From positions 3,104,001 through 3,168,000 of the forward strand of contig OZ244170.1 in assembly GCA_965216565.1 (NCBI GenBank): a stretch of 64,000 bases of DNA, written 5' to 3'. Shown one piece after another: positions 1 to 64,000 of the stretch. Below the pieces are notes generated by a model. That model was not told the origin of the DNA. It did not search any database and worked only from the letters and a program-made list of their open reading frames with translations. Every line of letters starts with the position of its first letter. The first letter of the stretch is position 1. The position numbers were made by a program, and so were the translations under genes. This DNA comes from Bythopirellula sp. Lineage in GTDB: Bacteria; Planctomycetota; Planctomycetia; Pirellulales; Lacipirellulaceae.

Positions 1-408
1 CCAATCCTCCATGCTCGGGAGCTATCGGGTTTGCTCAACGACGGCGGTTCGATCCTGATCACTGCCTCGGTCGCGCAATACTTGGGGATGGAAGGCGGCA
101 TCGTCTACAACTCAACGAAGGGTGCGGTCCGCACGGTAGTGCGGGTACTTGCCGCGGAGCTTGCACCCCGCAATGTCCGCGTGAACGCCATCAGCCCAGG
201 CCCGATTGAAACCAGCTTCTTCAAGCGTGCCGACATGGCCGAGCAAGACGAGAAAGAGCTCACCGAACAAATCACTCAGCAAGTGCCGCTGGGTCGTTTC
301 GGCGAATCTGAAGAAGTGGCAGCCGTCGCAACATTTCTCATGTCCGACGATGCTTCCTACGTCACCGGCAGCGACTACGTGGTCGACGGCGGCATGACGA
401 AAATGTAA
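1..408 (+). CDS. SDR family oxidoreductase, 3' part (truncated by window start)
   Basis: Frame open from base 1; YxxxK (YNSTK), RVNAISPGPIET and VTG..YVVDGG SDR motifs. Confidence 0.9.
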   Translation, partial: PILHARELSGLLNDGGSILITASVAQYLGMEGGIVYNSTKGAVRTVVRVLAAELAPRNVRVNAISPGPIETSFFKRADMAEQDEKELTEQITQQVPLGRFGESEEVAAVATFLMSDDASYVTGSDYVVDGGMTKM

Positions 409-715
409 CCCATAGTGAAGGGTCGGCACTCAACCGCTATTCTGAGTCGACTATTCACTTTCGACCATTGCCCCTCGTTTTCGCAAGCAGAGCTCTTCAC
501 AACAAAGTGCAGCCACTTTGTCTGCATTTCAGTGCGCGCTGCTCTGCTGGTGTTATTCGCACATCCTCAAAGTTATCTCAACTGCGGTGCGTCCCAAGGT
601 TACAATAGGCGAGCTGCCATGAGCAAAGTAGCACTCTCTTCACTAGTACAGATAACTCCGAGCCTTACACAATCAATCCAGGTCCACAGCTACTGCTTCC
701 AAAGAAAGAGACTTC

Positions 716-1405
716 ATGACCAGATCGAACATAGGATTCGTTTGCACAGCACTTCTTGCCATTGCACTTTGTTCAACGACCAACGCGCATACCGATTTCA
801 CAGTTGGCACAGCCAACACCTCCAATTTTGATCTCGACGGACCAGTGCTCGAGACGCAAGGTGATTTGGGTACCAACACAGCGCAGGCGACAATCTTCGC
901 CCCCAATCTGCCAACCGAATTCGTCACCGGTGGCGTGACGGCGCTAACTCTTGACGTAGTGGGCTCTCGCTTAGGCGGCAATGGCAACATCGCTTCAGAG
1001 GCCACGACACTGTCCCCTGATGGCATCGGCGTAGTTGGCGGCATTCTTTCCGACGAGCTCGGCCCTGGCGAAGCGCTGTCTTTCTCGCTCTCCTCAGTCA
1101 GCACGGGGGCTCAGCCAGTCATTACCGGTCTTGTGCTCGACAGTTTTCGGGACAGCTTTTTCCCCTTCTCGACGTTCACGCTTACCGGTGCGACGTTCAA
1201 CGGAGGCGACACCACCTTTGATGGCGAGTTCGACGACCTCCCCCTCGCCTTCGATAACCCGGTAAGCTCCGTTACCATCACTTCCACCACCGGCGATGGT
1301 GCCAGCGATTTCGTTGTGTCGGGTGTTTCTGTCGCCATCCCCGAACCTGGGTCGATCGTACTGCTGCTCACCGCCTCGCTGGCCATTGTTAGCCGACGGC
1401 ATTAG
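716..1405 (+). CDS. PEP-CTERM surface protein, 229 aa
   Basis: Signal peptide; C-terminal IPEP + hydrophobic helix + RRH. Confidence 0.88.
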   Translation: MTRSNIGFVCTALLAIALCSTTNAHTDFTVGTANTSNFDLDGPVLETQGDLGTNTAQATIFAPNLPTEFVTGGVTALTLDVVGSRLGGNGNIASEATTLSPDGIGVVGGILSDELGPGEALSFSLSSVSTGAQPVITGLVLDSFRDSFFPFSTFTLTGATFNGGDTTFDGEFDDLPLAFDNPVSSVTITSTTGDGASDFVVSGVSVAIPEPGSIVLLLTASLAIVSRRH

Positions 1406-1544
1406 ATGCGAATCTGTGTGTACAAGCGGCACACGTTACTCAGGCGCGGGGACCGTCACCTGCACTAATTCCCCTTCCACGGGGCTATGGCACCGGTTTT
1501 CGCTGCAGGCCATGTACGTGAGTTTGACGTTCAGGCTCGTCGGC
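1338..1544. repeat. Direct repeat copy 1 (~207 bp): PEP-CTERM tail, intergenic spacer and 3' end of the DsbD-alpha-like gene
   Basis: Aligns by eye with 4493..4698, with scattered substitutions and a 1-nt indel in the spacer. Confidence 0.97.
1436..1543 (-). pseudogene. Orphan 3' remnant (35 codons + stop) of the DsbD-alpha-like gene
   Basis: Translates PTSLNVKLTYMACSENRCHSPVEGELVQVTVPAPE*, versus ...VTVPPPE* in the intact gene; in-frame stop a few codons upstream. Confidence 0.9.
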
Positions 1545-1756
1545 GCTGATGTGTTTCATGGACTAACGCGAAGCGGTCAGCCAATTAACAAAGCCCACGA
1601 CGGCGATACTTCCAAGCTCATGAACACAGTGTTGAGCCCTTCTGATTAGAACAATGTCGGCAGTATGCAATCGTCAATAATTCTTAGCTCGACCGTTGCC
1701 TAAACCTATGACAGGAGTTCCATAGGGAAGCTGTTTCCCCAGAGTTTACCCTCTTT

Positions 1757-1785
1757 TTGCAATCTAAGAGTTGCACCTCTATAGT
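1757..1785 (+). promoter_or_regulatory. Putative sigma70 promoter for the large PEP-CTERM gene
   Basis: TTGCAA-17 nt-TATAGT. Confidence 0.55.
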
Positions 1786-1932
1786 ATAGGTAGCGGGCAC
1801 CGCTTTTTGAGCTTGAATAGGTACCTTCCCCATCATGCGGACCGCCGCTTGAAATTGGGAGCGCAATGTTTCCGGCGAAACTGCACAAGTTTCATTTTCA
1901 CTGACCGCCTACATTCGGCAGAAGACAGCCTC

Positions 1933-4560
1933 ATGAAAAAGACTGATCTTGTTTCACTCTTCCCAATGCTCCTCGGCATTCTGCTCGTGAGCATTTCTAC
2001 CCTGCCGGTCTTTGGTCAATTCACTACAGTAATCAACATCCCACCTGATCCCGATCTGGGCAACGGCCAATCGATTGGGTCGGACACGCAGTTGAATCTC
2101 GGCGCGGGCGGATCGATCGGTTCGACGTTTGCCGCCGGTGCGACCGATGGCAGCAGCACGAATGTCGAAGTGAATATTTCTGGCGGCACCGTTGGCAACT
2201 CCTTCCGATCGTTCGGAGGAAGCACGGTCAACATTTCGGGAGGCGCTCTGGGAAATTCGTTCCGCGCCTTTAGCGGGAGTACCGTCAGGGTTTCGGGGGG
2301 CACACTCGGCGATAGTCTTGTGATTTCTGCGGGCTCAGATTTCGAAGTCTCGGGAGGAACCGTAGGTGATGACCCCGTGCTGTTTGTCAATGCGGTTCTT
2401 GACATGACAGGCGGTTCAATTGGCAATAACTTGGAGACTCGCAACAACAGCGCGGTCAACATCTCGGGAGGACACATTGGTACCGGTGCCGGTGGCCCGC
2501 GAACTAACTGGGATGTCTCAGGTGGGTTTGTCGACACCGATCTTCTCTTAAACCTAAACAGTTCTCTTGATTTGTCGGGAGGCTCGGTCGGCCATGGACT
2601 GACGCTCTCCAGCAACAGCGAAGTGAACTTGCTCGGCGACGATTTTTTTCTCGACGGCGTTCCCATCAACATCCCTGGCAGCACGCTACCATTCAATCTG
2701 CCGGCGGGAGCAATCTTGAGCGGCACTCTCTCCGATGGCGTCTCATTTACCCTTTCCACCGATCACAACGACGTGCTTCCCGATGGCACGATCACGCTTG
2801 TTCCAACGCCCATTGTGGTTACCGGGCCGCCCCTCATCACCCTTCCCGCGGACCCCGTGCCCGGCGGAGTGGGGGCGGGGCAGACGCTTGAAGTCACGAG
2901 CGGAACTGACCTACGTAACGATTTCGACGCGGGACCGGGCAGTACGGTCAACACCACCAATAGCAATGTTGGTGCTTGGTTCCAATCGGTAGGATCCAAT
3001 GTGAACGTCTCCGGCGGTTCCGTGGGGGACGATTTCCTGGCCATTCGTAGCAGTTCGGTCGACATCGCTAATTCTGCGGTCGGCGAGCGATTCCGCTCAC
3101 TCGAACAAAGCGACATCACCATCACCAACAGTCCTATCGGCGACAATTTTACAGCAGCCGGAGGGAGCACGGTAAATCTAAGCGGGACGACGGGGGGACG
3201 GGCTTTCCGACTCACCGAGAACAGCGTGCTGAACATCGATGGTAATGGTCAGGTTGCCACGCAAGGGTCATTCTCCGATGCGTTTCTGGCATCGGGCGGT
3301 AGCGAAGTGAATCTCAATAGTGGCAATATTGGCAACAACGCCGAGATTACAGGTAGCGGCACCACGCTCAATATTAATGGCGGGTCAATCGGGAGTTCTT
3401 TCGATGCAACGGACGGTAGTATTGTAAATCTCACTACAGGATCGATTGGTGGAGTAAGAGGAACCGATAGTACAATAAATATTGATGGAGGAACTGCTGG
3501 CGGAGTAAGTGGAAACCTTCTCAATCTGACGGATGGATCAATTGAATTAGCAGACGTCGAGACGTTAAACATGTCCGGAGGAACAATTGGCCCTGAAAGC
3601 CAGATCAGAACAGAAGCAAACCTGTCTGGCGGTTCCATCGGTCGACAATTAGAAGTAGACAGCGGAGCAGAACTAAACATCTTCGGCGGCGAGTTCATGC
3701 TCGATGGCGTAACGATTGCGGGGCTCGACAATCCTGGTGATTCGGCTGGCGTTACCCTGACTAGTCCGTTTCAATTGACTGGAATCCTGGAAGATGGGAC
3801 TCCGTTCGCGTTTCACGACCTTGATCGGGATCTAATCACCGATGCCAATATTACATTGTTCAGAACGGCACTCCCCGCCATTGGCCCCGCTTCTATTTCT
3901 CTTCCTACTGACCCCGTACCCGACGGTCTACGCGATGGTCAAACTTTGACGATCGAGGCGGGTGGTTCCACGGGAGAGATATTTAACGCCGGACCAGGGA
4001 GCACCGTGATCCTCGATGGTGGGGAAATTGGTGAAGATTTCGAAGCAGTCGGTGCCGACGTACAAATTCTCGACGGCATCGTTCAAGATCACTTCGATGC
4101 CTTGGCTGGCAGCACCGTACTGATTTCCGGCGGTGATATTCGAGAATTTTCTGCACTGAACGGCAGCATAGTTGAAGTCACTGGGGGATTAATCCGCACC
4201 AATAGCGACTTTAATGTCTCAGCTGGAGCCATGGTAACAATCGCTGGTGGAGTCTGGCCCGATACCATTTTTAACGATGATGTGTCTTTCAGTGCCGGTA
4301 GCGATGTACATATCTTCGGTAGAGGCGGTTTCCGCATTAATGGCGATCCAATTCCTGGGCTAGAGAATCCAGGCGATAGCATCCTGGTAGACGCGTCCAC
4401 CGTTGATTTTCTTCAAGCAATTCTGCGCGACGGCAATCCTTTCATCGTCAATGACGTGCAATCCGGCGCAATGATCCGGCTCACCCGCGTCGTCCCCGAA
4501 CCTGGGTCGATTGTACTCCTACTCACCGCCTCGCTGGCCATTGTTAGCCGACGGCGTTAG
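1933..4560 (+). CDS. Large PEP-CTERM protein with Gly/Ser/Asn-rich beta-helix-like repeats
   Basis: ATG 1933 gives a signal peptide; ~19-aa repeats such as GGTVGNSFRSFGGSTVNIS; VPEP-TM-RRR tail. Confidence 0.9.
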   Translation: MKKTDLVSLFPMLLGILLVSISTLPVFGQFTTVINIPPDPDLGNGQSIGSDTQLNLGAGGSIGSTFAAGATDGSSTNVEVNISGGTVGNSFRSFGGSTVNISGGALGNSFRAFSGSTVRVSGGTLGDSLVISAGSDFEVSGGTVGDDPVLFVNAVLDMTGGSIGNNLETRNNSAVNISGGHIGTGAGGPRTNWDVSGGFVDTDLLLNLNSSLDLSGGSVGHGLTLSSNSEVNLLGDDFFLDGVPINIPGSTLPFNLPAGAILSGTLSDGVSFTLSTDHNDVLPDGTITLVPTPIVVTGPPLITLPADPVPGGVGAGQTLEVTSGTDLRNDFDAGPGSTVNTTNSNVGAWFQSVGSNVNVSGGSVGDDFLAIRSSSVDIANSAVGERFRSLEQSDITITNSPIGDNFTAAGGSTVNLSGTTGGRAFRLTENSVLNIDGNGQVATQGSFSDAFLASGGSEVNLNSGNIGNNAEITGSGTTLNINGGSIGSSFDATDGSIVNLTTGSIGGVRGTDSTINIDGGTAGGVSGNLLNLTDGSIELADVETLNMSGGTIGPESQIRTEANLSGGSIGRQLEVDSGAELNIFGGEFMLDGVTIAGLDNPGDSAGVTLTSPFQLTGILEDGTPFAFHDLDRDLITDANITLFRTALPAIGPASISLPTDPVPDGLRDGQTLTIEAGGSTGEIFNAGPGSTVILDGGEIGEDFEAVGADVQILDGIVQDHFDALAGSTVLISGGDIREFSALNGSIVEVTGGLIRTNSDFNVSAGAMVTIAGGVWPDTIFNDDVSFSAGSDVHIFGRGGFRINGDPIPGLENPGDSILVDASTVDFLQAILRDGNPFIVNDVQSGAMIRLTRVVPEPGSIVLLLTASLAIVSRRR

Positions 4561-4698
4561 ATGCGAATCTGTGTGTACAAGCGGCCACGTTACTCAGGCG
4601 GAGGTACCGTCACCTGCACTAGTTCCCCTTCCACGGGGCTGTGGCACCGGTTTTCGCTGCAGGCCATGTACGTGAGTTTGACGTTCAGGCTTGTCGGC
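4493..4698. repeat. Direct repeat copy 2 (~206 bp)
   Basis: Matches 1338..1544. Confidence 0.97.
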
Positions 4699-5216
4699 TC
4701 CTGCGGCGGAGTTTGAAAGCGAACCGGCAGATAGAGCGCGACCGGTCCGTCTGGATAGATGGGAAAAGTTAAATTCAAAACTTCTTCCACGTGGATCATT
4801 TCTGGCTTGTCGGCGATCAGCGCGTCGACATCCGCAATCAAATCCGAGGGCTCCAGTTCGATGAGCGTAGGACGCCCCAAACCGCTGATGCCCTCTTTCG
4901 GGAGAGTCTTGCTGTACAGGTGATAACCGGCATCGTCGGGTGTGAAGACGCCGCGGATAACGAGTTGCCCCTCGTCACTCCACGCCGCACTAAGTTCCAC
5001 CGCAACACGTCCGCCATCGTCGTGATGCGCATCGGCAATCGGCTCATAGTCTAAACTGGCAAGCGGATTGCCGGAAACCTTCGCGGGCTCAGCCTTCACC
5101 TCCGCCGGTGCGGAGTCCTGGACGTCAGACTCGCTGCAGCCGACCACCGTCGATCCAAGTAGCATTCCAAGAACGAGTATGCTACGGCACCTTTTAATTC
5201 CTCTGAACTCAACCAA
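4590..5216 (-). CDS. Lipoprotein with DsbD N-terminal (DsbD-alpha)-like Ig-fold redox domain
   Basis: GAGGAG RBS before TTG 5216; lipobox-like VVGC; GYHLYS and YMACSENRCHSP resemble DsbD-alpha GYYLY and YQGC....CYPP. Confidence 0.72.
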   Translation of the reverse strand: MVEFRGIKRCRSILVLGMLLGSTVVGCSESDVQDSAPAEVKAEPAKVSGNPLASLDYEPIADAHHDDGGRVAVELSAAWSDEGQLVIRGVFTPDDAGYHLYSKTLPKEGISGLGRPTLIELEPSDLIADVDALIADKPEMIHVEEVLNLTFPIYPDGPVALYLPVRFQTPPQEPTSLNVKLTYMACSENRCHSPVEGELVQVTVPPPE

Positions 5217-5335
5217 TGAATTCTCCTCTATCTTTTCGCGTTTGCGTTTAATATCTGATGTCAATTCTGGTTCAACCCGCGGCTAGCGCCGTCGGCTCAA
5301 GAGGTATTCCGGGTTGATGGTGGTGCAAGCCTCCC

Positions 5336-6799
5336 CTACTTTTGCAAATAAAGCCAAACAAAACCAGTGGACCGCGAATCCATGAATTCCGATCGCTCGC
5401 CGTAAAGCGTGCTGATTTCTTGCTGGGCCTGCTGCAGTTCGGAAACCTCGGGAGGCTCGTCCTGCGCTGCCGTATCATCCATTCCCAACACCGAGAGCAG
5501 CCATTTGCCAACTGCCGAGCCATCGGCCCCTTCGGCCTCCGCATTGGGATCGTCCTCGACCGTTTGCTCCGCGGCGGTCTGCTCTTGCTCCTCTTGGGCT
5601 GCCTCCATCAGTTCGGTCATTCTCGTCGAAACCTCTTGCACCTTCTTATTCCACTCGGCGAACTTTTCTTCGTACTCGGCCACCGAGAGTCCATTGGCGG
5701 GAGAAACGAGCGTTACCGAATCGCCCACCAACAAATCGAGCTTGCCATCGTCGTTGACGTCGTCCACCCAAATGCGTGTCGATGTCTTGGGGCCTTCTAG
5801 ATCGTCTTCGTCGAGCAGATTGTTGGAGGCGACGCGAGGCTCAGCAGGGATCAACGGCTCGAACGCCTCTAACTCTGGAATTTCTCCAGCGTCTGCCACA
5901 TTCTCGGCCCACTGCACACCCCCGTTACTGGAACCGCTGAGCAGATCAAGATCGCCATCGTTGTCCCAATCCACGATAAACGGATCGCTATGGTGGCCCG
6001 CTATCTTCAGCATTTCGTCACCCAGCAAAATCGATTCCGGCTGCGGTTGAAAAACGCCTTCACCTTCACCGTAAAACACATAGAAACTACCGCCGAAATT
6101 TCCAACCACTAGATCAAGATCGCCATCGGCATCCCAATCAACGGCCGTCGGCCGCGTGCAGATGTTTTCTAAACTGGTGCCGCCATACTGCTCGGCATCG
6201 TCGCCAGGGGGAATAATCAGCGGCTCGCCATCGGAGACATTCAAAGCCTCCGCGGGTTGGAACGTTCCGTCCGGCTGTCCCCATAACACTTGAAACAGCC
6301 CCGCCATCGATTGCCCCATTCTCGAATAAGAACCGGACAGGATATCTAAATTACCGTCCTCGTTGAGATCCACCAACTGTGGAGTAGAGCTCGTGCATCA
6401 CCACACGCCCGGCACTTCCGCCACTTCGTCGCCGGCCATCAGCCATTCGCCCTCGGCGAGTTGCATGTCGCCTTGGTTCTTGAAAACCTGAATCTTCCCT
6501 TGGGCGAATTGCCCGACGAGCAAATCCTTCTTGCCATCGTTATTGATGTCGGCCCAACAGGGGGACGCATAACCGGGCGATTCAACCGACACCGGTCCCG
6601 AGGGAGACTCAAGCTGACGCGGCACTTCAAACTCGAAGTTCACCAACCGCGTGCTGGCATCTGCCGAGGTTGTGGTCACGTCAGACGACGCGGTAGAAGT
6701 CGGCGCCGGGGCCTGGTTGGAACAACCCCCGACCAGGAGGGTCAGCAGAGGCAGGAGTGCCGCTAGAAGATTAACTCGACTGAATAAAGGGTGGCTCAC
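5336..6799 (-). CDS. FG-GAP/VCBS-repeat lipoprotein, candidate selenoprotein (in-frame TGA at 6398..6400)
   Basis: ORFs 6398..6859 and 5336..6376 are in the same frame and separated by one TGA. Read-through gives EVPGVW-U-CTSSTPQLVDLNEDG. Five Dx[DN]xDG repeats; GGAG RBS + GTG 6799; lipobox-like VGGC. Confidence 0.72.
6365..6392 (-). promoter_or_regulatory. Candidate bacterial SECIS hairpin
   Basis: UCCAC/GUGGA stem with AGUUG loop beginning 19 nt after the UGA; possible GAG/CUC lower stem. Confidence 0.55.
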
Positions 6800-7038
6800 A
6801 ATCTGTTTCTCCCAAGGAGATGCTCTGTGATTCCTTTTAAAACGATCAATCAACATCATTCAAATGAGGCATTCGAACAAATTCTAGTTTAACATTTTGC
6901 ATCGCAATTCGTACACCCGGGGAGAAAACTTGGTTGTTTTCACAGGCCGGAGTCTGGTAAAACCGCAGTGCCAGGCCGCACCGGCTTTCTGCCAGCAATA
7001 CCAACCTCACGACCTCCACCGGGACAACTACCAACACG

Positions 7039-9594
7039 ATGCCACGAATCTTTTCCGTTTCACTGGTGGTCTTACATTTGCTAGCTGGCGGCGCTGGGCA
7101 CTCGCTCGCCGAGGATAGCATCCACATCCGAGCCAACCAGATTGGCTACCGCACGGACGAGCGCAAAGTTGCCATTGCCTTTTCGCACGAACCGGTCGAA
7201 GGGAGTTTTTCTCTCTTGGAGGTGCCGACCAAAAAGGTTGTGTTCACAGCGGAACTCACGCCCGCGTCCGCCCCGGGTTGGGGAACGTTCGCACATCATT
7301 ATCGGCTCGATTTCAGCAAACAGACGAAGCCGGGCCGATACGAACTGCGGATCGACGACTCTGGGGAAACTTCGCGATCCTTGACTATCGGCGACGATGC
7401 CTATGGCGATTACGTCGAAGATCTCCTGCGGTTCATGCGCCAACAGCGGTGCGGATACAACCCGGTGCTCGATATGGTTTGCCACCAGCGCGACGGCAGG
7501 ACCGCCTTCGGACCGAAACCAGCCGACACGTTTGTCGATGCCAGCGGTGGTTGGCACGATGCGGGCGACCAATTGAAATACCTTCTCACCGGCAGCAACG
7601 CCACCGCCCGGATGCTGTTGGCCTACGAACTAGAGCCCACCAAGTTCGACGATCGCACCGACCGCCTGGGCCATCCGCTTCCCAATGGTGTGCCCGACGT
7701 GCTGGACGAGGCCCGTTGGGGATTGGATTGGATCTTCAAGCTGCACCCCAGCCCCAAGGAACTCTACCACCAGGTGGCCGACGATCGCGATCACAACGAA
7801 TGGAAGATGCCCGACCGCGACACCTCCGACTATGGCTGGGGGCCCAACAGCTATCGAGTGGTCTATGCCGCGGACGGCAAACCGCAGGGCCTGCGGAAAT
7901 ATAAAAGCGAATCCACCGGCCTGGCCAACCTCGCTGGGCGCTGCGCCGCGGCCATGGCCCAGGCGCATCGAATCTGGCAGCGCGATCTGGACGATCCGCT
8001 GTTTGCCGCGCGCTGCCTGCAGGCGGCCCGCGAACTCTATGCGTTGGGCAAGTCGCACGAAGGCGTCCAGCAGGGCAACTCCTATGGCGCTCCCTACCGC
8101 TACGCCGAGACCACTTGGGCCGACGACATGGAGTGGGCCGCCGCGGAACTCTTTGCCGCCACCGGCGAGGATACCTATCGCAACGATGCCATTCGCTATG
8201 CTCGGCTGGCGGCAGACACTTCTTGGATGCCACTGGAAACCGCCGGCCACTATCAATACTATCCCTTCGTCAACGTCGGACACTTCGCGCTCTACCCACA
8301 TGTCGATGCCACACTGCAGCAGGAATTAGCCGGCTACTACCGCGCCGGCATCGAGGCCACCTTGGCCCGCGCCCAAAATAATGCCTTTGGCATTGGCGTG
8401 CCATTCATCTGGTGTTCCAACAACCTGACGACCGCGCTCGTAACGCAGCTCTTGCTCTACGAGCGGATGACGGGCGACCGGCAGTACCACGACCACCTGC
8501 TCGCCCAGCGCGATTGGCTCTTCGGCCGTAATCCCTGGGGGACTACCATGTTCACCGAAATCCCCCGCGATGGCGAATTCCCCGAGGACGTGCACACCGC
8601 TATCTGGAAACTCACCCGGCGTGCCGTACCGGGAGGGCTCATTGATGGTCCCGTGTATACCAAGGTTTACGACAGCCTGTTGGGACTCCATCTAGAAAAC
8701 GACGACGAGTTCGCGGCGTTCCAAAACAAACACGTCGTCTATCACGACGACATCGGCGACTACTCCACCAACGAACCAACGATGGACGGCACCGCGGGGG
8801 CGATCGCCATGATGGCCCACTTTGGCACAACGCCCGCTAATGCCCGCCGAAGCGTTGCGCGTCGCACCCTGGAACCACCCGCCAATCTACTGCTCGACCA
8901 CGGCGCCATTCGCCGCGGTTCGCCGGCCGACAAACGCCTCGCCCTGCTGTTCACTGCCGACAAGCACGTCGACGGCGCCAATCCCATTCTCGAAACTCTT
9001 ACCAAACACAAAGTGCCCGCCGCGTTTTTCCTCACCGGCAAATCACTCGACGCGCCCCACATGCGCGACTGGACGCGACAAGCACTCGCAGCGGGTCACT
9101 ACGTCGGCCCGCATTCCGACGGGCACTTGCTCTACGCCCCATGGGACGATCGGCAGCGGTCGCTTGTTTCCCAGGAACGTTTCCAAGCCGATCTCTATCG
9201 CAACCTGGCGGAGTTGGGCGAACTCGGTGCGGTGAAATCGCGGCCGATCTATTTCGTGCCGCCCTACGAATGGCACAATGCCCAGCACACCGCTTGGGCC
9301 AAGGAACTTGGCTGCCAGATGATCAACTTCACCTCCGGCAGCGGTTCGCAACGCGATTTCGCCCCGGAAGGTCACCAGGCATTTGTTCCCTCGGAAGAAC
9401 TGATCGAGGACATTTTAGAGCACGAACAGATCTCGAAACACGGACTCAACGGCCACCTGCTCTTGCTGCATCTCGGTACGACTCGAAAAGACAAAGTCTA
9501 CGCCCATCTCGGCAGATTGATCGAGGAGCTGTTGGCACGCGGTTATTCGATCGTGCGCGTTGATGAATTGCTCAGCGAAAGTAACACGCCGTAG
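7039..9594 (+). CDS. Secreted GH9 glycoside hydrolase (N-terminal Ig-like domain) fused to a C-terminal CE4/NodB polysaccharide deacetylase
   Basis: RANQIGY, GGWHDAGD and DYSTNEPT GH9 motifs; HSDGH, PPYE and LLLH CE4 motifs. Confidence 0.88.
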   Translation: MPRIFSVSLVVLHLLAGGAGHSLAEDSIHIRANQIGYRTDERKVAIAFSHEPVEGSFSLLEVPTKKVVFTAELTPASAPGWGTFAHHYRLDFSKQTKPGRYELRIDDSGETSRSLTIGDDAYGDYVEDLLRFMRQQRCGYNPVLDMVCHQRDGRTAFGPKPADTFVDASGGWHDAGDQLKYLLTGSNATARMLLAYELEPTKFDDRTDRLGHPLPNGVPDVLDEARWGLDWIFKLHPSPKELYHQVADDRDHNEWKMPDRDTSDYGWGPNSYRVVYAADGKPQGLRKYKSESTGLANLAGRCAAAMAQAHRIWQRDLDDPLFAARCLQAARELYALGKSHEGVQQGNSYGAPYRYAETTWADDMEWAAAELFAATGEDTYRNDAIRYARLAADTSWMPLETAGHYQYYPFVNVGHFALYPHVDATLQQELAGYYRAGIEATLARAQNNAFGIGVPFIWCSNNLTTALVTQLLLYERMTGDRQYHDHLLAQRDWLFGRNPWGTTMFTEIPRDGEFPEDVHTAIWKLTRRAVPGGLIDGPVYTKVYDSLLGLHLENDDEFAAFQNKHVVYHDDIGDYSTNEPTMDGTAGAIAMMAHFGTTPANARRSVARRTLEPPANLLLDHGAIRRGSPADKRLALLFTADKHVDGANPILETLTKHKVPAAFFLTGKSLDAPHMRDWTRQALAAGHYVGPHSDGHLLYAPWDDRQRSLVSQERFQADLYRNLAELGELGAVKSRPIYFVPPYEWHNAQHTAWAKELGCQMINFTSGSGSQRDFAPEGHQAFVPSEELIEDILEHEQISKHGLNGHLLLLHLGTTRKDKVYAHLGRLIEELLARGYSIVRVDELLSESNTP

Positions 9595-9636
9595 TTCCAA
9601 ATCTCCCCCCTGCCCTTCGGTCCTCTCTTTGCCGCC

Positions 9637-10170
9637 ATGATCAAGACCTTCGACCAGGCCTACCAGTTTGTGCTGGAGCAAAAAGTCTGCACGGTGTTCG
9701 GCAGCAAGTGTTCGCCGTACCCCTCGCTATGGGACAACACGGCTCTTTCCGAGGAGAAACCCAAAGCGGGAGGCTGGAGCCCCAAGGTCACCGCTGTCTG
9801 GGATTGGAAAACGCGCATCCCCCAAACGTATCCCGAGGAAGTGTTCTACGGCAAAGTGCCGGGGGGCGATGCCGTGCTAATGGAGATGCACCACTTTCGC
9901 GACGTGCACTATGCCGCAGCGTACCAACCCGTTCACGAGCTAGACCCGCTCGCCCAGGAAGTGTTTGAGTTCATCCGCCTCGGTCCCGACTACACCGGCC
10001 CCTTGCGCAAGCGAGCAATATCAGAATTGGGCTGCACCAAAAGCAAGTTCGACACGGCTCTGAAGAAACTGCAAATCAGCCTGAACATCGTCCGCTCCAA
10101 CGACCCGCAACTAAAAAACGATTTCTGGCTCCCCATGAGCGAGGTGCATGCGGATCTTGTGCGTGGGTAG
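9637..10170 (+). CDS. Conserved hypothetical protein, AlkZ-related/winged-helix-like
   Basis: Clean 177-aa ORF; W.WK..., YGKV.GG and SKFDTALKKLQ pattern. Confidence 0.55.
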   Translation: MIKTFDQAYQFVLEQKVCTVFGSKCSPYPSLWDNTALSEEKPKAGGWSPKVTAVWDWKTRIPQTYPEEVFYGKVPGGDAVLMEMHHFRDVHYAAAYQPVHELDPLAQEVFEFIRLGPDYTGPLRKRAISELGCTKSKFDTALKKLQISLNIVRSNDPQLKNDFWLPMSEVHADLVRG

Positions 10171-10258
10171 CCGACTTGGAAACAAGTCCGTTCGCAAATT
10201 AAACCGTGCGATCCATTCCCTCTGCTCAGGCTCTTCGGACCACCAATCTTCAGTAAAT

Positions 10259-11773
10259 CTATTGCGCTTGAAGCTCATAGGCAGCAGCTTGCGCTTGTCG
10301 ACTATAGTCGATCGATTCACCGAGGATGCGAGCCGCCTCTTGATCAGCATGGAAACCTTTGGAATTCTCGCTGCAGACGAAGTCCAACCGCCACATCGCT
10401 TTCCTTTGCAACTTACGAATAGGTTCGAGTTGCTCCTCCGTGGCTCCCGCCTCCTGGACAGCAATGATTGCATCCAACATGTCGGTCATTGCTTTTGCGG
10501 CTCGATCGATTAGCGACCTAGTCCGGTCTTGAATGGTATCGACGCGTGCCTGGAGTTCGGCCTCAGGAACATTGTGGCAAGTTTGACATGCACGGTTGAT
10601 GTTTAGCATCGGGCTCCGCACCCAATGACTACTGAACTTGGTAGCTCCCTGTTTTTCGTAAGGCATGTGGCAATCACTGCAGCTTACCCCAGCTCGCGCA
10701 TGGATTCCTTGACTCCAGAGTTCAAATTCTGGATGTTGAGCTTTATAGACTTTTGTTCCGGTTTCTTTATGAATGTAGTCGTAAAACTCGCCGCCCTCGG
10801 GAAACTCTGTCTCGTCCCAGGTCTGCTCCACATCATCCATTCTCAGGCCATTATCCCATGGAAACGTGAGCGTCATTTTATTGGCGCAGTAATACTCCAC
10901 GTGGCATTGCCCGCAGACGAAAGATCGCATTTCTTGCCGCGAAGCGTCTCGATTGGGATTGTAAGGCTCATCGCGATCAGAGTCTCGCCACTTCTTGATA
11001 CTTGGCAGGTGCGGGACGGGGTCGTCGCTTTCCGCCAACTTGGCTATTCCATCGATAAAACCGGGGCGCGTTACGCGAATTTGCAATGTCTTTGGATCGT
11101 GGCAATCGATACACGACACCGGATGCGCCTCGCCCACATGAGGGTCTCCTGCACTTGGTCTTTTCACTCCATCTGGCGTTTTCTCAAGCTCGGAATGAAC
11201 GTCTTGGTAGTTCATCTGGCTCACTGCTTCAAATCCAGCGACAACCGCTTCTTGGTCAAACGATTCCGCTAGCCGCTCAGCGGTCGCTTCAACACCTTGC
11301 TTCTCTAAGCCAATCCGGCGATAAGTAGGTATCAGCGAAGCGTGACAATGCAAACAGGCCCCTGCCTGCTGAACATCAGTCACTCGCTTAGTCACTTCTT
11401 GATCACTGAGCATGAAGGCGTGCCCTCGCGCTTCGCGGTAGTCGATACTGAAGGCATATCCGGCAAACAGACGTTTCAGCCAGGGGTCCTGCTTCAACTT
11501 ACTGGGCGGCAACGCGTTACTCCCCCCATACTCGGTGCGCTCAGTATCAGCCGTCTTCAAATACGTCTCATACTGCAGTGGAAAGTTCTGCCCCCACGGC
11601 TCAGGGTCCGTGCTGATCTCTGAAACGTCGACCAGTTTCACAAAAGGAGCGCGCGCTTCTTGCTTACGTTCAAAAATATTCACCAATAGCGCAATGACTG
11701 CGAACGAAGCAATTGCAATCATCCCGGTTAAAAGAGCGAGCCAACGAAAACTCCGCGATTCAGATGATGCCAT
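10259..11773 (-). CDS. nrfA: Ammonia-forming cytochrome c nitrite reductase catalytic subunit (CxxCH variant)
   Basis: Five haem motifs, [32 protein letters not shown]. Confidence 0.93.
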
Positions 11774-11809
11774 TCTGGTTTCACACGTCTTCTAGTTTTA
11801 GTGATTAGT

Positions 11810-12385
11810 TCAATCTCGCCCGGAACCTGACGAGATAGTACGAAAAGCATGTCCTACATCTGCATGACAGTGCACGCAGGAGAGCATGTCACCCTCTTTG
11901 GCATCACCAGAAACTGACGACGCGACCGGCAATAACGCATGCACCATATCCTTATGGCATTCGATGCACGCACCTTGAGTGACCTGCTTGTTGCGTGGCT
12001 TGATTTGTATCGGATCGTGAAAATCCTGCAAAGTAAATGCAACTGAATGAAAGAACCCGTTGTCCGCCTTGGTAATCCATTTGCCCGCAAAGTCATGAGG
12101 CAAGTGGCAATCATTGCATCCCGCCACGTGATGGTGGCTGCTTTTTTGCCAGGAGTCAAAATGCTCCTGCATCACATGACAGTTAGCACACGATTGAGGA
12201 TTGTTGCTGAGATAGCTGGCACCTTTTCCGTAACCGAACGTAAAGACACCCGTACCAGCTAGAGAGCCAAGTAGTACAGCAAAGCCTATTTCACGATATC
12301 CAATGGGCCAGCGGGAGGATAACTTTCCTGCGTCATCCCCAATTTCTGGAAGTGGCCGATCAAGATTAGAGTTTTTCTCAGGCAC
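11810..12385 (-). CDS. nrfH: Cytochrome c nitrite reductase small subunit (tetrahaem quinol dehydrogenase)
   Basis: N-terminal TM helix; CANCHVM, CNDCH, CIECH, CVHCH; directly upstream of nrfA. Confidence 0.93.
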   Translation of the reverse strand: MPEKNSNLDRPLPEIGDDAGKLSSRWPIGYREIGFAVLLGSLAGTGVFTFGYGKGASYLSNNPQSCANCHVMQEHFDSWQKSSHHHVAGCNDCHLPHDFAGKWITKADNGFFHSVAFTLQDFHDPIQIKPRNKQVTQGACIECHKDMVHALLPVASSVSGDAKEGDMLSCVHCHADVGHAFRTISSGSGRD

Positions 12386-12646
12386 AACGATCTTCTTCCG
12401 AATAACTTAGCGCCCTCAATTAATGAAACTTGGTGACATCTATCCTACTGACCGCACTGTGTATTTCAAGCAGGAAACAGGACGCGAGTTGAACGCAGAA
12501 AAAGGGAACGCTGGCCAGCGTGACGTTTCGATCCAACGAGCAGAAATCCTTGCTCGCACATCAGACTTTTTGTAAATTTGAGGCTCGCACAATCAATCGT
12601 TTTCCAGGTGTACTCGCAGTCTCATTCGATTCGCAAGGAGACGCTA

Positions 12647-13240
12647 ATGATCCAATCTCGTCAACTTGGTTTAGTCGTTCTTATTCTCTCAGCTTTTGTC
12701 TGCAAGATTGACTGCAACCAGTGTTCCGCCGTGATCAGTGTCGTGCCTCCGCCTCAGTATCGCCTAGATGGTACGCTCGACGAAGGAGGCAGTTTTTTTG
12801 GCTTCTTTACGATTGATCCACTCGCCACCGATTCCTCACCCACAGAAGGAATCGGAAACTTCGCTCTCACCGATGTGAACATCCATCTACAAAACTCTTC
12901 GCTTTTCTCTTCCGGAGGGAATACGGCGACCTCGGGCTCAACGACGGAGGCGCTGCTAACGCAAAGTGAGTTCGCACAGCGACAAGCAATCAGCTTCACG
13001 ATCCCAGCCAGCAATGGACTTTCGAATGTGTTTTCTGAGCTCGTTTTCGAGCCGTTCACCGGTGATGCCGATATCGCTGTGCCCTTAGAAGGCGTCTATA
13101 CCAGTGGCCTATTCGATGGCAACGGACAAGACTCCATTGCAACTATCTCCGTCACATTGGTGCCTGAACCAAGCACGATCACATTACTATTGGCAGCCCT
13201 GATTGGACTCCTTGGCCGACCGCGCGAGTCGCATTTGTGA
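12647..13240 (+). CDS. Small PEP-CTERM protein
   Basis: AAGGAG RBS + ATG 12647; signal peptide; VPEPS-TM-basic tail. Confidence 0.85.
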   Translation: MIQSRQLGLVVLILSAFVCKIDCNQCSAVISVVPPPQYRLDGTLDEGGSFFGFFTIDPLATDSSPTEGIGNFALTDVNIHLQNSSLFSSGGNTATSGSTTEALLTQSEFAQRQAISFTIPASNGLSNVFSELVFEPFTGDADIAVPLEGVYTSGLFDGNGQDSIATISVTLVPEPSTITLLLAALIGLLGRPRESHL

Positions 13241-13251
13241 GTTCCAACCGG

Positions 13252-13536
13252 TCATGCTGCGTAATTGAGACGACGTTGATACTCTCGCGTGCGGCATAGC
13301 ACGCACGGCTTGTACACCAGCGCTCCGCAACCGTTGCAGCGTTCGGGGGGAACTTCGAAACAACATAGCTCGGGGCGATCGTTGTCGGGCTCTTTGCCAA
13401 ACATGCCACGGCGACCACTGGCGATGGCGCCGACCGTCCCGCGACTAACGCCCAATTTCTTAGCAATCTTGCGTTGCGACAACTGACCCTCCGCGAGCAG
13501 GCGGCTGATTTCTTGCACAGTGGCGAGCGGTAACAT
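13252..13536 (-). CDS. Small HTH protein with a C-terminal CxxC...CxxC zinc ribbon
   Basis: SQRKIAKKLGVSRGTV HTH; CNGC/CVLC; GAGAGG RBS. Confidence 0.8.
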   Translation of the reverse strand: MLPLATVQEISRLLAEGQLSQRKIAKKLGVSRGTVGAIASGRRGMFGKEPDNDRPELCCFEVPPERCNGCGALVYKPCVLCRTREYQRRLNYAA

Positions 13537-13594
13537 GCGCGGGAATTCCTCTCTCAGATTTGGTCAGTTCGTCGGATAAGTTGAAGAGTATTGA

Positions 13595-13707
13595 TTGTGA
13601 GTTGAGAGTTGAGAGTATTCGCGATGTGATTTCGCCCCCCCTGCCAATAGCCGCGAGTCTACGACTCGCCGGAGCCCAATCATTGAACTCACAACTCGCA
13701 ACTCAAC
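13595..13707. repeat. Inverted pair of heptamer tracts
   Basis: TTG(T/A)GAG x3 at 13595-13616 versus ACTCACA/ACTCGCA/ACTCAAC at 13687-13707. Confidence 0.7.
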
Positions 13708-13709
13708 CC

Positions 13710-13859
13710 TCACTCATCCTCAAACCAAAAGTCCCCAGGCTCGGGAAACGGTTCATGATCGTCCTCGGGGATGAACGCTTCCCAAGGGTCGTCTACCTGC
13801 GGAGCCTCGTCGGGAGCCACTCGCCACAAGGTAGGTCTCTTGACTCCAGCCACGCTCAT
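13710..13859 (-). CDS. Small acidic protein, 49 aa, ending PEPGDFWFEDE (absent from the ORF track)
   Basis: ATG preceded by GGGGGTG; open frame MSVAGVKRPTLWRVAPDEAPQVDDPWEAFIPEDDHEPFPEPGDFWFEDE*; co-oriented with the HTH gene. Confidence 0.6.
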   Translation of the reverse strand: MSVAGVKRPTLWRVAPDEAPQVDDPWEAFIPEDDHEPFPEPGDFWFEDE

Positions 13860-13912
13860 ATCACCCCCCATTCTTCAAATTCAATTGCCAATCTTTCACG
13901 CTCAATACCAAA

Positions 13913-13954
13913 GCCTCCCGCCTCCCGCCTCACACCTCACACCTCACACCTCCC
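13913..13954. repeat. Tandem heptamer repeat RCCTC(C/A)C x6
   Basis: gcctccc gcctccc gcctcac acctcac acctcac acctccc. Confidence 0.9.
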
Positions 13955-14214
13955 CAGCACATACAAAAACCTAACAAGAACCGCGGCCAAAAACTATACA
14001 TTTGTTCACTATTTTGTGCAGGTTTTTTGCGCGAAGAAAACACTACAAATAAAGGGGTAACACCACACACCAAGAGAGCCGAGGCGTCCCCGCCAATGGC
14101 AGCACAATCCCCGCGGCAATTGAAAAAACAGAATTGCCCCAATCCCAAATACACAACATCGTGTATGACAAAAATTCGGTGACACAACCCGTAGAAATGC
14201 CGCGATCCGAGCGG

Positions 14215-15726
14215 CTACTGGGTAAGCCCTTGCGTCGAAGATTCGAGCAGGTCGGAAAGCTGACTCTCAGAGGCCCGCAACACATCGCGGCGATCGGGCG
14301 TCAATTGTTCAAGGGCTTCCTGAGCTTCGGCGGTTTGGCCCAGATTCGCCTCGGCAATACTCTTGGCCGCGAACACAAACGCCGCGAGCCTAGCATTACT
14401 TGGATCCGCCAGACTGGCATTCTCCAACTGCCGCAATTCCCGACGCGCTAAATCGTATTCCTGAGAAACAAGCAGATAGTATCGCACCAACCCCTGCCGG
14501 GCCAACTGGTGCAAGAACGGATCGGCATCGGGAAATCGCTGCCAAACGCTTTTCCAAGCGTCCGGGCTATTGGTCATCTTGGCATGGTAGAGCTGGGCAT
14601 CGACAGTTTCTCGCTTAGGAATTGCAGGCGTTCCGCTCCCGCGCAAATAGGGATCGCTTTGCGTCAGCCGGGCCAAGAGAATTCCGACCAGGACCGACGC
14701 CACCAAGACTCCCACCGTGGTTCCCCAGCGACGATTGGTTTGCCGCAGCCGAGTTTCTTCCTGCATCAAACTTCCCAACCGCTGCTGCCCCCCCGTCTGC
14801 GATTGATCCGTGGCGATCCGCTCGGCCAAAGTCCAAGCCTCGGGATTCTCGGCCCAACCCTCCTCGGCCGCCTTCGTAGCCAAAGATCGCATGTTCACCA
14901 GCAGCTCGCCCGGATTGGCAGGCCGGTTTTCCGACTGCTTCGCCATCATCTGATGAACAGTTCTGGCAAATGCACCTGATAGATTCTTCCGGGCATTCTC
15001 CAGGGGTTCTGGTGAAGAATTCACATGTTGCATCGCAATGGCAAGCGCCGTTTCGCCGTCGTAGGGCGGCGAGCCGGTGAGCAAGTGGTAACACGTCACC
15101 CCAAGTGAATAGATATCGCTACGGATATCGAGCGAACGCCCTTCGATCTGCTCAGGGCTCATGTAGAGCGGGGTACCCATCGTGACGCCTACCTGGGTAA
15201 GCGTCTTCGCATCGGTATCGGCAACACGAGCCAGCCCAAAGTCTGCCACTTTCACTTCACCCGTGTGGCTGAGCATGATGTTTTCTGGCTTGATATCCCG
15301 ATGCACGATGCCAAGTTCGTGGCTCTTGCAAAGAGCGGAAACCACTTGTCTCATGATATCCAGCACGAGGCCTGGTTCGAGGGCACCGGTGCGCTGGACA
15401 AGCTGACCGAGATTCTTGCCCGGTACGTATTCCTGGGCAATAAATCGCAAGCCCTCGATCTGGCCCACTTCGTAAATTTGCACGATATTCGGGTGAATCA
15501 GCGAGGCCGCGGCCCGCGCCTCTTGGGCGAATCGTTCGACGTAGCTGCTGTCTTCCGCCAGCCGTTCGTGCAAGATCTTGAGGGCTACCTGGCGACTCAA
15601 AGAACGCTGTTCCGCCAAGTAGACGTCAGCCATGCCGCCGGTGCCGAGCTTCCGCAGAACAATATAGTCGCCTAGCTCTCGCCCCGTTAAATCCTGGCTA
15701 GCTCCGGGCGACGTCGGCTGGTTCAT
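14215..15726 (-). CDS. Membrane-anchored Hanks-type Ser/Thr protein kinase
   Basis: LGTGGMADV, VALK, HRDIKPEN, DFGLA, GTPLYMSPE; TM helix and C-terminal extracytoplasmic domain. Confidence 0.95.
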   Translation of the reverse strand: MNQPTSPGASQDLTGRELGDYIVLRKLGTGGMADVYLAEQRSLSRQVALKILHERLAEDSSYVERFAQEARAAASLIHPNIVQIYEVGQIEGLRFIAQEYVPGKNLGQLVQRTGALEPGLVLDIMRQVVSALCKSHELGIVHRDIKPENIMLSHTGEVKVADFGLARVADTDAKTLTQVGVTMGTPLYMSPEQIEGRSLDIRSDIYSLGVTCYHLLTGSPPYDGETALAIAMQHVNSSPEPLENARKNLSGAFARTVHQMMAKQSENRPANPGELLVNMRSLATKAAEEGWAENPEAWTLAERIATDQSQTGGQQRLGSLMQEETRLRQTNRRWGTTVGVLVASVLVGILLARLTQSDPYLRGSGTPAIPKRETVDAQLYHAKMTNSPDAWKSVWQRFPDADPFLHQLARQGLVRYYLLVSQEYDLARRELRQLENASLADPSNARLAAFVFAAKSIAEANLGQTAEAQEALEQLTPDRRDVLRASESQLSDLLESSTQGLTQ

Positions 15727-15737
15727 ATAACACCCTG

Positions 15738-16613
15738 CTACCTGGGCAGTGAGACCGACTGCAAGACGCGCTGGGCAGCCTCCGACTTATTCAGCACATA
15801 GTAGTGGATTCCAGCAACGCCTGAATCCAGCAATTCTTGGGTCTGCTGCGAAGCAAATTCGACGCCTACCTCGAATTGCCCCTGAGGATCATCGGCATAT
15901 TTCTCTAACTCTGCCAGCAGCGACTCCGGCAACTTTGCCGCACACAACGACGTGATCCGTTTGATCTGCTCGAGATTCGTAATCGGCAGCAATCCCGGAA
16001 CGATCGGAATATCGATTCCTAGCTGTTCGCAACGAGTGCGGAATTCGAAGAAATCTCGATTGTCGTAGAACAGCTGGGTAATCACGGCGTCAGCACCAGC
16101 GTCGACTTTGCGTTTGAGGTTTTTCAGGTCTTCCTCGAAATTTGGTGCCTCTTGGTGCTTTTCAGGATATCCTGCCACAGCGATACCCACACTGGGAAAT
16201 TCCGCTTTGACGAATGTCACCAACTCATTGGCAAAGTTGAATCCACCCTCGACAGATTGAAAGCTTGTTTCGCCCTGCGGAGGATCGCCTCGCAGGGCGA
16301 CGACATTATCCACGTTGGATTCAACCGCGCGTCGCAGGTAGTCTTTAATCTGTTCTGCGGAACGTCCCACGCAGGTTAGGTGGGTAGCAACAGGCACCCC
16401 AAAGTCTTTTCCCACCTTGGCAATTAGGTCTAAGGTTCGGTCCTGGGTCGACCCCCCTGCCCCGTAGGTGCAGGTAATGTAACTCGGCTGAAAATCAGCC
16501 AGGTGCTTTAAATGACCAAATAGGGCTGTCATCCCTTTCTCGGTCTTGGGGGGAAACAGCTCGAACGACAATCCGAATTTGCCCGGACCGTATGCTTCTG
16601 CGAGGGACGACAA
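15738..16613 (-). CDS. metF: 5,10-methylenetetrahydrofolate reductase
   Basis: SFELFPPK, TYGAGG, HLTC, ALRGDPP, AGYPEKH, ITQLF. Confidence 0.95.
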   Translation of the reverse strand: MSSLAEAYGPGKFGLSFELFPPKTEKGMTALFGHLKHLADFQPSYITCTYGAGGSTQDRTLDLIAKVGKDFGVPVATHLTCVGRSAEQIKDYLRRAVESNVDNVVALRGDPPQGETSFQSVEGGFNFANELVTFVKAEFPSVGIAVAGYPEKHQEAPNFEEDLKNLKRKVDAGADAVITQLFYDNRDFFEFRTRCEQLGIDIPIVPGLLPITNLEQIKRITSLCAAKLPESLLAELEKYADDPQGQFEVGVEFASQQTQELLDSGVAGIHYYVLNKSEAAQRVLQSVSLPR

Positions 16614-17096
16614 GTGCCTTTATCTCCTGAAAACTATTTACAAGACCGCTTGAGAAAACCTGTGTGAGGATAGGTTCTCAGAAACCAGATCTTTTTATAT
16701 CAATTCGTTACTCTAATACGCTTTAGGTCTAGGTGCGCGCTTCACGGTTCTGTTCGCTTCACTCTACGTAGAGAGTTGCCGTTCCGCAATGTTGCGACGC
16801 TGTCACTACCTATTGCGGGGTTAAATCCGACAAAGGTAGTGAAAATGGGAGATTTTCTCCGCCTGGCGAGTTCGTGCCTACACTATTTACGCAACTATAG
16901 GCCTAGAATCCCTTCTGAGCAGGCATCCCCAGATAGACCCAAATTCGTTATACTTTCGGGTCTAGAACTTCCAAGCCACGGGCCCTGAACCCGGGCCGAT
17001 TCATTCATAATCCATTAATTCGGCTGGAACATTCAGTTTCAATTGAATGAATGCTTTCAGAATATTCCTTCCGATTCAATCCAAAAGTAGAGCAAG

Positions 17097-19301
17097 ATGA
17101 GCCAAACTCAAACTCCGCCAGCCACTAACGAATCCGACTTCGAGAGTTGGACCGAGGTTACTCCCCAAGCATTGTATAGCAAGTGTATGACCCTTGCTCG
17201 AAATCTATGGTGGAGTTGGCATCCAGAGGTCGTCAACCTTTTTCGCGACTTAGACCCCGTTCGCTGGCGTCAGCTAGACCACAACCCTGTCGCCCTGCTG
17301 GGCGAGATGACGCCCGATCAGGTCTCGGAGCGTGCTTCGGAGATGGTACTCTACACGCGAATTAACCAGGCACATCGTCGATTGAAGGATTACTTGAAAA
17401 ACACGCAGACCACCTGGGGTGCGCGTAAGGCAGGTGTATTGGGATCGAAGCCGGTTGCCTACTTTTCTGCAGAATTCGGAATTCACGAGTCTGTACCAAT
17501 TTACTCTGGTGGTTTGGGAGTTCTTTCTGGCGACCATATCAAAAGCGCCAGCGGATTGGGTGTGCCACTAGTAGCGATTGGTCTGTTCTACGACCAAGGC
17601 TATTTCCGCCAGCGATTGGATACCGAAGGGTGGCAGCAAGAAGAGTATGTCGACACCAAAGTCGAAAATCTGGCCATGGAGCCCGCCCGCGACCCTGATG
17701 GCAAGCCAATCACCATCGAAATCGAGACCCGCGAAGGTTCTCTCAAGGCCAAGGTCTGGTTGATGCACGTGGGCCGCGTACCACTCTATTTGCTTGATTG
17801 CGACGTCGAAGGGAATCGTCCGGAAGACCGCGAGCTAACCTCGCGTCTGTATGGTGGAGATACCCGGACCCGTATTCGGCAAGAATTAGTCCTCGGCATC
17901 GGGGGCGTCAAAGCTTTGCGTGCCTTGAAAATCTACCCAGGTGTGTATCACCTGAACGAGGGGCACAGTGGCTTTGCACCTTTGGAGGTGATTCGCGAGA
18001 AGATGCAAGACGACGGCTTAACTTTCGAAGAAGCACTTCGGGAAGTCGCCAAATGCACCGTATTCACAACCCATACTCCAGTCCCTGCTGGCCACGATCG
18101 CTTCGATGGCAAACTTGTCGAAGAGCATCTAGGCCCCCTGCGGGAAAAGATCGGCATCTCCTACGACCAGCTTATGGGTTTAGGTCGGGTCGAACCTCAA
18201 AGCCAGGACGAAACCTTCTGCATGACCGTCATTGGGCTGAAACTGTCGCGTCGAGCCAACGCAGTGAGTTCGCTCCACGGACACGTTTCACGAAGAATGT
18301 GGGCTAATCTGTGGCCTTGGCGTGTGGAGGAAGAAGTACCAATTGGCCATATCACGAACGGAGTGCATGTCCCCACCTGGTTGGCCCATCCGATGCAGAT
18401 GCTGTATGACAAGTACCTGGGAATCGATTGGCAGCAGTATATGGGTAGCCCCAAGGTGTGGCAAAAAATCTACACCGTCGATCCCGGTGAATTGTGGGAA
18501 ACGCACAATGCGTTGAAGAGCCGACTATTGGAATTCGTCCGTCGTCGTTCGAGCCGTCAGTGCCGATTCCGCAACGAAGACGAGAATTCCGTACTGGCCG
18601 CGCGAAATGTCCTGGATCCCACAGCCCTGACGATTGGATTCGCACGCCGGTTTGCTACCTACAAACGAGCCAACCTGTTCCTAAAGGACCTCGATCGTTT
18701 TGCCATGCTCATGGAGGATTCGAATCGTCCGGTCCAGTTTATTTTCGCCGGGAAAGCACACCCAGCCGATGAGCCCGGCAAGAAGTTGATCCAAAGCATT
18801 GCCAACTTGCGACACGATCCGCGCTTTGCCGGCAAGATTGTCTTTATCGAAGATTACGACATGAACGTCGGTCGCCACCTTGTTCAGGGCGTGGACGTCT
18901 GGCTCAATAATCCCCGACGTCCTCTGGAAGCCTCTGGAACGAGCGGTCAGAAGGTGGTACTCAACGGTGGTTTGAACTGCTCCGTTCTCGACGGTTGGTG
19001 GGCCGAGGCTTACAACGGCATGAACGGTTTCGGTATTGGCAAGGGTTTCCAACATGCCGACGATACGATTGGCGACGCACGCGATGCCGACGATTTAATG
19101 GCGGTGCTCTCCGAGGAAGTCGTTCCACTGTTCTATGACCGCGACGCGGATGGGCTTCCCCGGCAGTGGATTCAACGCATGACCAATTCGATCGCCACCT
19201 TGGCAGCTCGATTTAGTGCCCATCGCATGGTGATGGACTATGTGGAGCACGGATATTTGGTAGCAGCCGGCGGACTAAGTTCCGACATGAGTGTCCGCTA
19301 A
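17097..19301 (+). CDS. glgP: Alpha-glucan (glycogen) phosphorylase
   Basis: YSGGLGVL, NEGH, FARRFATYKRA, EASGTSGQK PLP motif. Confidence 0.95.
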   Translation: MSQTQTPPATNESDFESWTEVTPQALYSKCMTLARNLWWSWHPEVVNLFRDLDPVRWRQLDHNPVALLGEMTPDQVSERASEMVLYTRINQAHRRLKDYLKNTQTTWGARKAGVLGSKPVAYFSAEFGIHESVPIYSGGLGVLSGDHIKSASGLGVPLVAIGLFYDQGYFRQRLDTEGWQQEEYVDTKVENLAMEPARDPDGKPITIEIETREGSLKAKVWLMHVGRVPLYLLDCDVEGNRPEDRELTSRLYGGDTRTRIRQELVLGIGGVKALRALKIYPGVYHLNEGHSGFAPLEVIREKMQDDGLTFEEALREVAKCTVFTTHTPVPAGHDRFDGKLVEEHLGPLREKIGISYDQLMGLGRVEPQSQDETFCMTVIGLKLSRRANAVSSLHGHVSRRMWANLWPWRVEEEVPIGHITNGVHVPTWLAHPMQMLYDKYLGIDWQQYMGSPKVWQKIYTVDPGELWETHNALKSRLLEFVRRRSSRQCRFRNEDENSVLAARNVLDPTALTIGFARRFATYKRANLFLKDLDRFAMLMEDSNRPVQFIFAGKAHPADEPGKKLIQSIANLRHDPRFAGKIVFIEDYDMNVGRHLVQGVDVWLNNPRRPLEASGTSGQKVVLNGGLNCSVLDGWWAEAYNGMNGFGIGKGFQHADDTIGDARDADDLMAVLSEEVVPLFYDRDADGLPRQWIQRMTNSIATLAARFSAHRMVMDYVEHGYLVAAGGLSSDMSVR

Positions 19302-19418
19302 TTGTTGGTCCGCCTACCGACGCATTGCGGAACAACCCGCTCCGCTTTGTAGCCGAGCGGTCGGGAACAGGTACAATATGCTGTATCTTGCCCCGCTGTA
19401 GTTCAAAGAAACAAACGC

Positions 19419-20513
19419 ATGTGCGCCGCTACAATTACCGCTCCCGATAACTCGGCACTCGATGAACTGTGCGCAGAATTAGCGCAACTATCGCGAGAGA
19501 CGGACATCTCGGGAGATTGGCCCTCGGAACAACTCCGGCTGTGCGGCGAGTACGGCGTCTACGAGTGGTTCCTCGAGCCTCAATGGGGTGGCCAGAACTG
19601 GGCGGAAGATGCCATTGTCGAAGGCTATCTGGCATTGAGTAGCGCCTGCCTGACGACGACCTTTATCATCACGCAGCGCACCGGCGCCTGTCGGCGGATT
19701 GCGGGTTCGGAAAAGGACTCACTCAAAGAACTACTGCTGCCCGACTTGGCAAGTGGCGATTCCTTCGCCACCGTTGGCATATCTCACCTAACCACCAGTC
19801 GACGGCATTTGGCAAAGCCAGTTCTGCGGGCTCGTTCCATCGACGGCGGTTATGTGCTCGACGGATTTTCTCCCTGGGTAACGGGGGCTCCTTATGCCGA
19901 GCACATTGTGACGGGCGCAGTCCTGATGGACGGTGAAACCGCCACCGAAGAGCAGTTGCTGGTAGTTTTGCCCACCGACTTACCCGGGGTGAGCGTCCCG
20001 CCCCCAGAGCAACTAGTCGGCGTCTCCGCCAGCCATACTGGCCGAGTAGAATTAAAGAACGTCGAGATCGAAGATCGCTGGGTCCTTGCAGGACCGATGC
20101 AAAACGTGATGTCTAGTGGGATAGGAGCAGGTACAGGTGGATACCAAACTTCTACTCTAGCGCTAGGCCTGGCGAGGTCGGCCATCGATTTCATGGACGG
20201 CGAGGCCAACAAGCGCACTGATCTGGAAGTTCCACTGGAAGCATTGCGGCAAGACTACGACACGCTCCGCGAAGAGCTGTTTGCCACAGTGGCTGGAAGC
20301 CCCACCTGCAGTAGCGAAGAGCTCAGAAAGCGGGCCAACAGTTTGGTGTTGCGAGCCACCCAGAGTTCACTAGCCACGGCCAAGGGAACCGGCTATGTAT
20401 TGGGGCACCCAGCCGGACGCTGGTGCCGCGAGGCGCTATTTTTTCTGGTGTGGAGTTGCCCGCAACCCGTGTTGTCTGCCAATCTATGCGAATTAGCAGG
20501 ATTGACGGAGTAA
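19419..20513 (+). CDS. Acyl-CoA dehydrogenase family protein
   Basis: GYVLDG.SPWVTG, C-terminal AKGTGY..GHPAGRW.REA. Confidence 0.8.
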   Translation: MCAATITAPDNSALDELCAELAQLSRETDISGDWPSEQLRLCGEYGVYEWFLEPQWGGQNWAEDAIVEGYLALSSACLTTTFIITQRTGACRRIAGSEKDSLKELLLPDLASGDSFATVGISHLTTSRRHLAKPVLRARSIDGGYVLDGFSPWVTGAPYAEHIVTGAVLMDGETATEEQLLVVLPTDLPGVSVPPPEQLVGVSASHTGRVELKNVEIEDRWVLAGPMQNVMSSGIGAGTGGYQTSTLALGLARSAIDFMDGEANKRTDLEVPLEALRQDYDTLREELFATVAGSPTCSSEELRKRANSLVLRATQSSLATAKGTGYVLGHPAGRWCREALFFLVWSCPQPVLSANLCELAGLTE

Positions 20514-20555
20514 GCCGTAAGAGCCAAGACCCTATTTCCGACTTAGCTAAATTGT

Positions 20556-21221
20556 ATGACTAAAGAAACAGACCCTATTGTCGTTTGGCACGAACAAGCC
20601 GTTTCCCGTCAAGATCGCGCCCAACTCAACGATCATCAAGGGTGCGTTGTTTGGTTTACTGGGTTAAGCGGCTGCGGCAAAAGCACCGTGGCTAATCTGG
20701 TTGATTACAAGCTCCACGAACAGAAAGTCCGCAGCTATGTTCTGGACGGAGACAATGTCCGGCATGGGCTGAACGCGACCCCTCAATTGCTTGCCGAGAA
20801 CTATGGCGAGGAATTTGCTAAGCGATTCGGCTTGGGTTTTTCCCAGCAAGATCGGGAAGAGAATATCCGGCGCGTGGGTGCCGTGGCCGGGCTACTTTCT
20901 GATGCGGGATTGGTAACCTTAACGGCTTTTGTCAGCCCCTACCGAGCCGATCGCGATGCAGTGAGGCATTCGCTGCCGGAGGGCGATTTCTTCGAAGTAT
21001 TCGTCAACGCATCTCTAGAGACATGCGAATCGCGGGATCCTAAGGGGCTCTACAAGAAGGCGCGGGCAGGCGAGATAGCAAACTTTACTGGTCTAGATGC
21101 GCCCTACGAAGCTCCACAGAATGCGGAGCTTGTATTAGATGCCGATCAGCTGACGCCCGACAAACTGGCGGAGCAAGTTATCGAGATGCTCAAAGCCCGT
21201 GGAAAACTTGCTGCCAATTGA
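20556..21221 (+). CDS. cysC: Adenylyl-sulfate kinase
   Basis: [38 protein letters not shown]. Confidence 0.95.
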
Positions 21222-21721
21222 GAGTTGCAACTTCGATTTACCCATGGATGAACGTTCGGAGACACAGATCAATTGTTTCCGTCAATTGTCTCAGCTACGT
21301 AAGTGGCTGTCATTCAGAGGCCTGCCGAGGGATCTAGCGAGACTCTTCCTCTGATTCCGATTGATAATTCGGCTCACTTCCGTACATCTCAATCTGAAAT
21401 CGCAGCAGGATTCAGCCAATTCGGTTAACCGCAGTCATAGAACCAAGACTCTCATGCGACACCGCAGCTAGCGGTGCTACCTCTCGCGGAGGCATTCACT
21501 CCCCTCGCCAGATTGATGTGCATCAGTTCCTGTTGACGCTTACTCGAGAATCGGCGTAGATTGAGGTTTCGGCAAAGTTTCGCAGTTTCCACCTTAGGAA
21601 GAAAAGGTCGGAGAGGTTGATTGGCAACTGGGGCAGTTGCGGATGGGCTACGAAGATGAACTGGGCTCTAACTACCTTGCCGGTAGGCGAATCGTTCCCA
21701 AGATTCACAAGGAGGTTAGAA

Positions 21722-22018
21722 ATGATCGATACCGTACAAAGTGGTTCATACGGGATCTGGAACGAGCCAGACTTTAAAGAGTCTAGACAGGAAAGCCCCG
21801 AAGTCTGCATCAAATCCATTGCTCGGATTGCCTCTAGAATCGAAGCACGAATTCCCGGAAGAATCCGAGGGCTCTCTGTCTCCTCTTCTGGCAGAGCGAT
21901 CGTGCTTAGTGGCACCTGTCACACTTATTATTCCAAGCAAATGGCACAGCACACAGCCCGCGGGCTGATGGAGCACGACCGGTTGATCAATAAAATCCGC
22001 GTGCTGCCTCCCAAGTAA
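21722..22018 (+). CDS. Small BON-domain-like protein
   Basis: GGAGG RBS + ATG 21722; IVLSG...YYSKQMAQ...LINKIRV pattern. Confidence 0.75.
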   Translation: MIDTVQSGSYGIWNEPDFKESRQESPEVCIKSIARIASRIEARIPGRIRGLSVSSSGRAIVLSGTCHTYYSKQMAQHTARGLMEHDRLINKIRVLPPK

Positions 22019-22020
22019 CC

Positions 22021-23145
22021 TTAGCTAGTAGGATCTGCTGCGGGCTCGCTGGCCGAGGATGAAATTTTCTCTGCCAATTCTAATACCAGTTGTTGTAACT
22101 CTTGTTCGCCGGTGTGAAATTCGAGCTCCACATCTAGTGCCCACAGCGGCGTATTTCCGAAGCTCGCGACTTGTAGCTTTACCAAGTCTTTTCTTGTACA
22201 TACAGCGAAGTCGGCTTCCTGAGCCCAAGCCCCAAGCTGTTCGACCTCTTCGCGTGTGAACTGATGATGATCTGGAAACTCTCTCCAGGCGACTATCTCC
22301 ACATCCAGTGATTTCAGCGTGTGCTTGAAGCCAGCAGGGTTTCCGATGGCGCAAAACGCAGCTACCCGCTTGCCTGCTAGTGCCTGCAATTGCTCAACGT
22401 CGCCGCGACAATTTCTCAGAGTTCGGGGAGCGTGACTAACCTCGCACCAGACAGCCTGCTTGGCGAGTTTGTTGACCCGCTCTCGCACTGCATCTCGACT
22501 TTCCCTATTCAGCATGTCGGCGCGACTCAGCACGACAGCGTCTGCCCGGGCTAAACCGGCTAGCGGTTCGCGGAGTGTACCGCGTGGGAAAACGTGCCCG
22601 AACCCGAAGGGTTCCGTAGCGTCTAGGAGAACGATGTCTAGATCCCGGTGAAGTTGCCGATGCTGGAAACCATCGTCGAGCACGATCAGTTGCGTCTCAA
22701 GTTCTTCGATGGCAATCTGCGCAGCTTGGATGCGATCCGCATTTTGCAGGTGAGGAACGTCGGGCAACGCCAGTTCGAGTTCGAGCGCCTCATCGTTGCG
22801 GCCATTCTGGCCTGCGCCGTATCCACGGCTGACGATCGAAACTCGGATAACGTGCCGTCTTAGAAGACGACACACCCACTGGACCATCGGTGTCTTCCCG
22901 GTTCCACCGAGTGAGAGGTTGCCCACACAAATGACGGGCACCTCGACGGTGGTCGATTCCGCAACTCCCGAGTTGAAACGTCGATTTCGCCAGTTCATGG
23001 CCAAGGCATAGGGCCATTCGCATAACCTCAACCCTAGCCGGAGCATCGTCGGTACGAATCCATGGCTGCGGCCGCTGACGATGTCTCGAAATGTACTAGG
23101 GTTAATCAAGCGAAGTTCCGTCGTCGTAGAAACAGGGTTTACCAT
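22021..23145 (-). CDS. lpxK: Tetraacyldisaccharide 4'-kinase
   Basis: VGNLSLGGTGKTP, SRGYG, LDDGFQH, P.G.LREP, FPDHH, T.KD.VK. Confidence 0.95.
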   Translation of the reverse strand: MVNPVSTTTELRLINPSTFRDIVSGRSHGFVPTMLRLGLRLCEWPYALAMNWRNRRFNSGVAESTTVEVPVICVGNLSLGGTGKTPMVQWVCRLLRRHVIRVSIVSRGYGAGQNGRNDEALELELALPDVPHLQNADRIQAAQIAIEELETQLIVLDDGFQHRQLHRDLDIVLLDATEPFGFGHVFPRGTLREPLAGLARADAVVLSRADMLNRESRDAVRERVNKLAKQAVWCEVSHAPRTLRNCRGDVEQLQALAGKRVAAFCAIGNPAGFKHTLKSLDVEIVAWREFPDHHQFTREEVEQLGAWAQEADFAVCTRKDLVKLQVASFGNTPLWALDVELEFHTGEQELQQLVLELAEKISSSASEPAADPTS

Positions 23146-23324
23146 GCTGTGAGCGTAATTTTCAGGATATTACGCCCGACAACCAGTCCAGGTGGCACAT
23201 TTCCGGGAGTACGAGCGTCTTATTTTTTGGCAAACGCCCTTATAATAGAAAAGCGTCTGAGATTAACGCCGTTTTGCCCCCAGGGCTGAACTGTCCCCAC
23301 CACTGACTGAACCGACAATTCCCT

Positions 23325-26300
23325 ATGGCAAGTGCCACCGAAACCCCGCAGCAACCGACATCCGTCGGAAATCCTGAGCGGACCGAACAGCGATTCGTCG
23401 ACGAGCAGATTCGACGTACCCGTCGGGCGCTGAAAATGGTCGATTTGGTCGCTGGCTGCATCACCTTGGTAATTGGGGTGCTTAGCTATCTGCTGACGAT
23501 GGCCGTGCTGGAACATTGGGTAGTGCCGGGCGGACTAAATCCGACGACTCGCGCAATGTTGCTCATTGTGCTAGTCGCCGGCGTGCTGTGGTACAGTTGG
23601 CGATATTTCTGGCCCCTCATGAGCCGCCCTATTAATCCGGTTTACGCGGCCCACACCATCGAGCAAGGAAGCCCCACGCTAAAAAACAGTTTGCTCAATC
23701 TGCTGTTGCTGCGAAGTCGGCGTCGGCAAATCTCGCGACAAGTCTACGAAGCCATTGAAACTCAGGCGGCACAACGATTGTCGCAAGCTCCTCTCGACTC
23801 GGCGGTCGATCGCTCTTCTATCTTGCGATTAGGTTATGTGCTCGTGGCGGTAGTGGCACTTTGCTCGCTCTATCGAATACTGTCGCCCAAAGATCCGCTT
23901 GCCTCAGCAGGCAGATTACTCATGCCTTGGGCGAATATCCCTGTGCCCAGTCGCGTGCAGATTTTGGATGTCCAGCCCGGCGATACATCCGTGGCGCGTG
24001 GCGAACAACTCACGATCTCCGCAGAAGTGCTTGGCAAAGGCGAAGAGGAGCCGGTGCGGTTGTTCTACTCCCAAGCGGACGGACAGATTTCAAACCAAGA
24101 AGTTCTGATGACCGGCGATGAAGCTGGTTTGCGATTCACAGCACAAGTCCCTGGTCGGATTGCATTGGGGAGTAGCGGTGGGATTCAGGGCGACTTGGTC
24201 TATCACCTTGAGGCCGGTGACGCACGATCACCCGACTTTCACGTTTCCGTGTTCTCACAACCCACACTCGTTGTGGAGAGAATTCGCTACGAGTACCCGC
24301 TGTACACTCGCTACCCACCTCGCGAGGAAGCTTTTACCGGCGACATCAGTGGGCTCGAAGGAACGATTGTCACCTTGTACGCCGTGGCCAATCAGCCGAT
24401 TGACAAGGCGCATGTGGATTTCGAGGCCGATGGTCGACACGACATACTGATGAACTCCGAAGAGCTGAGTGCTTCGGTTCGGTTTCCCTTGGAATTCAAA
24501 GAGGACCGTCGCACCCCAAAACACAAATCCTATGTCTTGCGGTACACGACAGACGAAGGCCGAACGAATCCTTCTCCACCCAAGTACCGTATTCACGTGG
24601 AGCGCGATCTCTCCCCCGAAATTGAGCTGATTGAACCCACCGAAGAATTGCTCGACGTCGGTTTGCAGGAGGAAGTATCGATCGGAGTTGAAGCCCGCGA
24701 CCCTGACTTCGCACTGCACAATTTGGCTGTTTTGGGAGAAGTTGCCGGCGAACGTGTGATGAAGGAATCGCTGTTGTCGACCGACCACACGGGGCGCTTC
24801 TCAGGCAAGCTAAAAATCGTGCCCGAAGAACTAGGCCTCCGTGAAGGCGATGTCATGGAATATTGGGCAGCGGCAGCTGATAACCGTCGGCCCGAACCGA
24901 ATCTCGCTTTTTCCGCACATCAAAAAATCCGAATCGTTGGCCCCGGCAAGCGCGAAGGCCTGCCGGATAACGAGCAGGAAAACCAACCCGGGGATGGGCA
25001 AGCGGGTGATAGCGCCGGAGAGAACGGCGAACAAGGCGAAGGCCAAGAGGGTGAGGGCCAAGAAGGCCAGTCGGGAGCTGGCGGCAACCAACAACAAGAC
25101 GGCGAGAGCCAACAGCAAGGTGAAGGCGGCCAGGGTCAACAACAAAATGGTGAGTCGGGAGAAGGAGAACAGCAGAGTCAGGGGGGCCAGTCCGGCGAAG
25201 GAGAAGGCGAATCTCAGGGAGAGAGCGGTGGACAATCGGAAGGCGAGGGATCCTCCGAAAGTCAGCAAGGCGCTCAGAACGGCGAAAGCTCCGATTCCAG
25301 TCCAAGTGATTCTCAAGGGGAACCTTCCGCAGGCAACGAACGCGTTTCTCCCGACGGCGACAACGACGGCGAAGCGTTTGATCGTATTGCCAAGCATTTG
25401 CAAGAAAAACAGGAAGAGGGACAAAACGGCGAGGGTTCGGAGTCTGGCGACGGCCAGCAGCAGCAATCTGGAGATAGCCAAGGTTCGGAAGGTGAGCAGT
25501 CTGACGGAGAGCAAGCGGACGGTGAGCGCGCCGACGGCGGGCAAGAGAAACCGGAAGAAAATCAAAACTCCGCAGGAGCTGAGCAGAACGCTGCCGAGCA
25601 ACAAGGAGAAGAATCGCAAGACCAGACCGCCGCAGGCGAAGGTGATTCGGATCAACAAGGCGAATCCGAGGGTGAAGGCGGAACCGAACAACAGGAACAA
25701 TCCGAGGGCGAAGGTTCCCAAGGAGAACCCTCACCCCAAGAACAGTCGGGTAGTGGCCAGCAAGGCAGTGAACAAGAACAAGGCGGCAACGAGCAAGGTG
25801 ATTCACCCGCCGCAGAAATGTCCCAGGAACAAGGCGAAGCGGGCGGTGGCGACAATCCTGGCGAAAACGAAGGAACTCCCAATTCTGACGGAGCCCAAAA
25901 ACCGAGTGATAAGAATTCCGAGACGGGTGCCGAATCTCCTACCAACGATCAAGAGGCATCGGCCGAATCGCAAAGCAAAAAAGAATCTGACTCGGAAGGA
26001 AGCCAAGGGGGTGACCGATCGGGTGGGGGCCAAGAAGGCGCAGGACAACAAGCCGATGAAGAAGGCACCGGTGCCGCGGGCGAAAACCAATCTGCCGAGG
26101 ATGGCGCGGGCCAGTCCTCGGAAACTGGCGAGGGCGAAACTGGTGAGAAGCCCGGCGGAGAGCAAACTGCCGAAGGCGAAACGGGAGAGTCCAGTGGAGA
26201 TCAGCCAGGCGAAGGCAGCGAACAAGGTGATCAAGCAGGCGCTAAGCCTGGCGAAGGAGAAAGCGAAGGCACTCCGAAACCCGGGGAGAGTCCAAGCGAT

Positions 26301-26783
26301 CCTTCCGAATCGTCCGGCGGAACACCCGAGGGTGGCGGCACCGGCAGCAACGATTCCTCCCCACCCCCTGGCGGCGAACTCGAACCAGCCGACGAAGCCA
26401 ACCTCGACTACGCTCGCAAGCAAACCGACCTAGTGCTTGATACTCTGGAAGAACAGCTGCGCAAGAAGCAAGTCGACGAGGAACTCTTAGAAAAGCTTGG
26501 CTGGACGGCTGACGAGCTAAAGAGATTTGTCGATCGCTGGAAGAATCTGAAAGACCAAGCTGCCGGTGGTGGGCCCAATGCCCAGCAAGCCCAAGACGAA
26601 CTCGACACGGCCCTACGCAGTTTAGGGATCGACCCGAATCGTCGCAGCGGCTTCAATTCTCGCAACGCCAAGGACAAGCTTCGCGATTTGCGCGAGTCGT
26701 TCCGAGGCCGCACTCCTCTAGAGTATCAAGAGTTAATGCGCAAGTATGTCAAAGGGACTGCTGGAGCAGATGACGAGGAGTAA
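23325..26783 (+). CDS. Large membrane-anchored protein (DUF4175-like architecture) with a long acidic Gly/Gln/Glu/Ser linker
   Basis: N-terminal TM helices, beta-rich domains, low-complexity region, helical C-terminus ending EY..LMRKY. Confidence 0.8.
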   Translation: MASATETPQQPTSVGNPERTEQRFVDEQIRRTRRALKMVDLVAGCITLVIGVLSYLLTMAVLEHWVVPGGLNPTTRAMLLIVLVAGVLWYSWRYFWPLMSRPINPVYAAHTIEQGSPTLKNSLLNLLLLRSRRRQISRQVYEAIETQAAQRLSQAPLDSAVDRSSILRLGYVLVAVVALCSLYRILSPKDPLASAGRLLMPWANIPVPSRVQILDVQPGDTSVARGEQLTISAEVLGKGEEEPVRLFYSQADGQISNQEVLMTGDEAGLRFTAQVPGRIALGSSGGIQGDLVYHLEAGDARSPDFHVSVFSQPTLVVERIRYEYPLYTRYPPREEAFTGDISGLEGTIVTLYAVANQPIDKAHVDFEADGRHDILMNSEELSASVRFPLEFKEDRRTPKHKSYVLRYTTDEGRTNPSPPKYRIHVERDLSPEIELIEPTEELLDVGLQEEVSIGVEARDPDFALHNLAVLGEVAGERVMKESLLSTDHTGRFSGKLKIVPEELGLREGDVMEYWAAAADNRRPEPNLAFSAHQKIRIVGPGKREGLPDNEQENQPGDGQAGDSAGENGEQGEGQEGEGQEGQSGAGGNQQQDGESQQQGEGGQGQQQNGESGEGEQQSQGGQSGEGEGESQGESGGQSEGEGSSESQQGAQNGESSDSSPSDSQGEPSAGNERVSPDGDNDGEAFDRIAKHLQEKQEEGQNGEGSESGDGQQQQSGDSQGSEGEQSDGEQADGERADGGQEKPEENQNSAGAEQNAAEQQGEESQDQTAAGEGDSDQQGESEGEGGTEQQEQSEGEGSQGEPSPQEQSGSGQQGSEQEQGGNEQGDSPAAEMSQEQGEAGGGDNPGENEGTPNSDGAQKPSDKNSETGAESPTNDQEASAESQSKKESDSEGSQGGDRSGGGQEGAGQQADEEGTGAAGENQSAEDGAGQSSETGEGETGEKPGGEQTAEGETGESSGDQPGEGSEQGDQAGAKPGEGESEGTPKPGESPSDPSESSGGTPEGGGTGSNDSSPPPGGELEPADEANLDYARKQTDLVLDTLEEQLRKKQVDEELLEKLGWTADELKRFVDRWKNLKDQAAGGGPNAQQAQDELDTALRSLGIDPNRRSGFNSRNAKDKLRDLRESFRGRTPLEYQELMRKYVKGTAGADDEE

Positions 26784-26929
26784 TTTTCTTTGACCTCGGA
26801 ACGATGCAAATTGAACCACTAAAGCTTGAGTACCGAAGGACACGCTAAGTCCCATTTCCCCCTTTGTGGACCTTTTTCCAAAGGGCCTAGGTGGCCTCGG
26901 CACACTCGGCCAACAAGTCCGTGGGGTGA

Positions 26930-27517
26930 TCAATCATTTTCCAGCCGTCGTCCCCGCATTAGCATCATCACTCCCCCCAGACCAAGCAAGGCAAGCGAGG
27001 CAGGCTCGGGGACAATGCCGGTGACCGCTACGTTGTCGATCGCGACGCCGTCAGCGCCGACACTGATTGTTTGATCTTTCGTATAACGAAAACTAATGAC
27101 ATGAGTGCCCGGCGAGAGTGCTAGGGGTCCGACGCTACTAGTGCTCGTTCCAGAGTCAGCAAAAATCTCAGGGCCATCGAGGAAGAGCCGAAAAAAGTCG
27201 AAGGTGGGCTCGGACTCTAAACCGTAATCGAACGCAAAGGTACCGCCTAACGAACCGATCATCACGGTGAGATTGAGGACGGAGGTTTGGCCGTTTATGA
27301 GGTCCTGGCCCGATTCGTAATGGTCGCCAGTTAGCAGTCCACTGACACCAGGCGCCCAAGGCAGCGTACCACCGCCATCCGCCCACACAACCGTTGTGCC
27401 GTTGTCGGAACTGATAGTTCCCCCATCAAACGTTTCGAGGATATCCACGGCCGAGGCCAACGTCGCGAATGAGGCGCTAATCAACAAGGCAATCATTGTA
27501 GAAAAGGTCTGTTTCAT
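26930..27517 (-). CDS. Small PEP-CTERM protein
   Basis: AGGAG RBS; signal peptide; VPEPASLALLGLGG..RGRR. Confidence 0.9.
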   Translation of the reverse strand: MKQTFSTMIALLISASFATLASAVDILETFDGGTISSDNGTTVVWADGGGTLPWAPGVSGLLTGDHYESGQDLINGQTSVLNLTVMIGSLGGTFAFDYGLESEPTFDFFRLFLDGPEIFADSGTSTSSVGPLALSPGTHVISFRYTKDQTISVGADGVAIDNVAVTGIVPEPASLALLGLGGVMMLMRGRRLEND

Positions 27518-27788
27518 TAGTCACTTTCTCCCTAGAAGAGTCCAAATTTGTAATGCACTTGGAACAGTCGCAAGACTTGCCCTATAAGTCTTAAGATCGT
27601 CAGCCCAAGGACGAGGCAAGCTTGAGAAATCAATCGCCATCACCAACCTGGCACAGGCATTCAACTCCTGCTGGATTCTAGCAGAGTATTCAAGCGGTTA
27701 CCAAGATTCGCTCTAAGTGCCATGTCAGATAGCAAGTTAGCCAATCTGCCGTCTAGTCAGGGCACGGAGAATCGGCGAAAATAGCCGC

Positions 27789-29402
27789 ATGACATCTTCC
27801 ATTCCTCGCTATCTGGTTGCTTTTCAACCCAAGCAGATTCCTCATCACTTTGTCGATGTGCTGGTGATCGGCGGTGGGATCGCTGGTTTGCGCGCGACCA
27901 TGGCTATGGATCCAAAACTGTCAGCGCTGGTGGTGACCAAAGATCGCCTGAAGGAATCGAGCAGTAATTACGCGCAAGGTGGAATTGCGGGAGTGATCGA
28001 TCCCGAGGATCGATTCGAGGACCATATTGCCGATACACTTTCCGCGGGGGCAGAACTTTGTGACCCAGAAGTGGTCGAGATGGTCGTGCGAGAAGCGCCT
28101 GAACATATTCGGCAATTGATTCGCTGGGGCACACAGTTCGACGAGGAAGAGGGCGAACTTCTACTCGGTCGCGAAGGTGGCCATGGCAAGCATCGCATTG
28201 TTCATGCCCTGGGAGATGCCACCGGCAAGGAGATCATGCGGGCGATGATTCATCGTGCACGCACGGAACTCGGCGCTCAGATCTGGCAAGATACATTCAC
28301 AATCGATCTACTCACCCACGAAGGTCGTTGCCGTGGTGCCTTGGTTTGGAACAAACATCACGGCAAGACATTTGTCTGGGCAAAGGAAACGATTCTCTGC
28401 ACCGGCGGCACGGGGCAGATTTTTCGTGAGTCGACCAACCCCCAAGTTGCCACCGGCGATGGCCATGCCATTGCCTATCGTGCTGGGGTTGAACTGGCCG
28501 ACATGGAGTTCATGCAGTTTCATCCCACAGTGCTGTACATTGCGGGAAGTGGACGCACGCTGATTACCGAAGCGGTTCGTGGCGAGGGAGCCCTGCTCGT
28601 AGACTCCAATGGCGTGCGATTCATGCCCGAGTATGACGAACGAGCCGAGCTTGCTCCGCGGGATGTCGTCAGCCAGGTCATCGATCAGCGGATGCGAGAC
28701 ACACACCACCCCTGCGTCTATCTCGACCTCACACCGATCGGTGAAGAGCGAATTCGGCAGCGTTTTCCCGGCATGGTAAAGAGTTGCGGGGAGTTTGGCA
28801 TCGATATCACGCGCGAGCGGATCCCGGTTCGCCCCGGCGCTCACTATATGATTGGCGGCGTGCAGGTGAACGATGTAGGCGCGAGTAGCCTGCCAGGCCT
28901 GTGGGCGGCGGGCGAAGTCACCAGTAGTGGGCTACATGGCGCCAACCGATTGGCCTCGAACAGCTTGTTAGAGGGACTTGTGTATGGTGCCCGTGCTGGG
29001 GAACAGGCCTCCCAAGCTGCTTTAGAAGTGGCAGACTCGTTCCAGGCGATTCCTTTGGAGAATCCCCCCCTCGAGCCACCCACCGAACCGCTCGATTTGC
29101 AGGACATCCGCAATTCATTGAAGAGCCTCATGTGGCGGGCAGCGGGTGTGCGTCGGAATGCCGAGGAACTGAGCGACGCCGAACACACGATTGATGGCTG
29201 GTTGCAGTATGTGCTCAATCGCCAGTTAGACGACTCCTCGGGCTGGGAATTGCAAAATATGCTAACCGTCTCTCGCGTGATGATCGAAGCGGCAATCCGC
29301 CGCGAGGAGTCGCGGGGCGTGCACCAGCGGAGCGATTTCCCCGATCAAAACGACGCTCAATGGTTACGCCGAATCGCTTCGCAACGACAACCAGTCGCAT
29401 AG
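27789..29402 (+). CDS. nadB: L-aspartate oxidase
   Basis: GGGIAG, AQGGIA, REGGH, QFHPT, ELAPRD, GLHGANRLASNSL. Confidence 0.95.
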   Translation: MTSSIPRYLVAFQPKQIPHHFVDVLVIGGGIAGLRATMAMDPKLSALVVTKDRLKESSSNYAQGGIAGVIDPEDRFEDHIADTLSAGAELCDPEVVEMVVREAPEHIRQLIRWGTQFDEEEGELLLGREGGHGKHRIVHALGDATGKEIMRAMIHRARTELGAQIWQDTFTIDLLTHEGRCRGALVWNKHHGKTFVWAKETILCTGGTGQIFRESTNPQVATGDGHAIAYRAGVELADMEFMQFHPTVLYIAGSGRTLITEAVRGEGALLVDSNGVRFMPEYDERAELAPRDVVSQVIDQRMRDTHHPCVYLDLTPIGEERIRQRFPGMVKSCGEFGIDITRERIPVRPGAHYMIGGVQVNDVGASSLPGLWAAGEVTSSGLHGANRLASNSLLEGLVYGARAGEQASQAALEVADSFQAIPLENPPLEPPTEPLDLQDIRNSLKSLMWRAAGVRRNAEELSDAEHTIDGWLQYVLNRQLDDSSGWELQNMLTVSRVMIEAAIRREESRGVHQRSDFPDQNDAQWLRRIASQRQPVA

Positions 29403-29477
29403 GATCAGAATTCTAGAAAAATCGCCGAATTCTGGTGAACCGAGGCCTGTTTCGAGACGTAGCGGCAGGTATAGACA

Positions 29478-29578
29478 GAGTCTGGGTCGGGGGGGTAACC
29501 TCTAACGGTACAAGGCACTGCCCCTGAGGCAGCATGCCGGTGTATCCCGCCGATTTGAGTAACGAGCCGACCCGGCTC
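29478..29578. ncRNA. Candidate rod-shaped structured RNA of ~100 nt (possibly 6S-like)
   Basis: Nested complementary segments GAGTC(T)GGGTCGG/CCGACCCGGCTC, CTC/GAG, CGG/CCG, TACA/TGTA, GGCA/TGCC, CTGCC/GGCAG. Confidence 0.45.
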
Positions 29579-29916
29579 CGACTTGGTTTCCGTTGGTCAA
29601 TACTGTGAATTCACATGGAGATGTGATCTTCACCAAAGGCTTGGAGTCCATAGATTAGCGAACCTTTCCTGGAATTCAGATTCGAGTTTTCAAACGCAAT
29701 ATCTTCTGTCACCTCGCCCCGGCGAGTCGCCTCTGGAGACCTCGGCAGACCTCGGAATGACAGCTACTGGCGTAGCTGAGAAAAATGCTTAAGTGGTACA
29801 GGCTGTAAGTGGCGATCCTAGATCGACCACAATTGCTAAACATTAAAACTTGGAATGTCTTGTATTTTCGTCCTCAATAACTCGACTATCGATCAACCCT
29901 AGAAACAAACATTGCC

Positions 29917-30663
29917 ATGAGTGAAAGTTCGCCCAACGCAAAAGTACCAATGATCGAGGCCCAAGGCCTCTCCAAGTTCTACGGGGTCTTCGCCGCCGCT
30001 CGGGACGTGACGTTTTCGATCAACCGTGGCGAGGTCGCTGCTTTCTTAGGTCCTAACGGCGCCGGCAAAAGCACCACGATGAAGCTGCTCACCGGCTATC
30101 TGGCACCCTCGGAAGGCACCGCTAAGATCGCCGGCTTCGATATGTCCAGCGATCGCCTGGAAGCTGCTAAAAAACTTGGGTATCTTCCCGAGAATGGCCC
30201 GCTCTATACAGACATGACGCCCCGCAGTTTGCTCACCTTTTTTGGCAACATTCGCGGACTCTCCGCTGGCGAAATGGAAGAGCGGCTCCAACGCATCATC
30301 AAGACGTGTCGACTGGAAGCCGTCATCGGGAAGCCGATCGGCAAATTGTCCAAAGGTTATCGCCAACGTGTCGGCATGGCACAGGCACTGCTGCACGAGC
30401 CTGAAGTATTGATTCTGGACGAACCCACCGCGGGACTCGATCCCAACCAAATCCACGAAGTCCGTAAGATGATTCGCGAGCTCGGACAATCGAAAACAAT
30501 TTTGCTTTCGACCCATATCTTGCAGGAAGTCGAAGCGATGTGTAACCGTGTGATTTTCATCAACGAAGGCCGCATCGTCTTTGACGGCACGCCTGACGAA
30601 TTGTCGAGCGATCGGGACAAGCTTGACGACCGTTTCCGCGAACTGACGACCACTACGGAGTAG
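29917..30663 (+). CDS. ABC transporter ATP-binding protein (GldA-like)
   Basis: GPNGAGKST, LSKGYRQR, ILDEP. Confidence 0.93.
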   Translation: MSESSPNAKVPMIEAQGLSKFYGVFAAARDVTFSINRGEVAAFLGPNGAGKSTTMKLLTGYLAPSEGTAKIAGFDMSSDRLEAAKKLGYLPENGPLYTDMTPRSLLTFFGNIRGLSAGEMEERLQRIIKTCRLEAVIGKPIGKLSKGYRQRVGMAQALLHEPEVLILDEPTAGLDPNQIHEVRKMIRELGQSKTILLSTHILQEVEAMCNRVIFINEGRIVFDGTPDELSSDRDKLDDRFRELTTTTE

Positions 30664-30753
30664 TTGCCCGCATTGTCACGGCAGCACACTCCCTGCACTT
30701 TCATTTCCTCCATTATCCACAAGCTTTAGTAACCGCACGAAAGAGTTGTTGAC

Positions 30754-33615
30754 ATGAACTGGAACGTTCTCAAATCGATTTTCTGGCGCGATTTCGTGAG
30801 CTATTTCTCCAGCACAACTGGCTACGTATTCATCTGCGTGTTCGTTGTCCTTAGCGCTCTGGCAACTTTCTGGCCTCCCGAATTCTTTGCGAATAATCTG
30901 GCTAACCTCGACCAACTGAGTCGCTGGCTACCCTTTATCATGCTAGTTTTTATTCCCGCCATTACGATGAGCACCTGGGCGGAGGAGCGTCGCCAGGGGA
31001 CCGACGAGCTATTGCTGACCGTCCCAGCCAGCGATTTAGACGTGGTACTGGGCAAGTACCTCTCGGGCGTTGCGATCTTTACCGTTTCGCTAATGTTTTC
31101 TGCCTTCTCTATCTTTCTGATGTTTAAGTATGGATTAGGAAATCCCGATCCCGGACTGTTTGTAAGCACCTACATTGGCTATTGGTTTATTGGTGCGGCG
31201 ATGATCTCGATTGGTATGGTGGCCTCGTTTCTCACAGATAATCTCACGGTGGGCTTTATCTTGGGAGCGCTGTTCAACTTGCCATTGGCGTTGTTTGGTG
31301 TTTCGGACTGGGTTATTAAGAATCCAATGATCGCGCAAGCGATTCGTCGCTGGAGTGCTTTAGAACAGTTCCGCGATTTTGAACGAGGTGTCGTCAGCTT
31401 GGGTGGCGCCACCTACTTTGTGATGCTGGCCGTGGTGATGCTCTATCTCTGCATGGTGCTCATCGGCAAGCGTCATTGGCAAGCCCGCGATGAAGGCAGC
31501 TCGCTGGTGGGCCACTTTCTGATTCGAACGTTGGCGCTCCTTGCCATCGCGGTAGGCGTAACTGAGTTTGTGCAGAGTCGTAGCCTCCTGCGGGCAGACA
31601 TCAGCAGCGAACGGCTCAACACCTTATCGAGCGATACAAAAGAACTGCTTGAAGAATTGCGAAATAACGAAGAGGCTCGAACCATTAAGATCGAGGCCTT
31701 CGTCAGTCCCCAGGTGCCCACGGAGTACTCGGCGACCAAGCTCAACCTGCTTTCAACGCTGGCCGAATTGCAAGCACTAAGCGGCGGCAAGGTGCAGGTG
31801 ATCAAGAACGAGATCGAAACGTACGGCCCCGAGGCTGTCCGTGCGGAGAACACTTTTGGCATCACCCCGCAAGAAGTTGTTGTCGAAGATGGCGGCGAAC
31901 GCTCGCAGGAAGAATTCTTCATGGGCGTGGCGTTTACCTCGGGTCCTGCCAAGGTGGTGATTCCATTTCTCCATCGCGGCATTCCCGTCGAATATGAGTT
32001 GGTACGGTCGATCCACACGGTTCTGAAAGCAGAGCGATTGAAAGTTGGCGTGATCGACACGGGGCTCGCGTTCGTCAATCCCTCGGGCGACCCCGATCGA
32101 GAGTGGCCCCTAATCCGCGAACTTCGTAAACAGTACGACATCGACGACAAACCTGTCGATCCTTCGCAACCAATCAAAGACTCCTACGATGTGCTGCTCG
32201 CGGTTCAGCCTTCGATGCTTGGCCCCCAGGAAATGGATCATCTGGTCGATGCCGTACGACGGGGAATTCCGATCGCCATTTTTGAAGATCCCATGCCCCA
32301 GGCATATCCCGAGCAAGTTGCTGGAACCGGAATGCCGAAACGTTCGCAAATGTCGATGTTTGGCGGTCCACCGCCCGAGCCTAAGGGAGACATCACACAA
32401 TTGTGGAAAACACTTGGCATCAAAATGGATCCCATGGCTGTCGTATGGCAAGATTACAATCGCGAGCAGTCCGTTGCCACCGAGGCGGACGAACAGTGGG
32501 TGTTCATCGACCAGGGTAACGGGGCAACCGAGCCCTTCAACGAAGACGATCCCATTAGCTCAGGTTTAAACCAACTGCTGTTCCTCTATCCAGGATATAT
32601 AACCAAAGACGAAGACTCGAAGCTGAAGTTCGAGCGTCTGGCAGTGACAGGCAACGAGAACTCGGGCACCGTCGACTTACCCATGCTTCGTCGCGGTCAG
32701 CGGAACAAGGGGGTCTTTAGTCGACAGACAACTTCTAACCCCTACATCATCGCAGCCCGAATTAAGGGCGAATACGCCGATGACGATTTGGCACTCAGCG
32801 GAAATTTGCTAGAAGGCTTGATCGACAAGAACCAAGGCAATTCCTCGGCTGCCGACAGCGCAAAGTCTGAAGAGGAAGAAGAGGAGGAGGAACTCGACGC
32901 CTCCAAAGATCTATCCTCCGGCGATGCTGCTGACGATGGTTCCGAAACAGACGATTCCGAAGCGGGCAAAGCTACAGACGGTGCCGCTGAAACCGACGCT
33001 GTAGAAATCAATGCCGTGGTGGTCACCGATATCGACTGGATCATCCCCGCCTTCTTCTACATCCGCGAGAGTGGCGACCGAATGTTTATCCCCGCCACTC
33101 AGAACGTCACCTTTATTCTAAACATCATCGATGCCCTTGCCGGTGACGAGCGGTTCCTCGAAATCCGCAAACGCTCGCCCCAGCATCGCACTTTGATCAA
33201 AATCGACGAAGCAACGGAAAATAACCGCATGGAATCGCGGGAGGACCAGGCCAAGCTATTCAAGGATATCGAAACCAAGAGAAGCGAAGCCCAGGCTCGA
33301 TTTGACGAAGCGATTTCGAAGATCGAAGACAACCCAGATCTTTCGCAACGCGAAAAAGATCTCCGCTTGGAAATAGTCCGACGTCGCGAACAACAAAAAT
33401 TGGAGGCAGAGATCCAATCTTTTGAAAGCGATCTGAAACGCACGCAAAAGCAGATCGACTACAAGCTTGATCAGAAAATCCGTGCGGTCCAGGACCAATA
33501 CAAAATGTTTGCTCTCCTGGTGCCACCGATTCCTCCACTGCTGGTAGCGTTTTATGTGTTCTTCCGCCGTCGAGAGGCGGAGCGTGAAGGTGTGGCCCAA
33601 GAGCGACTTCGTTAG
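30754..33615 (+). CDS. GldF/GldG-type ABC permease fused to an auxiliary periplasmic domain
   Basis: PAITM..WAEERRQGTDELLLT permease motif followed by a GldG-like domain (TLS..T, EYEL) and a C-terminal TM. Confidence 0.88.
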   Translation: MNWNVLKSIFWRDFVSYFSSTTGYVFICVFVVLSALATFWPPEFFANNLANLDQLSRWLPFIMLVFIPAITMSTWAEERRQGTDELLLTVPASDLDVVLGKYLSGVAIFTVSLMFSAFSIFLMFKYGLGNPDPGLFVSTYIGYWFIGAAMISIGMVASFLTDNLTVGFILGALFNLPLALFGVSDWVIKNPMIAQAIRRWSALEQFRDFERGVVSLGGATYFVMLAVVMLYLCMVLIGKRHWQARDEGSSLVGHFLIRTLALLAIAVGVTEFVQSRSLLRADISSERLNTLSSDTKELLEELRNNEEARTIKIEAFVSPQVPTEYSATKLNLLSTLAELQALSGGKVQVIKNEIETYGPEAVRAENTFGITPQEVVVEDGGERSQEEFFMGVAFTSGPAKVVIPFLHRGIPVEYELVRSIHTVLKAERLKVGVIDTGLAFVNPSGDPDREWPLIRELRKQYDIDDKPVDPSQPIKDSYDVLLAVQPSMLGPQEMDHLVDAVRRGIPIAIFEDPMPQAYPEQVAGTGMPKRSQMSMFGGPPPEPKGDITQLWKTLGIKMDPMAVVWQDYNREQSVATEADEQWVFIDQGNGATEPFNEDDPISSGLNQLLFLYPGYITKDEDSKLKFERLAVTGNENSGTVDLPMLRRGQRNKGVFSRQTTSNPYIIAARIKGEYADDDLALSGNLLEGLIDKNQGNSSAADSAKSEEEEEEEELDASKDLSSGDAADDGSETDDSEAGKATDGAAETDAVEINAVVVTDIDWIIPAFFYIRESGDRMFIPATQNVTFILNIIDALAGDERFLEIRKRSPQHRTLIKIDEATENNRMESREDQAKLFKDIETKRSEAQARFDEAISKIEDNPDLSQREKDLRLEIVRRREQQKLEAEIQSFESDLKRTQKQIDYKLDQKIRAVQDQYKMFALLVPPIPPLLVAFYVFFRRREAEREGVAQERLR

Positions 33616-33687
33616 CAGGCGAACTAGAATCCTTTAGCAAATACTTCGATATCAAATACTCCGCTAAGAGATACGAGAGAGTTCATA

Positions 33688-35415
33688 ATGAGTGAAATGG
33701 CAAAAACCATGATGTTTGTGGGCGCCGCTGTTTTGGCGCTGGTCGCTGGGTTTGCGACCCGGCCAGGATACGAAGATTTCGACGTGCAAGCCGAGGTAGG
33801 CAAACTGCTCAATCAATTTGAAGTGGAAGAAGCCAAACGGCTAAAGCTTGTGACGTTCGACAAAGAGACGGCCACTTCACAGGAGTTTGAAGTCGCTGAG
33901 GAAGATGGTCTTTGGACCATTCCCTCAAAGCAGGACTATCCGGCTGACGCCGTCAAACAAATGGCAGCTGCTGCTACGGGAATGATCGATCGGGAAATCT
34001 TGCGTGTTGCTGCCGAAAGTGCCGACCAGCATGCTGAACTGGGACTCGTCGACCCCACCTCATCGAACCTCAGCACCAGTAGCAAAGGCGTCGGCACTCG
34101 TGTGACGATGACCGACAATGATGGCAACGCCCTGGCCGACATGATCATCGGTAACAAAGTTCTCGACGAAGAAGACCAGTACTATGTACGCAACGCCGAT
34201 CAAGATTACGCCTATGTAATCAACTTCGATCCCGAGCCGCTAGCTACGCAGTTTGAAGAATGGATTGAAAAAGATCTGCTCAAGCTGAATGCCATGGATA
34301 TTCGCCGCTTGCACATCAAAGACTATTCCGCAGAGCTAATGCTCACCTTGCAGGGAATGGCTATCAATTGGGATCGACGTGGCGAGATGGAACTGGCCTT
34401 CGACGCTACCGAGAACAAGTGGATGCCAGTGAAGCTGCAGACCTTCGATCCAGATCAGAAGTCGATGGTCGAAGCTCCGCTGGATGAAAACGAAGAACTC
34501 GACGAAGACAAACTTCGTGAATTGCGAAACGGCCTAGACGATTTGACGATTGTAGATGTTGAGCGCAAGCCCAAGGGGCTCAGCTCCGACCTCAAAGCAG
34601 GGAGCGATTTTCTCGGCAACCGAGAGGCGCAGAACAGCCTCGTTCAGCGCGGGTTTGCACCGGTTCCCGTACAGGGCACCGACGAAACCGAGATTCTCTC
34701 CAGCGAGGGGGAAATCATCTGCACCATGGACGATGGGGTGGAATACATCTTACGGTTTGGAAATCTCAAGCTCGCCACCGACGGCGAATCGACTGAGTCT
34801 ACTGGAACTGATCCCGACGCCGAGTCAGATGACGGAATCCACCGTTATTTGTTTGTCATGGCTCGTTACAACGATGGCATCCTCGAGCAGCCAGCGATTC
34901 AGGATCTGCCGGAGATTCCGGAGCCATCGGAATCACCGTCCGAAGCAGCCGAGAATTCTGACCAAGAGCAGTCCGAACAAGAAGATGCTCAGCAAGATGC
35001 CGACACAGCCTCGTCGGATGCGGAAGAACCCGAAGATACGGAAGCCACCGATTCGGAAGATGCAGCTGAGGATAGCGAAGCAGAAGACGCCAGCGAAGCC
35101 GAACCGCAAGACGACAACCGGAAACAGTTGATCGCCGCGCGTGAAGCTATCGAAGCCGAGAACGAGCGTCTCCAGGCTGAGTACCAGGAGAAAGTTGACG
35201 AAGCACAGCAGAGGGTTCAACAGCTCAACGAGCGATTTGGCGATTGGTACTACGTGATCGACAACAAGGTCTACAAAAAGATCCACCTCAGCCGCGATGA
35301 CATTGTCAAAGAGAAAGACGAAGCGGAAGCCGAGACCGCAGACTCGGCAGCCAATTCGGCACCACCTGCGGGAAGCATTCCCGGCTTGCCAAATCTACCA
35401 GGCGGAACCCAATAG
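33688..35415 (+). CDS. DUF4340-type accessory protein of the Gld-like ABC module
   Basis: N-terminal anchor; W......YPAD, LGL, IIG, YYVR motifs; third gene of the module. Confidence 0.75.
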   Translation: MSEMAKTMMFVGAAVLALVAGFATRPGYEDFDVQAEVGKLLNQFEVEEAKRLKLVTFDKETATSQEFEVAEEDGLWTIPSKQDYPADAVKQMAAAATGMIDREILRVAAESADQHAELGLVDPTSSNLSTSSKGVGTRVTMTDNDGNALADMIIGNKVLDEEDQYYVRNADQDYAYVINFDPEPLATQFEEWIEKDLLKLNAMDIRRLHIKDYSAELMLTLQGMAINWDRRGEMELAFDATENKWMPVKLQTFDPDQKSMVEAPLDENEELDEDKLRELRNGLDDLTIVDVERKPKGLSSDLKAGSDFLGNREAQNSLVQRGFAPVPVQGTDETEILSSEGEIICTMDDGVEYILRFGNLKLATDGESTESTGTDPDAESDDGIHRYLFVMARYNDGILEQPAIQDLPEIPEPSESPSEAAENSDQEQSEQEDAQQDADTASSDAEEPEDTEATDSEDAAEDSEAEDASEAEPQDDNRKQLIAAREAIEAENERLQAEYQEKVDEAQQRVQQLNERFGDWYYVIDNKVYKKIHLSRDDIVKEKDEAEAETADSAANSAPPAGSIPGLPNLPGGTQ

Positions 35416-35450
35416 CTCGGCTTGCGCTAGGACAAATTCGATTGGCGAAT

Positions 35451-37550
35451 TCAAATTCGCCTGCGGCCGCCAAGCCCCATCGCTGCCAACACAATTGACA
35501 GGGCGATCGTGCTTGGTTCTGGCACTGCGGCTGCGCTAGCCTCCAGCGATGGCGAGATGCCGTAGTTTGCCTCCCAAGCCATCAGATCTGAGCCAGACAT
35601 TCCATTCCCCTGCCAATACAGAAAGTCGAAACCGTCGACAAAGCCGTCCGCGTTGAAATCACCCGTCGGAGGCGGGCCGGAAGTACTCACTTGCAATGTC
35701 CCGGTGCCTGAAAGCAAAGGCGAAGTAAGCGGTGCTCCGGAAGTGGGCGAACCCCAGATGCCCGCGGTCACAGGCACGCCATCTATCCAAAGTGCGTTTA
35801 CCACGTCCGGCGCGCCATTGAAATCGAGGTCGAGGACTCCGGTACCAGAGAGCAGTACGTCGGCTGCATCATCTAACATGGTGCTTCCAACACTTAATGC
35901 ACCCTCCACTACAACGGTATCCCCCGACAAAGCGCCAGTACCACTAAGTGCCAGTGTGCCGGCACCACTCTTTGTGATTCCCCCATTGGTTACCGGCACA
36001 TCCAGTTCAAGATCGATGGCCGCAACATCGTCACTAATGTTCCACGTTCGATTTGCCCCGCCTAAATCAACCTGCCCCAAGTTGCCAGCTCCGGCTCCGG
36101 TGGTAACCAGTGCTGCCGCCCCAGCTAGGGGGGTAAAACTGATATCGCCAATGAGTTCGATCTTGGCCGGTGTCGAGGCATCCGGCATCAGTTGAATAGT
36201 ATCGGCCACTAGCGAACCACCGATAGAAAACGTCTCGGTGGCATCGACCTGCAGGGTATGCACACTTAAGCTCCCACCATCGAGCATCACTGGGGCAGAG
36301 AACTGTGCGGAATTCGGCGTAGAGTCTGCCGCAGGGACGTAGTTAATCACTAGTATTCCCCCGGTAAGATCAAGAGCCTCACGAGCTACCAACTTGCGGA
36401 TATTGTGAATTCCCGATGAAAGAGTGACCGTAACATCTTCATTGGCACGATCGAGAATAACGGTGTCATCGCCACTGGGAAGTCGAACCGCCGGTAGGGT
36501 GAGCGACCCTGCCCGAGGAAGTTGGCCTGGACCCTGCACCGGCGCAACCGGCGCTTGCCCGCTGTTCCAGTTGGCAAGCGTGGTCCACTGGCCATCACTG
36601 GCCGAGGTCCACAGCGCAGGTACAAGATTGTCCTTCAGGAATTCCGTGCCACCTTGAGCAACATTGAAGTCGAGGTTGCTGTTGCCATTGTTGAAACTTT
36701 GCAGACGTCCCGAGCTGGCATACTGCCAGTAGGTCCAAGGGTGAGTCACCCCAGCATCGTCCCAGGGTCCATAGAATCCATTGAACGTATCCTTCGGATG
36801 AGCAGTTTGCACTTCCGCGGAATCTGGATCGAGTTGATAGGCATAGCGAGCATCCCAGAGGTTTGGATAGCTCTCAACGATTTGATCACGAAGCGAAGAG
36901 GATGCAGCTTGCAACGTTTGCGAATAGCTTCCGTTGATGTACATCGTGGGACGGATTCCCATCACCTCGTGAACGCGATTTGAAAAGTCGATCGAAAACT
37001 GTGCCAACTCGTTACTCGTTCGAGTCAATGGGCCCTCCAGATCGAAGACCGGCATCAAGTACCCTGGTCGCATCCAAGCTCCAGCCATATCAATAAAATG
37101 ATTGGCTTCGTCCGTGCCCGTATTAGCAATTCCGCCAGAGTTCGGCGTGCTGGCGATAATATCGTGCCGACCGAAATGGTAAGGCCCGGCATACAATCCG
37201 GCATTCGTGGCACGCGTGATGTTTCGTACAAAGTAGGGGTCGTCATAGCGCTGAGACAAATTGAAATCATCGTTGTCGTTCGATGGAAAACCACCTTGGC
37301 GCTTATCAATACCAGTCGTGCCGCCACGGGTAGACCGGATGAAGACGAAGTCGCGGTTCTCGACATTGTGGATGTTGTTCCACGTCGTCTGCGAAATTGT
37401 CCCCTGCCAGCGAGAAACGTCGAGCCCCAACACGCGCGATTGAGCGACAACCGGCTGAATCAAAGACAGCAGGCCACAGCAAGCAAGCACGATCGTCAAC
37501 GTAGACCTGAGTATTGCAGTATAGAATGGTTGCACGATCTTCTCCGCCAA
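35451..37550 (-). CDS. GH25 lysozyme + autotransporter-type beta repeat + dockerin-like segment + PEP-CTERM
   Basis: GLDVSRWQG, FDLE (DxE), WTYWQY; TKSGAGTLALSG; GDFNADGFVDG.DFL.WQ; VPEP tail. Confidence 0.88.
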   Translation of the reverse strand: MAEKIVQPFYTAILRSTLTIVLACCGLLSLIQPVVAQSRVLGLDVSRWQGTISQTTWNNIHNVENRDFVFIRSTRGGTTGIDKRQGGFPSNDNDDFNLSQRYDDPYFVRNITRATNAGLYAGPYHFGRHDIIASTPNSGGIANTGTDEANHFIDMAGAWMRPGYLMPVFDLEGPLTRTSNELAQFSIDFSNRVHEVMGIRPTMYINGSYSQTLQAASSSLRDQIVESYPNLWDARYAYQLDPDSAEVQTAHPKDTFNGFYGPWDDAGVTHPWTYWQYASSGRLQSFNNGNSNLDFNVAQGGTEFLKDNLVPALWTSASDGQWTTLANWNSGQAPVAPVQGPGQLPRAGSLTLPAVRLPSGDDTVILDRANEDVTVTLSSGIHNIRKLVAREALDLTGGILVINYVPAADSTPNSAQFSAPVMLDGGSLSVHTLQVDATETFSIGGSLVADTIQLMPDASTPAKIELIGDISFTPLAGAAALVTTGAGAGNLGQVDLGGANRTWNISDDVAAIDLELDVPVTNGGITKSGAGTLALSGTGALSGDTVVVEGALSVGSTMLDDAADVLLSGTGVLDLDFNGAPDVVNALWIDGVPVTAGIWGSPTSGAPLTSPLLSGTGTLQVSTSGPPPTGDFNADGFVDGFDFLYWQGNGMSGSDLMAWEANYGISPSLEASAAAVPEPSTIALSIVLAAMGLGGRRRI

Positions 37551-37973
37551 TCTCTTGGAATGATTCCTGGAAACTAGAAGTTCCGTAGCCGATGCCCTCC
37601 AATTTCAATTATTGTTCCGCGGTATTTTTTCGACAACAAGTCGACCCACCATTGCGCGAGTTCAACACTAGTATGCGCAACAAGGAGAAGATCGCATTAG
37701 AAAAACAAATGAGAAGAAGTGGGAAATGCTCTACAAGACACTTCCAGGGTGAGCACCCTTAGGGCAAGTGGTTGCTACTTACGCTTCCACGCTGCTCCCC
37801 AACTCACGTGGGCCTTGCTGCAAAGGTAAGGTCGACAGATTCTCCACATCTTTCGTTTCTCGATTTTTGCAGGCGTTGCTTGGTTTCCTCACGCACTTTC
37901 AGTTAAGCTCGGAAGATTAGAATTCAGTTACAAGGTTTGGGTCGAAAAAACATCTCCATGTTGGAGGAGTCAA

Positions 37974-39062
37974 ATGGAACATAGAGAGTGGCAGTACATT
38001 TTTTACAATTCCTCCTTCCGCGGTTTATTCTTGATAGCATTCTGGATGCTCGGTCCTACTAATGCTAACTCGGAACCCACCATCCAAGACATCAAACAGG
38101 CCTGGCAATCGCACGCTTTGAAAATGCCATCGTTTACCGTTCATTGCGAGATCCAGCAACAACGCACTGTGTTCAACCAGCCTCAAGCAGATGATCCGTT
38201 TGGAGATCCGCAAAAAGGCCCACCTCGAAGAACTGTGGATGTCTCAAAATCGTTGACTCTCAAACGTCGCGGTACGAGCCTATTGATCGACGTTGGCGGA
38301 GAGCGATATGACGCGGCAAGCAACACCTTGATTCAGCAAACCATACGCACAGCTTTACATCAGAATTCGGTGCGAAACTATATCCTTGAAAGCGACGACC
38401 CCTTTGCAATGGGTATGATGGCCAAAGGAACCCATAAGGTTGGGCTTACCAGGCCCTACCAGGCGACTCTCACGCAATTCTCAATCCCTGTCATTCTTTG
38501 GTGCGATCCTCTGTTTGCCACAAAGGCGAGTGGTTTTGATATCGAATCATCGAAAGCATCCCTGGAACTCTTAGATGATCCTGAGTTTGAAAAAACTATC
38601 GCAATCACATTCCATTCAAAAAGTGGTGCAGCCAGGAGGGAGATCATTTTGAAAGGGCACCCTCCATTCTTACCAATTCGCTCTGGCATTTATAAGGACG
38701 GATCACCGATGATCGTACGCGAATTGAATTATGTTGAGTATCCGGGCTTCGGCGAGCGAGTCGATTCTTGGAAATATAGTCATTATCGGGGCGACAGCGT
38801 CTTGGTGAAAGCTAGAGAAGGGAGCATCAAGAGGTTTGACGACGATCAGCCCCTGGAAGATGAAGACTTCGAACTAGACTTTCCCGTTGGCACACACATA
38901 CTCGATTACAGGGAAGCTAAACGAAAGAGTGATTCCAAATATTGGATCCAATCAACAGAGGATACGATGGAGCGGATATCCCCAAGAGACTTCGGAAAAC
39001 TACCGGACAAGGGCGATCTGGGAGCGGCTCTTCCTGGAACAACTCTTAGCAACGGCACATGA
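37974..39062 (+). CDS. Hypothetical exported protein
   Basis: GGAGGAG RBS; hydrophobic N-terminus; F.LDFPVGT motif; appears more AT-rich than its neighbours. Confidence 0.65.
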   Translation: MEHREWQYIFYNSSFRGLFLIAFWMLGPTNANSEPTIQDIKQAWQSHALKMPSFTVHCEIQQQRTVFNQPQADDPFGDPQKGPPRRTVDVSKSLTLKRRGTSLLIDVGGERYDAASNTLIQQTIRTALHQNSVRNYILESDDPFAMGMMAKGTHKVGLTRPYQATLTQFSIPVILWCDPLFATKASGFDIESSKASLELLDDPEFEKTIAITFHSKSGAARREIILKGHPPFLPIRSGIYKDGSPMIVRELNYVEYPGFGERVDSWKYSHYRGDSVLVKAREGSIKRFDDDQPLEDEDFELDFPVGTHILDYREAKRKSDSKYWIQSTEDTMERISPRDFGKLPDKGDLGAALPGTTLSNGT

Positions 39063-39077
39063 GATTGCCTTTGCCTG

Positions 39078-39401
39078 CTAAGCTTCCACGCTTCTCCCCA
39101 GCTCGCGGAGTTCCTCCAAGGTAAACAGCCCCGTGTTGTGGCCGTCGCTAAAGTGGATGGCGTAGGCGTAGTGTCCCTGCGGCTGCATGAAGGTGATGCG
39201 TAAGAGCGCCGTTTCTTCCGGCTTTAAGACTGTTAGCTCAGTAGCAGCGGGCGGCGGGGCGCGACGTTTTTCCCGGCAATGCGCGCAAGGGCAATTGTCC
39301 CGCAATTCTCTCACCATGTAATGGCGAGACTCGCCGTCGCTCCAATCGATTTGAAGCTGGTCGGGTTGAACTAAATGAAGTGAGGTTGGTCGCAAGGTCA
39401 T
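39078..39401 (-). CDS. DUF971 / gamma-butyrobetaine hydroxylase N-terminal-like protein
   Basis: WSDG, LRDNCPCAHC, G.YA..I.FSDGHNTG. Confidence 0.9.
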   Translation of the reverse strand: MTLRPTSLHLVQPDQLQIDWSDGESRHYMVRELRDNCPCAHCREKRRAPPPAATELTVLKPEETALLRITFMQPQGHYAYAIHFSDGHNTGLFTLEELRELGRSVEA

Positions 39402-39402
39402 A

Positions 39403-40683
39403 TCACGTTTCTCGGTTGTCTACAAATCGTTTTCCCTTGCCTTCAAACCTCGGGAGCGACATGGCCGGCGCCAAACGGACATCGACCCGCAAACCCAAAC
39501 GCAGATGAAGCTCCTCGGCAATTCGCTCCGGCTGCTGGAGGTGATCCTCGACCTCGACAACGAGCGCATCCATTGCACCTTGTTTGTGGACGGTCAGGCG
39601 ATACTCAACCACCTCCGGAAAGCTGTGCATGATTTGCTCGATGGAACTGGGAAAAATATTCACTCCCCGGACGACCATCATATCGTCTGCGCGTCCGACG
39701 AGTCCGCCTTCGAGCAGTACAAATTGGTTCGATCCCGAACTGTTCCATCTCGGCCGCACCAGATCGCCGGTCCGATATCGAATAATCGGTAAACCAGGGC
39801 GTCCCAACGAAGTTAGCAGCAAGTGCGACAACTCTCCTTCCTGCGCAGGCTCGCCCGTCTCGATATGAACGAACTCAGCGATGAATTCACTTTCCAGCAC
39901 ATGGAGCCCCGTCTGACGCTCATCGGCGTATCCCCAGGGCCCCACTTCACTAGCTCCGCTATGATCGGTGACGCGGGCGTTCCACGCTTGTTCAATTCGA
40001 TTTCGTGTGGCTGGGATCGATCCTCCCGTTTCCCCGGCGACTACGATTTTTCTGACGCTAAACGAAGCCAGATTAATCTTGTGCTCCGCCGCCACCTCCG
40101 CCAGATGCAAGGCGTAGGTGGGCGTGCAAAATATTGCCGTAGCTTCCGTGCGTTTGATCAAGTCCAATCGGGCCAGCGTATTCATTCCCCCACCGGGAAT
40201 CGCTAACGTCCCCCGCTGCACCACAGCATCGTGAGCGCTCCAAAAGCCGATGAACGGCCCAAAAGAAAACGCCATCATCACCCGATCCCGCGGTGTGATG
40301 TCGGCTGCATCGAGCACAAACTGCCAAGTATCAATCCACCACTGCCAGTCCGCAGCCGTATCGAATACCGACAGGGGACGACCCCGCGTACCGGAGGTTT
40401 GATGAAAGCGGACATATTTCTCCACCGGCCAAGTCAGGTTCTTAGGGAGCGCGAACTGGCCTTCATCGGAAATCAGCTCTGCCTTCTCGGTGACTGGCAA
40501 CTCAGACAGTTGCTCTAGGCTCTCTAGCGGCTGTGGGCAGCGGACAAATTTCTCACTGTAGAATCGATTGTGTGGCAATATCTCAGCCAAGAGACGATTC
40601 AGACGCTCCAGCTGGTACTTTTGCAGCTCGCACCGATCCAAAGATTCGAGTTCTCTGCGGTGCGCGAATGACTGAATCTCCAT
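39403..40683 (-). CDS. Phenylacetate-CoA ligase family protein
   Basis: QTSGTRG, PIIRYRTGD, GRADDM..VRGVN, RFEGKGKR. Confidence 0.88.
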   Translation of the reverse strand: MEIQSFAHRRELESLDRCELQKYQLERLNRLLAEILPHNRFYSEKFVRCPQPLESLEQLSELPVTEKAELISDEGQFALPKNLTWPVEKYVRFHQTSGTRGRPLSVFDTAADWQWWIDTWQFVLDAADITPRDRVMMAFSFGPFIGFWSAHDAVVQRGTLAIPGGGMNTLARLDLIKRTEATAIFCTPTYALHLAEVAAEHKINLASFSVRKIVVAGETGGSIPATRNRIEQAWNARVTDHSGASEVGPWGYADERQTGLHVLESEFIAEFVHIETGEPAQEGELSHLLLTSLGRPGLPIIRYRTGDLVRPRWNSSGSNQFVLLEGGLVGRADDMMVVRGVNIFPSSIEQIMHSFPEVVEYRLTVHKQGAMDALVVEVEDHLQQPERIAEELHLRLGLRVDVRLAPAMSLPRFEGKGKRFVDNRET

Positions 40684-40692
40684 AGAGTCACC

Positions 40693-42540
40693 TCACCGCT
40701 CGATATCGTAAAGTTCAATCTTACGATATAAGGTCGCCCGACCAATCCCCAGCAACTTGGCCGCTTCCGGAACGTTGCCGCCGGAACGTTTCAATGCCTC
40801 AGCAATAATCTTGCGTTCCCAGTCCTCGATCTTAAGAGAATCGAGAGCAGGGCCTCCACTATCACGGAGGCCAATGTCGTCGGGCTTGATTTCACTTCCT
40901 TCGGCCAGCACCACTGCGCTGTCGATCACATTACGTAGCTGGCGGACGTTACCTGGCCACGGATACTCCAAGAGTTGTTTTCGCGCTGCCTTGCTAAGCT
41001 GCAAATCGGTCCGTCCACGCTCAGTCCGATAGTGGTCAAGGAAGAAATCGACCAAGAGTCCGATGTCCTCGCCCCGATCGCGCAGTGGCGGGATGTGCAG
41101 TTCAAACACGCTGAGTCGGTAATAGAGATCTTCGCGGAACTTCTTTTCTTGAACGTACTTTTGCAGATCTTGATTGGTGGCAGCGATCACCCGCACGTCG
41201 ACCTGCACCTCGACAGTAGCCCCAACCGGCAAGAAAGGATGCCCCTCGAGGATACGCAGTAATTTAGCCTGCCCGTCGAGCGTTAGTTCACCCACTTCGT
41301 CTAAGAACAAGGTTCCTAGATCGGCCTGCTGAAAGTAGCCGCTGTGATCGCGATCGGCACCGGTGAACGAGCCTGCTTTATGCCCAAAGAGTTGGCTTTC
41401 CATCAACTCAGCAGGAATAGCAGCACAATTGACCGACACCATGGGGCTTTCCGAGCGGGGGCTCCCTCGGTGAATGGCACGCGCTACCAGTTCTTTTCCA
41501 GCGCCACTCTCGCCACGCACCAAAACACAGCCCGGAGCAATGCTCACCTTGGCAATTTTACTTTTTAACTTTTGCATCGGGTCGCTTTGGCCAACCATCT
41601 CGTCGTAGCCGGGCAAGTCTTGCACAAGACGCTCGTTTTCGCTCCGCAGACTGACTTCCGCCCTGGCTCGCACGAGAGCAATCACCGCGAGATTAGTCAC
41701 CGCGATAATAAAGTCGAAGTCTGACTGGCGAAAACGGCCATTCTCTAAATAGACATGGATCGCTCCTAACGTGCGTCGGCCGCCATCACTATCCTTCTGA
41801 ACCAGTGGCGCACACACGGCATCGGCAAACGTCACCGAGTCGCTTTCCTCGACACCCGAAGTTTGATTCGCAACCCATACTGCATGTCCCTGGCGAAGCA
41901 CCAACTCGGTTAGCGATTTGCTCAAGCGCACCCGATCGGCTGCCTCTTCAGGAATGACAATTTTGGGTCTCAAGTTGGCTTCGTCATCGGCCCAAAGGAA
42001 TCCGACATTCGCCGCTTTGGTTCGTTCCTGGAGCAATTCTAAGGCAACTCGCATCACCGCTTCGGGTTCCTCGCAGCTCAACAGATGAATACTCAACTGG
42101 TAGAGCAACAGCAACTCCTGAACCTGCTCGGGTGTTGGGAGTGCCGCGAGCACCTCTTGATTGCTCTGCTGAACGGCAATGGGCAGGTCCTGAACAATCG
42201 TTTGTGTGCGGGTCGGATCGTCATCGGTATCCGCCGTGGCGGGATCCTCCGAGAGAGTCAGCTTGAACTCCGTCGATCCGATCTGCACCAAATGACCATC
42301 GCCCAGAGTAGCCGTGTCGATCTTTTGTCCATTCACCATCGTGCCGTTGCGGCTTTTTTGGTCGTCGATCTGCCACTGACCATCGACTTGGGTAATGATG
42401 GCGTGGACGCGGGAGCACATGGGATCGGGAACCGAAATATGGCAATCCGTGCCGCGACCCAGCAACGTTTCGCGGCTAGGCTCGAGCGGAAAGTTGGTCC
42501 CGGAACGATTCCCGGTAAGAATGGTCAGATAGGCGTACAC
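40693..42540 (-). CDS. FHA + GAF + sigma54-activator AAA+ + Fis-HTH regulator
   Basis: LGR/SRVHA/SRNGT FHA motifs; GESGAGKE, GSFTGA, FLDEVGEL, WPGNVRQL; C-terminal HTH. Confidence 0.93.
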   Translation of the reverse strand: MYAYLTILTGNRSGTNFPLEPSRETLLGRGTDCHISVPDPMCSRVHAIITQVDGQWQIDDQKSRNGTMVNGQKIDTATLGDGHLVQIGSTEFKLTLSEDPATADTDDDPTRTQTIVQDLPIAVQQSNQEVLAALPTPEQVQELLLLYQLSIHLLSCEEPEAVMRVALELLQERTKAANVGFLWADDEANLRPKIVIPEEAADRVRLSKSLTELVLRQGHAVWVANQTSGVEESDSVTFADAVCAPLVQKDSDGGRRTLGAIHVYLENGRFRQSDFDFIIAVTNLAVIALVRARAEVSLRSENERLVQDLPGYDEMVGQSDPMQKLKSKIAKVSIAPGCVLVRGESGAGKELVARAIHRGSPRSESPMVSVNCAAIPAELMESQLFGHKAGSFTGADRDHSGYFQQADLGTLFLDEVGELTLDGQAKLLRILEGHPFLPVGATVEVQVDVRVIAATNQDLQKYVQEKKFREDLYYRLSVFELHIPPLRDRGEDIGLLVDFFLDHYRTERGRTDLQLSKAARKQLLEYPWPGNVRQLRNVIDSAVVLAEGSEIKPDDIGLRDSGGPALDSLKIEDWERKIIAEALKRSGGNVPEAAKLLGIGRATLYRKIELYDIER

Positions 42541-42770
42541 GTGGAGCGGCAGGGTGGTGTCCGGTAAGGAAGTTCAACAAACCTTCATCCTAACCCACGC
42601 CAGCCTATCAGGAAATGGAGACCAGGAATCGAGTGCAACGAAACCGGCAGTGATAGGTGCAAACCGCGCACAGGGAGCTCTCTTCAATCGCTTGCCGACG
42701 GATTTTAGCTCTGATAGACTGCGCGAGGCCAACTTGTGGAGGTGGCGGAGCCCCTTGATCAAGCCAAATA

Positions 42771-42844
42771 CGGGCTGTGGCTCAGCTTGGTAGAGCGCTG
42801 CGTTCGGGACGCAGAGGTCGGAGGTTCAAATCCTCTCAGCCCGA
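42771..42844 (+). tRNA. tRNA-Pro(CGG), CCA not encoded
   Basis: CGGGCTG/CAGCCCG acceptor stem; ctgcg-ttCGGga-cgcag anticodon arm; GGTTCAAATCC T-arm. Confidence 0.97.
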
Positions 42845-42915
42845 CTTGGCATGTCACCCGAAGAATTCGCGGTTCTGCTTACCTACCGATATGAGGCAGT
42901 GCGATACTTCCCCAA

Positions 42916-44610
42916 TCATGCCCGGAATCGACGTTGTCCAAATAGCATGCAGTAAAAGGTGAAACCGAGGTACGACCATGAGGTTGGTTCAGGGACTTGG
43001 TGAGCGGCAAGTGGCGTGACGATCTGCGACCAGCCATAGTTCGCCTGCCAACGCCGCAAGTCCAGTTGATTCACTTTGCCGTCTGCATTGGCATCCCCGT
43101 CGGACACGGTCGCTCCGGACTGCATACCTAGTCCGATTTGCAGGGCCAGAAAGTCTGCGCCATCTACGTCCAGATCTCCATCGAAGTCTCCTAAGAATGA
43201 ACTCGCCGTGCGGCGGTCCGCAAGCAGCTCCACCGTCGAGACGCCTGGGACTTCAATTTGGTGGATTCCTGGTTCCAAATAGACGACGTTGTATTCGCTC
43301 CAAACGGTCCGTGCTTTACTCACCACACGGTAACGACCCCCAGTGGTCACATTCACATCCCACAAATCCCCGCTTGCTCTAGTTGCCACAAGCGGCGCCG
43401 GTCGGTGTCCAGTGGCAAACATGGGGGTCTCTGCGTGTCCTTCACTCGCCACGTCGTAGAACGATGTTAATTGGGTGGCGTAGTCGTCGCGCACTCCTGC
43501 GCTATACCACAAACTGTGGCCGGCGGCACCTTCGGTTCGCGAACGTTCAATCATTTGCTCAACGTCTGCATAAGGTGTATTGGGGCCACTGCCATTGACG
43601 CGAATTCCCACAACCAACTTATCAAGCTCACCAGGTTCGAACGGTGCCACCTGGGCATCGATCACCGAGTTAAAGCTCCCGATACTGCTGCGATAAACTT
43701 GGGGCACGTACTCATCAAAGATGCCATCGTCCACCCACGCTGGCCAATCGGCATTGAAGTTGGTGCCCGAGAAGGGCGTGATCGACGGACTCACCGATAC
43801 GTGCATCTCTGGGCGTGCAGTCTTCACCGCTTGATAAAGCTCGTCGGCAAAATCGGCCACTTTTTGCTGCCGCCAATTTCGAAAAGCGGCATCGTTCACG
43901 CTGCCAGGCAGGCTATTGCCGGTATCTGCAAGATAGAGAGCGGCAGTTTGACTGTCCCAACCAAACTCCCGAGGCCAGGCCAACCGGTCGTCGAACTGAA
44001 CGCCATCCAGGTCGTAACGATTGACGGCCTCCAGGGTGATGTCAATCAAAAACTGTTTTACCTCTGGGACGGCAGGATTCATCCAAGCAAAACCGTTTGA
44101 ACTATTGCCGTAATTGCCGCTCTGATCTTCCAGGAGCCAACCTTGGTTCTTCATGTAGGTAGCCAGTGGATTCGAGGGTGTACCACCCGAACCGATGAAT
44201 TGCGCGGCAAACCCATACTCGAACCAACCTACCTGCACCATTTGATTTCGATGTGCATTGATCAGAGTCTCCTCCACCAAATCGCGATTAAGACCCAAGA
44301 AACTCGAACGATCTCCACCACCAGTTAGTGCAGCCAAGGTCGGCGAAGGGTAGTTGGTGAAGCCATTTTTCCACGTCTCGACATAAGCGGTATTTAACCC
44401 GATTGAGCGAAGATCACTAAAGACCGACTCCGTATTTCCACCTCCTTTGATGTGATCTGGCCCGGTAGTTGTGAGCCAAGTGCCGCGAACTTCCGGTGTT
44501 GCCGCTATGCAAGAAGTAGCCCACAGCATCAGCAGGACGCTACTCGATAAACAGCTCGTTCTCAGGGCGGTGTGCAAATTGAATCTGCGAATTGGGGATG
44601 GCTTACTCAT
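42916..44610 (-). CDS. GHL10 (DUF187, YddW/DigH-like) glycoside hydrolase + dockerin-like segment + PEP-CTERM
   Basis: EVRGTW, WFEYG, WMNPA.PEV, DGVQFDDR, PQVYR; GDFDGD.DVDGAD; VPEP; GGAGG RBS at ATG 44610. Confidence 0.88.
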   Translation of the reverse strand: MSKPSPIRRFNLHTALRTSCLSSSVLLMLWATSCIAATPEVRGTWLTTTGPDHIKGGGNTESVFSDLRSIGLNTAYVETWKNGFTNYPSPTLAALTGGGDRSSFLGLNRDLVEETLINAHRNQMVQVGWFEYGFAAQFIGSGGTPSNPLATYMKNQGWLLEDQSGNYGNSSNGFAWMNPAVPEVKQFLIDITLEAVNRYDLDGVQFDDRLAWPREFGWDSQTAALYLADTGNSLPGSVNDAAFRNWRQQKVADFADELYQAVKTARPEMHVSVSPSITPFSGTNFNADWPAWVDDGIFDEYVPQVYRSSIGSFNSVIDAQVAPFEPGELDKLVVGIRVNGSGPNTPYADVEQMIERSRTEGAAGHSLWYSAGVRDDYATQLTSFYDVASEGHAETPMFATGHRPAPLVATRASGDLWDVNVTTGGRYRVVSKARTVWSEYNVVYLEPGIHQIEVPGVSTVELLADRRTASSFLGDFDGDLDVDGADFLALQIGLGMQSGATVSDGDANADGKVNQLDLRRWQANYGWSQIVTPLAAHQVPEPTSWSYLGFTFYCMLFGQRRFRA

Positions 44611-46345
44611 GCTCAGAATCCTCCACCGGCAACGTCCAGTCGATAGGCGTCTGCGCGGCAACAAGCGGTTGAACCTCTTCAATCGTTTCTAGGACTTCCC
44701 TCGAATCCTTACCAGTTTCAGCCATGTGGGCTGCAATCACTCCCGCAGCCGTGCCACTAGACCATTCAATGGGATGGAGCCGCGTCGCCGAATTCGCCAG
44801 AAAACTCTGTGCCATCGTTTTCCCGGTTACTAACAGATTTTGGTGGCGATGATGCGTGAGCGCGCGGAACGGAATGCAAAACGGCAGAGTGTCGTGGGCT
44901 CCGGAAATGTATTTCGGATACTCACACCCAGCGAGTGGGTGAACGTCAGCGGGATAGGCTCCCAGGGCGATCCGATCTTTGAATACTTTTCCTGTCACTT
45001 GCGAAGCGGGGCCCGTTAGGTCGGCAAACTTCAGCACAAAGCCATCGAGTCCAATCGAGCGACGGGTATCGCGAATGTAGGGGAGCTTGGCGAGACCATG
45101 GCCAGTGCCCATCTCTTCGCCCGCCAAAACAATCTGGTCGGGGTCAAACTCACTAGGAGCTTGTTTGCGGAACCACTCGTGCCAGCCCAGCGCTCGCTGC
45201 TCCGCCGCAGCCAAGGTTTCTCCATTGATACCGCCCTGCCAATCGGCAACTTCTTTCTGCGTCTCGTGCTTTGACTTGAATAGGTAACCGAAAGGGTAAT
45301 CGTTCCCGCCATGCTCTCGACTCTTAGAATATCCCCAGTTTTGCAAACAAAGGTCGCCAACCGCAGATTTTCCTTGGCCTTTGATCCGTCGATAGGTCCA
45401 AATTAATTCCCAGGGGTTCTCCTTGTCCTGGTAGTCGCCGTACCCGAGCCGATCTGCTTGGGGGACTGCCCTGCCCTGGGCACTGGCCGCGGATCGAATT
45501 CGCTGGACGAAACAGTAGACCGTCGACTGGCCACAGGTGTCGTTGCCACCAGTCTCACCTTCAACTTGTTCGACCCCTTGCAAATAGTCGGTGCCCGATA
45601 GGGCCAGCAACTCACCCCATTCTGTCGCGTCGACAAATACTGTTGAGCTACCAGACTTATTAATAAACTGATGTACCGTTTTGCTAAAACGCTTGGAGTC
45701 TTCCTCGCCGTACCAATCGGCTAAGTCTTGCGAAGGTAGCTTGTCGTATCCACGGTGAGGTAGCGAATCGGCAGCAGCGCGCTCGATGGCGGTAAGCGAA
45801 ATAATTGCCTCACCGTTGTCGTCACACTCCAAACTTTTGACGACCGTTTCGTAGAAGATCGTCAGGTTGTCGGCCACTTGGTCTCGCATGGGATGAAGAC
45901 TTGATTCCAGGTATTCCACCGGCCGAAAGCAGTACCGACTAACCCAGCAGTCCCCGCAACCGTCGATTGCCTGCAGGCTGCCCAGGAAATTGGGCGTGAT
46001 ATTACGCGGATCGCGGGCAATCAATGCGACGTTCAATGATGGGCCTTCCCCCTCGGCTGCAGCAACCGTGTGCCAGGCTTCGTCCACCGCCGGCACTCCG
46101 CTGGAAGTGAGCTGACCACCAACCCAATCGGTCGGTTCCAGCAGCGCTGTCTTGGCACCACTCTTGGCAGAAGAGATTGCAGCGGCAAAGGCGGCCGTCG
46201 ATCCACCGGCTATGACGACGTCGAATTCGTTATGCACTTGGGTTTCGCCAGAGAGCGCGCAATTCCACTGACCGGCAGCGAACAAGAGCCATAGGCCCAG
46301 GCACTTGCCGATTCGGTATCTTGGTTGTTTCTTCGCATCAATCAT
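44603..46345 (-). CDS. Exported FAD-dependent oxidoreductase
   Basis: DVVIAGGS.AA, GGQLTSSGV, DATEWG, PYIRDTRR, IPFRAL, RLHP. Confidence 0.85.
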   Translation of the reverse strand: MIDAKKQPRYRIGKCLGLWLLFAAGQWNCALSGETQVHNEFDVVIAGGSTAAFAAAISSAKSGAKTALLEPTDWVGGQLTSSGVPAVDEAWHTVAAAEGEGPSLNVALIARDPRNITPNFLGSLQAIDGCGDCWVSRYCFRPVEYLESSLHPMRDQVADNLTIFYETVVKSLECDDNGEAIISLTAIERAAADSLPHRGYDKLPSQDLADWYGEEDSKRFSKTVHQFINKSGSSTVFVDATEWGELLALSGTDYLQGVEQVEGETGGNDTCGQSTVYCFVQRIRSAASAQGRAVPQADRLGYGDYQDKENPWELIWTYRRIKGQGKSAVGDLCLQNWGYSKSREHGGNDYPFGYLFKSKHETQKEVADWQGGINGETLAAAEQRALGWHEWFRKQAPSEFDPDQIVLAGEEMGTGHGLAKLPYIRDTRRSIGLDGFVLKFADLTGPASQVTGKVFKDRIALGAYPADVHPLAGCEYPKYISGAHDTLPFCIPFRALTHHRHQNLLVTGKTMAQSFLANSATRLHPIEWSSGTAAGVIAAHMAETGKDSREVLETIEEVQPLVAAQTPIDWTLPVEDSEHE

Positions 46346-46362
46346 CTGGAGCCCCGTTCCCT

Positions 46363-48225
46363 CTATTCATTTTTAGTGGTGCCCAAGGGCGATGCCAAGA
46401 ATTGCGATTCTTCCATACGAACCATATGTTTTCGGAACATCGGTAGGAACATTGCACCGCCAATGAGCCCAGCTCCGATCAAAACGATCGCATGGAGATA
46501 TCGACCCACAGCCAATTGCGAAATTGCCACCACCGGTAATGAAATTGCAATGGCACCCACGATCGCGGTCAGCGTTCCCGGCCAGAGGATACTATCTGTA
46601 TAGACTGGCTCACCGGCAGCTTGCAACTTCGCTCGGATCGGTCCCCAACGTCCGGGTGGTCGCGCCCGACGATAGAAATCCACCAGCGTTCTCTCATCTT
46701 CTGGTGGAAACATTAGCGTGATTGTCCACCAAATCATTGTATTCACGACAATTGCAATTAATGCCTGCAACATGGCCATGGAGTCGGCGCGGGCACTGCT
46801 TATTGAGATCTGCTCTTGCCACCACGGCCACATCGGCAGCACTGCGCCCAACCCAAAGTAAACCACTGGCCCGCCAATCATGGCCGCCAACCACGAGGCA
46901 AAATTCACTCGCCACCACCACCATTGGGCCCAATAGAATAAGGCGACCGAGGCAAACATGCCCGCAATCACAGTGACGATGCCAAACAACGACTCCGACA
47001 TATACATGACGCCGATACCCAATGCCAAAATGCCCAGCATCGTAAGCCGACCGATCCAAACAGCCGATCGCGTCGAGGGATCTAGCAGCCTTGAATTGGG
47101 GAACAATTGCCGAAATACATCATTCACCAGCGTTTGTGCCCCGTAGTTCAAGTGGCTATCGACTGTAGACATCACGCTAGCCAAGAGTGCTGCCACAGCG
47201 ATCCCTAACATCCCCATCGGCAGATACTCTTTGAGCAAGATGCCGAAAGTTTCCTCCCGCGCTTCGCTGGTAGCGTGATACAACTCGGGATGGCTGACCA
47301 ACACGCCCAACACAGGTAATGTCAGGAGCAACAGCATCGCATACAACGCCACCGCTGCCCAAATGGGAACCTTGGCAGCTTCTCGAGACGACACCGTGGA
47401 AAACAGTCGCTGTCCATCGAGATCGACGGTTCCGCCCCGGCCAATCGTATGCACAACCAGCCAAGCTAGGACGACCAGCGGACCGAGCACTTCATGACCC
47501 GGCACGGGGAAGACTGCCAGGATCTCGGTGTGCTCTTCGGGATGCGCCGCAACGATGGCGTCCGATAGTCCCGCAGGGCCGCCGAAACTACTTAGCACCG
47601 ACCACAGCAAAAATGCACTTGCCAGTAAGATCACAAAGGTCTGGAGGACATCTGTCACTACGACGCCCACAAATCCAGAGATCCACACGTAGCCGACGAG
47701 TACTGGCAACACTGCCACTAAGGTGGTGGCTTTACTTTCGATTCCAAAAACGGGGCTGAGAATCTTGTGGGTGCCCAACAGTCCGGCACCCAGCCAAGGC
47801 ACCATATTGAGCGCCACGGCAATGATCGCCGAAACGATGCGGACGACTTTGGCACGACCGCCACCAAATCGCAACGAATAGAATTCCGGTCCGGTGCGAA
47901 CACCTAGGTTCCACCAGCGTACGGCAAAGAGCATTGCTACGATCATCCACCAGAGCGAGAACCGCGACAAATAGAACCACGCGACCGGCAACCCAATCAC
48001 CGCCGCTAGACCGCAATAAAGTGGTGCAACGTCGGCGTTCATCGCAGTCACGGCGTAGGAAATTCCGTTCACCCACCCCGGCAACTTTCTGCCTGCCAGG
48101 TAGAAGTTCTCTTCATCGGCATTCGTCGTGATCCAGCGACTGGCAAGAATCCCGAAACCGAAACTCGCAATCAGATAGCCAACAACGATGGCAAGATCGA
48201 CGGTTTGGGCAGAGCTGAATTCCAT
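46363..48225 (-). CDS. Sodium:solute symporter family transporter
   Basis: FYLAGRKLP, GVVVTDVLQ, AALLASVMSTVDS; many TM helices. Confidence 0.9.
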   Translation of the reverse strand: MEFSSAQTVDLAIVVGYLIASFGFGILASRWITTNADEENFYLAGRKLPGWVNGISYAVTAMNADVAPLYCGLAAVIGLPVAWFYLSRFSLWWMIVAMLFAVRWWNLGVRTGPEFYSLRFGGGRAKVVRIVSAIIAVALNMVPWLGAGLLGTHKILSPVFGIESKATTLVAVLPVLVGYVWISGFVGVVVTDVLQTFVILLASAFLLWSVLSSFGGPAGLSDAIVAAHPEEHTEILAVFPVPGHEVLGPLVVLAWLVVHTIGRGGTVDLDGQRLFSTVSSREAAKVPIWAAVALYAMLLLLTLPVLGVLVSHPELYHATSEAREETFGILLKEYLPMGMLGIAVAALLASVMSTVDSHLNYGAQTLVNDVFRQLFPNSRLLDPSTRSAVWIGRLTMLGILALGIGVMYMSESLFGIVTVIAGMFASVALFYWAQWWWWRVNFASWLAAMIGGPVVYFGLGAVLPMWPWWQEQISISSARADSMAMLQALIAIVVNTMIWWTITLMFPPEDERTLVDFYRRARPPGRWGPIRAKLQAAGEPVYTDSILWPGTLTAIVGAIAISLPVVAISQLAVGRYLHAIVLIGAGLIGGAMFLPMFRKHMVRMEESQFLASPLGTTKNE

Positions 48226-48259
48226 ACGAGTGTCACGCTGATTCCACAGTTGAGGTGAA

Positions 48260-49345
48260 CTATTCTAGGGCCGCAATGGAGCAATCTGCATTGACCGGCT
48301 GGCGGTGATTGCTCGACGAGTAAATGGCATCGACAATCGCCTGCACCTCACACCCTTGTTTGACGTCAGCTTGCCGAACACTGCGAGTTTCGACACTGCG
48401 TGCGAAATCTTGCATTTGCTCCAGGAAGAAATCATTTTGTTCAACTGGCGTTCTGCCATCGACAAGACTTCCCTCTTGTTCCAAGGAATGATTTACTTCG
48501 TCGCCAAATAATTCAAACGACAATCCACCTTGGGTCCCGGTAAAGCTCATCAACGAAGTTGGCAATTGTTTAGAGTAATTCCCCGCCCACGCCACGTGCA
48601 GATCTAGAACGGCACCATTGTTAAAGCGAACCAAAGCTTGTGCTGCATCCTCAACATTGAATGTTCCCGACAAGTTAGGAGGACCGGCCCACATTTCGTC
48701 GAAGTGATAGTCCCCCATGCGCACACCAAAGTTGGCAAACGTTTGTCCCAACACTTGGTCGACCTCCGGGAATCCCATCAAATGCATCGCCAAGTCGATC
48801 AGATGCACCCCCACATCAATCAAGACTCCGCCGCCGGAATACTCTCTGTCTGTGAACCAATGTCCCAACCCAGGAATACCGCGACGCAGGTAGAGCATGG
48901 CCTGAGCATGATAGATTTCGCCCAACTTGTTACCGGTTGCGAGTTGCTTGGCAACTTTGGCGACCGCGGTGTAACGATGCACATACCCAACTTGTAGGAT
49001 CTGCCCTGTTGTTTCAACAACACGAGATAGCTCTAGACATTCCTTATGCGTGAGTGCCATGGGCTTCTCTAGGAGTACATCCTTACCTGCTTCAAGTGCG
49101 GTGTTCGCCAACGGCAAATGAAGATAATTGGGGACGGCAATCACCACCGCATTTGTTGCAGAATCTTGCCACAGATCCTCGGGACTGTCCGATGACTCTG
49201 CCCCGCAGGTACCGGCGAGTTCACGTGCAGAATCTAACTGCCGATCAACAATCCAAGCGACTTCCACGCCCGCTTCCAGCGCAGCTTCCACATGCTTCTT
49301 GCCGATTGTCCCTGCGCCGATAATTCCCAGTCTCATACCAAGCAA
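48260..49345 (-). CDS. Gfo/Idh/MocA family oxidoreductase
   Basis: GAGTIG, LLEKPMA, GGGVLIDVGVH. Confidence 0.92.
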   Translation of the reverse strand: MLGMRLGIIGAGTIGKKHVEAALEAGVEVAWIVDRQLDSARELAGTCGAESSDSPEDLWQDSATNAVVIAVPNYLHLPLANTALEAGKDVLLEKPMALTHKECLELSRVVETTGQILQVGYVHRYTAVAKVAKQLATGNKLGEIYHAQAMLYLRRGIPGLGHWFTDREYSGGGVLIDVGVHLIDLAMHLMGFPEVDQVLGQTFANFGVRMGDYHFDEMWAGPPNLSGTFNVEDAAQALVRFNNGAVLDLHVAWAGNYSKQLPTSLMSFTGTQGGLSFELFGDEVNHSLEQEGSLVDGRTPVEQNDFFLEQMQDFARSVETRSVRQADVKQGCEVQAIVDAIYSSSNHRQPVNADCSIAALE

Positions 49346-49389
49346 CTTTCTGCGTTCAAATACACCTAGTTACGTGTGCTCGAGCTATT

Positions 49390-50328
49390 CTACGAGTGCG
49401 ATTTTTTCGTCTGACGTACAGAATCTTGCTGCAACTGCCGCGAATGCCAATGCGGTGGTGAAACAGCACCTTTGGTAACAGCCTTCACGTCGATCTCTGC
49501 GAACTTACCGCGAGCTATGTCACTTTCCGCAAGGTCAAGCAAGTGCCTGACTGCCAATGTCTCGTTGCGATCAATCAGTGCCTTTCCGGCATCGAAGAAA
49601 TCGAGGATGCTTGCCGCAGCATCAACAAACAATTGGCCGGTTTCCACTTCCACGTGTTGGCAGCCATTGTTTGCCAAGAGTGTCGCACTGAATGGCACAT
49701 CCGAAACCTGGCTAAAGTTGACGACCGCCGTCCTCCCTTCCGGATATCGAAGTACATATTGGTGCAAATCAGCCGTGCCCAATCGGCACATGCCAGTAAC
49801 ATCGGCACCCATACAGCTAATAGCCAATTCAAACGGATGGATTCCGTACTCCTCAAACGACGTTCCAGAAGCATAGACGCTGATGCTCTGCAGCTGAGAA
49901 TCAAGCTCGCCGACCCGCTGCTGTATATTGGTGGAGCGCAACGCCGAGGTCGATTGGATAGCCACCGAATATCGATCTGCCAAGTCGAATATCTTCTGGG
50001 CTGTTGATAAATCGGGAGCAAACGTTTTGTCTACGAAAGTTGGTTTGCCGAGTGGGAATGCCGACTCGCACATCTCTAAATGCCTCTCTGGATTCGAGGG
50101 TGCGAGGATCATCAGATAGTCTGAGACTTCGCTCAGTGCCTCGAAAGATTCAAAGTAGGGCAACTCCTTGCACTCACACCAATCGCGACTAGCATCTTCG
50201 ATTAACGCCGCAGCCCCAACAATCTGATAACCACGATCAGCCAACGGTCCGCGCAGTGCATCCAAGTAAACATTCGCATGGAAGTTGTCCAACCGGTAGT
50301 CGAAGATGCCGATTCTTTTGTTGCCCAT
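49390..50328 (-). CDS. Gfo/Idh/MocA-like oxidoreductase (DK variant)
   Basis: LDNFHA, GKPTFVDKTFA, STSALR, YGIH. Confidence 0.75.
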   Translation of the reverse strand: MGNKRIGIFDYRLDNFHANVYLDALRGPLADRGYQIVGAAALIEDASRDWCECKELPYFESFEALSEVSDYLMILAPSNPERHLEMCESAFPLGKPTFVDKTFAPDLSTAQKIFDLADRYSVAIQSTSALRSTNIQQRVGELDSQLQSISVYASGTSFEEYGIHPFELAISCMGADVTGMCRLGTADLHQYVLRYPEGRTAVVNFSQVSDVPFSATLLANNGCQHVEVETGQLFVDAAASILDFFDAGKALIDRNETLAVRHLLDLAESDIARGKFAEIDVKAVTKGAVSPPHWHSRQLQQDSVRQTKKSHS

Positions 50329-50331
50329 TCC

Positions 50332-51441
50332 TTAGCTCCGAATCGTATGTTCTGTACCGAGTGGACTTGTCATAAATCCGGCGCAGTCTGCACTCTTGCA
50401 GCCCGTTGTTTCAGGGCTAGTGATAGGCAAACGGTTTGCGTGGCGAACAGCCAACCAGGCAAAACACTCGGCAGCCATGGTTTTGGGATTCAGTCCTCGC
50501 TCTGTGACGTTCACAACTTGGTCGAAGTGATCTCCCAGCATGCGACAAATCACAGGATTCTCGCTGCCAGGCCCCGTAATCCAAACCTTGTTGGGCAAGG
50601 CCGGAAGCTGGTTGGCAGCTTGCATAAACGCGGATACCGTAATCGCACACAAGGTTGCGGCACCATCCTCCGCACTCATTCCTGCGATGTCGATATGATC
50701 GAATTGATGGAGGTCCGCAGCCTTCGGCAGCGATCTCTGAAAAAAGGGTGCCTGCAGCACTTCTCTCACCAAAGCCTCATCGGGCGTTCCCTGGGAGGAA
50801 ATCTCGCCGTCGAGGTCATGCGGAACCGTGGCAATTTCCTGAACCCACTCATTTAGCAAGCCAACACCAGGTCCCGTATCGCCAGCGATAATTTCATTTT
50901 CCTTGCTAAGCCAAGTCACACTCGCAACCGAATCAAGATTCAACATCAAGGCCGGCCTCGGTTCATTAGCCATCAATGCCCAATGAAATAGTCCGGAAAG
51001 CGGTGCACCTTCCCCGCCCACTGCCATGTCGTGACGTCGAAAATCACTCACCACCGGCAGCCCCACCTTTTCCGCTAAAAACCAAGGGTTGCCGAGTTCG
51101 TAGGTGAGCTTTTCCCCAGGCATGTGTCGCAAGACATGGCCTGCGAAGCCAACCAAGCTTGCGCTGGCCACTTCCTGGGGAAGGCTCTTCGCCAGCAGGT
51201 CGTACGCTTTCACGTGATGCTGGGTGAGCAAGTTTTCCAAGCGGAGAATTTCCGTCGTTGGCAAATCGTTTTGTGTTGCTTCGAGCACTCTCCACCGCAA
51301 CTCCTCTTCATAAGGCAGCGACAACCCTCCTAACGAACAAACTTCGTCTCGTCCGTCGGTATCGATGATCGCTGCTTCCACCCCATCACCAGAGGAGGAA
51401 CAGATCATGCCGATAGACCGAATTAAAGATGAGTCGGGCAC
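50332..51441 (-). CDS. anmK: Divergent anhydro-N-acetylmuramic acid kinase-like protein
   Basis: SDFRRHDMAVGGEGAPL, DTGPG, D.DG..S..G, PFF...PK, AECFAWLA, P.TTG; glycine-rich ATP loops altered. Confidence 0.78.
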   Translation of the reverse strand: MPDSSLIRSIGMICSSSGDGVEAAIIDTDGRDEVCSLGGLSLPYEEELRWRVLEATQNDLPTTEILRLENLLTQHHVKAYDLLAKSLPQEVASASLVGFAGHVLRHMPGEKLTYELGNPWFLAEKVGLPVVSDFRRHDMAVGGEGAPLSGLFHWALMANEPRPALMLNLDSVASVTWLSKENEIIAGDTGPGVGLLNEWVQEIATVPHDLDGEISSQGTPDEALVREVLQAPFFQRSLPKAADLHQFDHIDIAGMSAEDGAATLCAITVSAFMQAANQLPALPNKVWITGPGSENPVICRMLGDHFDQVVNVTERGLNPKTMAAECFAWLAVRHANRLPITSPETTGCKSADCAGFMTSPLGTEHTIRS

Positions 51442-51484
51442 TCGAGTTCCTTAAATAAGGCATCCAGGATGCTTCTAGACTGGC

Positions 51485-51548
51485 AGTCTAACAGTTGAGA
51501 ATTGACGCCACCTGACGATAAGCGCAATTTTTTCCACAATTTGCGAAC
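51485..51548 (-). promoter_or_regulatory. Putative XylR-type activator site plus -10 (TAGACT) for the anmK operon
   Basis: GTTCGCAAATTGTGGAAAAAATTGCGC (51548-51522) is 21/27 identical to 53014-53040; 31 nt to TAGACT. Confidence 0.65.
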
Positions 51549-51623
51549 GCCATGTTAAAGTAGCACTATCCTCAGCATTTCGAAAGTCTCTTGCATCTCT
51601 CCGAACTCTTGTGGCGTTAACGC

Positions 51624-52826
51624 ATGATCTCTCAGGACAATAGCCGTCCACTGGAAATCGCTGTTCTCGTCGAAACCGACAACAGTTGGGGTCGTAGCGT
51701 GGTGCAAGGAGTTGCAGACTTCGCGTCGAAATTTGGCCCTTGGAATTTACTAGTCGATCCACGCGACTATAGCAAAAGGTGGTCGGTTCCCGATCGGTGG
51801 CGAGGCGATGGGATCATTGCTCGCATCAGCACGCCTTTGCAACTGGCAGAAATCAAGAACACCAAGCTCCCCACCGTCAATGTCGACGACATCTACGACG
51901 ATCTCAAGCAGATCGGACATGTCAGAACAGACGAAACGGCCCGTGCCAAGCTGGCAGTGGCCCATTTCCGGGAACGCGGGCTGCAAACATTTGCTTATTA
52001 TGCTCCACCGAGTAACGACTACTCCAAGAGTCGCGGCGAAGCCTTCGTCCAAGCATTAGCCAAAGAGAACTTTGCTTGCCACATTTACCAACCCGGTTAT
52101 CGAGTCAGTCGACGCATTGATCGCGACGAGCTCCATAATCGCGTCCTGCGATGGCTCAATCAACTTCCTCGTCCAGTAGCCATTCTTGCGGTCGATGCGC
52201 GGCGAGGTCGCGAACTGGCAGAAGTATGTAGCATGGAAGGCATTGCCGTCCCAGACGAAGTGGCAATTCTCGTGGGAGATACCGACGACTTACTTTGCGA
52301 ACTCAGTACGCCTCAGCTCTCGAGCATCCTCGTAGCGAGTCAAAAAATTGGCTACGAAGCAGCAGCCACCCTATTCCGAATGATCAAGGGCGATACCTGG
52401 TCAAGCGCTCCGCAGCTTATCCCTCCAATAGGCGTTGTGGGAAATCAATCTACCGACGCATTGGCCATCGACGATCCGATGATTATTAAAGCCATGCGAT
52501 TTATTCAAACTCATGCCCTTCAAGGAATCATCGTAGAAGATATTTTGCAGGAGGTTCCCGTTTCGCGGCGATATCTCGAGCTTCAGTTCAAGAAGTACTT
52601 CGGACGCCTGCCCGCCGAGGCAATTCGTCAGCTCCGTTTAGAGCGGGGCAAAGAGCTGCTCACTCAGTCCGAACATTCCATCGATGCCATAGCTTCGATG
52701 TGTGGCTATGCCGGCGCCACTCAATTTGGAGTCGCGTTCCGCAAACGCTATGGCGAAACCCCGCTTGCCTTTCGAAAACACCTTACCTCGAGCGAGGCTA
52801 GCAGCACCCGTGCGTCGAATCGCTGA
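51624..52826 (+). CDS. XylR-family regulator (LacI-like sensor + AraC HTH)
   Basis: GDGIIAR, LPRPVAI, VPDEVAI, LSSI, SRRYLE..F, C-terminal AraC CGY...F..AF....GETP. Confidence 0.92.
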   Translation: MISQDNSRPLEIAVLVETDNSWGRSVVQGVADFASKFGPWNLLVDPRDYSKRWSVPDRWRGDGIIARISTPLQLAEIKNTKLPTVNVDDIYDDLKQIGHVRTDETARAKLAVAHFRERGLQTFAYYAPPSNDYSKSRGEAFVQALAKENFACHIYQPGYRVSRRIDRDELHNRVLRWLNQLPRPVAILAVDARRGRELAEVCSMEGIAVPDEVAILVGDTDDLLCELSTPQLSSILVASQKIGYEAAATLFRMIKGDTWSSAPQLIPPIGVVGNQSTDALAIDDPMIIKAMRFIQTHALQGIIVEDILQEVPVSRRYLELQFKKYFGRLPAEAIRQLRLERGKELLTQSEHSIDAIASMCGYAGATQFGVAFRKRYGETPLAFRKHLTSSEASSTRASNR

Positions 52827-53013
52827 CAGATGGCAATTTTTGAATTTCGACAATCGAAGGTTAGGTATTGAGAAGTTGAGGTACGGAACCGTCGCCACTG
52901 GCAATTGCTCTAAATCAAATCTCTTCAGCGGCTTAGCGATTCGAAATGGGTGAGAGAGGCCTTGAAGCCTGCACTGGCAAGCTTAAATCGAGCGGCTCGC
53001 CCTGAATCGAGCT

Positions 53014-53077
53014 GTGCGCATCTAGTGGAAATAATTACGCAGATTCGCTTTGAGCTCTTCCACCAAGCGGCTAGCAT
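53014..53077 (+). promoter_or_regulatory. Putative XylR-type activator site plus -10 (TAGCAT) for the PEP-CTERM/DUF1559 operon
   Basis: GTGCGCATCTAGTGGAAATAATTACGC; 31 nt to TAGCAT; TTGAGC 16 nt upstream of the -10. Confidence 0.65.
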
Positions 53078-53166
53078 AATGGGTAATCACGGAACAGGAT
53101 CGAGTCGCGCAGCTTACAGCTTTTCTTACAAATCTCTTGGTCACTGAATCTTTGTGGAGCGAACTA

Positions 53167-54288
53167 ATGAAGATGACACTTACTCGATGCACGTCAGCAG
53201 TTCTGGCTACTTGCGTAATGGTTCTGGGATTCTCTATTTCTCAATCCCAAGCCATTGAATTGAAGGAAATTGTTCGGTTCGATGTTGATGGTGGTGCCGA
53301 CCCAAACAATGCCGGCTTTTACGGGTCGAATCCTTCCGCTGTTGCCTGGAGTGGCAACAAGCTCTACGTCGCAGGCTTCAATGGTGCGACTGCCCCCAGT
53401 GTGGGCATTACGGAGATCACTAATATCGGTGCCACTGGTTTGGTATCAGGCACACTCGGCACAAGCTTTGCCAATTTCGGAGCCCCTGGCTCGCGCGGTT
53501 ACTCTGGTTTAGATATCCTGGACGACGGTTCACTGTTGTCTGCAGCCTACGACGATGGCGCGGCAGATCCGAACGGAATTTCTGCCTACAACACCGCGGG
53601 CAACTCCAAGGTGTGGTCCAAGAGTGCTCGTGCTGGTAGCGGAGTCGGCTTCGATCCTGGCTTTAACGGCGATCCAAATGGCGCAGGCACTGGTTGGACA
53701 ACTTTTGGTAGCGGTCGTCGCGCACTGCAAGATAATGGAACCGGTGCAGACATCTTCACTACCGGCAATGGGATGATTATCAATGGTGCCGGTACAGGAA
53801 CGTTTTGGCGAGACATGGAATTCGAGTCCAACGGCGACATTTGGCTTCGCGAGGGCAATAACGTCATCACTGCCACTCGAACCGGCAACAACAGCGTCAA
53901 TACTGCGACACTTGTTGTCGATGAACCGGAAGCCGATTTCACCAACATTCAGAATATTGCTTATATGGAAGGCGCCCTCGGCGGCGACTTTGTGATCTAC
54001 AACGACCGAACTGGCTCTGGCCCAGGCCAGGTCTTTACCGACGTTATCAAGGCGATTCAACCCGATGGCACGCCTGAGCCAATTGCATTGAATCTATTGG
54101 CTCCAGTCGGCACCGGTGCGGGAGCTTACGACTTTAGTTGGTCGAACAATGCCAGCACGCTGGCCATTGTCGACTTTTCGAATCGTAACGTTCACATTTT
54201 TGAAGTTGTGCCTGAACCTCACGCAGCCTTGCTGCTTATAGCGGGTACCACTGGACTAGTTTCGCTGGGCCGCCGTCGGCGCTCTTAG
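53167..54288 (+). CDS. PEP-CTERM protein, beta-propeller-like
   Basis: GGAG RBS; signal peptide; VPEP-TM-RRRR; paralog of the next gene. Confidence 0.88.
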   Translation: MKMTLTRCTSAVLATCVMVLGFSISQSQAIELKEIVRFDVDGGADPNNAGFYGSNPSAVAWSGNKLYVAGFNGATAPSVGITEITNIGATGLVSGTLGTSFANFGAPGSRGYSGLDILDDGSLLSAAYDDGAADPNGISAYNTAGNSKVWSKSARAGSGVGFDPGFNGDPNGAGTGWTTFGSGRRALQDNGTGADIFTTGNGMIINGAGTGTFWRDMEFESNGDIWLREGNNVITATRTGNNSVNTATLVVDEPEADFTNIQNIAYMEGALGGDFVIYNDRTGSGPGQVFTDVIKAIQPDGTPEPIALNLLAPVGTGAGAYDFSWSNNASTLAIVDFSNRNVHIFEVVPEPHAALLLIAGTTGLVSLGRRRRS

Positions 54289-54322
54289 CAAAACTTACAG
54301 TTCAGAAAGGACAAGACACTTA

Positions 54323-54359
54323 AGGGCCACCGTCGGAGATTCCGTAGGTGGCCCTCTTT
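54323..54359 (+). terminator. Stem-loop, possible terminator or mRNA-stabilising hairpin
   Basis: AGGGCCACC/GGTGGCCCT stem followed by CTTT. Confidence 0.6.
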
Positions 54360-54387
54360 ACTCAGTACTCAGAGAAAGAGATTCGCA

Positions 54388-55830
54388 ATGAGAAAATCAT
54401 CAACGACTAGAAATAGAGGCAGGGCGATCGCACGATCCACAATTGCCATCCTGTTGGCGACGCTATTTGCTGCTTCCGAGACCCTGGCGGTCAATTTTGT
54501 AGAAGTCTCTCGATTCAATATCGATGATACTGCTACCGACCCAAATGCTCCCGATCCGCACGATATTGGTAGCAATCCAATCGCAGTGGCCTGGAGTGGA
54601 AGCCAACTCTACGTGGCGGGCTTCAATAACTCGGGATCAGCGGCAAGTGTTGCCGTTGTCGAAGTGCTAAACGCAACCACTACCGGTGTTGTCGGAGACC
54701 CCAACTTTAGTTCTCCTCTAGGAGGCACCGTCGGCACATTTGACAGCAGCGTGATCCAGTCGACTCCCAATTCTCGAGGTTACACAGGGCTAGACATTAG
54801 TGCAGACGGAAGCTCTCTGCTGGCGACTTTCGATTTTGGTGTGGCAGATCCCCAAGCCTTGCAAGTGTTCAATACTTCCGATGGTTCGCAGCGTTGGCGA
54901 GTGGGTGTGGACCTTACCGATCCCGCCAATTTCCGTGGCATCAGCGGCGGCTCTTTCGACCCCGACTTCAATGGAGCTGGAGGCGCTAGTTCTGGTACCG
55001 CGGTCGGACAACTTGGTTCGGGACGTCGGCATCTATACAACACGACAACCGGAGCTGAGATTCATGGTGGCAGTGGTAGTGCCGATCCTGGATTTATCTG
55101 GGTTCCCGCCGGCGGTCCAACGATAACTCGCGATATGGACTTCGATCCAGATACGGGCGACGTGTACGTGCGTCACAACAATCGAGTAAGTACAACCGAA
55201 CGAACCGGTGCAAACACCTCGACCAACCAAAAACAGATCTTCGATCCTAACGGAGGCGATTTTGTCCTCGGCCAGAATATTAGTTTTCTAAGCAACACTA
55301 CCGATGGCGACCTGTTGATTTTCAACAATCGCGATAATGCTGGCCCCGGTCAAACATTCGTCGATTCAATCCTTGTGACAGACCCCAATGGCGTTTCTGT
55401 CTCAAGCACATTTGCTTTTCAGTCTGGGTTCACCCCGGCTGATGGCTCGGCTCTGTATGATTTCGACTTTGATCCCGTGAGCCAAACTCTAGCCGTCCTA
55501 GACTTTACCAATCGCAACGTTCACATCTTCGAAGTTGGGACCGCTTTGCCGGATGACGCAGACTTCGACGACGATGGAGTTGTTACCGGCTTGGATTTCT
55601 TGATCTGGCAGGCGAATCAACCCAACACTAGCGGCACTGCTACGAATGCTGAGGGGGATGCAACGGGCGACGGAAATGTCGGCAGCGCTGACTTGGCTGC
55701 GTGGGAAGCGCAATATGGTGCAGCCCCTCCGCTATCGGGTAGCATCGGAGCTGTTCCCGAGCCTTCGACGATTTCCTTGTTGCTGTTGGGTACCATTTGT
55801 ACGTTTACTAGAAAGCGGCGCATGAGCTGA
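54388..55830 (+). CDS. PEP-CTERM protein, paralog of the upstream gene with an added dockerin-like segment
   Basis: Shared GSNP.AVAWSG..LYVAGFN, SRGY.GLDI, GSGRR, RDM.F and DF.NRNVHIFEV; DFDDDG.V.G.DFL.WQ; VPEP. Confidence 0.88.
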   Translation: MRKSSTTRNRGRAIARSTIAILLATLFAASETLAVNFVEVSRFNIDDTATDPNAPDPHDIGSNPIAVAWSGSQLYVAGFNNSGSAASVAVVEVLNATTTGVVGDPNFSSPLGGTVGTFDSSVIQSTPNSRGYTGLDISADGSSLLATFDFGVADPQALQVFNTSDGSQRWRVGVDLTDPANFRGISGGSFDPDFNGAGGASSGTAVGQLGSGRRHLYNTTTGAEIHGGSGSADPGFIWVPAGGPTITRDMDFDPDTGDVYVRHNNRVSTTERTGANTSTNQKQIFDPNGGDFVLGQNISFLSNTTDGDLLIFNNRDNAGPGQTFVDSILVTDPNGVSVSSTFAFQSGFTPADGSALYDFDFDPVSQTLAVLDFTNRNVHIFEVGTALPDDADFDDDGVVTGLDFLIWQANQPNTSGTATNAEGDATGDGNVGSADLAAWEAQYGAAPPLSGSIGAVPEPSTISLLLLGTICTFTRKRRMS

Positions 55831-55844
55831 GCTCAAGTCCGCTG

Positions 55845-55878
55845 CGGCAGTGCCCCGATGGGCAGCGAGGCACTGCCG
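55845..55878. other. Intergenic GC-rich hairpin
   Basis: CGGCAGTGCC/GGCACTGCCG perfect 10-bp stem, no U tract. Confidence 0.6.
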
Positions 55879-55970
55879 TGTATTGTTATCTGCTCAGAGA
55901 CATACTCGACCTCGATCGCCTGAGTTCCAGTCACTTCAGGCCAATGGAAACTCGAATAGGAGAGTTGACC

Positions 55971-56981
55971 GTGATTTCCGTCATTCGCAAACCACAAAAG
56001 AAGAATGGATTCACACTGGTCGAGTTGCTAGTCGTGATTGCGATTATTGGTGTGCTCGTTTCGCTACTGCTACCCGCAGTGCAGGCCGCTCGCGAAGCGG
56101 CGAGGCGGATCCAGTGCAGCAACAACCTCCGACAACAGGGACTGGGCATCCAGAACTATACCTCGTCCAACAAAGAGCTCCCACTTGGCTATGGTCGTAC
56201 GCTCGAGGCGGCGCAAGATCCCAAGCGGAACTTTGTGAAAGAGGGGCTATTCACAGACATCTTGCCCTTCATGGAACAAGGCAACGTTCACGATCAAATT
56301 CTATTCCAGTACTACAAGCCGGGGACCAGCGTGGCCTATCACGAGGACCCAGCGAAGAACACTGTAATTCCGTCCTACATTTGTCCGAATTGGCCCGATG
56401 AAAAGGTGATTACAGACGTTCCTCCTGGATTCGAATATCAGCTGGGGGCCGTGAACAACTATGCGGGCTCGGGGGGTGCCGCCCAAGGGGCCGGTGAAAC
56501 CTTAGTGCCATCGGCATTTGGGCCAGTCCCAGACAACGGTGCGTTTGCCATTGAACAGGTTCCGTTGACTGGCTCGGGGGGAATCCGAGGGACGCCGATG
56601 GCGGTGATTGGACGTGCGAGGAAACTGTCCGAAATAGTAGATGGACAAAGCAACTCGTTTGCCATTGGCGAATATGTGCACCGCAACTGTGAGTTCGGCA
56701 CACTTACCGAACCTGCCCCAGGCAATGTCCGTCCCTGGTACTTGTCTGGCTTTGGTGATGCCCCTTACGCGTTTAAGGTCTTAGAGAATTCGCCAAACAT
56801 TTGCGTGACGCGATCGGACATAGCATTCAATTACTTGCCGATGGGTAGCTTCCATCCAGGACTCGTGCAGTTTGCATTTGTCGATGGCAGCGTACACGTG
56901 ATTTCCGATGACATTGAGCTAGATGTTTATAAAGCCTTGGCAACAGTGAATGGTGAAGAGATTGTTGATCTCTCCTTCTGA
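55971..56981 (+). CDS. DUF1559 prepilin-type N-terminal cleavage/methylation protein
   Basis: GFTLVELLVVIAIIG..LLPAVQAAREAARR..C.NNL; H-X9-DG (HPGLVQFAFVDG); AGGAG RBS. Confidence 0.95.
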   Translation: MISVIRKPQKKNGFTLVELLVVIAIIGVLVSLLLPAVQAAREAARRIQCSNNLRQQGLGIQNYTSSNKELPLGYGRTLEAAQDPKRNFVKEGLFTDILPFMEQGNVHDQILFQYYKPGTSVAYHEDPAKNTVIPSYICPNWPDEKVITDVPPGFEYQLGAVNNYAGSGGAAQGAGETLVPSAFGPVPDNGAFAIEQVPLTGSGGIRGTPMAVIGRARKLSEIVDGQSNSFAIGEYVHRNCEFGTLTEPAPGNVRPWYLSGFGDAPYAFKVLENSPNICVTRSDIAFNYLPMGSFHPGLVQFAFVDGSVHVISDDIELDVYKALATVNGEEIVDLSF

Positions 56982-57063
56982 TCCAGTAGTTGCGATCGAA
57001 TCAAATATTCTTAGAAACAGCGACTAAGAATTCAGCTTCAAATCCTATATAATTGTAGGTGGC

Positions 57064-57564
57064 ATGAACGAGGATCTGTGGATGACAAAACCTGTTGCCG
57101 GCAATCACCCTAGGCATGGAATGCTAGGCTGTGGTGAAAACTACAGAGGCAAAGGCTTAGTACTCTGCTCGCTGCTCGGCTTGATGCTTCTCTGTGGCTG
57201 CGACAAAGGGCCCGTCGTGGTGCCAGTCACTGGCAAAGTTACTTATCAGGGAAAACCTCTGGAATTCGGCAGCGTGACTTTTCAGCCCCGTCAAGGTCAG
57301 CCGGCCAGGGGTGAGATTCAACCGGATGGCACTTTTTCACTTTCCTCGTACGCACCCGGCGACGGCGCGGTGATCGGAACTCACAAAGTAAGGATCGCCT
57401 GTTACACCTCGCAGAAGAAAACCGATCAACAACCTGTCGGCGAGCAATCGCTCGGCAAACTATTGATTCCAAGGAAATACACCCTGTTCGATTACAGTGG
57501 TCTCACTGCCGAGGTGAAAGCCGACGGCAACAATTCTTTCGAGTTTAACCTGACAGACGATTAA
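57064..57564 (+). CDS. Small lipoprotein (carboxypeptidase-regulatory-like fold), typical DUF1559 partner
   Basis: LCGC lipobox; V.GKVT..GKPL..G.V.F.P, DG.F.L, GA..G..KV.I, IP.KY. Confidence 0.85.
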   Translation: MNEDLWMTKPVAGNHPRHGMLGCGENYRGKGLVLCSLLGLMLLCGCDKGPVVVPVTGKVTYQGKPLEFGSVTFQPRQGQPARGEIQPDGTFSLSSYAPGDGAVIGTHKVRIACYTSQKKTDQQPVGEQSLGKLLIPRKYTLFDYSGLTAEVKADGNNSFEFNLTDD

Positions 57565-58754
57565 TGCTCCGTAGGGATCATCTCGCAAACGAACACCGGC
57601 AGATGAAATTCAACAGGCGTGGCCCGTATCTGTTTCTCTTGAAGCAAACGATTCTGCTCTGCCCTGTCCTACTCACATCAGCAGTGTTGGGAGCAGAGCC
57701 ACCTGCCCGGCAACCGGTTCGGGGAGTTTGGGTGGCCAATGTTGCCTCTTCCGCACTTTCGAGCCCCCAGGCCATCCGGGATTTCGTAAATTTAGCGCAC
57801 AGCTGCCATCTAAATACACTATATGTTGTGTGCTGGAATCGCGGTCACACAACATATCCGAGCGAGGTGATGCAGCGTCACTTTGGGAAGAAGTGCGATC
57901 CACGCTATGCCGACTTCGATATGCTCGCCGAGATTACGTCAGCGGCTCACGCAAAGCAGATTCGCGTGATTGCTTGGTTCGAGTTCGGCTTTTCCTGCTC
58001 TTACGGAAGACCCGACGGCGGCCATATCATCCAAAAATATCCACACTGGGCAGCACGTAACAAGGATGGAAAGCTGGCTTCGAAGAACAATTTCCAATGG
58101 ATGAACGCTTTCCATCCCGAAGTGCAGGATTTCATGCTTTCTCTCGTCAAGGAAGTTGTCGAGAAATACCCCGTCGACGGCATCCAAGGCGACGACCGCC
58201 TGCCGGCCTGCCCTAGCCTGGCAGGATATGATGAATGGACCCTCGACTTCTATTCCAAAGAACACCAGGGCCGCACTCCTCCGGAAGATCATTTCGACAA
58301 GGATTGGGTCAACTGGCGAGCAGGCCTACTTAACGATTTCGCCAAGCGGATGCATTCTGAGTTGAAAGCAATCTCATCAGACATCGTAATCTCCGCGGCA
58401 CCCAGCATCTTTCCCTGGAGCAAAGAGCAGTACCTTCAAGATTGGCCAACCTGGCTAGAACAAGGTTGGGTTGACGAGGTATGCCCGCAAGTCTATCGCG
58501 ACAATGTCGAGAGCTACCGCAAAGAAATCCAACTTATTGTTGAGAAACAAGTCTCGAGTGAAAATCAAAAGCACGTCTATCCTGGAATCTTGATCCAAAC
58601 TTCAGAGCGTGTGCATATTCGGCCTGAGACCATCAAAGATATGGTTGCCATAAATCGCAGTGCCGGTTTCTCGGGAGAAGTGTTTTTCTACGATGCGGCG
58701 CTCCGAGCCCAGCCCAGGCTTTTTCAAGAGCTTTATTCCAAGCCTCTTGAATAG
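57564..58754 (+). CDS. GHL10 (DUF187) glycoside hydrolase
   Basis: VRGVW, AWFEFG, WMNAFHPEV, DGIQGDDR, QDWP.W, PQVYR. Confidence 0.9.
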   Translation: MLRRDHLANEHRQMKFNRRGPYLFLLKQTILLCPVLLTSAVLGAEPPARQPVRGVWVANVASSALSSPQAIRDFVNLAHSCHLNTLYVVCWNRGHTTYPSEVMQRHFGKKCDPRYADFDMLAEITSAAHAKQIRVIAWFEFGFSCSYGRPDGGHIIQKYPHWAARNKDGKLASKNNFQWMNAFHPEVQDFMLSLVKEVVEKYPVDGIQGDDRLPACPSLAGYDEWTLDFYSKEHQGRTPPEDHFDKDWVNWRAGLLNDFAKRMHSELKAISSDIVISAAPSIFPWSKEQYLQDWPTWLEQGWVDEVCPQVYRDNVESYRKEIQLIVEKQVSSENQKHVYPGILIQTSERVHIRPETIKDMVAINRSAGFSGEVFFYDAALRAQPRLFQELYSKPLE

Positions 58755-59055
58755 CCCGAGACCTAGAAGACCAATAGCCACGGACGACTATTTTTTCTGG
58801 TCCATTTCCTAGGCTGAATATGCTCCGGTAGAAGCACCTCTCCATCTACCGACATATTTCTTTGATGCGGTGCTGGCCTATCCATCTATTCTCAGCATGT
58901 TGGTGGTTGCATATTCAACGCGGCGTGATTGCCAACGTCGATTGTCACAACTACACTCCACCTAGTCCGAGCTTTGCAGTTCCTATTCCAACTTGTACAC
59001 GACCGTGAGAAGCGATCTTCGAACATTATCTCAATACATTGGATAGCGAGAAACC

Positions 59056-60654
59056 ATGAAAGCATCAGGCGTACTAATTCGCAGTTCGATCATCGCGGCC
59101 TTGGGTGGGCTTCTCTTTGGGTTTGACACGATTGTCATCTCTGGTGCGGAACAGAAATTCCAAGCCCTGTGGGATTTGGATGACACGCTGCATGGATGGG
59201 CTATGAGTTCCGCGCTATGGGGCACTGTGCTTGGAGCGCTCGCAGGCAATATCCCGACCGATCGATTCGGACGAAAAGGGACATTGCTGTGGATTGGTGT
59301 ATTCTTCTTCGTCTCTGCAGTTTGGTCTGGAATGGCCACAGACGTTTATTCGTTTATGATCGCCCGATTTATCGGGGGTGTTGGCGTGGGAGTGTCGACC
59401 GTTGCGGCCCCCCTCTACATCTCGGAGATCTCACCAGCCAGCATGCGTGGTTGGCTGGCTGGGCTTTTTCAATTCAATATCGTGTTTGGCATTCTGCTTG
59501 CCTTCATGTCGAATTCGATACTTGAGGGGACCAGCGAGAACGATTGGCGGTGGATGCTTGGTGTCGAGGCTATTCCAGCCATTGCGTACACCCTATTTAC
59601 GTTTGCGATTCCGGAGAGCCCCAGGTGGCTGATTGGCATGAAGGGACGCCGTCAGGAAGGCGGAGAGATACTTGCCAAAATCAATCCCGACTCATCTGCG
59701 GAGGAAATTGACGCGGCCGTCGAGCGAATTGTCCAGGCTGCTGAGGTAGAAGAGCAAGCAACCGGTGGCACAGTGTTCTCGTCCCGTTTGAGAACGCCCA
59801 TCCTGCTTGCTTTCCTGGTGGCTTTCTTCAATCAGCTTTCTGGTATCAACGCCATCCTCTACTTCGCACCGCGAATCTTAGGTATGGCTGGCTTGGAAGA
59901 TCCTCGCTTGGGCCAAATTGGTATCGGGTTCGTCAATCTGGTGTTTACCATGCTGGGACTTTGGCTCATCGACCGTGCTGGTCGACGCAGCCTGCTGCTG
60001 ATTGGTTCGATTGGCTATATCACTTCCTTGGCAGTCGTGGCAGCAATGTTCTTCACGAACGAGAGTTCCTTGAAAGTCGCTGGCGAGGCATTGGCACTGC
60101 AGGGTGCGGAGGAGAAACTCCAAGCCGCAGAAGACGCGGGCACAACCGGGCGAGTGTTCGATTCTATTCAAGCCAAGGCCACGGCAGCAAGAGAAGCGTT
60201 TCTCATTGCAACGGCCCAGGAAGACTACAAAGGCGAGCGATTCGATTTTAGTAAGAACGCTAGCCACGACGAAATACTAACGGCTGCCTCTCAGGCAGCT
60301 GAAGAGGCGATTGATCAGGTAGGCAACAGTAGCCTGGTTGTACTAATAGGAATCTTCGCCTTCATCGCCTCACACGCAATTGGGCAAGGTGCGGTAATCT
60401 GGGTATTGATCTCAGAAATATTCCCAAACGAACATCGCGCCGTGGGCAATTCCATCGGTTGCGGGACCCATTGGATTTTTGCCGCCTTGATCACGATGTT
60501 CTTCCCCGTGGCCATCAACAGCTTCTCGCCTGGCTATGTATTTGCCTTCTTTGCGGGGATGATGGTCTTACAACTCATCTGGGTGATCACCATGGTGCCA
60601 GAGACGAAGGGCATTTCGCTTGAAGAAATCCAGAAACAGCTTGGAATCGAATAG
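59056..60654 (+). CDS. Sugar porter family MFS transporter
   Basis: GGLLFGFD, DRFGRK, PLYISE, PESPRWL, NQLSGIN, SEIFP, PETKG. Confidence 0.95.
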   Translation: MKASGVLIRSSIIAALGGLLFGFDTIVISGAEQKFQALWDLDDTLHGWAMSSALWGTVLGALAGNIPTDRFGRKGTLLWIGVFFFVSAVWSGMATDVYSFMIARFIGGVGVGVSTVAAPLYISEISPASMRGWLAGLFQFNIVFGILLAFMSNSILEGTSENDWRWMLGVEAIPAIAYTLFTFAIPESPRWLIGMKGRRQEGGEILAKINPDSSAEEIDAAVERIVQAAEVEEQATGGTVFSSRLRTPILLAFLVAFFNQLSGINAILYFAPRILGMAGLEDPRLGQIGIGFVNLVFTMLGLWLIDRAGRRSLLLIGSIGYITSLAVVAAMFFTNESSLKVAGEALALQGAEEKLQAAEDAGTTGRVFDSIQAKATAAREAFLIATAQEDYKGERFDFSKNASHDEILTAASQAAEEAIDQVGNSSLVVLIGIFAFIASHAIGQGAVIWVLISEIFPNEHRAVGNSIGCGTHWIFAALITMFFPVAINSFSPGYVFAFFAGMMVLQLIWVITMVPETKGISLEEIQKQLGIE

Positions 60655-60704
60655 AAGATTTCGGCACTAAATGACAGTGCAACCAATTGTTGGATAGCGA
60701 ACCA

Positions 60705-61760
60705 CTACTCTTGCTTCATAGCCCAAGCCAAGGCTCCGATGACCGGTGCCGAATCGCCGCAAACGCTAAATTCAAGTCGATCTAGATTCCGGAAACCGTC
60801 GAGGGCGTATTCATGGTACGCCTCCTCGGCAATCTTTTTGTACCTGTCACGGACGTCTGGGGCCAAATCGCAAACGCCACCACCGATTACCAGGCGGTCG
60901 TAATCCCCCAGGTAGTTGGCATTCAGCAGAGTGATGCCCAGTGCCCGAGCCTGGTCGTCGAAAAGCTGCGTGGCAAGCGCGTCGCCATCGGCCGCCAATT
61001 CGCGTAGTCGCTTCGCTTTGTCTTTGATGGTTCCTTCGGCTGAATTCAGCGGATTGTCTTTCCATTCGTCGAGTGACAACCGATACTCAAGCTGATGGGC
61101 AAGTGCAGTCAGTGAAATCGCCGACTCGGCGGCAGCATAGGTATTGCCGACTTTTAGCTTCCGGTCGTGGGCATGTCGAAATGCGAATTCAGGCAGCAAA
61201 ATGTGGCCAATATGCCCCGCACGTCCCTCACGTCCACGAATGGGCTCGCCACCCATCACTGCGCCCCCGCCCAATCCTGTCCCAACGATCACCATGAACA
61301 GTGAGTTCAAATCTTCATTAGGCAGAGAATCAGTAGGGACATCATCCCAAGAAATGAGCCGCCTCCGAACCACATACTCCCCCAAAGCGGCCGCCTGCCC
61401 ATCGCCGAGGTAGCGGACGTTCAACTTAGGGGCGTGCTCTTGCAGCGCACTCTCTAGTTCTGCACGGATCGGAAATTGATCCCAAAACTCTGGGTTCAAG
61501 TTCGGCGTCATATGCAATACGCCGTCGTGAGACGCGGGCCCCGGCGTTGCCAGCCCCACGGTGGGTACATCGTCTAGCGATGCGCCAAGCCCCTCTATCT
61601 GAGCAATAATTTGCTGAACGATGGCTTCGATAACCGGCGCCGGGCCCTGATCGGGCGAAGTGGGAAACTGATCGGAAACCGATTGCACGCAGTGGTGCTC
61701 ATCACCAATAGCGAGCGTGCTGGTCGTTCCGCCGATATCGACACCAATGAAATGCGGCAT
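60705..61760 (-). CDS. ROK family sugar kinase
   Basis: GVDIGGT, GLATPG, D..AAALGE, GTGLGG, IGGG. Confidence 0.88.
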   Translation of the reverse strand: MPHFIGVDIGGTTSTLAIGDEHHCVQSVSDQFPTSPDQGPAPVIEAIVQQIIAQIEGLGASLDDVPTVGLATPGPASHDGVLHMTPNLNPEFWDQFPIRAELESALQEHAPKLNVRYLGDGQAAALGEYVVRRRLISWDDVPTDSLPNEDLNSLFMVIVGTGLGGGAVMGGEPIRGREGRAGHIGHILLPEFAFRHAHDRKLKVGNTYAAAESAISLTALAHQLEYRLSLDEWKDNPLNSAEGTIKDKAKRLRELAADGDALATQLFDDQARALGITLLNANYLGDYDRLVIGGGVCDLAPDVRDRYKKIAEEAYHEYALDGFRNLDRLEFSVCGDSAPVIGALAWAMKQE

Positions 61761-61966
61761 TGAGCCTCCTAAAACAATGTGGAAAAGACGATTATGGAAA
61801 AAATCGCCGCAGCGTGCCAGAGGCGCGCGACCAAATAGATAGAATCCGCCAACTACTGTTGAACAACAGACGGCATTTCGAGTCGATAGAGAGAGTTATC
61901 AGATCTCAGTTTTTCTAAACAGTCGAATAGCAACCAAGAACCTATTTGGCTCAGCTACTCACTGAC

Positions 61967-62923
61967 TCATTTTTTGTTGACAGGCTCAAAATCGATGGTG
62001 TCGGCCTGTTTGTCTTTGCTGTCTCGATCGGAAGCAATCATTTCGCCGAGGGGTACCTCCGCTTCGACAAATGCCTCGCGTTCGGCCAACTCTGGAGAAT
62101 CGAACTGGGAAACTATAACCGTGATGTTGTCCTTTCCGCCGTGATCATTAGCCTTTTTGACCAATTCATGGCAAGCATCTTCAGCGGAACAGTCAGAATT
62201 CATCACTTCTGTCATCTCATCGTGCGAGACCATGTCGTACAGCCCATCGGTGCAAAGCAGTAGTCCGTCGCCGCTGGTTAACGAGATGCGATAGCAATCG
62301 ACCAATAACTTTTCTGATTTGCCACCGAGAGCATTCCAGAGCCAGTGACCGCGAGGGGTTTCTCTTGCTTTCTCTTCTGTCATCTGTGCCGACTTGCTAA
62401 GCGCCTGGCCTACCGTGTGATCCTCGGTCACCGCAGTCAATTTCTGGTCTCGCAGCAGATAACATCGGCTGTCTCCCACGTGGACAACGAATGCCCGCGG
62501 CCAAACGATGTAGGCCATCGTAAGAGTGGTGCCCATGTTTTGCCGTGTTGGATCTTGGCCAGCGGCGAGATGGATCTGATCTTGGCAATACTTGAGAGCT
62601 TCTCTGAGCTCGTCTTCGAAGTCTGCTTCTGAACCCTCTTCCAATCGAAAGCACCAGGCTAAGCTGTTCAGCACATAGGTTGTGAGTTTGTCGACCGCTA
62701 CCGTGCTAGCCCTTTCTCCATCTGCCTCGCCACCCATCCCATCGGCGACAAGGAGCAGTTTCCCTTGAGAACCACCATAGATTCTCGTTTGATTATCCAA
62801 CCTGAGGCTTGTTCGGTGGACCTTTAGCGACTTATTCAAGTCAGCTATGAGGTACTGATCTTGATTGGTCGGGCGTTTCAGCCCTTGATCGGTTAGCCCA
62901 AAACAATCCATTCGTGTCAGCAT
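61967..62923 (-). CDS. PP2C-family protein phosphatase
   Basis: R..NQD, VADGMGG, MGTT, HVGDSR, LCTDGL, DNITV. Confidence 0.93.
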   Translation of the reverse strand: MLTRMDCFGLTDQGLKRPTNQDQYLIADLNKSLKVHRTSLRLDNQTRIYGGSQGKLLLVADGMGGEADGERASTVAVDKLTTYVLNSLAWCFRLEEGSEADFEDELREALKYCQDQIHLAAGQDPTRQNMGTTLTMAYIVWPRAFVVHVGDSRCYLLRDQKLTAVTEDHTVGQALSKSAQMTEEKARETPRGHWLWNALGGKSEKLLVDCYRISLTSGDGLLLCTDGLYDMVSHDEMTEVMNSDCSAEDACHELVKKANDHGGKDNITVIVSQFDSPELAEREAFVEAEVPLGEMIASDRDSKDKQADTIDFEPVNKK

Positions 62924-63223
62924 GTTTCTAAATCCGATATGTCAAGTCGATAGGTTCATCCACGTGAGCGGATCGCTGTGCGTCTTGTTCTGCAGATGTT
63001 GTGCTCAACAAGTCTAATCTATTTCTTGCTCAAACGTACAATTTTGCCTGGGGCGAAAGCGAGATCTTGAAGTCTAGCTATCTAGTACATATTCCATTTT
63101 GTCGATCTAGGAACTTGTCGACCAATCTCGTCTGCCTATAAACCCTAAAACAGAAATCGTCTGTCGTATGGGGATATTCCTGACAGGCGCAGCACGACCA
63201 ACTAACGCGAAATAGGTATAACT

Positions 63224-63694
63224 ATGAAATTCAAGCGTGACATGCTCGACTCGTCCACAACCGAAAAAGTGGGAGGTATTCTCCAGCAACGCCTGGTAGA
63301 TCTGATTGATCTTGCGCTTCAATTGAAGCAGGCTCATTGGTGCGTCGTAGGAAATAACTTTAGGGCTGTGCATCTCCAACTGGACGAAATTATCCTTACC
63401 GTACGAGATGCAAGCGATGAAGTCGCCGAGCGACTTTCCACGTTGGGATTGGCACCAGATGGACGCGCCAAGACAGTTGCCCAAGGCTCTCAATTGGAAG
63501 ATATGTCGGGTGAATTCCAGATTGTGTCTGATTCTGTCACTGCTGTTGCGGATAGAATCAAATCTACGACGCAAGGCTTACGCGACTCGATTGGGGAACT
63601 GGGAGACTTAGACCCTATTAGTGAGGATTTGCTAATTGCCGTCACTAGCGGCTTGGAAAAGCATCTCTGGATGGTACAAGCTCAGGAAGTGTAA
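63224..63694 (+). CDS. dps: Dps family DNA-protection ferritin-like protein
   Basis: KQAHW.V.G.NF..VH..LDE, D.VAER, KHLW. Confidence 0.92.
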   Translation: MKFKRDMLDSSTTEKVGGILQQRLVDLIDLALQLKQAHWCVVGNNFRAVHLQLDEIILTVRDASDEVAERLSTLGLAPDGRAKTVAQGSQLEDMSGEFQIVSDSVTAVADRIKSTTQGLRDSIGELGDLDPISEDLLIAVTSGLEKHLWMVQAQEV

Positions 63695-63762
63695 GTGAAT
63701 CGCAGGAAATAGTTGTCATATTTTACAAAACTATAAGAAGCAGATTGCGACGTAAGGTACCC

Positions 63763-64000
63763 ATGAGCGAATCGAAAAAGCCAGTGGCGCTAATTACCGG
63801 CAGCGGTCGCGAGCGCGTGGGCAACGTCATTGCCAATTTCCTAGCGGAACGCGGCTATAGCATCGCACTTCACTACCACTCTTCTGAGGAAGAGGCTATC
63901 CAATCTCGCGATGAGCTCCGAGAGGCGGGACACAAATGCGAAGCTTACCAAGCCGATGTGGCTTCGCAATCAGCCGTTGAGAAGATGGTCGACAAGGTGA
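63763..64000 (+). CDS. SDR oxidoreductase (pteridine-reductase-like), 5' part (truncated by window end)
   Basis: MSESKKPVALITGSGRERVG..IA..LA.RGYSIALHY. Confidence 0.8.
   Translation, partial: MSESKKPVALITGSGRERVGNVIANFLAERGYSIALHYHSSEEEAIQSRDELREAGHKCEAYQADVASQSAVEKMVDKV

Follow-up and report, generated by a model that had tools for sequence, protein, structure and literature searches.

A predicted selenocysteine-cysteine pair in an exported five-bladed FG-GAP propeller protein of Bythopirellula sp.

In the 64,000-nucleotide stretch of Bythopirellula sp. DNA analyzed here (the window), two minus-strand open reading frames (ORFs), 6398..6859 (153 aa) and 5336..6376 (346 aa), lie in the same frame and are separated by one TGA at 6398-6400. 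Does this codon end a protein, or is it read as selenocysteine (Sec), so that both ORFs encode parts of a single product? An earlier note on this DNA had proposed the latter, describing a 487-aa lipoprotein with a vicinal Sec-Cys motif and a SECIS-like hairpin, and a reading of the ORFs and their translations bears out its claim of a shared frame across a single TGA. When read through, the junction becomes ...EVPGVW-U-CTSSTPQLVDLNEDG, with U at residue 154 and Cys at residue 155, numbered from the ATG at 6859. Taken as a whole, the locus is probably best explained by Sec insertion into an exported five-bladed propeller with a putative Sec-Cys redox center.

The whole candidate selenoprotein gene occupies 5336..6859 on the minus strand and ends with a TAG at 5336-5338. 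The length of 487 aa given by the earlier note holds if translation starts at the GTG at 6799; the ATG at 6859 is also possible and would give 507 aa. A start at GTG 6799 would place a signal peptide and lipobox, LLVGG-C46, at 6722..6799 on the minus strand (Cys codon, 6722-6724), as read from the sequence. Its description as a lipoprotein stands for this gene and for its closest relative, which has the lipobox IAG-C, whereas in most of the family the signal peptide is of the ordinary type. Full-length relatives can be aligned from the signal peptide through the C-terminal motif GFVWLYLQK. The note had also anticipated that standard pipelines would split the gene, and gene callers do split or truncate it: the database entry for the Bythopirellula genome is a 323-aa call, and of the best 120 database homologues, 116 begin just past the site. 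The four that span it are all Cys-Cys.

Conservation of the codon was assessed at 87 genome loci, counted at a threshold of at least 70 bits. These loci carry TGA-TGY in 71 cases, TGY-TGY in 15 (12 of them distinct), and TCA-GGT, encoding Ser-Gly, in 1. A metagenome scan, for which the seed was a Cys form, yielded 58 further loci, 57 with TGA-TGY and 1 with Cys-Cys. Homologues thus retain either TGA or Cys at this codon, bar the one Ser-Gly locus, which was the first check that the earlier note had called for. The 10 top-scoring matches from 61 related genomes, all at 108 bits or more, comprise 6 in which one TGA occurs and 4 that lack it. In homologues, the TGA aligns with the first of two adjacent Cys residues (W-C-C or Y-C-C), and Cys155 (6395..6397, minus strand), the vicinal partner of Sec, is invariant together with position 154 across a 44-sequence alignment. 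Because the sequences are mutually related, these locus counts overstate independence; on a quick tree, the Sec/Cys label changes at least three times. With Sec machinery present in the genome, we consider the TGA at 6398-6400 on the minus strand to be very probably the selenocysteine codon, U154, of the predicted protein.

The Bythopirellula genome encodes selA (420 bits), the SelB wing domain, selD (276 bits), and a tRNA-SeC with anticodon tca, and selA, selB, selD, and tRNA-Sec all fall inside about 6 kb (683.7-689.6 kb). Moreover, SelA tracks the TGA alleles: of the 70 genomes with the TGA form, 65 have a SelA match scoring 250 bits or more, versus 1 of 12 Cys-form genomes. The remaining TGA-form genomes include two with SelA fragments at contig ends and three with no SelA. 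Both the presence of the Sec genes and their co-occurrence with the TGA form had been set out beforehand as tests of the proposal. A search of the same genome for FdhA returned only matches below the family cutoff, and these were without stops.

Read through, the product is predicted from sequence and model to be one exported protein of 487 to 507 aa, lipid anchored in Bythopirellula, that folds into an FG-GAP propeller of five blades bearing calcium-loop motifs. FG-GAP propellers usually have seven blades. Membership in the FG-GAP families is clear from Pfam, with 84.5 bits for FG-GAP_3 (PF13517; cutoff, 26.9) and 40.4 bits for FG-GAP (PF01839; cutoff, 22.1), and a search of the PDB with the family sequence profile gave generic FG-GAP matches only. 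The repeat register proposed earlier, in which STPQLVD is aligned with ASPCWAD, TRPTAVD, and SDPFIVD, is confirmed and extended by a fifth blade, TSTRIWVD. The five loops with the motif D-x-[DN]-x-[DN]-G are at residues 104, 164, 241, 297, and 367. In an AlphaFold2 model (pLDDT, 86.1; pTM, 0.80), supported by VIA-align and the motifs, the propeller spans about residues 77 to 390 (5690..6631, minus strand). The five-bladed fold is visible by VIA-align, which matches the model to five-bladed propellers with a Z of 19.2 over about 255 residues at an rmsd of 3.4 to 3.5, and not by Foldseek, which gives low TM scores (0.22 to 0.38) against seven-bladed FG-GAP proteins. Beyond the blades, the model places a helical insert at 5393..5683 on the minus strand (helices at residues 393 to 435, 448 to 457, and 474 to 489, with an acidic low-complexity stretch), a region that differs between relatives in both length and sequence. 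A modeled C-terminal strand, residues 493 to 504 (5348..5383, minus strand), carries GFVWLYLQK and would close the propeller; structural alignments reach residue 507, W502 never varies, and Sec and Cys forms alike retain the motif.

Against this scaffold, Sec154-Cys155 is the only invariant residue pair that does not belong to the repeat scaffold, and no other catalytic residues are conserved. The dyad is expected to sit in the loop entering the innermost strand of blade 2 and, by analogy with the usual FG-GAP topology, on the side of the propeller away from the calcium loops and close to the central funnel. With no further conserved catalytic residues, the chemistry of the dyad could be metal binding instead of redox turnover. 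A pointer to the chemistry comes from a neighboring gene.

Seventy-two nucleotides past the selenoprotein stop lies a minus-strand gene, 4590..5264, whose predicted product is a lipoprotein (..TVVG-C..) that combines a DsbD-alpha-like domain with the motif C-x4-C (YMACSENRCHSP). Its own match to the Pfam family DsbD_N (PF11412) is 20.3 to 21.1 bits, below the cutoff of 25, such that it falls outside the Pfam family proper; of 32 homologues, however, 25 match DsbD_N at an E value of 0.01 or less (best, 1.2e-7), and residues C168 and C173 are invariant in all 32. The structural model (pLDDT, 89.7) has DsbD or ScsB N-terminal domains at Foldseek ranks 1 to 12, albeit with moderate scores (E, 4.4e-4 to 1.2e-3; TM normalized to the target, 0.36 to 0.62). 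On this modeling evidence, the product can be assigned an immunoglobulin-like fold as in nDsbD, including the pair of cysteines toward the C terminus. When the profile of its family was compared with PDB chains by sequence, there were no matches at an E value of 1 or less.

The linkage between such domains and the propeller recurs in the family. A DsbD_N-like profile run over 22,415 ORFs of the Bythopirellula genome gave one match, the ORF adjoining the selenoprotein, and a DsbD_TM protein is present elsewhere in the genome. Among 20 long family members scanned, DsbD_N is fused above the cutoff in 6, at either terminus, and is found below the cutoff in 4 more. With a profile built from these domains, a DsbD_N-like ORF was detected directly downstream of 7 Cys-form genes, one further TGA gene proved to carry an N-terminal fusion, and the profile of the 4590-5264 family itself matches DsbD_N-like domains that are fused or adjacent to other propeller members. 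The distribution is uneven: a fused or adjacent DsbD_N-like domain accompanies 10 of 12 Cys-Cys genes versus 9 of 71 Sec-Cys genes, and fusions occur at only 8 of 71 TGA-form loci. The particular adjacency of 4590-5264 is not retained in the closest relative, and tblastn with this ORF matched no other locus. Likewise, clustering of 1096 flanking ORFs from 83 loci revealed no neighbor common to more than 4 TGA-form loci.

DsbD-alpha-type domains donate electrons to thiol-disulfide partners. Their fusion or adjacency to relatives of this protein is a pointer to a periplasmic selenenylsulfide redox center, and a mechanism can be sketched. SelB with Sec-tRNA(Sec) would be recruited by an in-frame hairpin at 6369-6383, and the ribosome would insert Sec154. 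The Sec-Cys pair would then cycle between the selenenylsulfide and the selenolate/thiol as the catalytic center of a periplasmic oxidoreductase, exchanging electrons with a DsbD-alpha-type immunoglobulin-fold domain that carries C-x4-C (here, the product of gene 4590-5264), which may itself draw on a membrane relay of the DsbD/CcdA type. We lean slightly toward this account of a periplasmic selenenylsulfide center that exchanges electrons with a DsbD-alpha-like domain. A bolder reading, in which the protein would found a hitherto undescribed class of selenoenzymes outside the cytoplasm, defined by a five-bladed FG-GAP propeller, a selenenylsulfide at the funnel mouth as the entire catalytic apparatus, and a DsbD-type relay, is offered tentatively as a possibility.

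The strongest competitor accepts Sec insertion and differs on chemistry: the Sec-Cys pair would bind a soft metal or metalloid, such as Cu(I), Hg(II), or arsenic or selenium species, in a periplasmic metal-binding or detoxifying propeller. ScsB, whose N-terminal domain (6c29) ranks with the closest structural matches to 4590-5264, belongs to a copper-stress system, and some propeller subfamilies have extra Cys or His residues just ahead of other blades (ICTRP, HHSDP, and HCCP). Nevertheless, these extra residues are not conserved between subfamilies, the dyad alone being invariant, and the flanking-ORF clustering shows no conserved metal-resistance genes near the family loci. Electron donation by DsbD-alpha-type domains to thiol-disulfide partners likewise fits redox recycling of the dyad. 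A metal-related role does have precedent in several catalogued selenoproteins with CU or UC motifs, for example, the CopZ-family GxUC proteins, HgcA (CU), the MerB-like SaoL (CU), and the metal-binding MbdU (PMC13188914). On balance, we regard metal binding as rather unlikely and retain the redox reading.

The hairpin invoked in the redox account is the SECIS core candidate of the earlier note, and its UCCAC/GUGGA stem and AGUUG loop are found as described, at 6369..6383 on the minus strand. Counting the UGA as positions 1 to 3, the 5-bp stem pairs U18-C22 with G28-A32 (window positions 6383-6379 and 6373-6369) around a loop at 6378-6374; the hairpin begins 14 nucleotides past the UGA, and the gap from UGA to loop is 19 nucleotides. 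The 2026 catalogue of prokaryotic selenoproteins describes bacterial SECIS elements as having a loop of 3 to 9 nucleotides, an upper stem of 4 to 16 bp, 16 to 37 nucleotides from UGA to loop, and a minimum free energy (MFE) of -7.5 kcal/mol or lower, with a G in the first two loop positions as G(G/U) (PMC13188914). The candidate fits this description: the loop has 5 nucleotides, the stem has 5 bp, G-U occupies loop positions 2 and 3, and the spacing is 19 nucleotides. The energy threshold is reached only with the variable lower stem, since the hairpin by itself has -6.0 kcal/mol; when it is enforced in a fold of 48 to 60 nucleotides, the energy is -8.9 to -10.5 kcal/mol.

Single-sequence folding was dropped as evidence because the 48-nucleotide region of the window (MFE, -10.7 kcal/mol) has a z of only 0.08 relative to shuffled sequences and its MFE structure is an alternative fold. 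For the closest relative, too, the unconstrained MFE structure is a fold other than the hairpin. The significance of the predicted hairpin accordingly derives from comparison with relatives and not from the window sequence alone. Across 68 TGA alleles, in which the element is conserved with fixed spacing, 97.6% of 340 stem cells are paired and 8 cells are unpaired, versus at most 49% paired in slid-position controls. Double changes number seven at two of the five pairs (six AU to GC and one CG to UA). This covariation, which the earlier note had named as a test, is modest, resting as it does on 7 cells at 2 pairs, because most of the stem columns hardly vary; it is joined by synonymous sites that are frozen in TGA alleles only.

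Could the hairpin merely be a by-product of the conserved peptide T/S/G-P-Q-x-V-D, with Sec insertion, if any, directed by another signal? The peptide P-Q-[LFV]-V-D is indeed conserved, and the MFE structure of the window itself lacks the hairpin. However, third positions are fixed against the genes' own codon usage: in 70 TGA genes, Pro is encoded by CCA in 52 of 62 cases (background, 10%), with a U closing the codon before it in 66 of 70, Val is encoded by GTG in 62 of 62 (background, 33%), and ACT is used in 31 of 33 versus a background of 11%. A change of Val to Ala (GUG to GCG) is always paired with a synonymous change of CCA to CCG, which restores the stem. Cys alleles of similar peptide use different codons; in 12 Cys genes, GTG appears in 1 of 8 cases and CCA in 1 of 9, the hairpin is absent, and the one close Cys allele whose DNA was compared reads ACG CCG CTA CTC, without the loop G. 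We thus hold the by-product explanation to be very improbable and keep the hairpin as the candidate signal for Sec154.

Even less credible is a true stop at the TGA, leaving either a pseudogene or two genes, one for a 153-aa lipoprotein and one for a cytoplasmic fragment of 323 to 346 aa. Standard gene calling does give two ORFs, and the 323-aa call is in the database. Nevertheless, 128 loci from many genomes share a stop at exactly this codon, flanked to either side by an unbroken frame, and the downstream ORF would begin mid-blade without a signal peptide. The modeled propeller also needs both parts, with blade 1 upstream of the codon and the C-terminal strand closing onto it, and the Sec genes co-occur with the TGA form. 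Finally, the idea that the TGA arose by an error of sequencing or assembly, or by nonsense mutation of a Cys or Trp codon in this strain alone, has nothing in its favor and is next to inconceivable, given that the same codon recurs in orthologues of other genomes and that contigs from four public runs of three studies leave 6398-6400 unchanged (two from a single sample with 0 differences, which may be the source of the Bythopirellula DNA itself; one from a strain in another study, with the entire gene in one contig and 32 differences over 1524 nucleotides; and one from a third study, a single piece spanning 6263-6445 with 0 differences), so that this check of the earlier note also favors a genuine TGA read as Sec.

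Several consequences follow if the Sec reading is right. Selenoprotein catalogues are dominated by thioredoxin-fold proteins and metalloenzymes, and a widespread exported Sec-Cys propeller would extend bacterial selenium biology to another fold and another cellular compartment. On the bolder reading given above, the replacement of Cys by Sec would free the enzyme from a dedicated DsbD-alpha partner, and the family would be among the selenoproteins sustaining the Sec trait in planctomycetes that lack a selenocysteine formate dehydrogenase. The two forms would constitute a natural pair of Sec and Cys enzymes, with and without a DsbD-alpha partner, that bears on the benefit of selenium in the oxidizing periplasm. 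A TGA-form relative is carried by Saltatorellus ferox Poly30, a named strain with a complete genome, so that bench tests of these predictions may be feasible, provided that the strain grows in culture. There would also be an annotation to correct, as the 116 of 120 homologues cut at the TGA have mostly been given starts inside the SECIS hairpin.

How does this protein compare with known systems? The earlier note did not recognize a classical selenoprotein family, and none emerged here: an NCBIfam scan gave no selenoprotein model, only XAC2610_fam at 21.2 bits (cutoff, 35), and Table 1 of the 2026 catalogue, which covers 119 prokaryotic selenoprotein families, has no FG-GAP or propeller entry (PMC13188914). 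In the main text of that catalogue, the terms FG-GAP, propeller, Planctomyc, lipoprotein, and repeat each occur 0 times (PMC13188914). A literature search of limited extent found nothing relevant on FG-GAP or bacterial beta-propeller selenoproteins or on FG-GAP with DsbD. With respect to this catalogue's table and main text, then, the protein belongs to an uncatalogued, widespread family of exported propeller proteins.

A close precedent comes from Kim et al., who in 2016 listed planctomycete FG-GAP proteins split by an in-frame TGA, for most of which bSECISearch predicted a SECIS element (PMC4807772, S9 Table). Those candidates have an ASPIC/UnbV domain, and the residue aligned with the TGA in the nearest homologue is Gly (PMC4807772), whereas the propeller described here is five bladed, its U-C dyad aligns with C-C, and it has no Pfam match to UnbV_ASPIC at an E value of 0.1 or less. 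S9 Table also contains one "hypothetical (C)" candidate, given without a sequence (PMC4807772). CRTAC1 (9etn) matches solely via generic FG-GAP repeats.

Like the genes of the SelB/SECIS system, of which E. coli fdhF is the prototype, this gene has an in-frame UGA, a stem-loop inside the ORF with G-U near the start of the loop, Cys homologues, and selA, selB, selC, and selD in the genome. It departs from them in its minimal core (5 bp and a 5-nucleotide loop), in a lower stem that varies between homologues, and in its host protein, a propeller that belongs to none of the known oxidoreductase families of selenoproteins. Sec adjoins Cys also in the CopZ-family GxUC proteins, HgcA, SaoL, KCU-star, and MbdU, which are of unrelated folds and families and include no FG-GAP or propeller protein (PMC13188914).

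As for folds, the seven-bladed FG-GAP propellers of integrin alpha, PVL lectin, CRTAC1, and ITFG2 share repeats with D-x-D-x-D-G loops and differ in blade number and in having no Sec/Cys dyad. The five-bladed GH43, GH62, and GH32 enzymes resemble the model in geometry (Z, 15 to 19 over about 250 residues) and also have no such dyad; with 6 to 14% identity and no sequence similarity, the likeness seen is one of fold, and the protein is not assigned to these families. The 4590-5264 model resembles the N-terminal domains of DsbD (alpha) and ScsB (1l6p, 1jpe, 6dnv, and 6c29), including paired cysteines near the C terminus. Unlike DsbD, it is a stand-alone lipoprotein with C-x4-C, outside a DsbD polypeptide, and its client would be a Sec-Cys propeller, versus a thioredoxin-fold protein for DsbD and ScsB. 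For the dyad itself, the instructive comparison is mammalian thioredoxin reductase, whose C-terminal Gly-Cys-Sec-Gly can form an eight-membered selenenylsulfide ring that is recycled by a separate dithiol center. Both proteins have a vicinal pair of Cys and Sec. In thioredoxin reductase, that pair rides on a flexible C-terminal tail of a flavin enzyme, whereas in the Bythopirellula protein the order is Sec-Cys, and the pair would sit in an internal loop of an extracytoplasmic propeller without a flavin domain.

The minus-strand ORFs at 6398..6859 (153 aa) and 5336..6376 (346 aa) share a reading frame interrupted only by a TGA (6398-6400), as the earlier note described and the window sequence confirms, and we are highly confident that this codon is decoded as selenocysteine. 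The read-through junction is ...EVPGVW-U-CTSSTPQLVDLNEDG..., which places Sec154 next to Cys155, and the protein ends ...TGFVWLYLQK. Translation from ATG 6859 gives 507 aa, and from GTG 6799, the start that the earlier note took, it gives the 487 aa reported there. A lipobox cysteine (LLVGG-C46) closes the signal sequence, and the read-through protein matches Pfam FG-GAP_3 (84.5 bits) and FG-GAP (40.4 bits); NCBIfam contains no model for it.

A sequencing error at the TGA is argued against by contigs from four public runs aligned to the gene (X1, X4, X5, and X6). Runs X1 and X4 represent a single sample, which may be the window DNA's own source, and show 0 differences to the gene. X5, from a separate study, has the entire gene of a variant strain on one contig that carries 32 differences in 1524 nt, and one piece of X6, from a third study, spans 6263-6445 with 0 differences. 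None of these contigs, including those of the variant strain, has a change at 6398-6400.

Relatives retain the codon. In 61 related genomes, the top ten matches all score 108 bits or more; six contain a single in-frame TGA and the other four lack one. The TGA aligns to the leading Cys of a Cys-Cys pair (VW-U-C and G-U-C versus IY-C-C). A scan of a collection with one genome per species contributed 79 more loci, for a total of 109, and the match spans the dyad site in 106. Among the 87 loci of at least 70 bits, 71 have TGA-TGY at the dyad, 15 have TGY-TGY (12 distinct, as 3 duplicate others in the set), and one has TCA-GGT. A metagenome scan with the Cys-form database protein P0003 as the query returned 77 loci, of which 58 score at least 70 bits and span the site; TGA-TGY is present in 57, and the sole Cys-Cys locus is P0003's own. 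Apart from the TCA-GGT locus, these homologs carry either TGA or Cys at this position. The U-C pair is retained by several subfamilies (VPGVW-UC-TSSTPQ, G-UC-[VI]GFGPQ, VY-UC-IASSPQ, NW-UC-VGMSSQ, and NW-UC-IAIGPQ), for the most part from Planctomycetota, with a Verrucomicrobiota label on two loci, and a quick 44-member tree requires three or more changes of the Sec/Cys label.

Some records deserve separate mention. At L081 (1380-2765, site at ~1833), in a SelA-bearing genome, Ser-Gly (TCA-GGT) replaces the dyad; a single base separates each codon from its usual counterpart, and the SECIS hairpin has been retained. The dyad may have been lost recently here, or the record may contain an assembly variant. 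At L062 (581-901), which the hairpin and codon counts exclude, family similarity ends just past TGA TGC ACT and the frame closes about 5 codons on, a pattern that deletion, pseudogene formation, or misassembly might explain. Two planctomycete-type genes, L037 and L073, lie inside MAGs labeled Bifidobacterium and Pseudomonadales, which are probably binning or labeling errors in the records.

A hairpin with a UCCAC/GUGGA stem and an AGUUG loop lies on the minus strand at window 6383-6369 (stem positions 18-22 and 28-32, counting UGA as 1-3), with 19 nt from UGA to loop, exactly as the earlier note stated. This region is gap-free in an alignment of 68 distinct TGA alleles, and 97.6% of the 340 cells of its five stem pairs are paired, with double changes from AU to GC (six) and CG to UA (one), 8 G-U wobbles, and 8 unpaired cells; sliding the 3' arm as a control reduces pairing to at most 49%. 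RNAalifold recovers the same four inner pairs. Codon usage points the same way. In the 70 TGA genes the stem Val codon is GTG in 62/62 cases (33% elsewhere in those genes), and the stem Pro codon is CCA in 52/62 (10% elsewhere), compared with 1/8 and 1/9, respectively, in 12 Cys genes. The codon before the Pro codon ends in U in 66/70 TGA genes and, where it encodes Thr, is ACT in 31/33 versus 11% in the rest of the genes; in Cys genes it is Gln (CAG/CAA). Wherever the stem Val becomes Ala (GUG to GCG), a synonymous CCA-to-CCG change accompanies it. These synonymous sites make a stronger argument for the hairpin than the pairing counts. The single close Cys allele with DNA reads ACG CCG CTA CTC GTG, lacks the loop G, and has gone back to preferred codons.

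The core hairpin by itself has a folding energy of ~-6 kcal/mol and caps the 48-nt minimum free energy structure in 53/68 alleles, often above a longer lower stem. The window's own unconstrained structure is a different fold and is not better than shuffles; with the hairpin enforced, values are -8.9 to -10.5 kcal/mol. The portion of PMC13188914 devoted to bacterial SECIS elements gives a loop of 3-9 nt, a stem of 4-16 bp, a loop-start G followed by G/U, and a spacing of 16-37 nt, and the window hairpin agrees with it in loop, stem, loop start, and spacing. Gene callers begin the shortened ORF either at a UUG within the SECIS loop (6374-6376), as in the ORF call for the window itself, or at the GUG of the 3' arm (6371-6373), and these hairpin codons thus act as decoy starts. 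Among the 120 best database homologs, 116 start downstream of the dyad site, 100 at the Val GTG of the 3' arm, 8 one codon before it, and 8 at a later Met; the 4 that span the site all have Cys-Cys. Their source names are "hypothetical protein" or "FG-GAP-like repeat" throughout.

The genome, a single contig of 5.21 Mb, encodes the Sec genes within 683.7-689.6 kb: selA (420 bits) with an adjoining SelB wing domain, selD (276 bits), and tRNA-SeC with anticodon tca. Formate dehydrogenase alpha yielded no match at or above the family cutoff and none with an in-frame stop, either at 609709-611949 or genome-wide, so the Sec machinery must serve other selenoproteins. SelA of at least 250 bits is present in 65 of 70 TGA-form genomes, with contig-end fragments in 2 (130 and 116 bits) and none in 3 (the hosts of L068, L111, and L092), but in only 1 of 12 Cys-form genomes; another 2 have full-length but weaker matches (178 and 208 bits), 2 have a 75-87-bit half-length paralog alone, and 7 have nothing. 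With many incomplete MAGs and many related genomes in the set, this co-occurrence amounts to a strong trend and not to a formal test. The SelA-like paralog, whose match to the family model is confined to the C-terminal half (74-107 bits; 2949876-2950457 in the window's genome, and several relatives), occurs in TGA-form and Cys-form genomes alike.

An AlphaFold2 model built from 44 sequences (pLDDT 86.1, pTM 0.80, propeller part >95) was compared with known structures. In Foldseek, seven-bladed FG-GAP proteins match weakly (TM 0.22-0.38). Full structural comparison gives Z 15-19 to the five-bladed propellers GH43, GH62, and GH32 over ~255 residues (rmsd 3.4-3.5, spanning residues 79 to 507), on the basis of which the protein is assigned to the five-bladed propellers; with 6-14% identity, the fold alone is held in common. 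Each blade has a single D-x-[DN]-x-[DN]-G loop, residues 393-489 form a helical insert, and a C-terminal strand completes the ring. Besides the Asp, Gly, Pro, Leu, and Asn of the repeat scaffold, the invariant columns are W502 and positions 154 and 155; C101, C232, and H289/H290 (HCC in Cys forms), just ahead of blades, are subfamily-specific. Together, the sequence comparison and the confident model show that the product is a single exported FG-GAP propeller of five blades whose Sec-Cys dyad is invariant. The modeled dyad occupies a 12-residue loop preceding the innermost strand of blade 2. Integrin-type FG-GAP propellers carry their 4-1 loops on the ligand-binding face and calcium hairpins on the opposite face, and it is by analogy that we infer the dyad's position on the propeller. 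In a deep-sea Pirellulaceae subgroup (L058:2917-4368, L059:620-2047, and L060), a peptidoglycan-binding PG_binding_1 domain (44-55 bits) lies between blades 2 and 3.

The dyad is somewhat more probably than otherwise a selenenylsulfide redox center served by a DsbD-alpha-like partner. The candidate partner is a predicted lipoprotein encoded at 4590-5264 (minus strand), 72 nt downstream, which ends ...LTYMACSENRCHSP... and scores marginally against Pfam DsbD_N (20.3-21.1 bits; cutoff, 25). Of its 132 homologs at E <= 1e-5, PF11412 is found in 22 of the best 120; among 32 aligned homologs, 25 match DsbD_N and both Cys are invariant. Its model (pLDDT 89.7) retrieves DsbD or ScsB N-terminal domains at Foldseek ranks 1-12 (E 4.4e-4 to 1.2e-3, TM 0.36-0.62).

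Fusions connect such domains to the propeller. In 20 long family members, DsbD_N is fused above the cutoff in 6 (N-terminal in L097, L105, L114, and L089; C-terminal in L087 and L098) and occurs below it in 4 more (L056 and the Cys forms L088, L011, and L010). A profile of the fused domains (A3) found an ORF of this type immediately downstream of seven Cys-form genes (97-113 bits), an N-terminal fusion in L112, and, over 22,415 ORFs of the window's genome, one match, the ORF adjoining the selenoprotein gene (E 0.043). Profile A4, from the neighbor's own family, detects eight of these domains, whether fused or encoded by adjacent ORFs, with E <= 1e-3. Physical linkage to a DsbD_N-like domain thus occurs at 10/12 Cys-form loci and 9/71 Sec-form loci (8 fusions and the window). 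The main rival to a redox center, that the dyad binds a soft metal, we consider unlikely. Weak points of the proposed partnership are that the two genes are not adjacent in the closest relative, that the partner's DsbD_N scores are marginal, and that the family has no other conserved gene neighbor. A DsbD_TM protein is encoded elsewhere in the window's genome, and no second DsbD_N was found there.

In the window, a divergent gene (7039-9594, plus strand) encodes 851 aa with GH9 glycoside hydrolase (268 bits), CelD_N, and polysaccharide deacetylase (48.7 bits) domains, and a convergent one (1771-4560, plus strand) encodes 929 aa of Gly/Ser-rich "GGS.G" repeats, whose C terminus weakly matches PEP-CTERM (16.5 bits, under the cutoff). 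A more distant FG-GAP relative, L103:3017-4762 (55 bits), has no dyad in the corresponding position but does have a DsbD_N-like domain (85.8 bits with a profile built in the analysis).

Both the observation and the selenoprotein interpretation of the earlier note are upheld. The propeller family is not among the 119 families in the complete table of the 2026 review PMC13188914, and the main text of that review contains 0 mentions of FG-GAP, propeller, or Planctomyc; a literature search of limited coverage returned no propeller selenoprotein. The nearest published candidates found are in S9 Table of PMC4807772, which lists planctomycete "ASPIC UnbV; FG-Gap" entries whose aligned residue is Gly, together with one "hypothetical (C)" entry given without sequence; unlike the former, the window protein has no UnbV domain. 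The mechanism is the same as in ordinary bacterial Sec recoding, and the propeller is a new selenoprotein family inside that known system.
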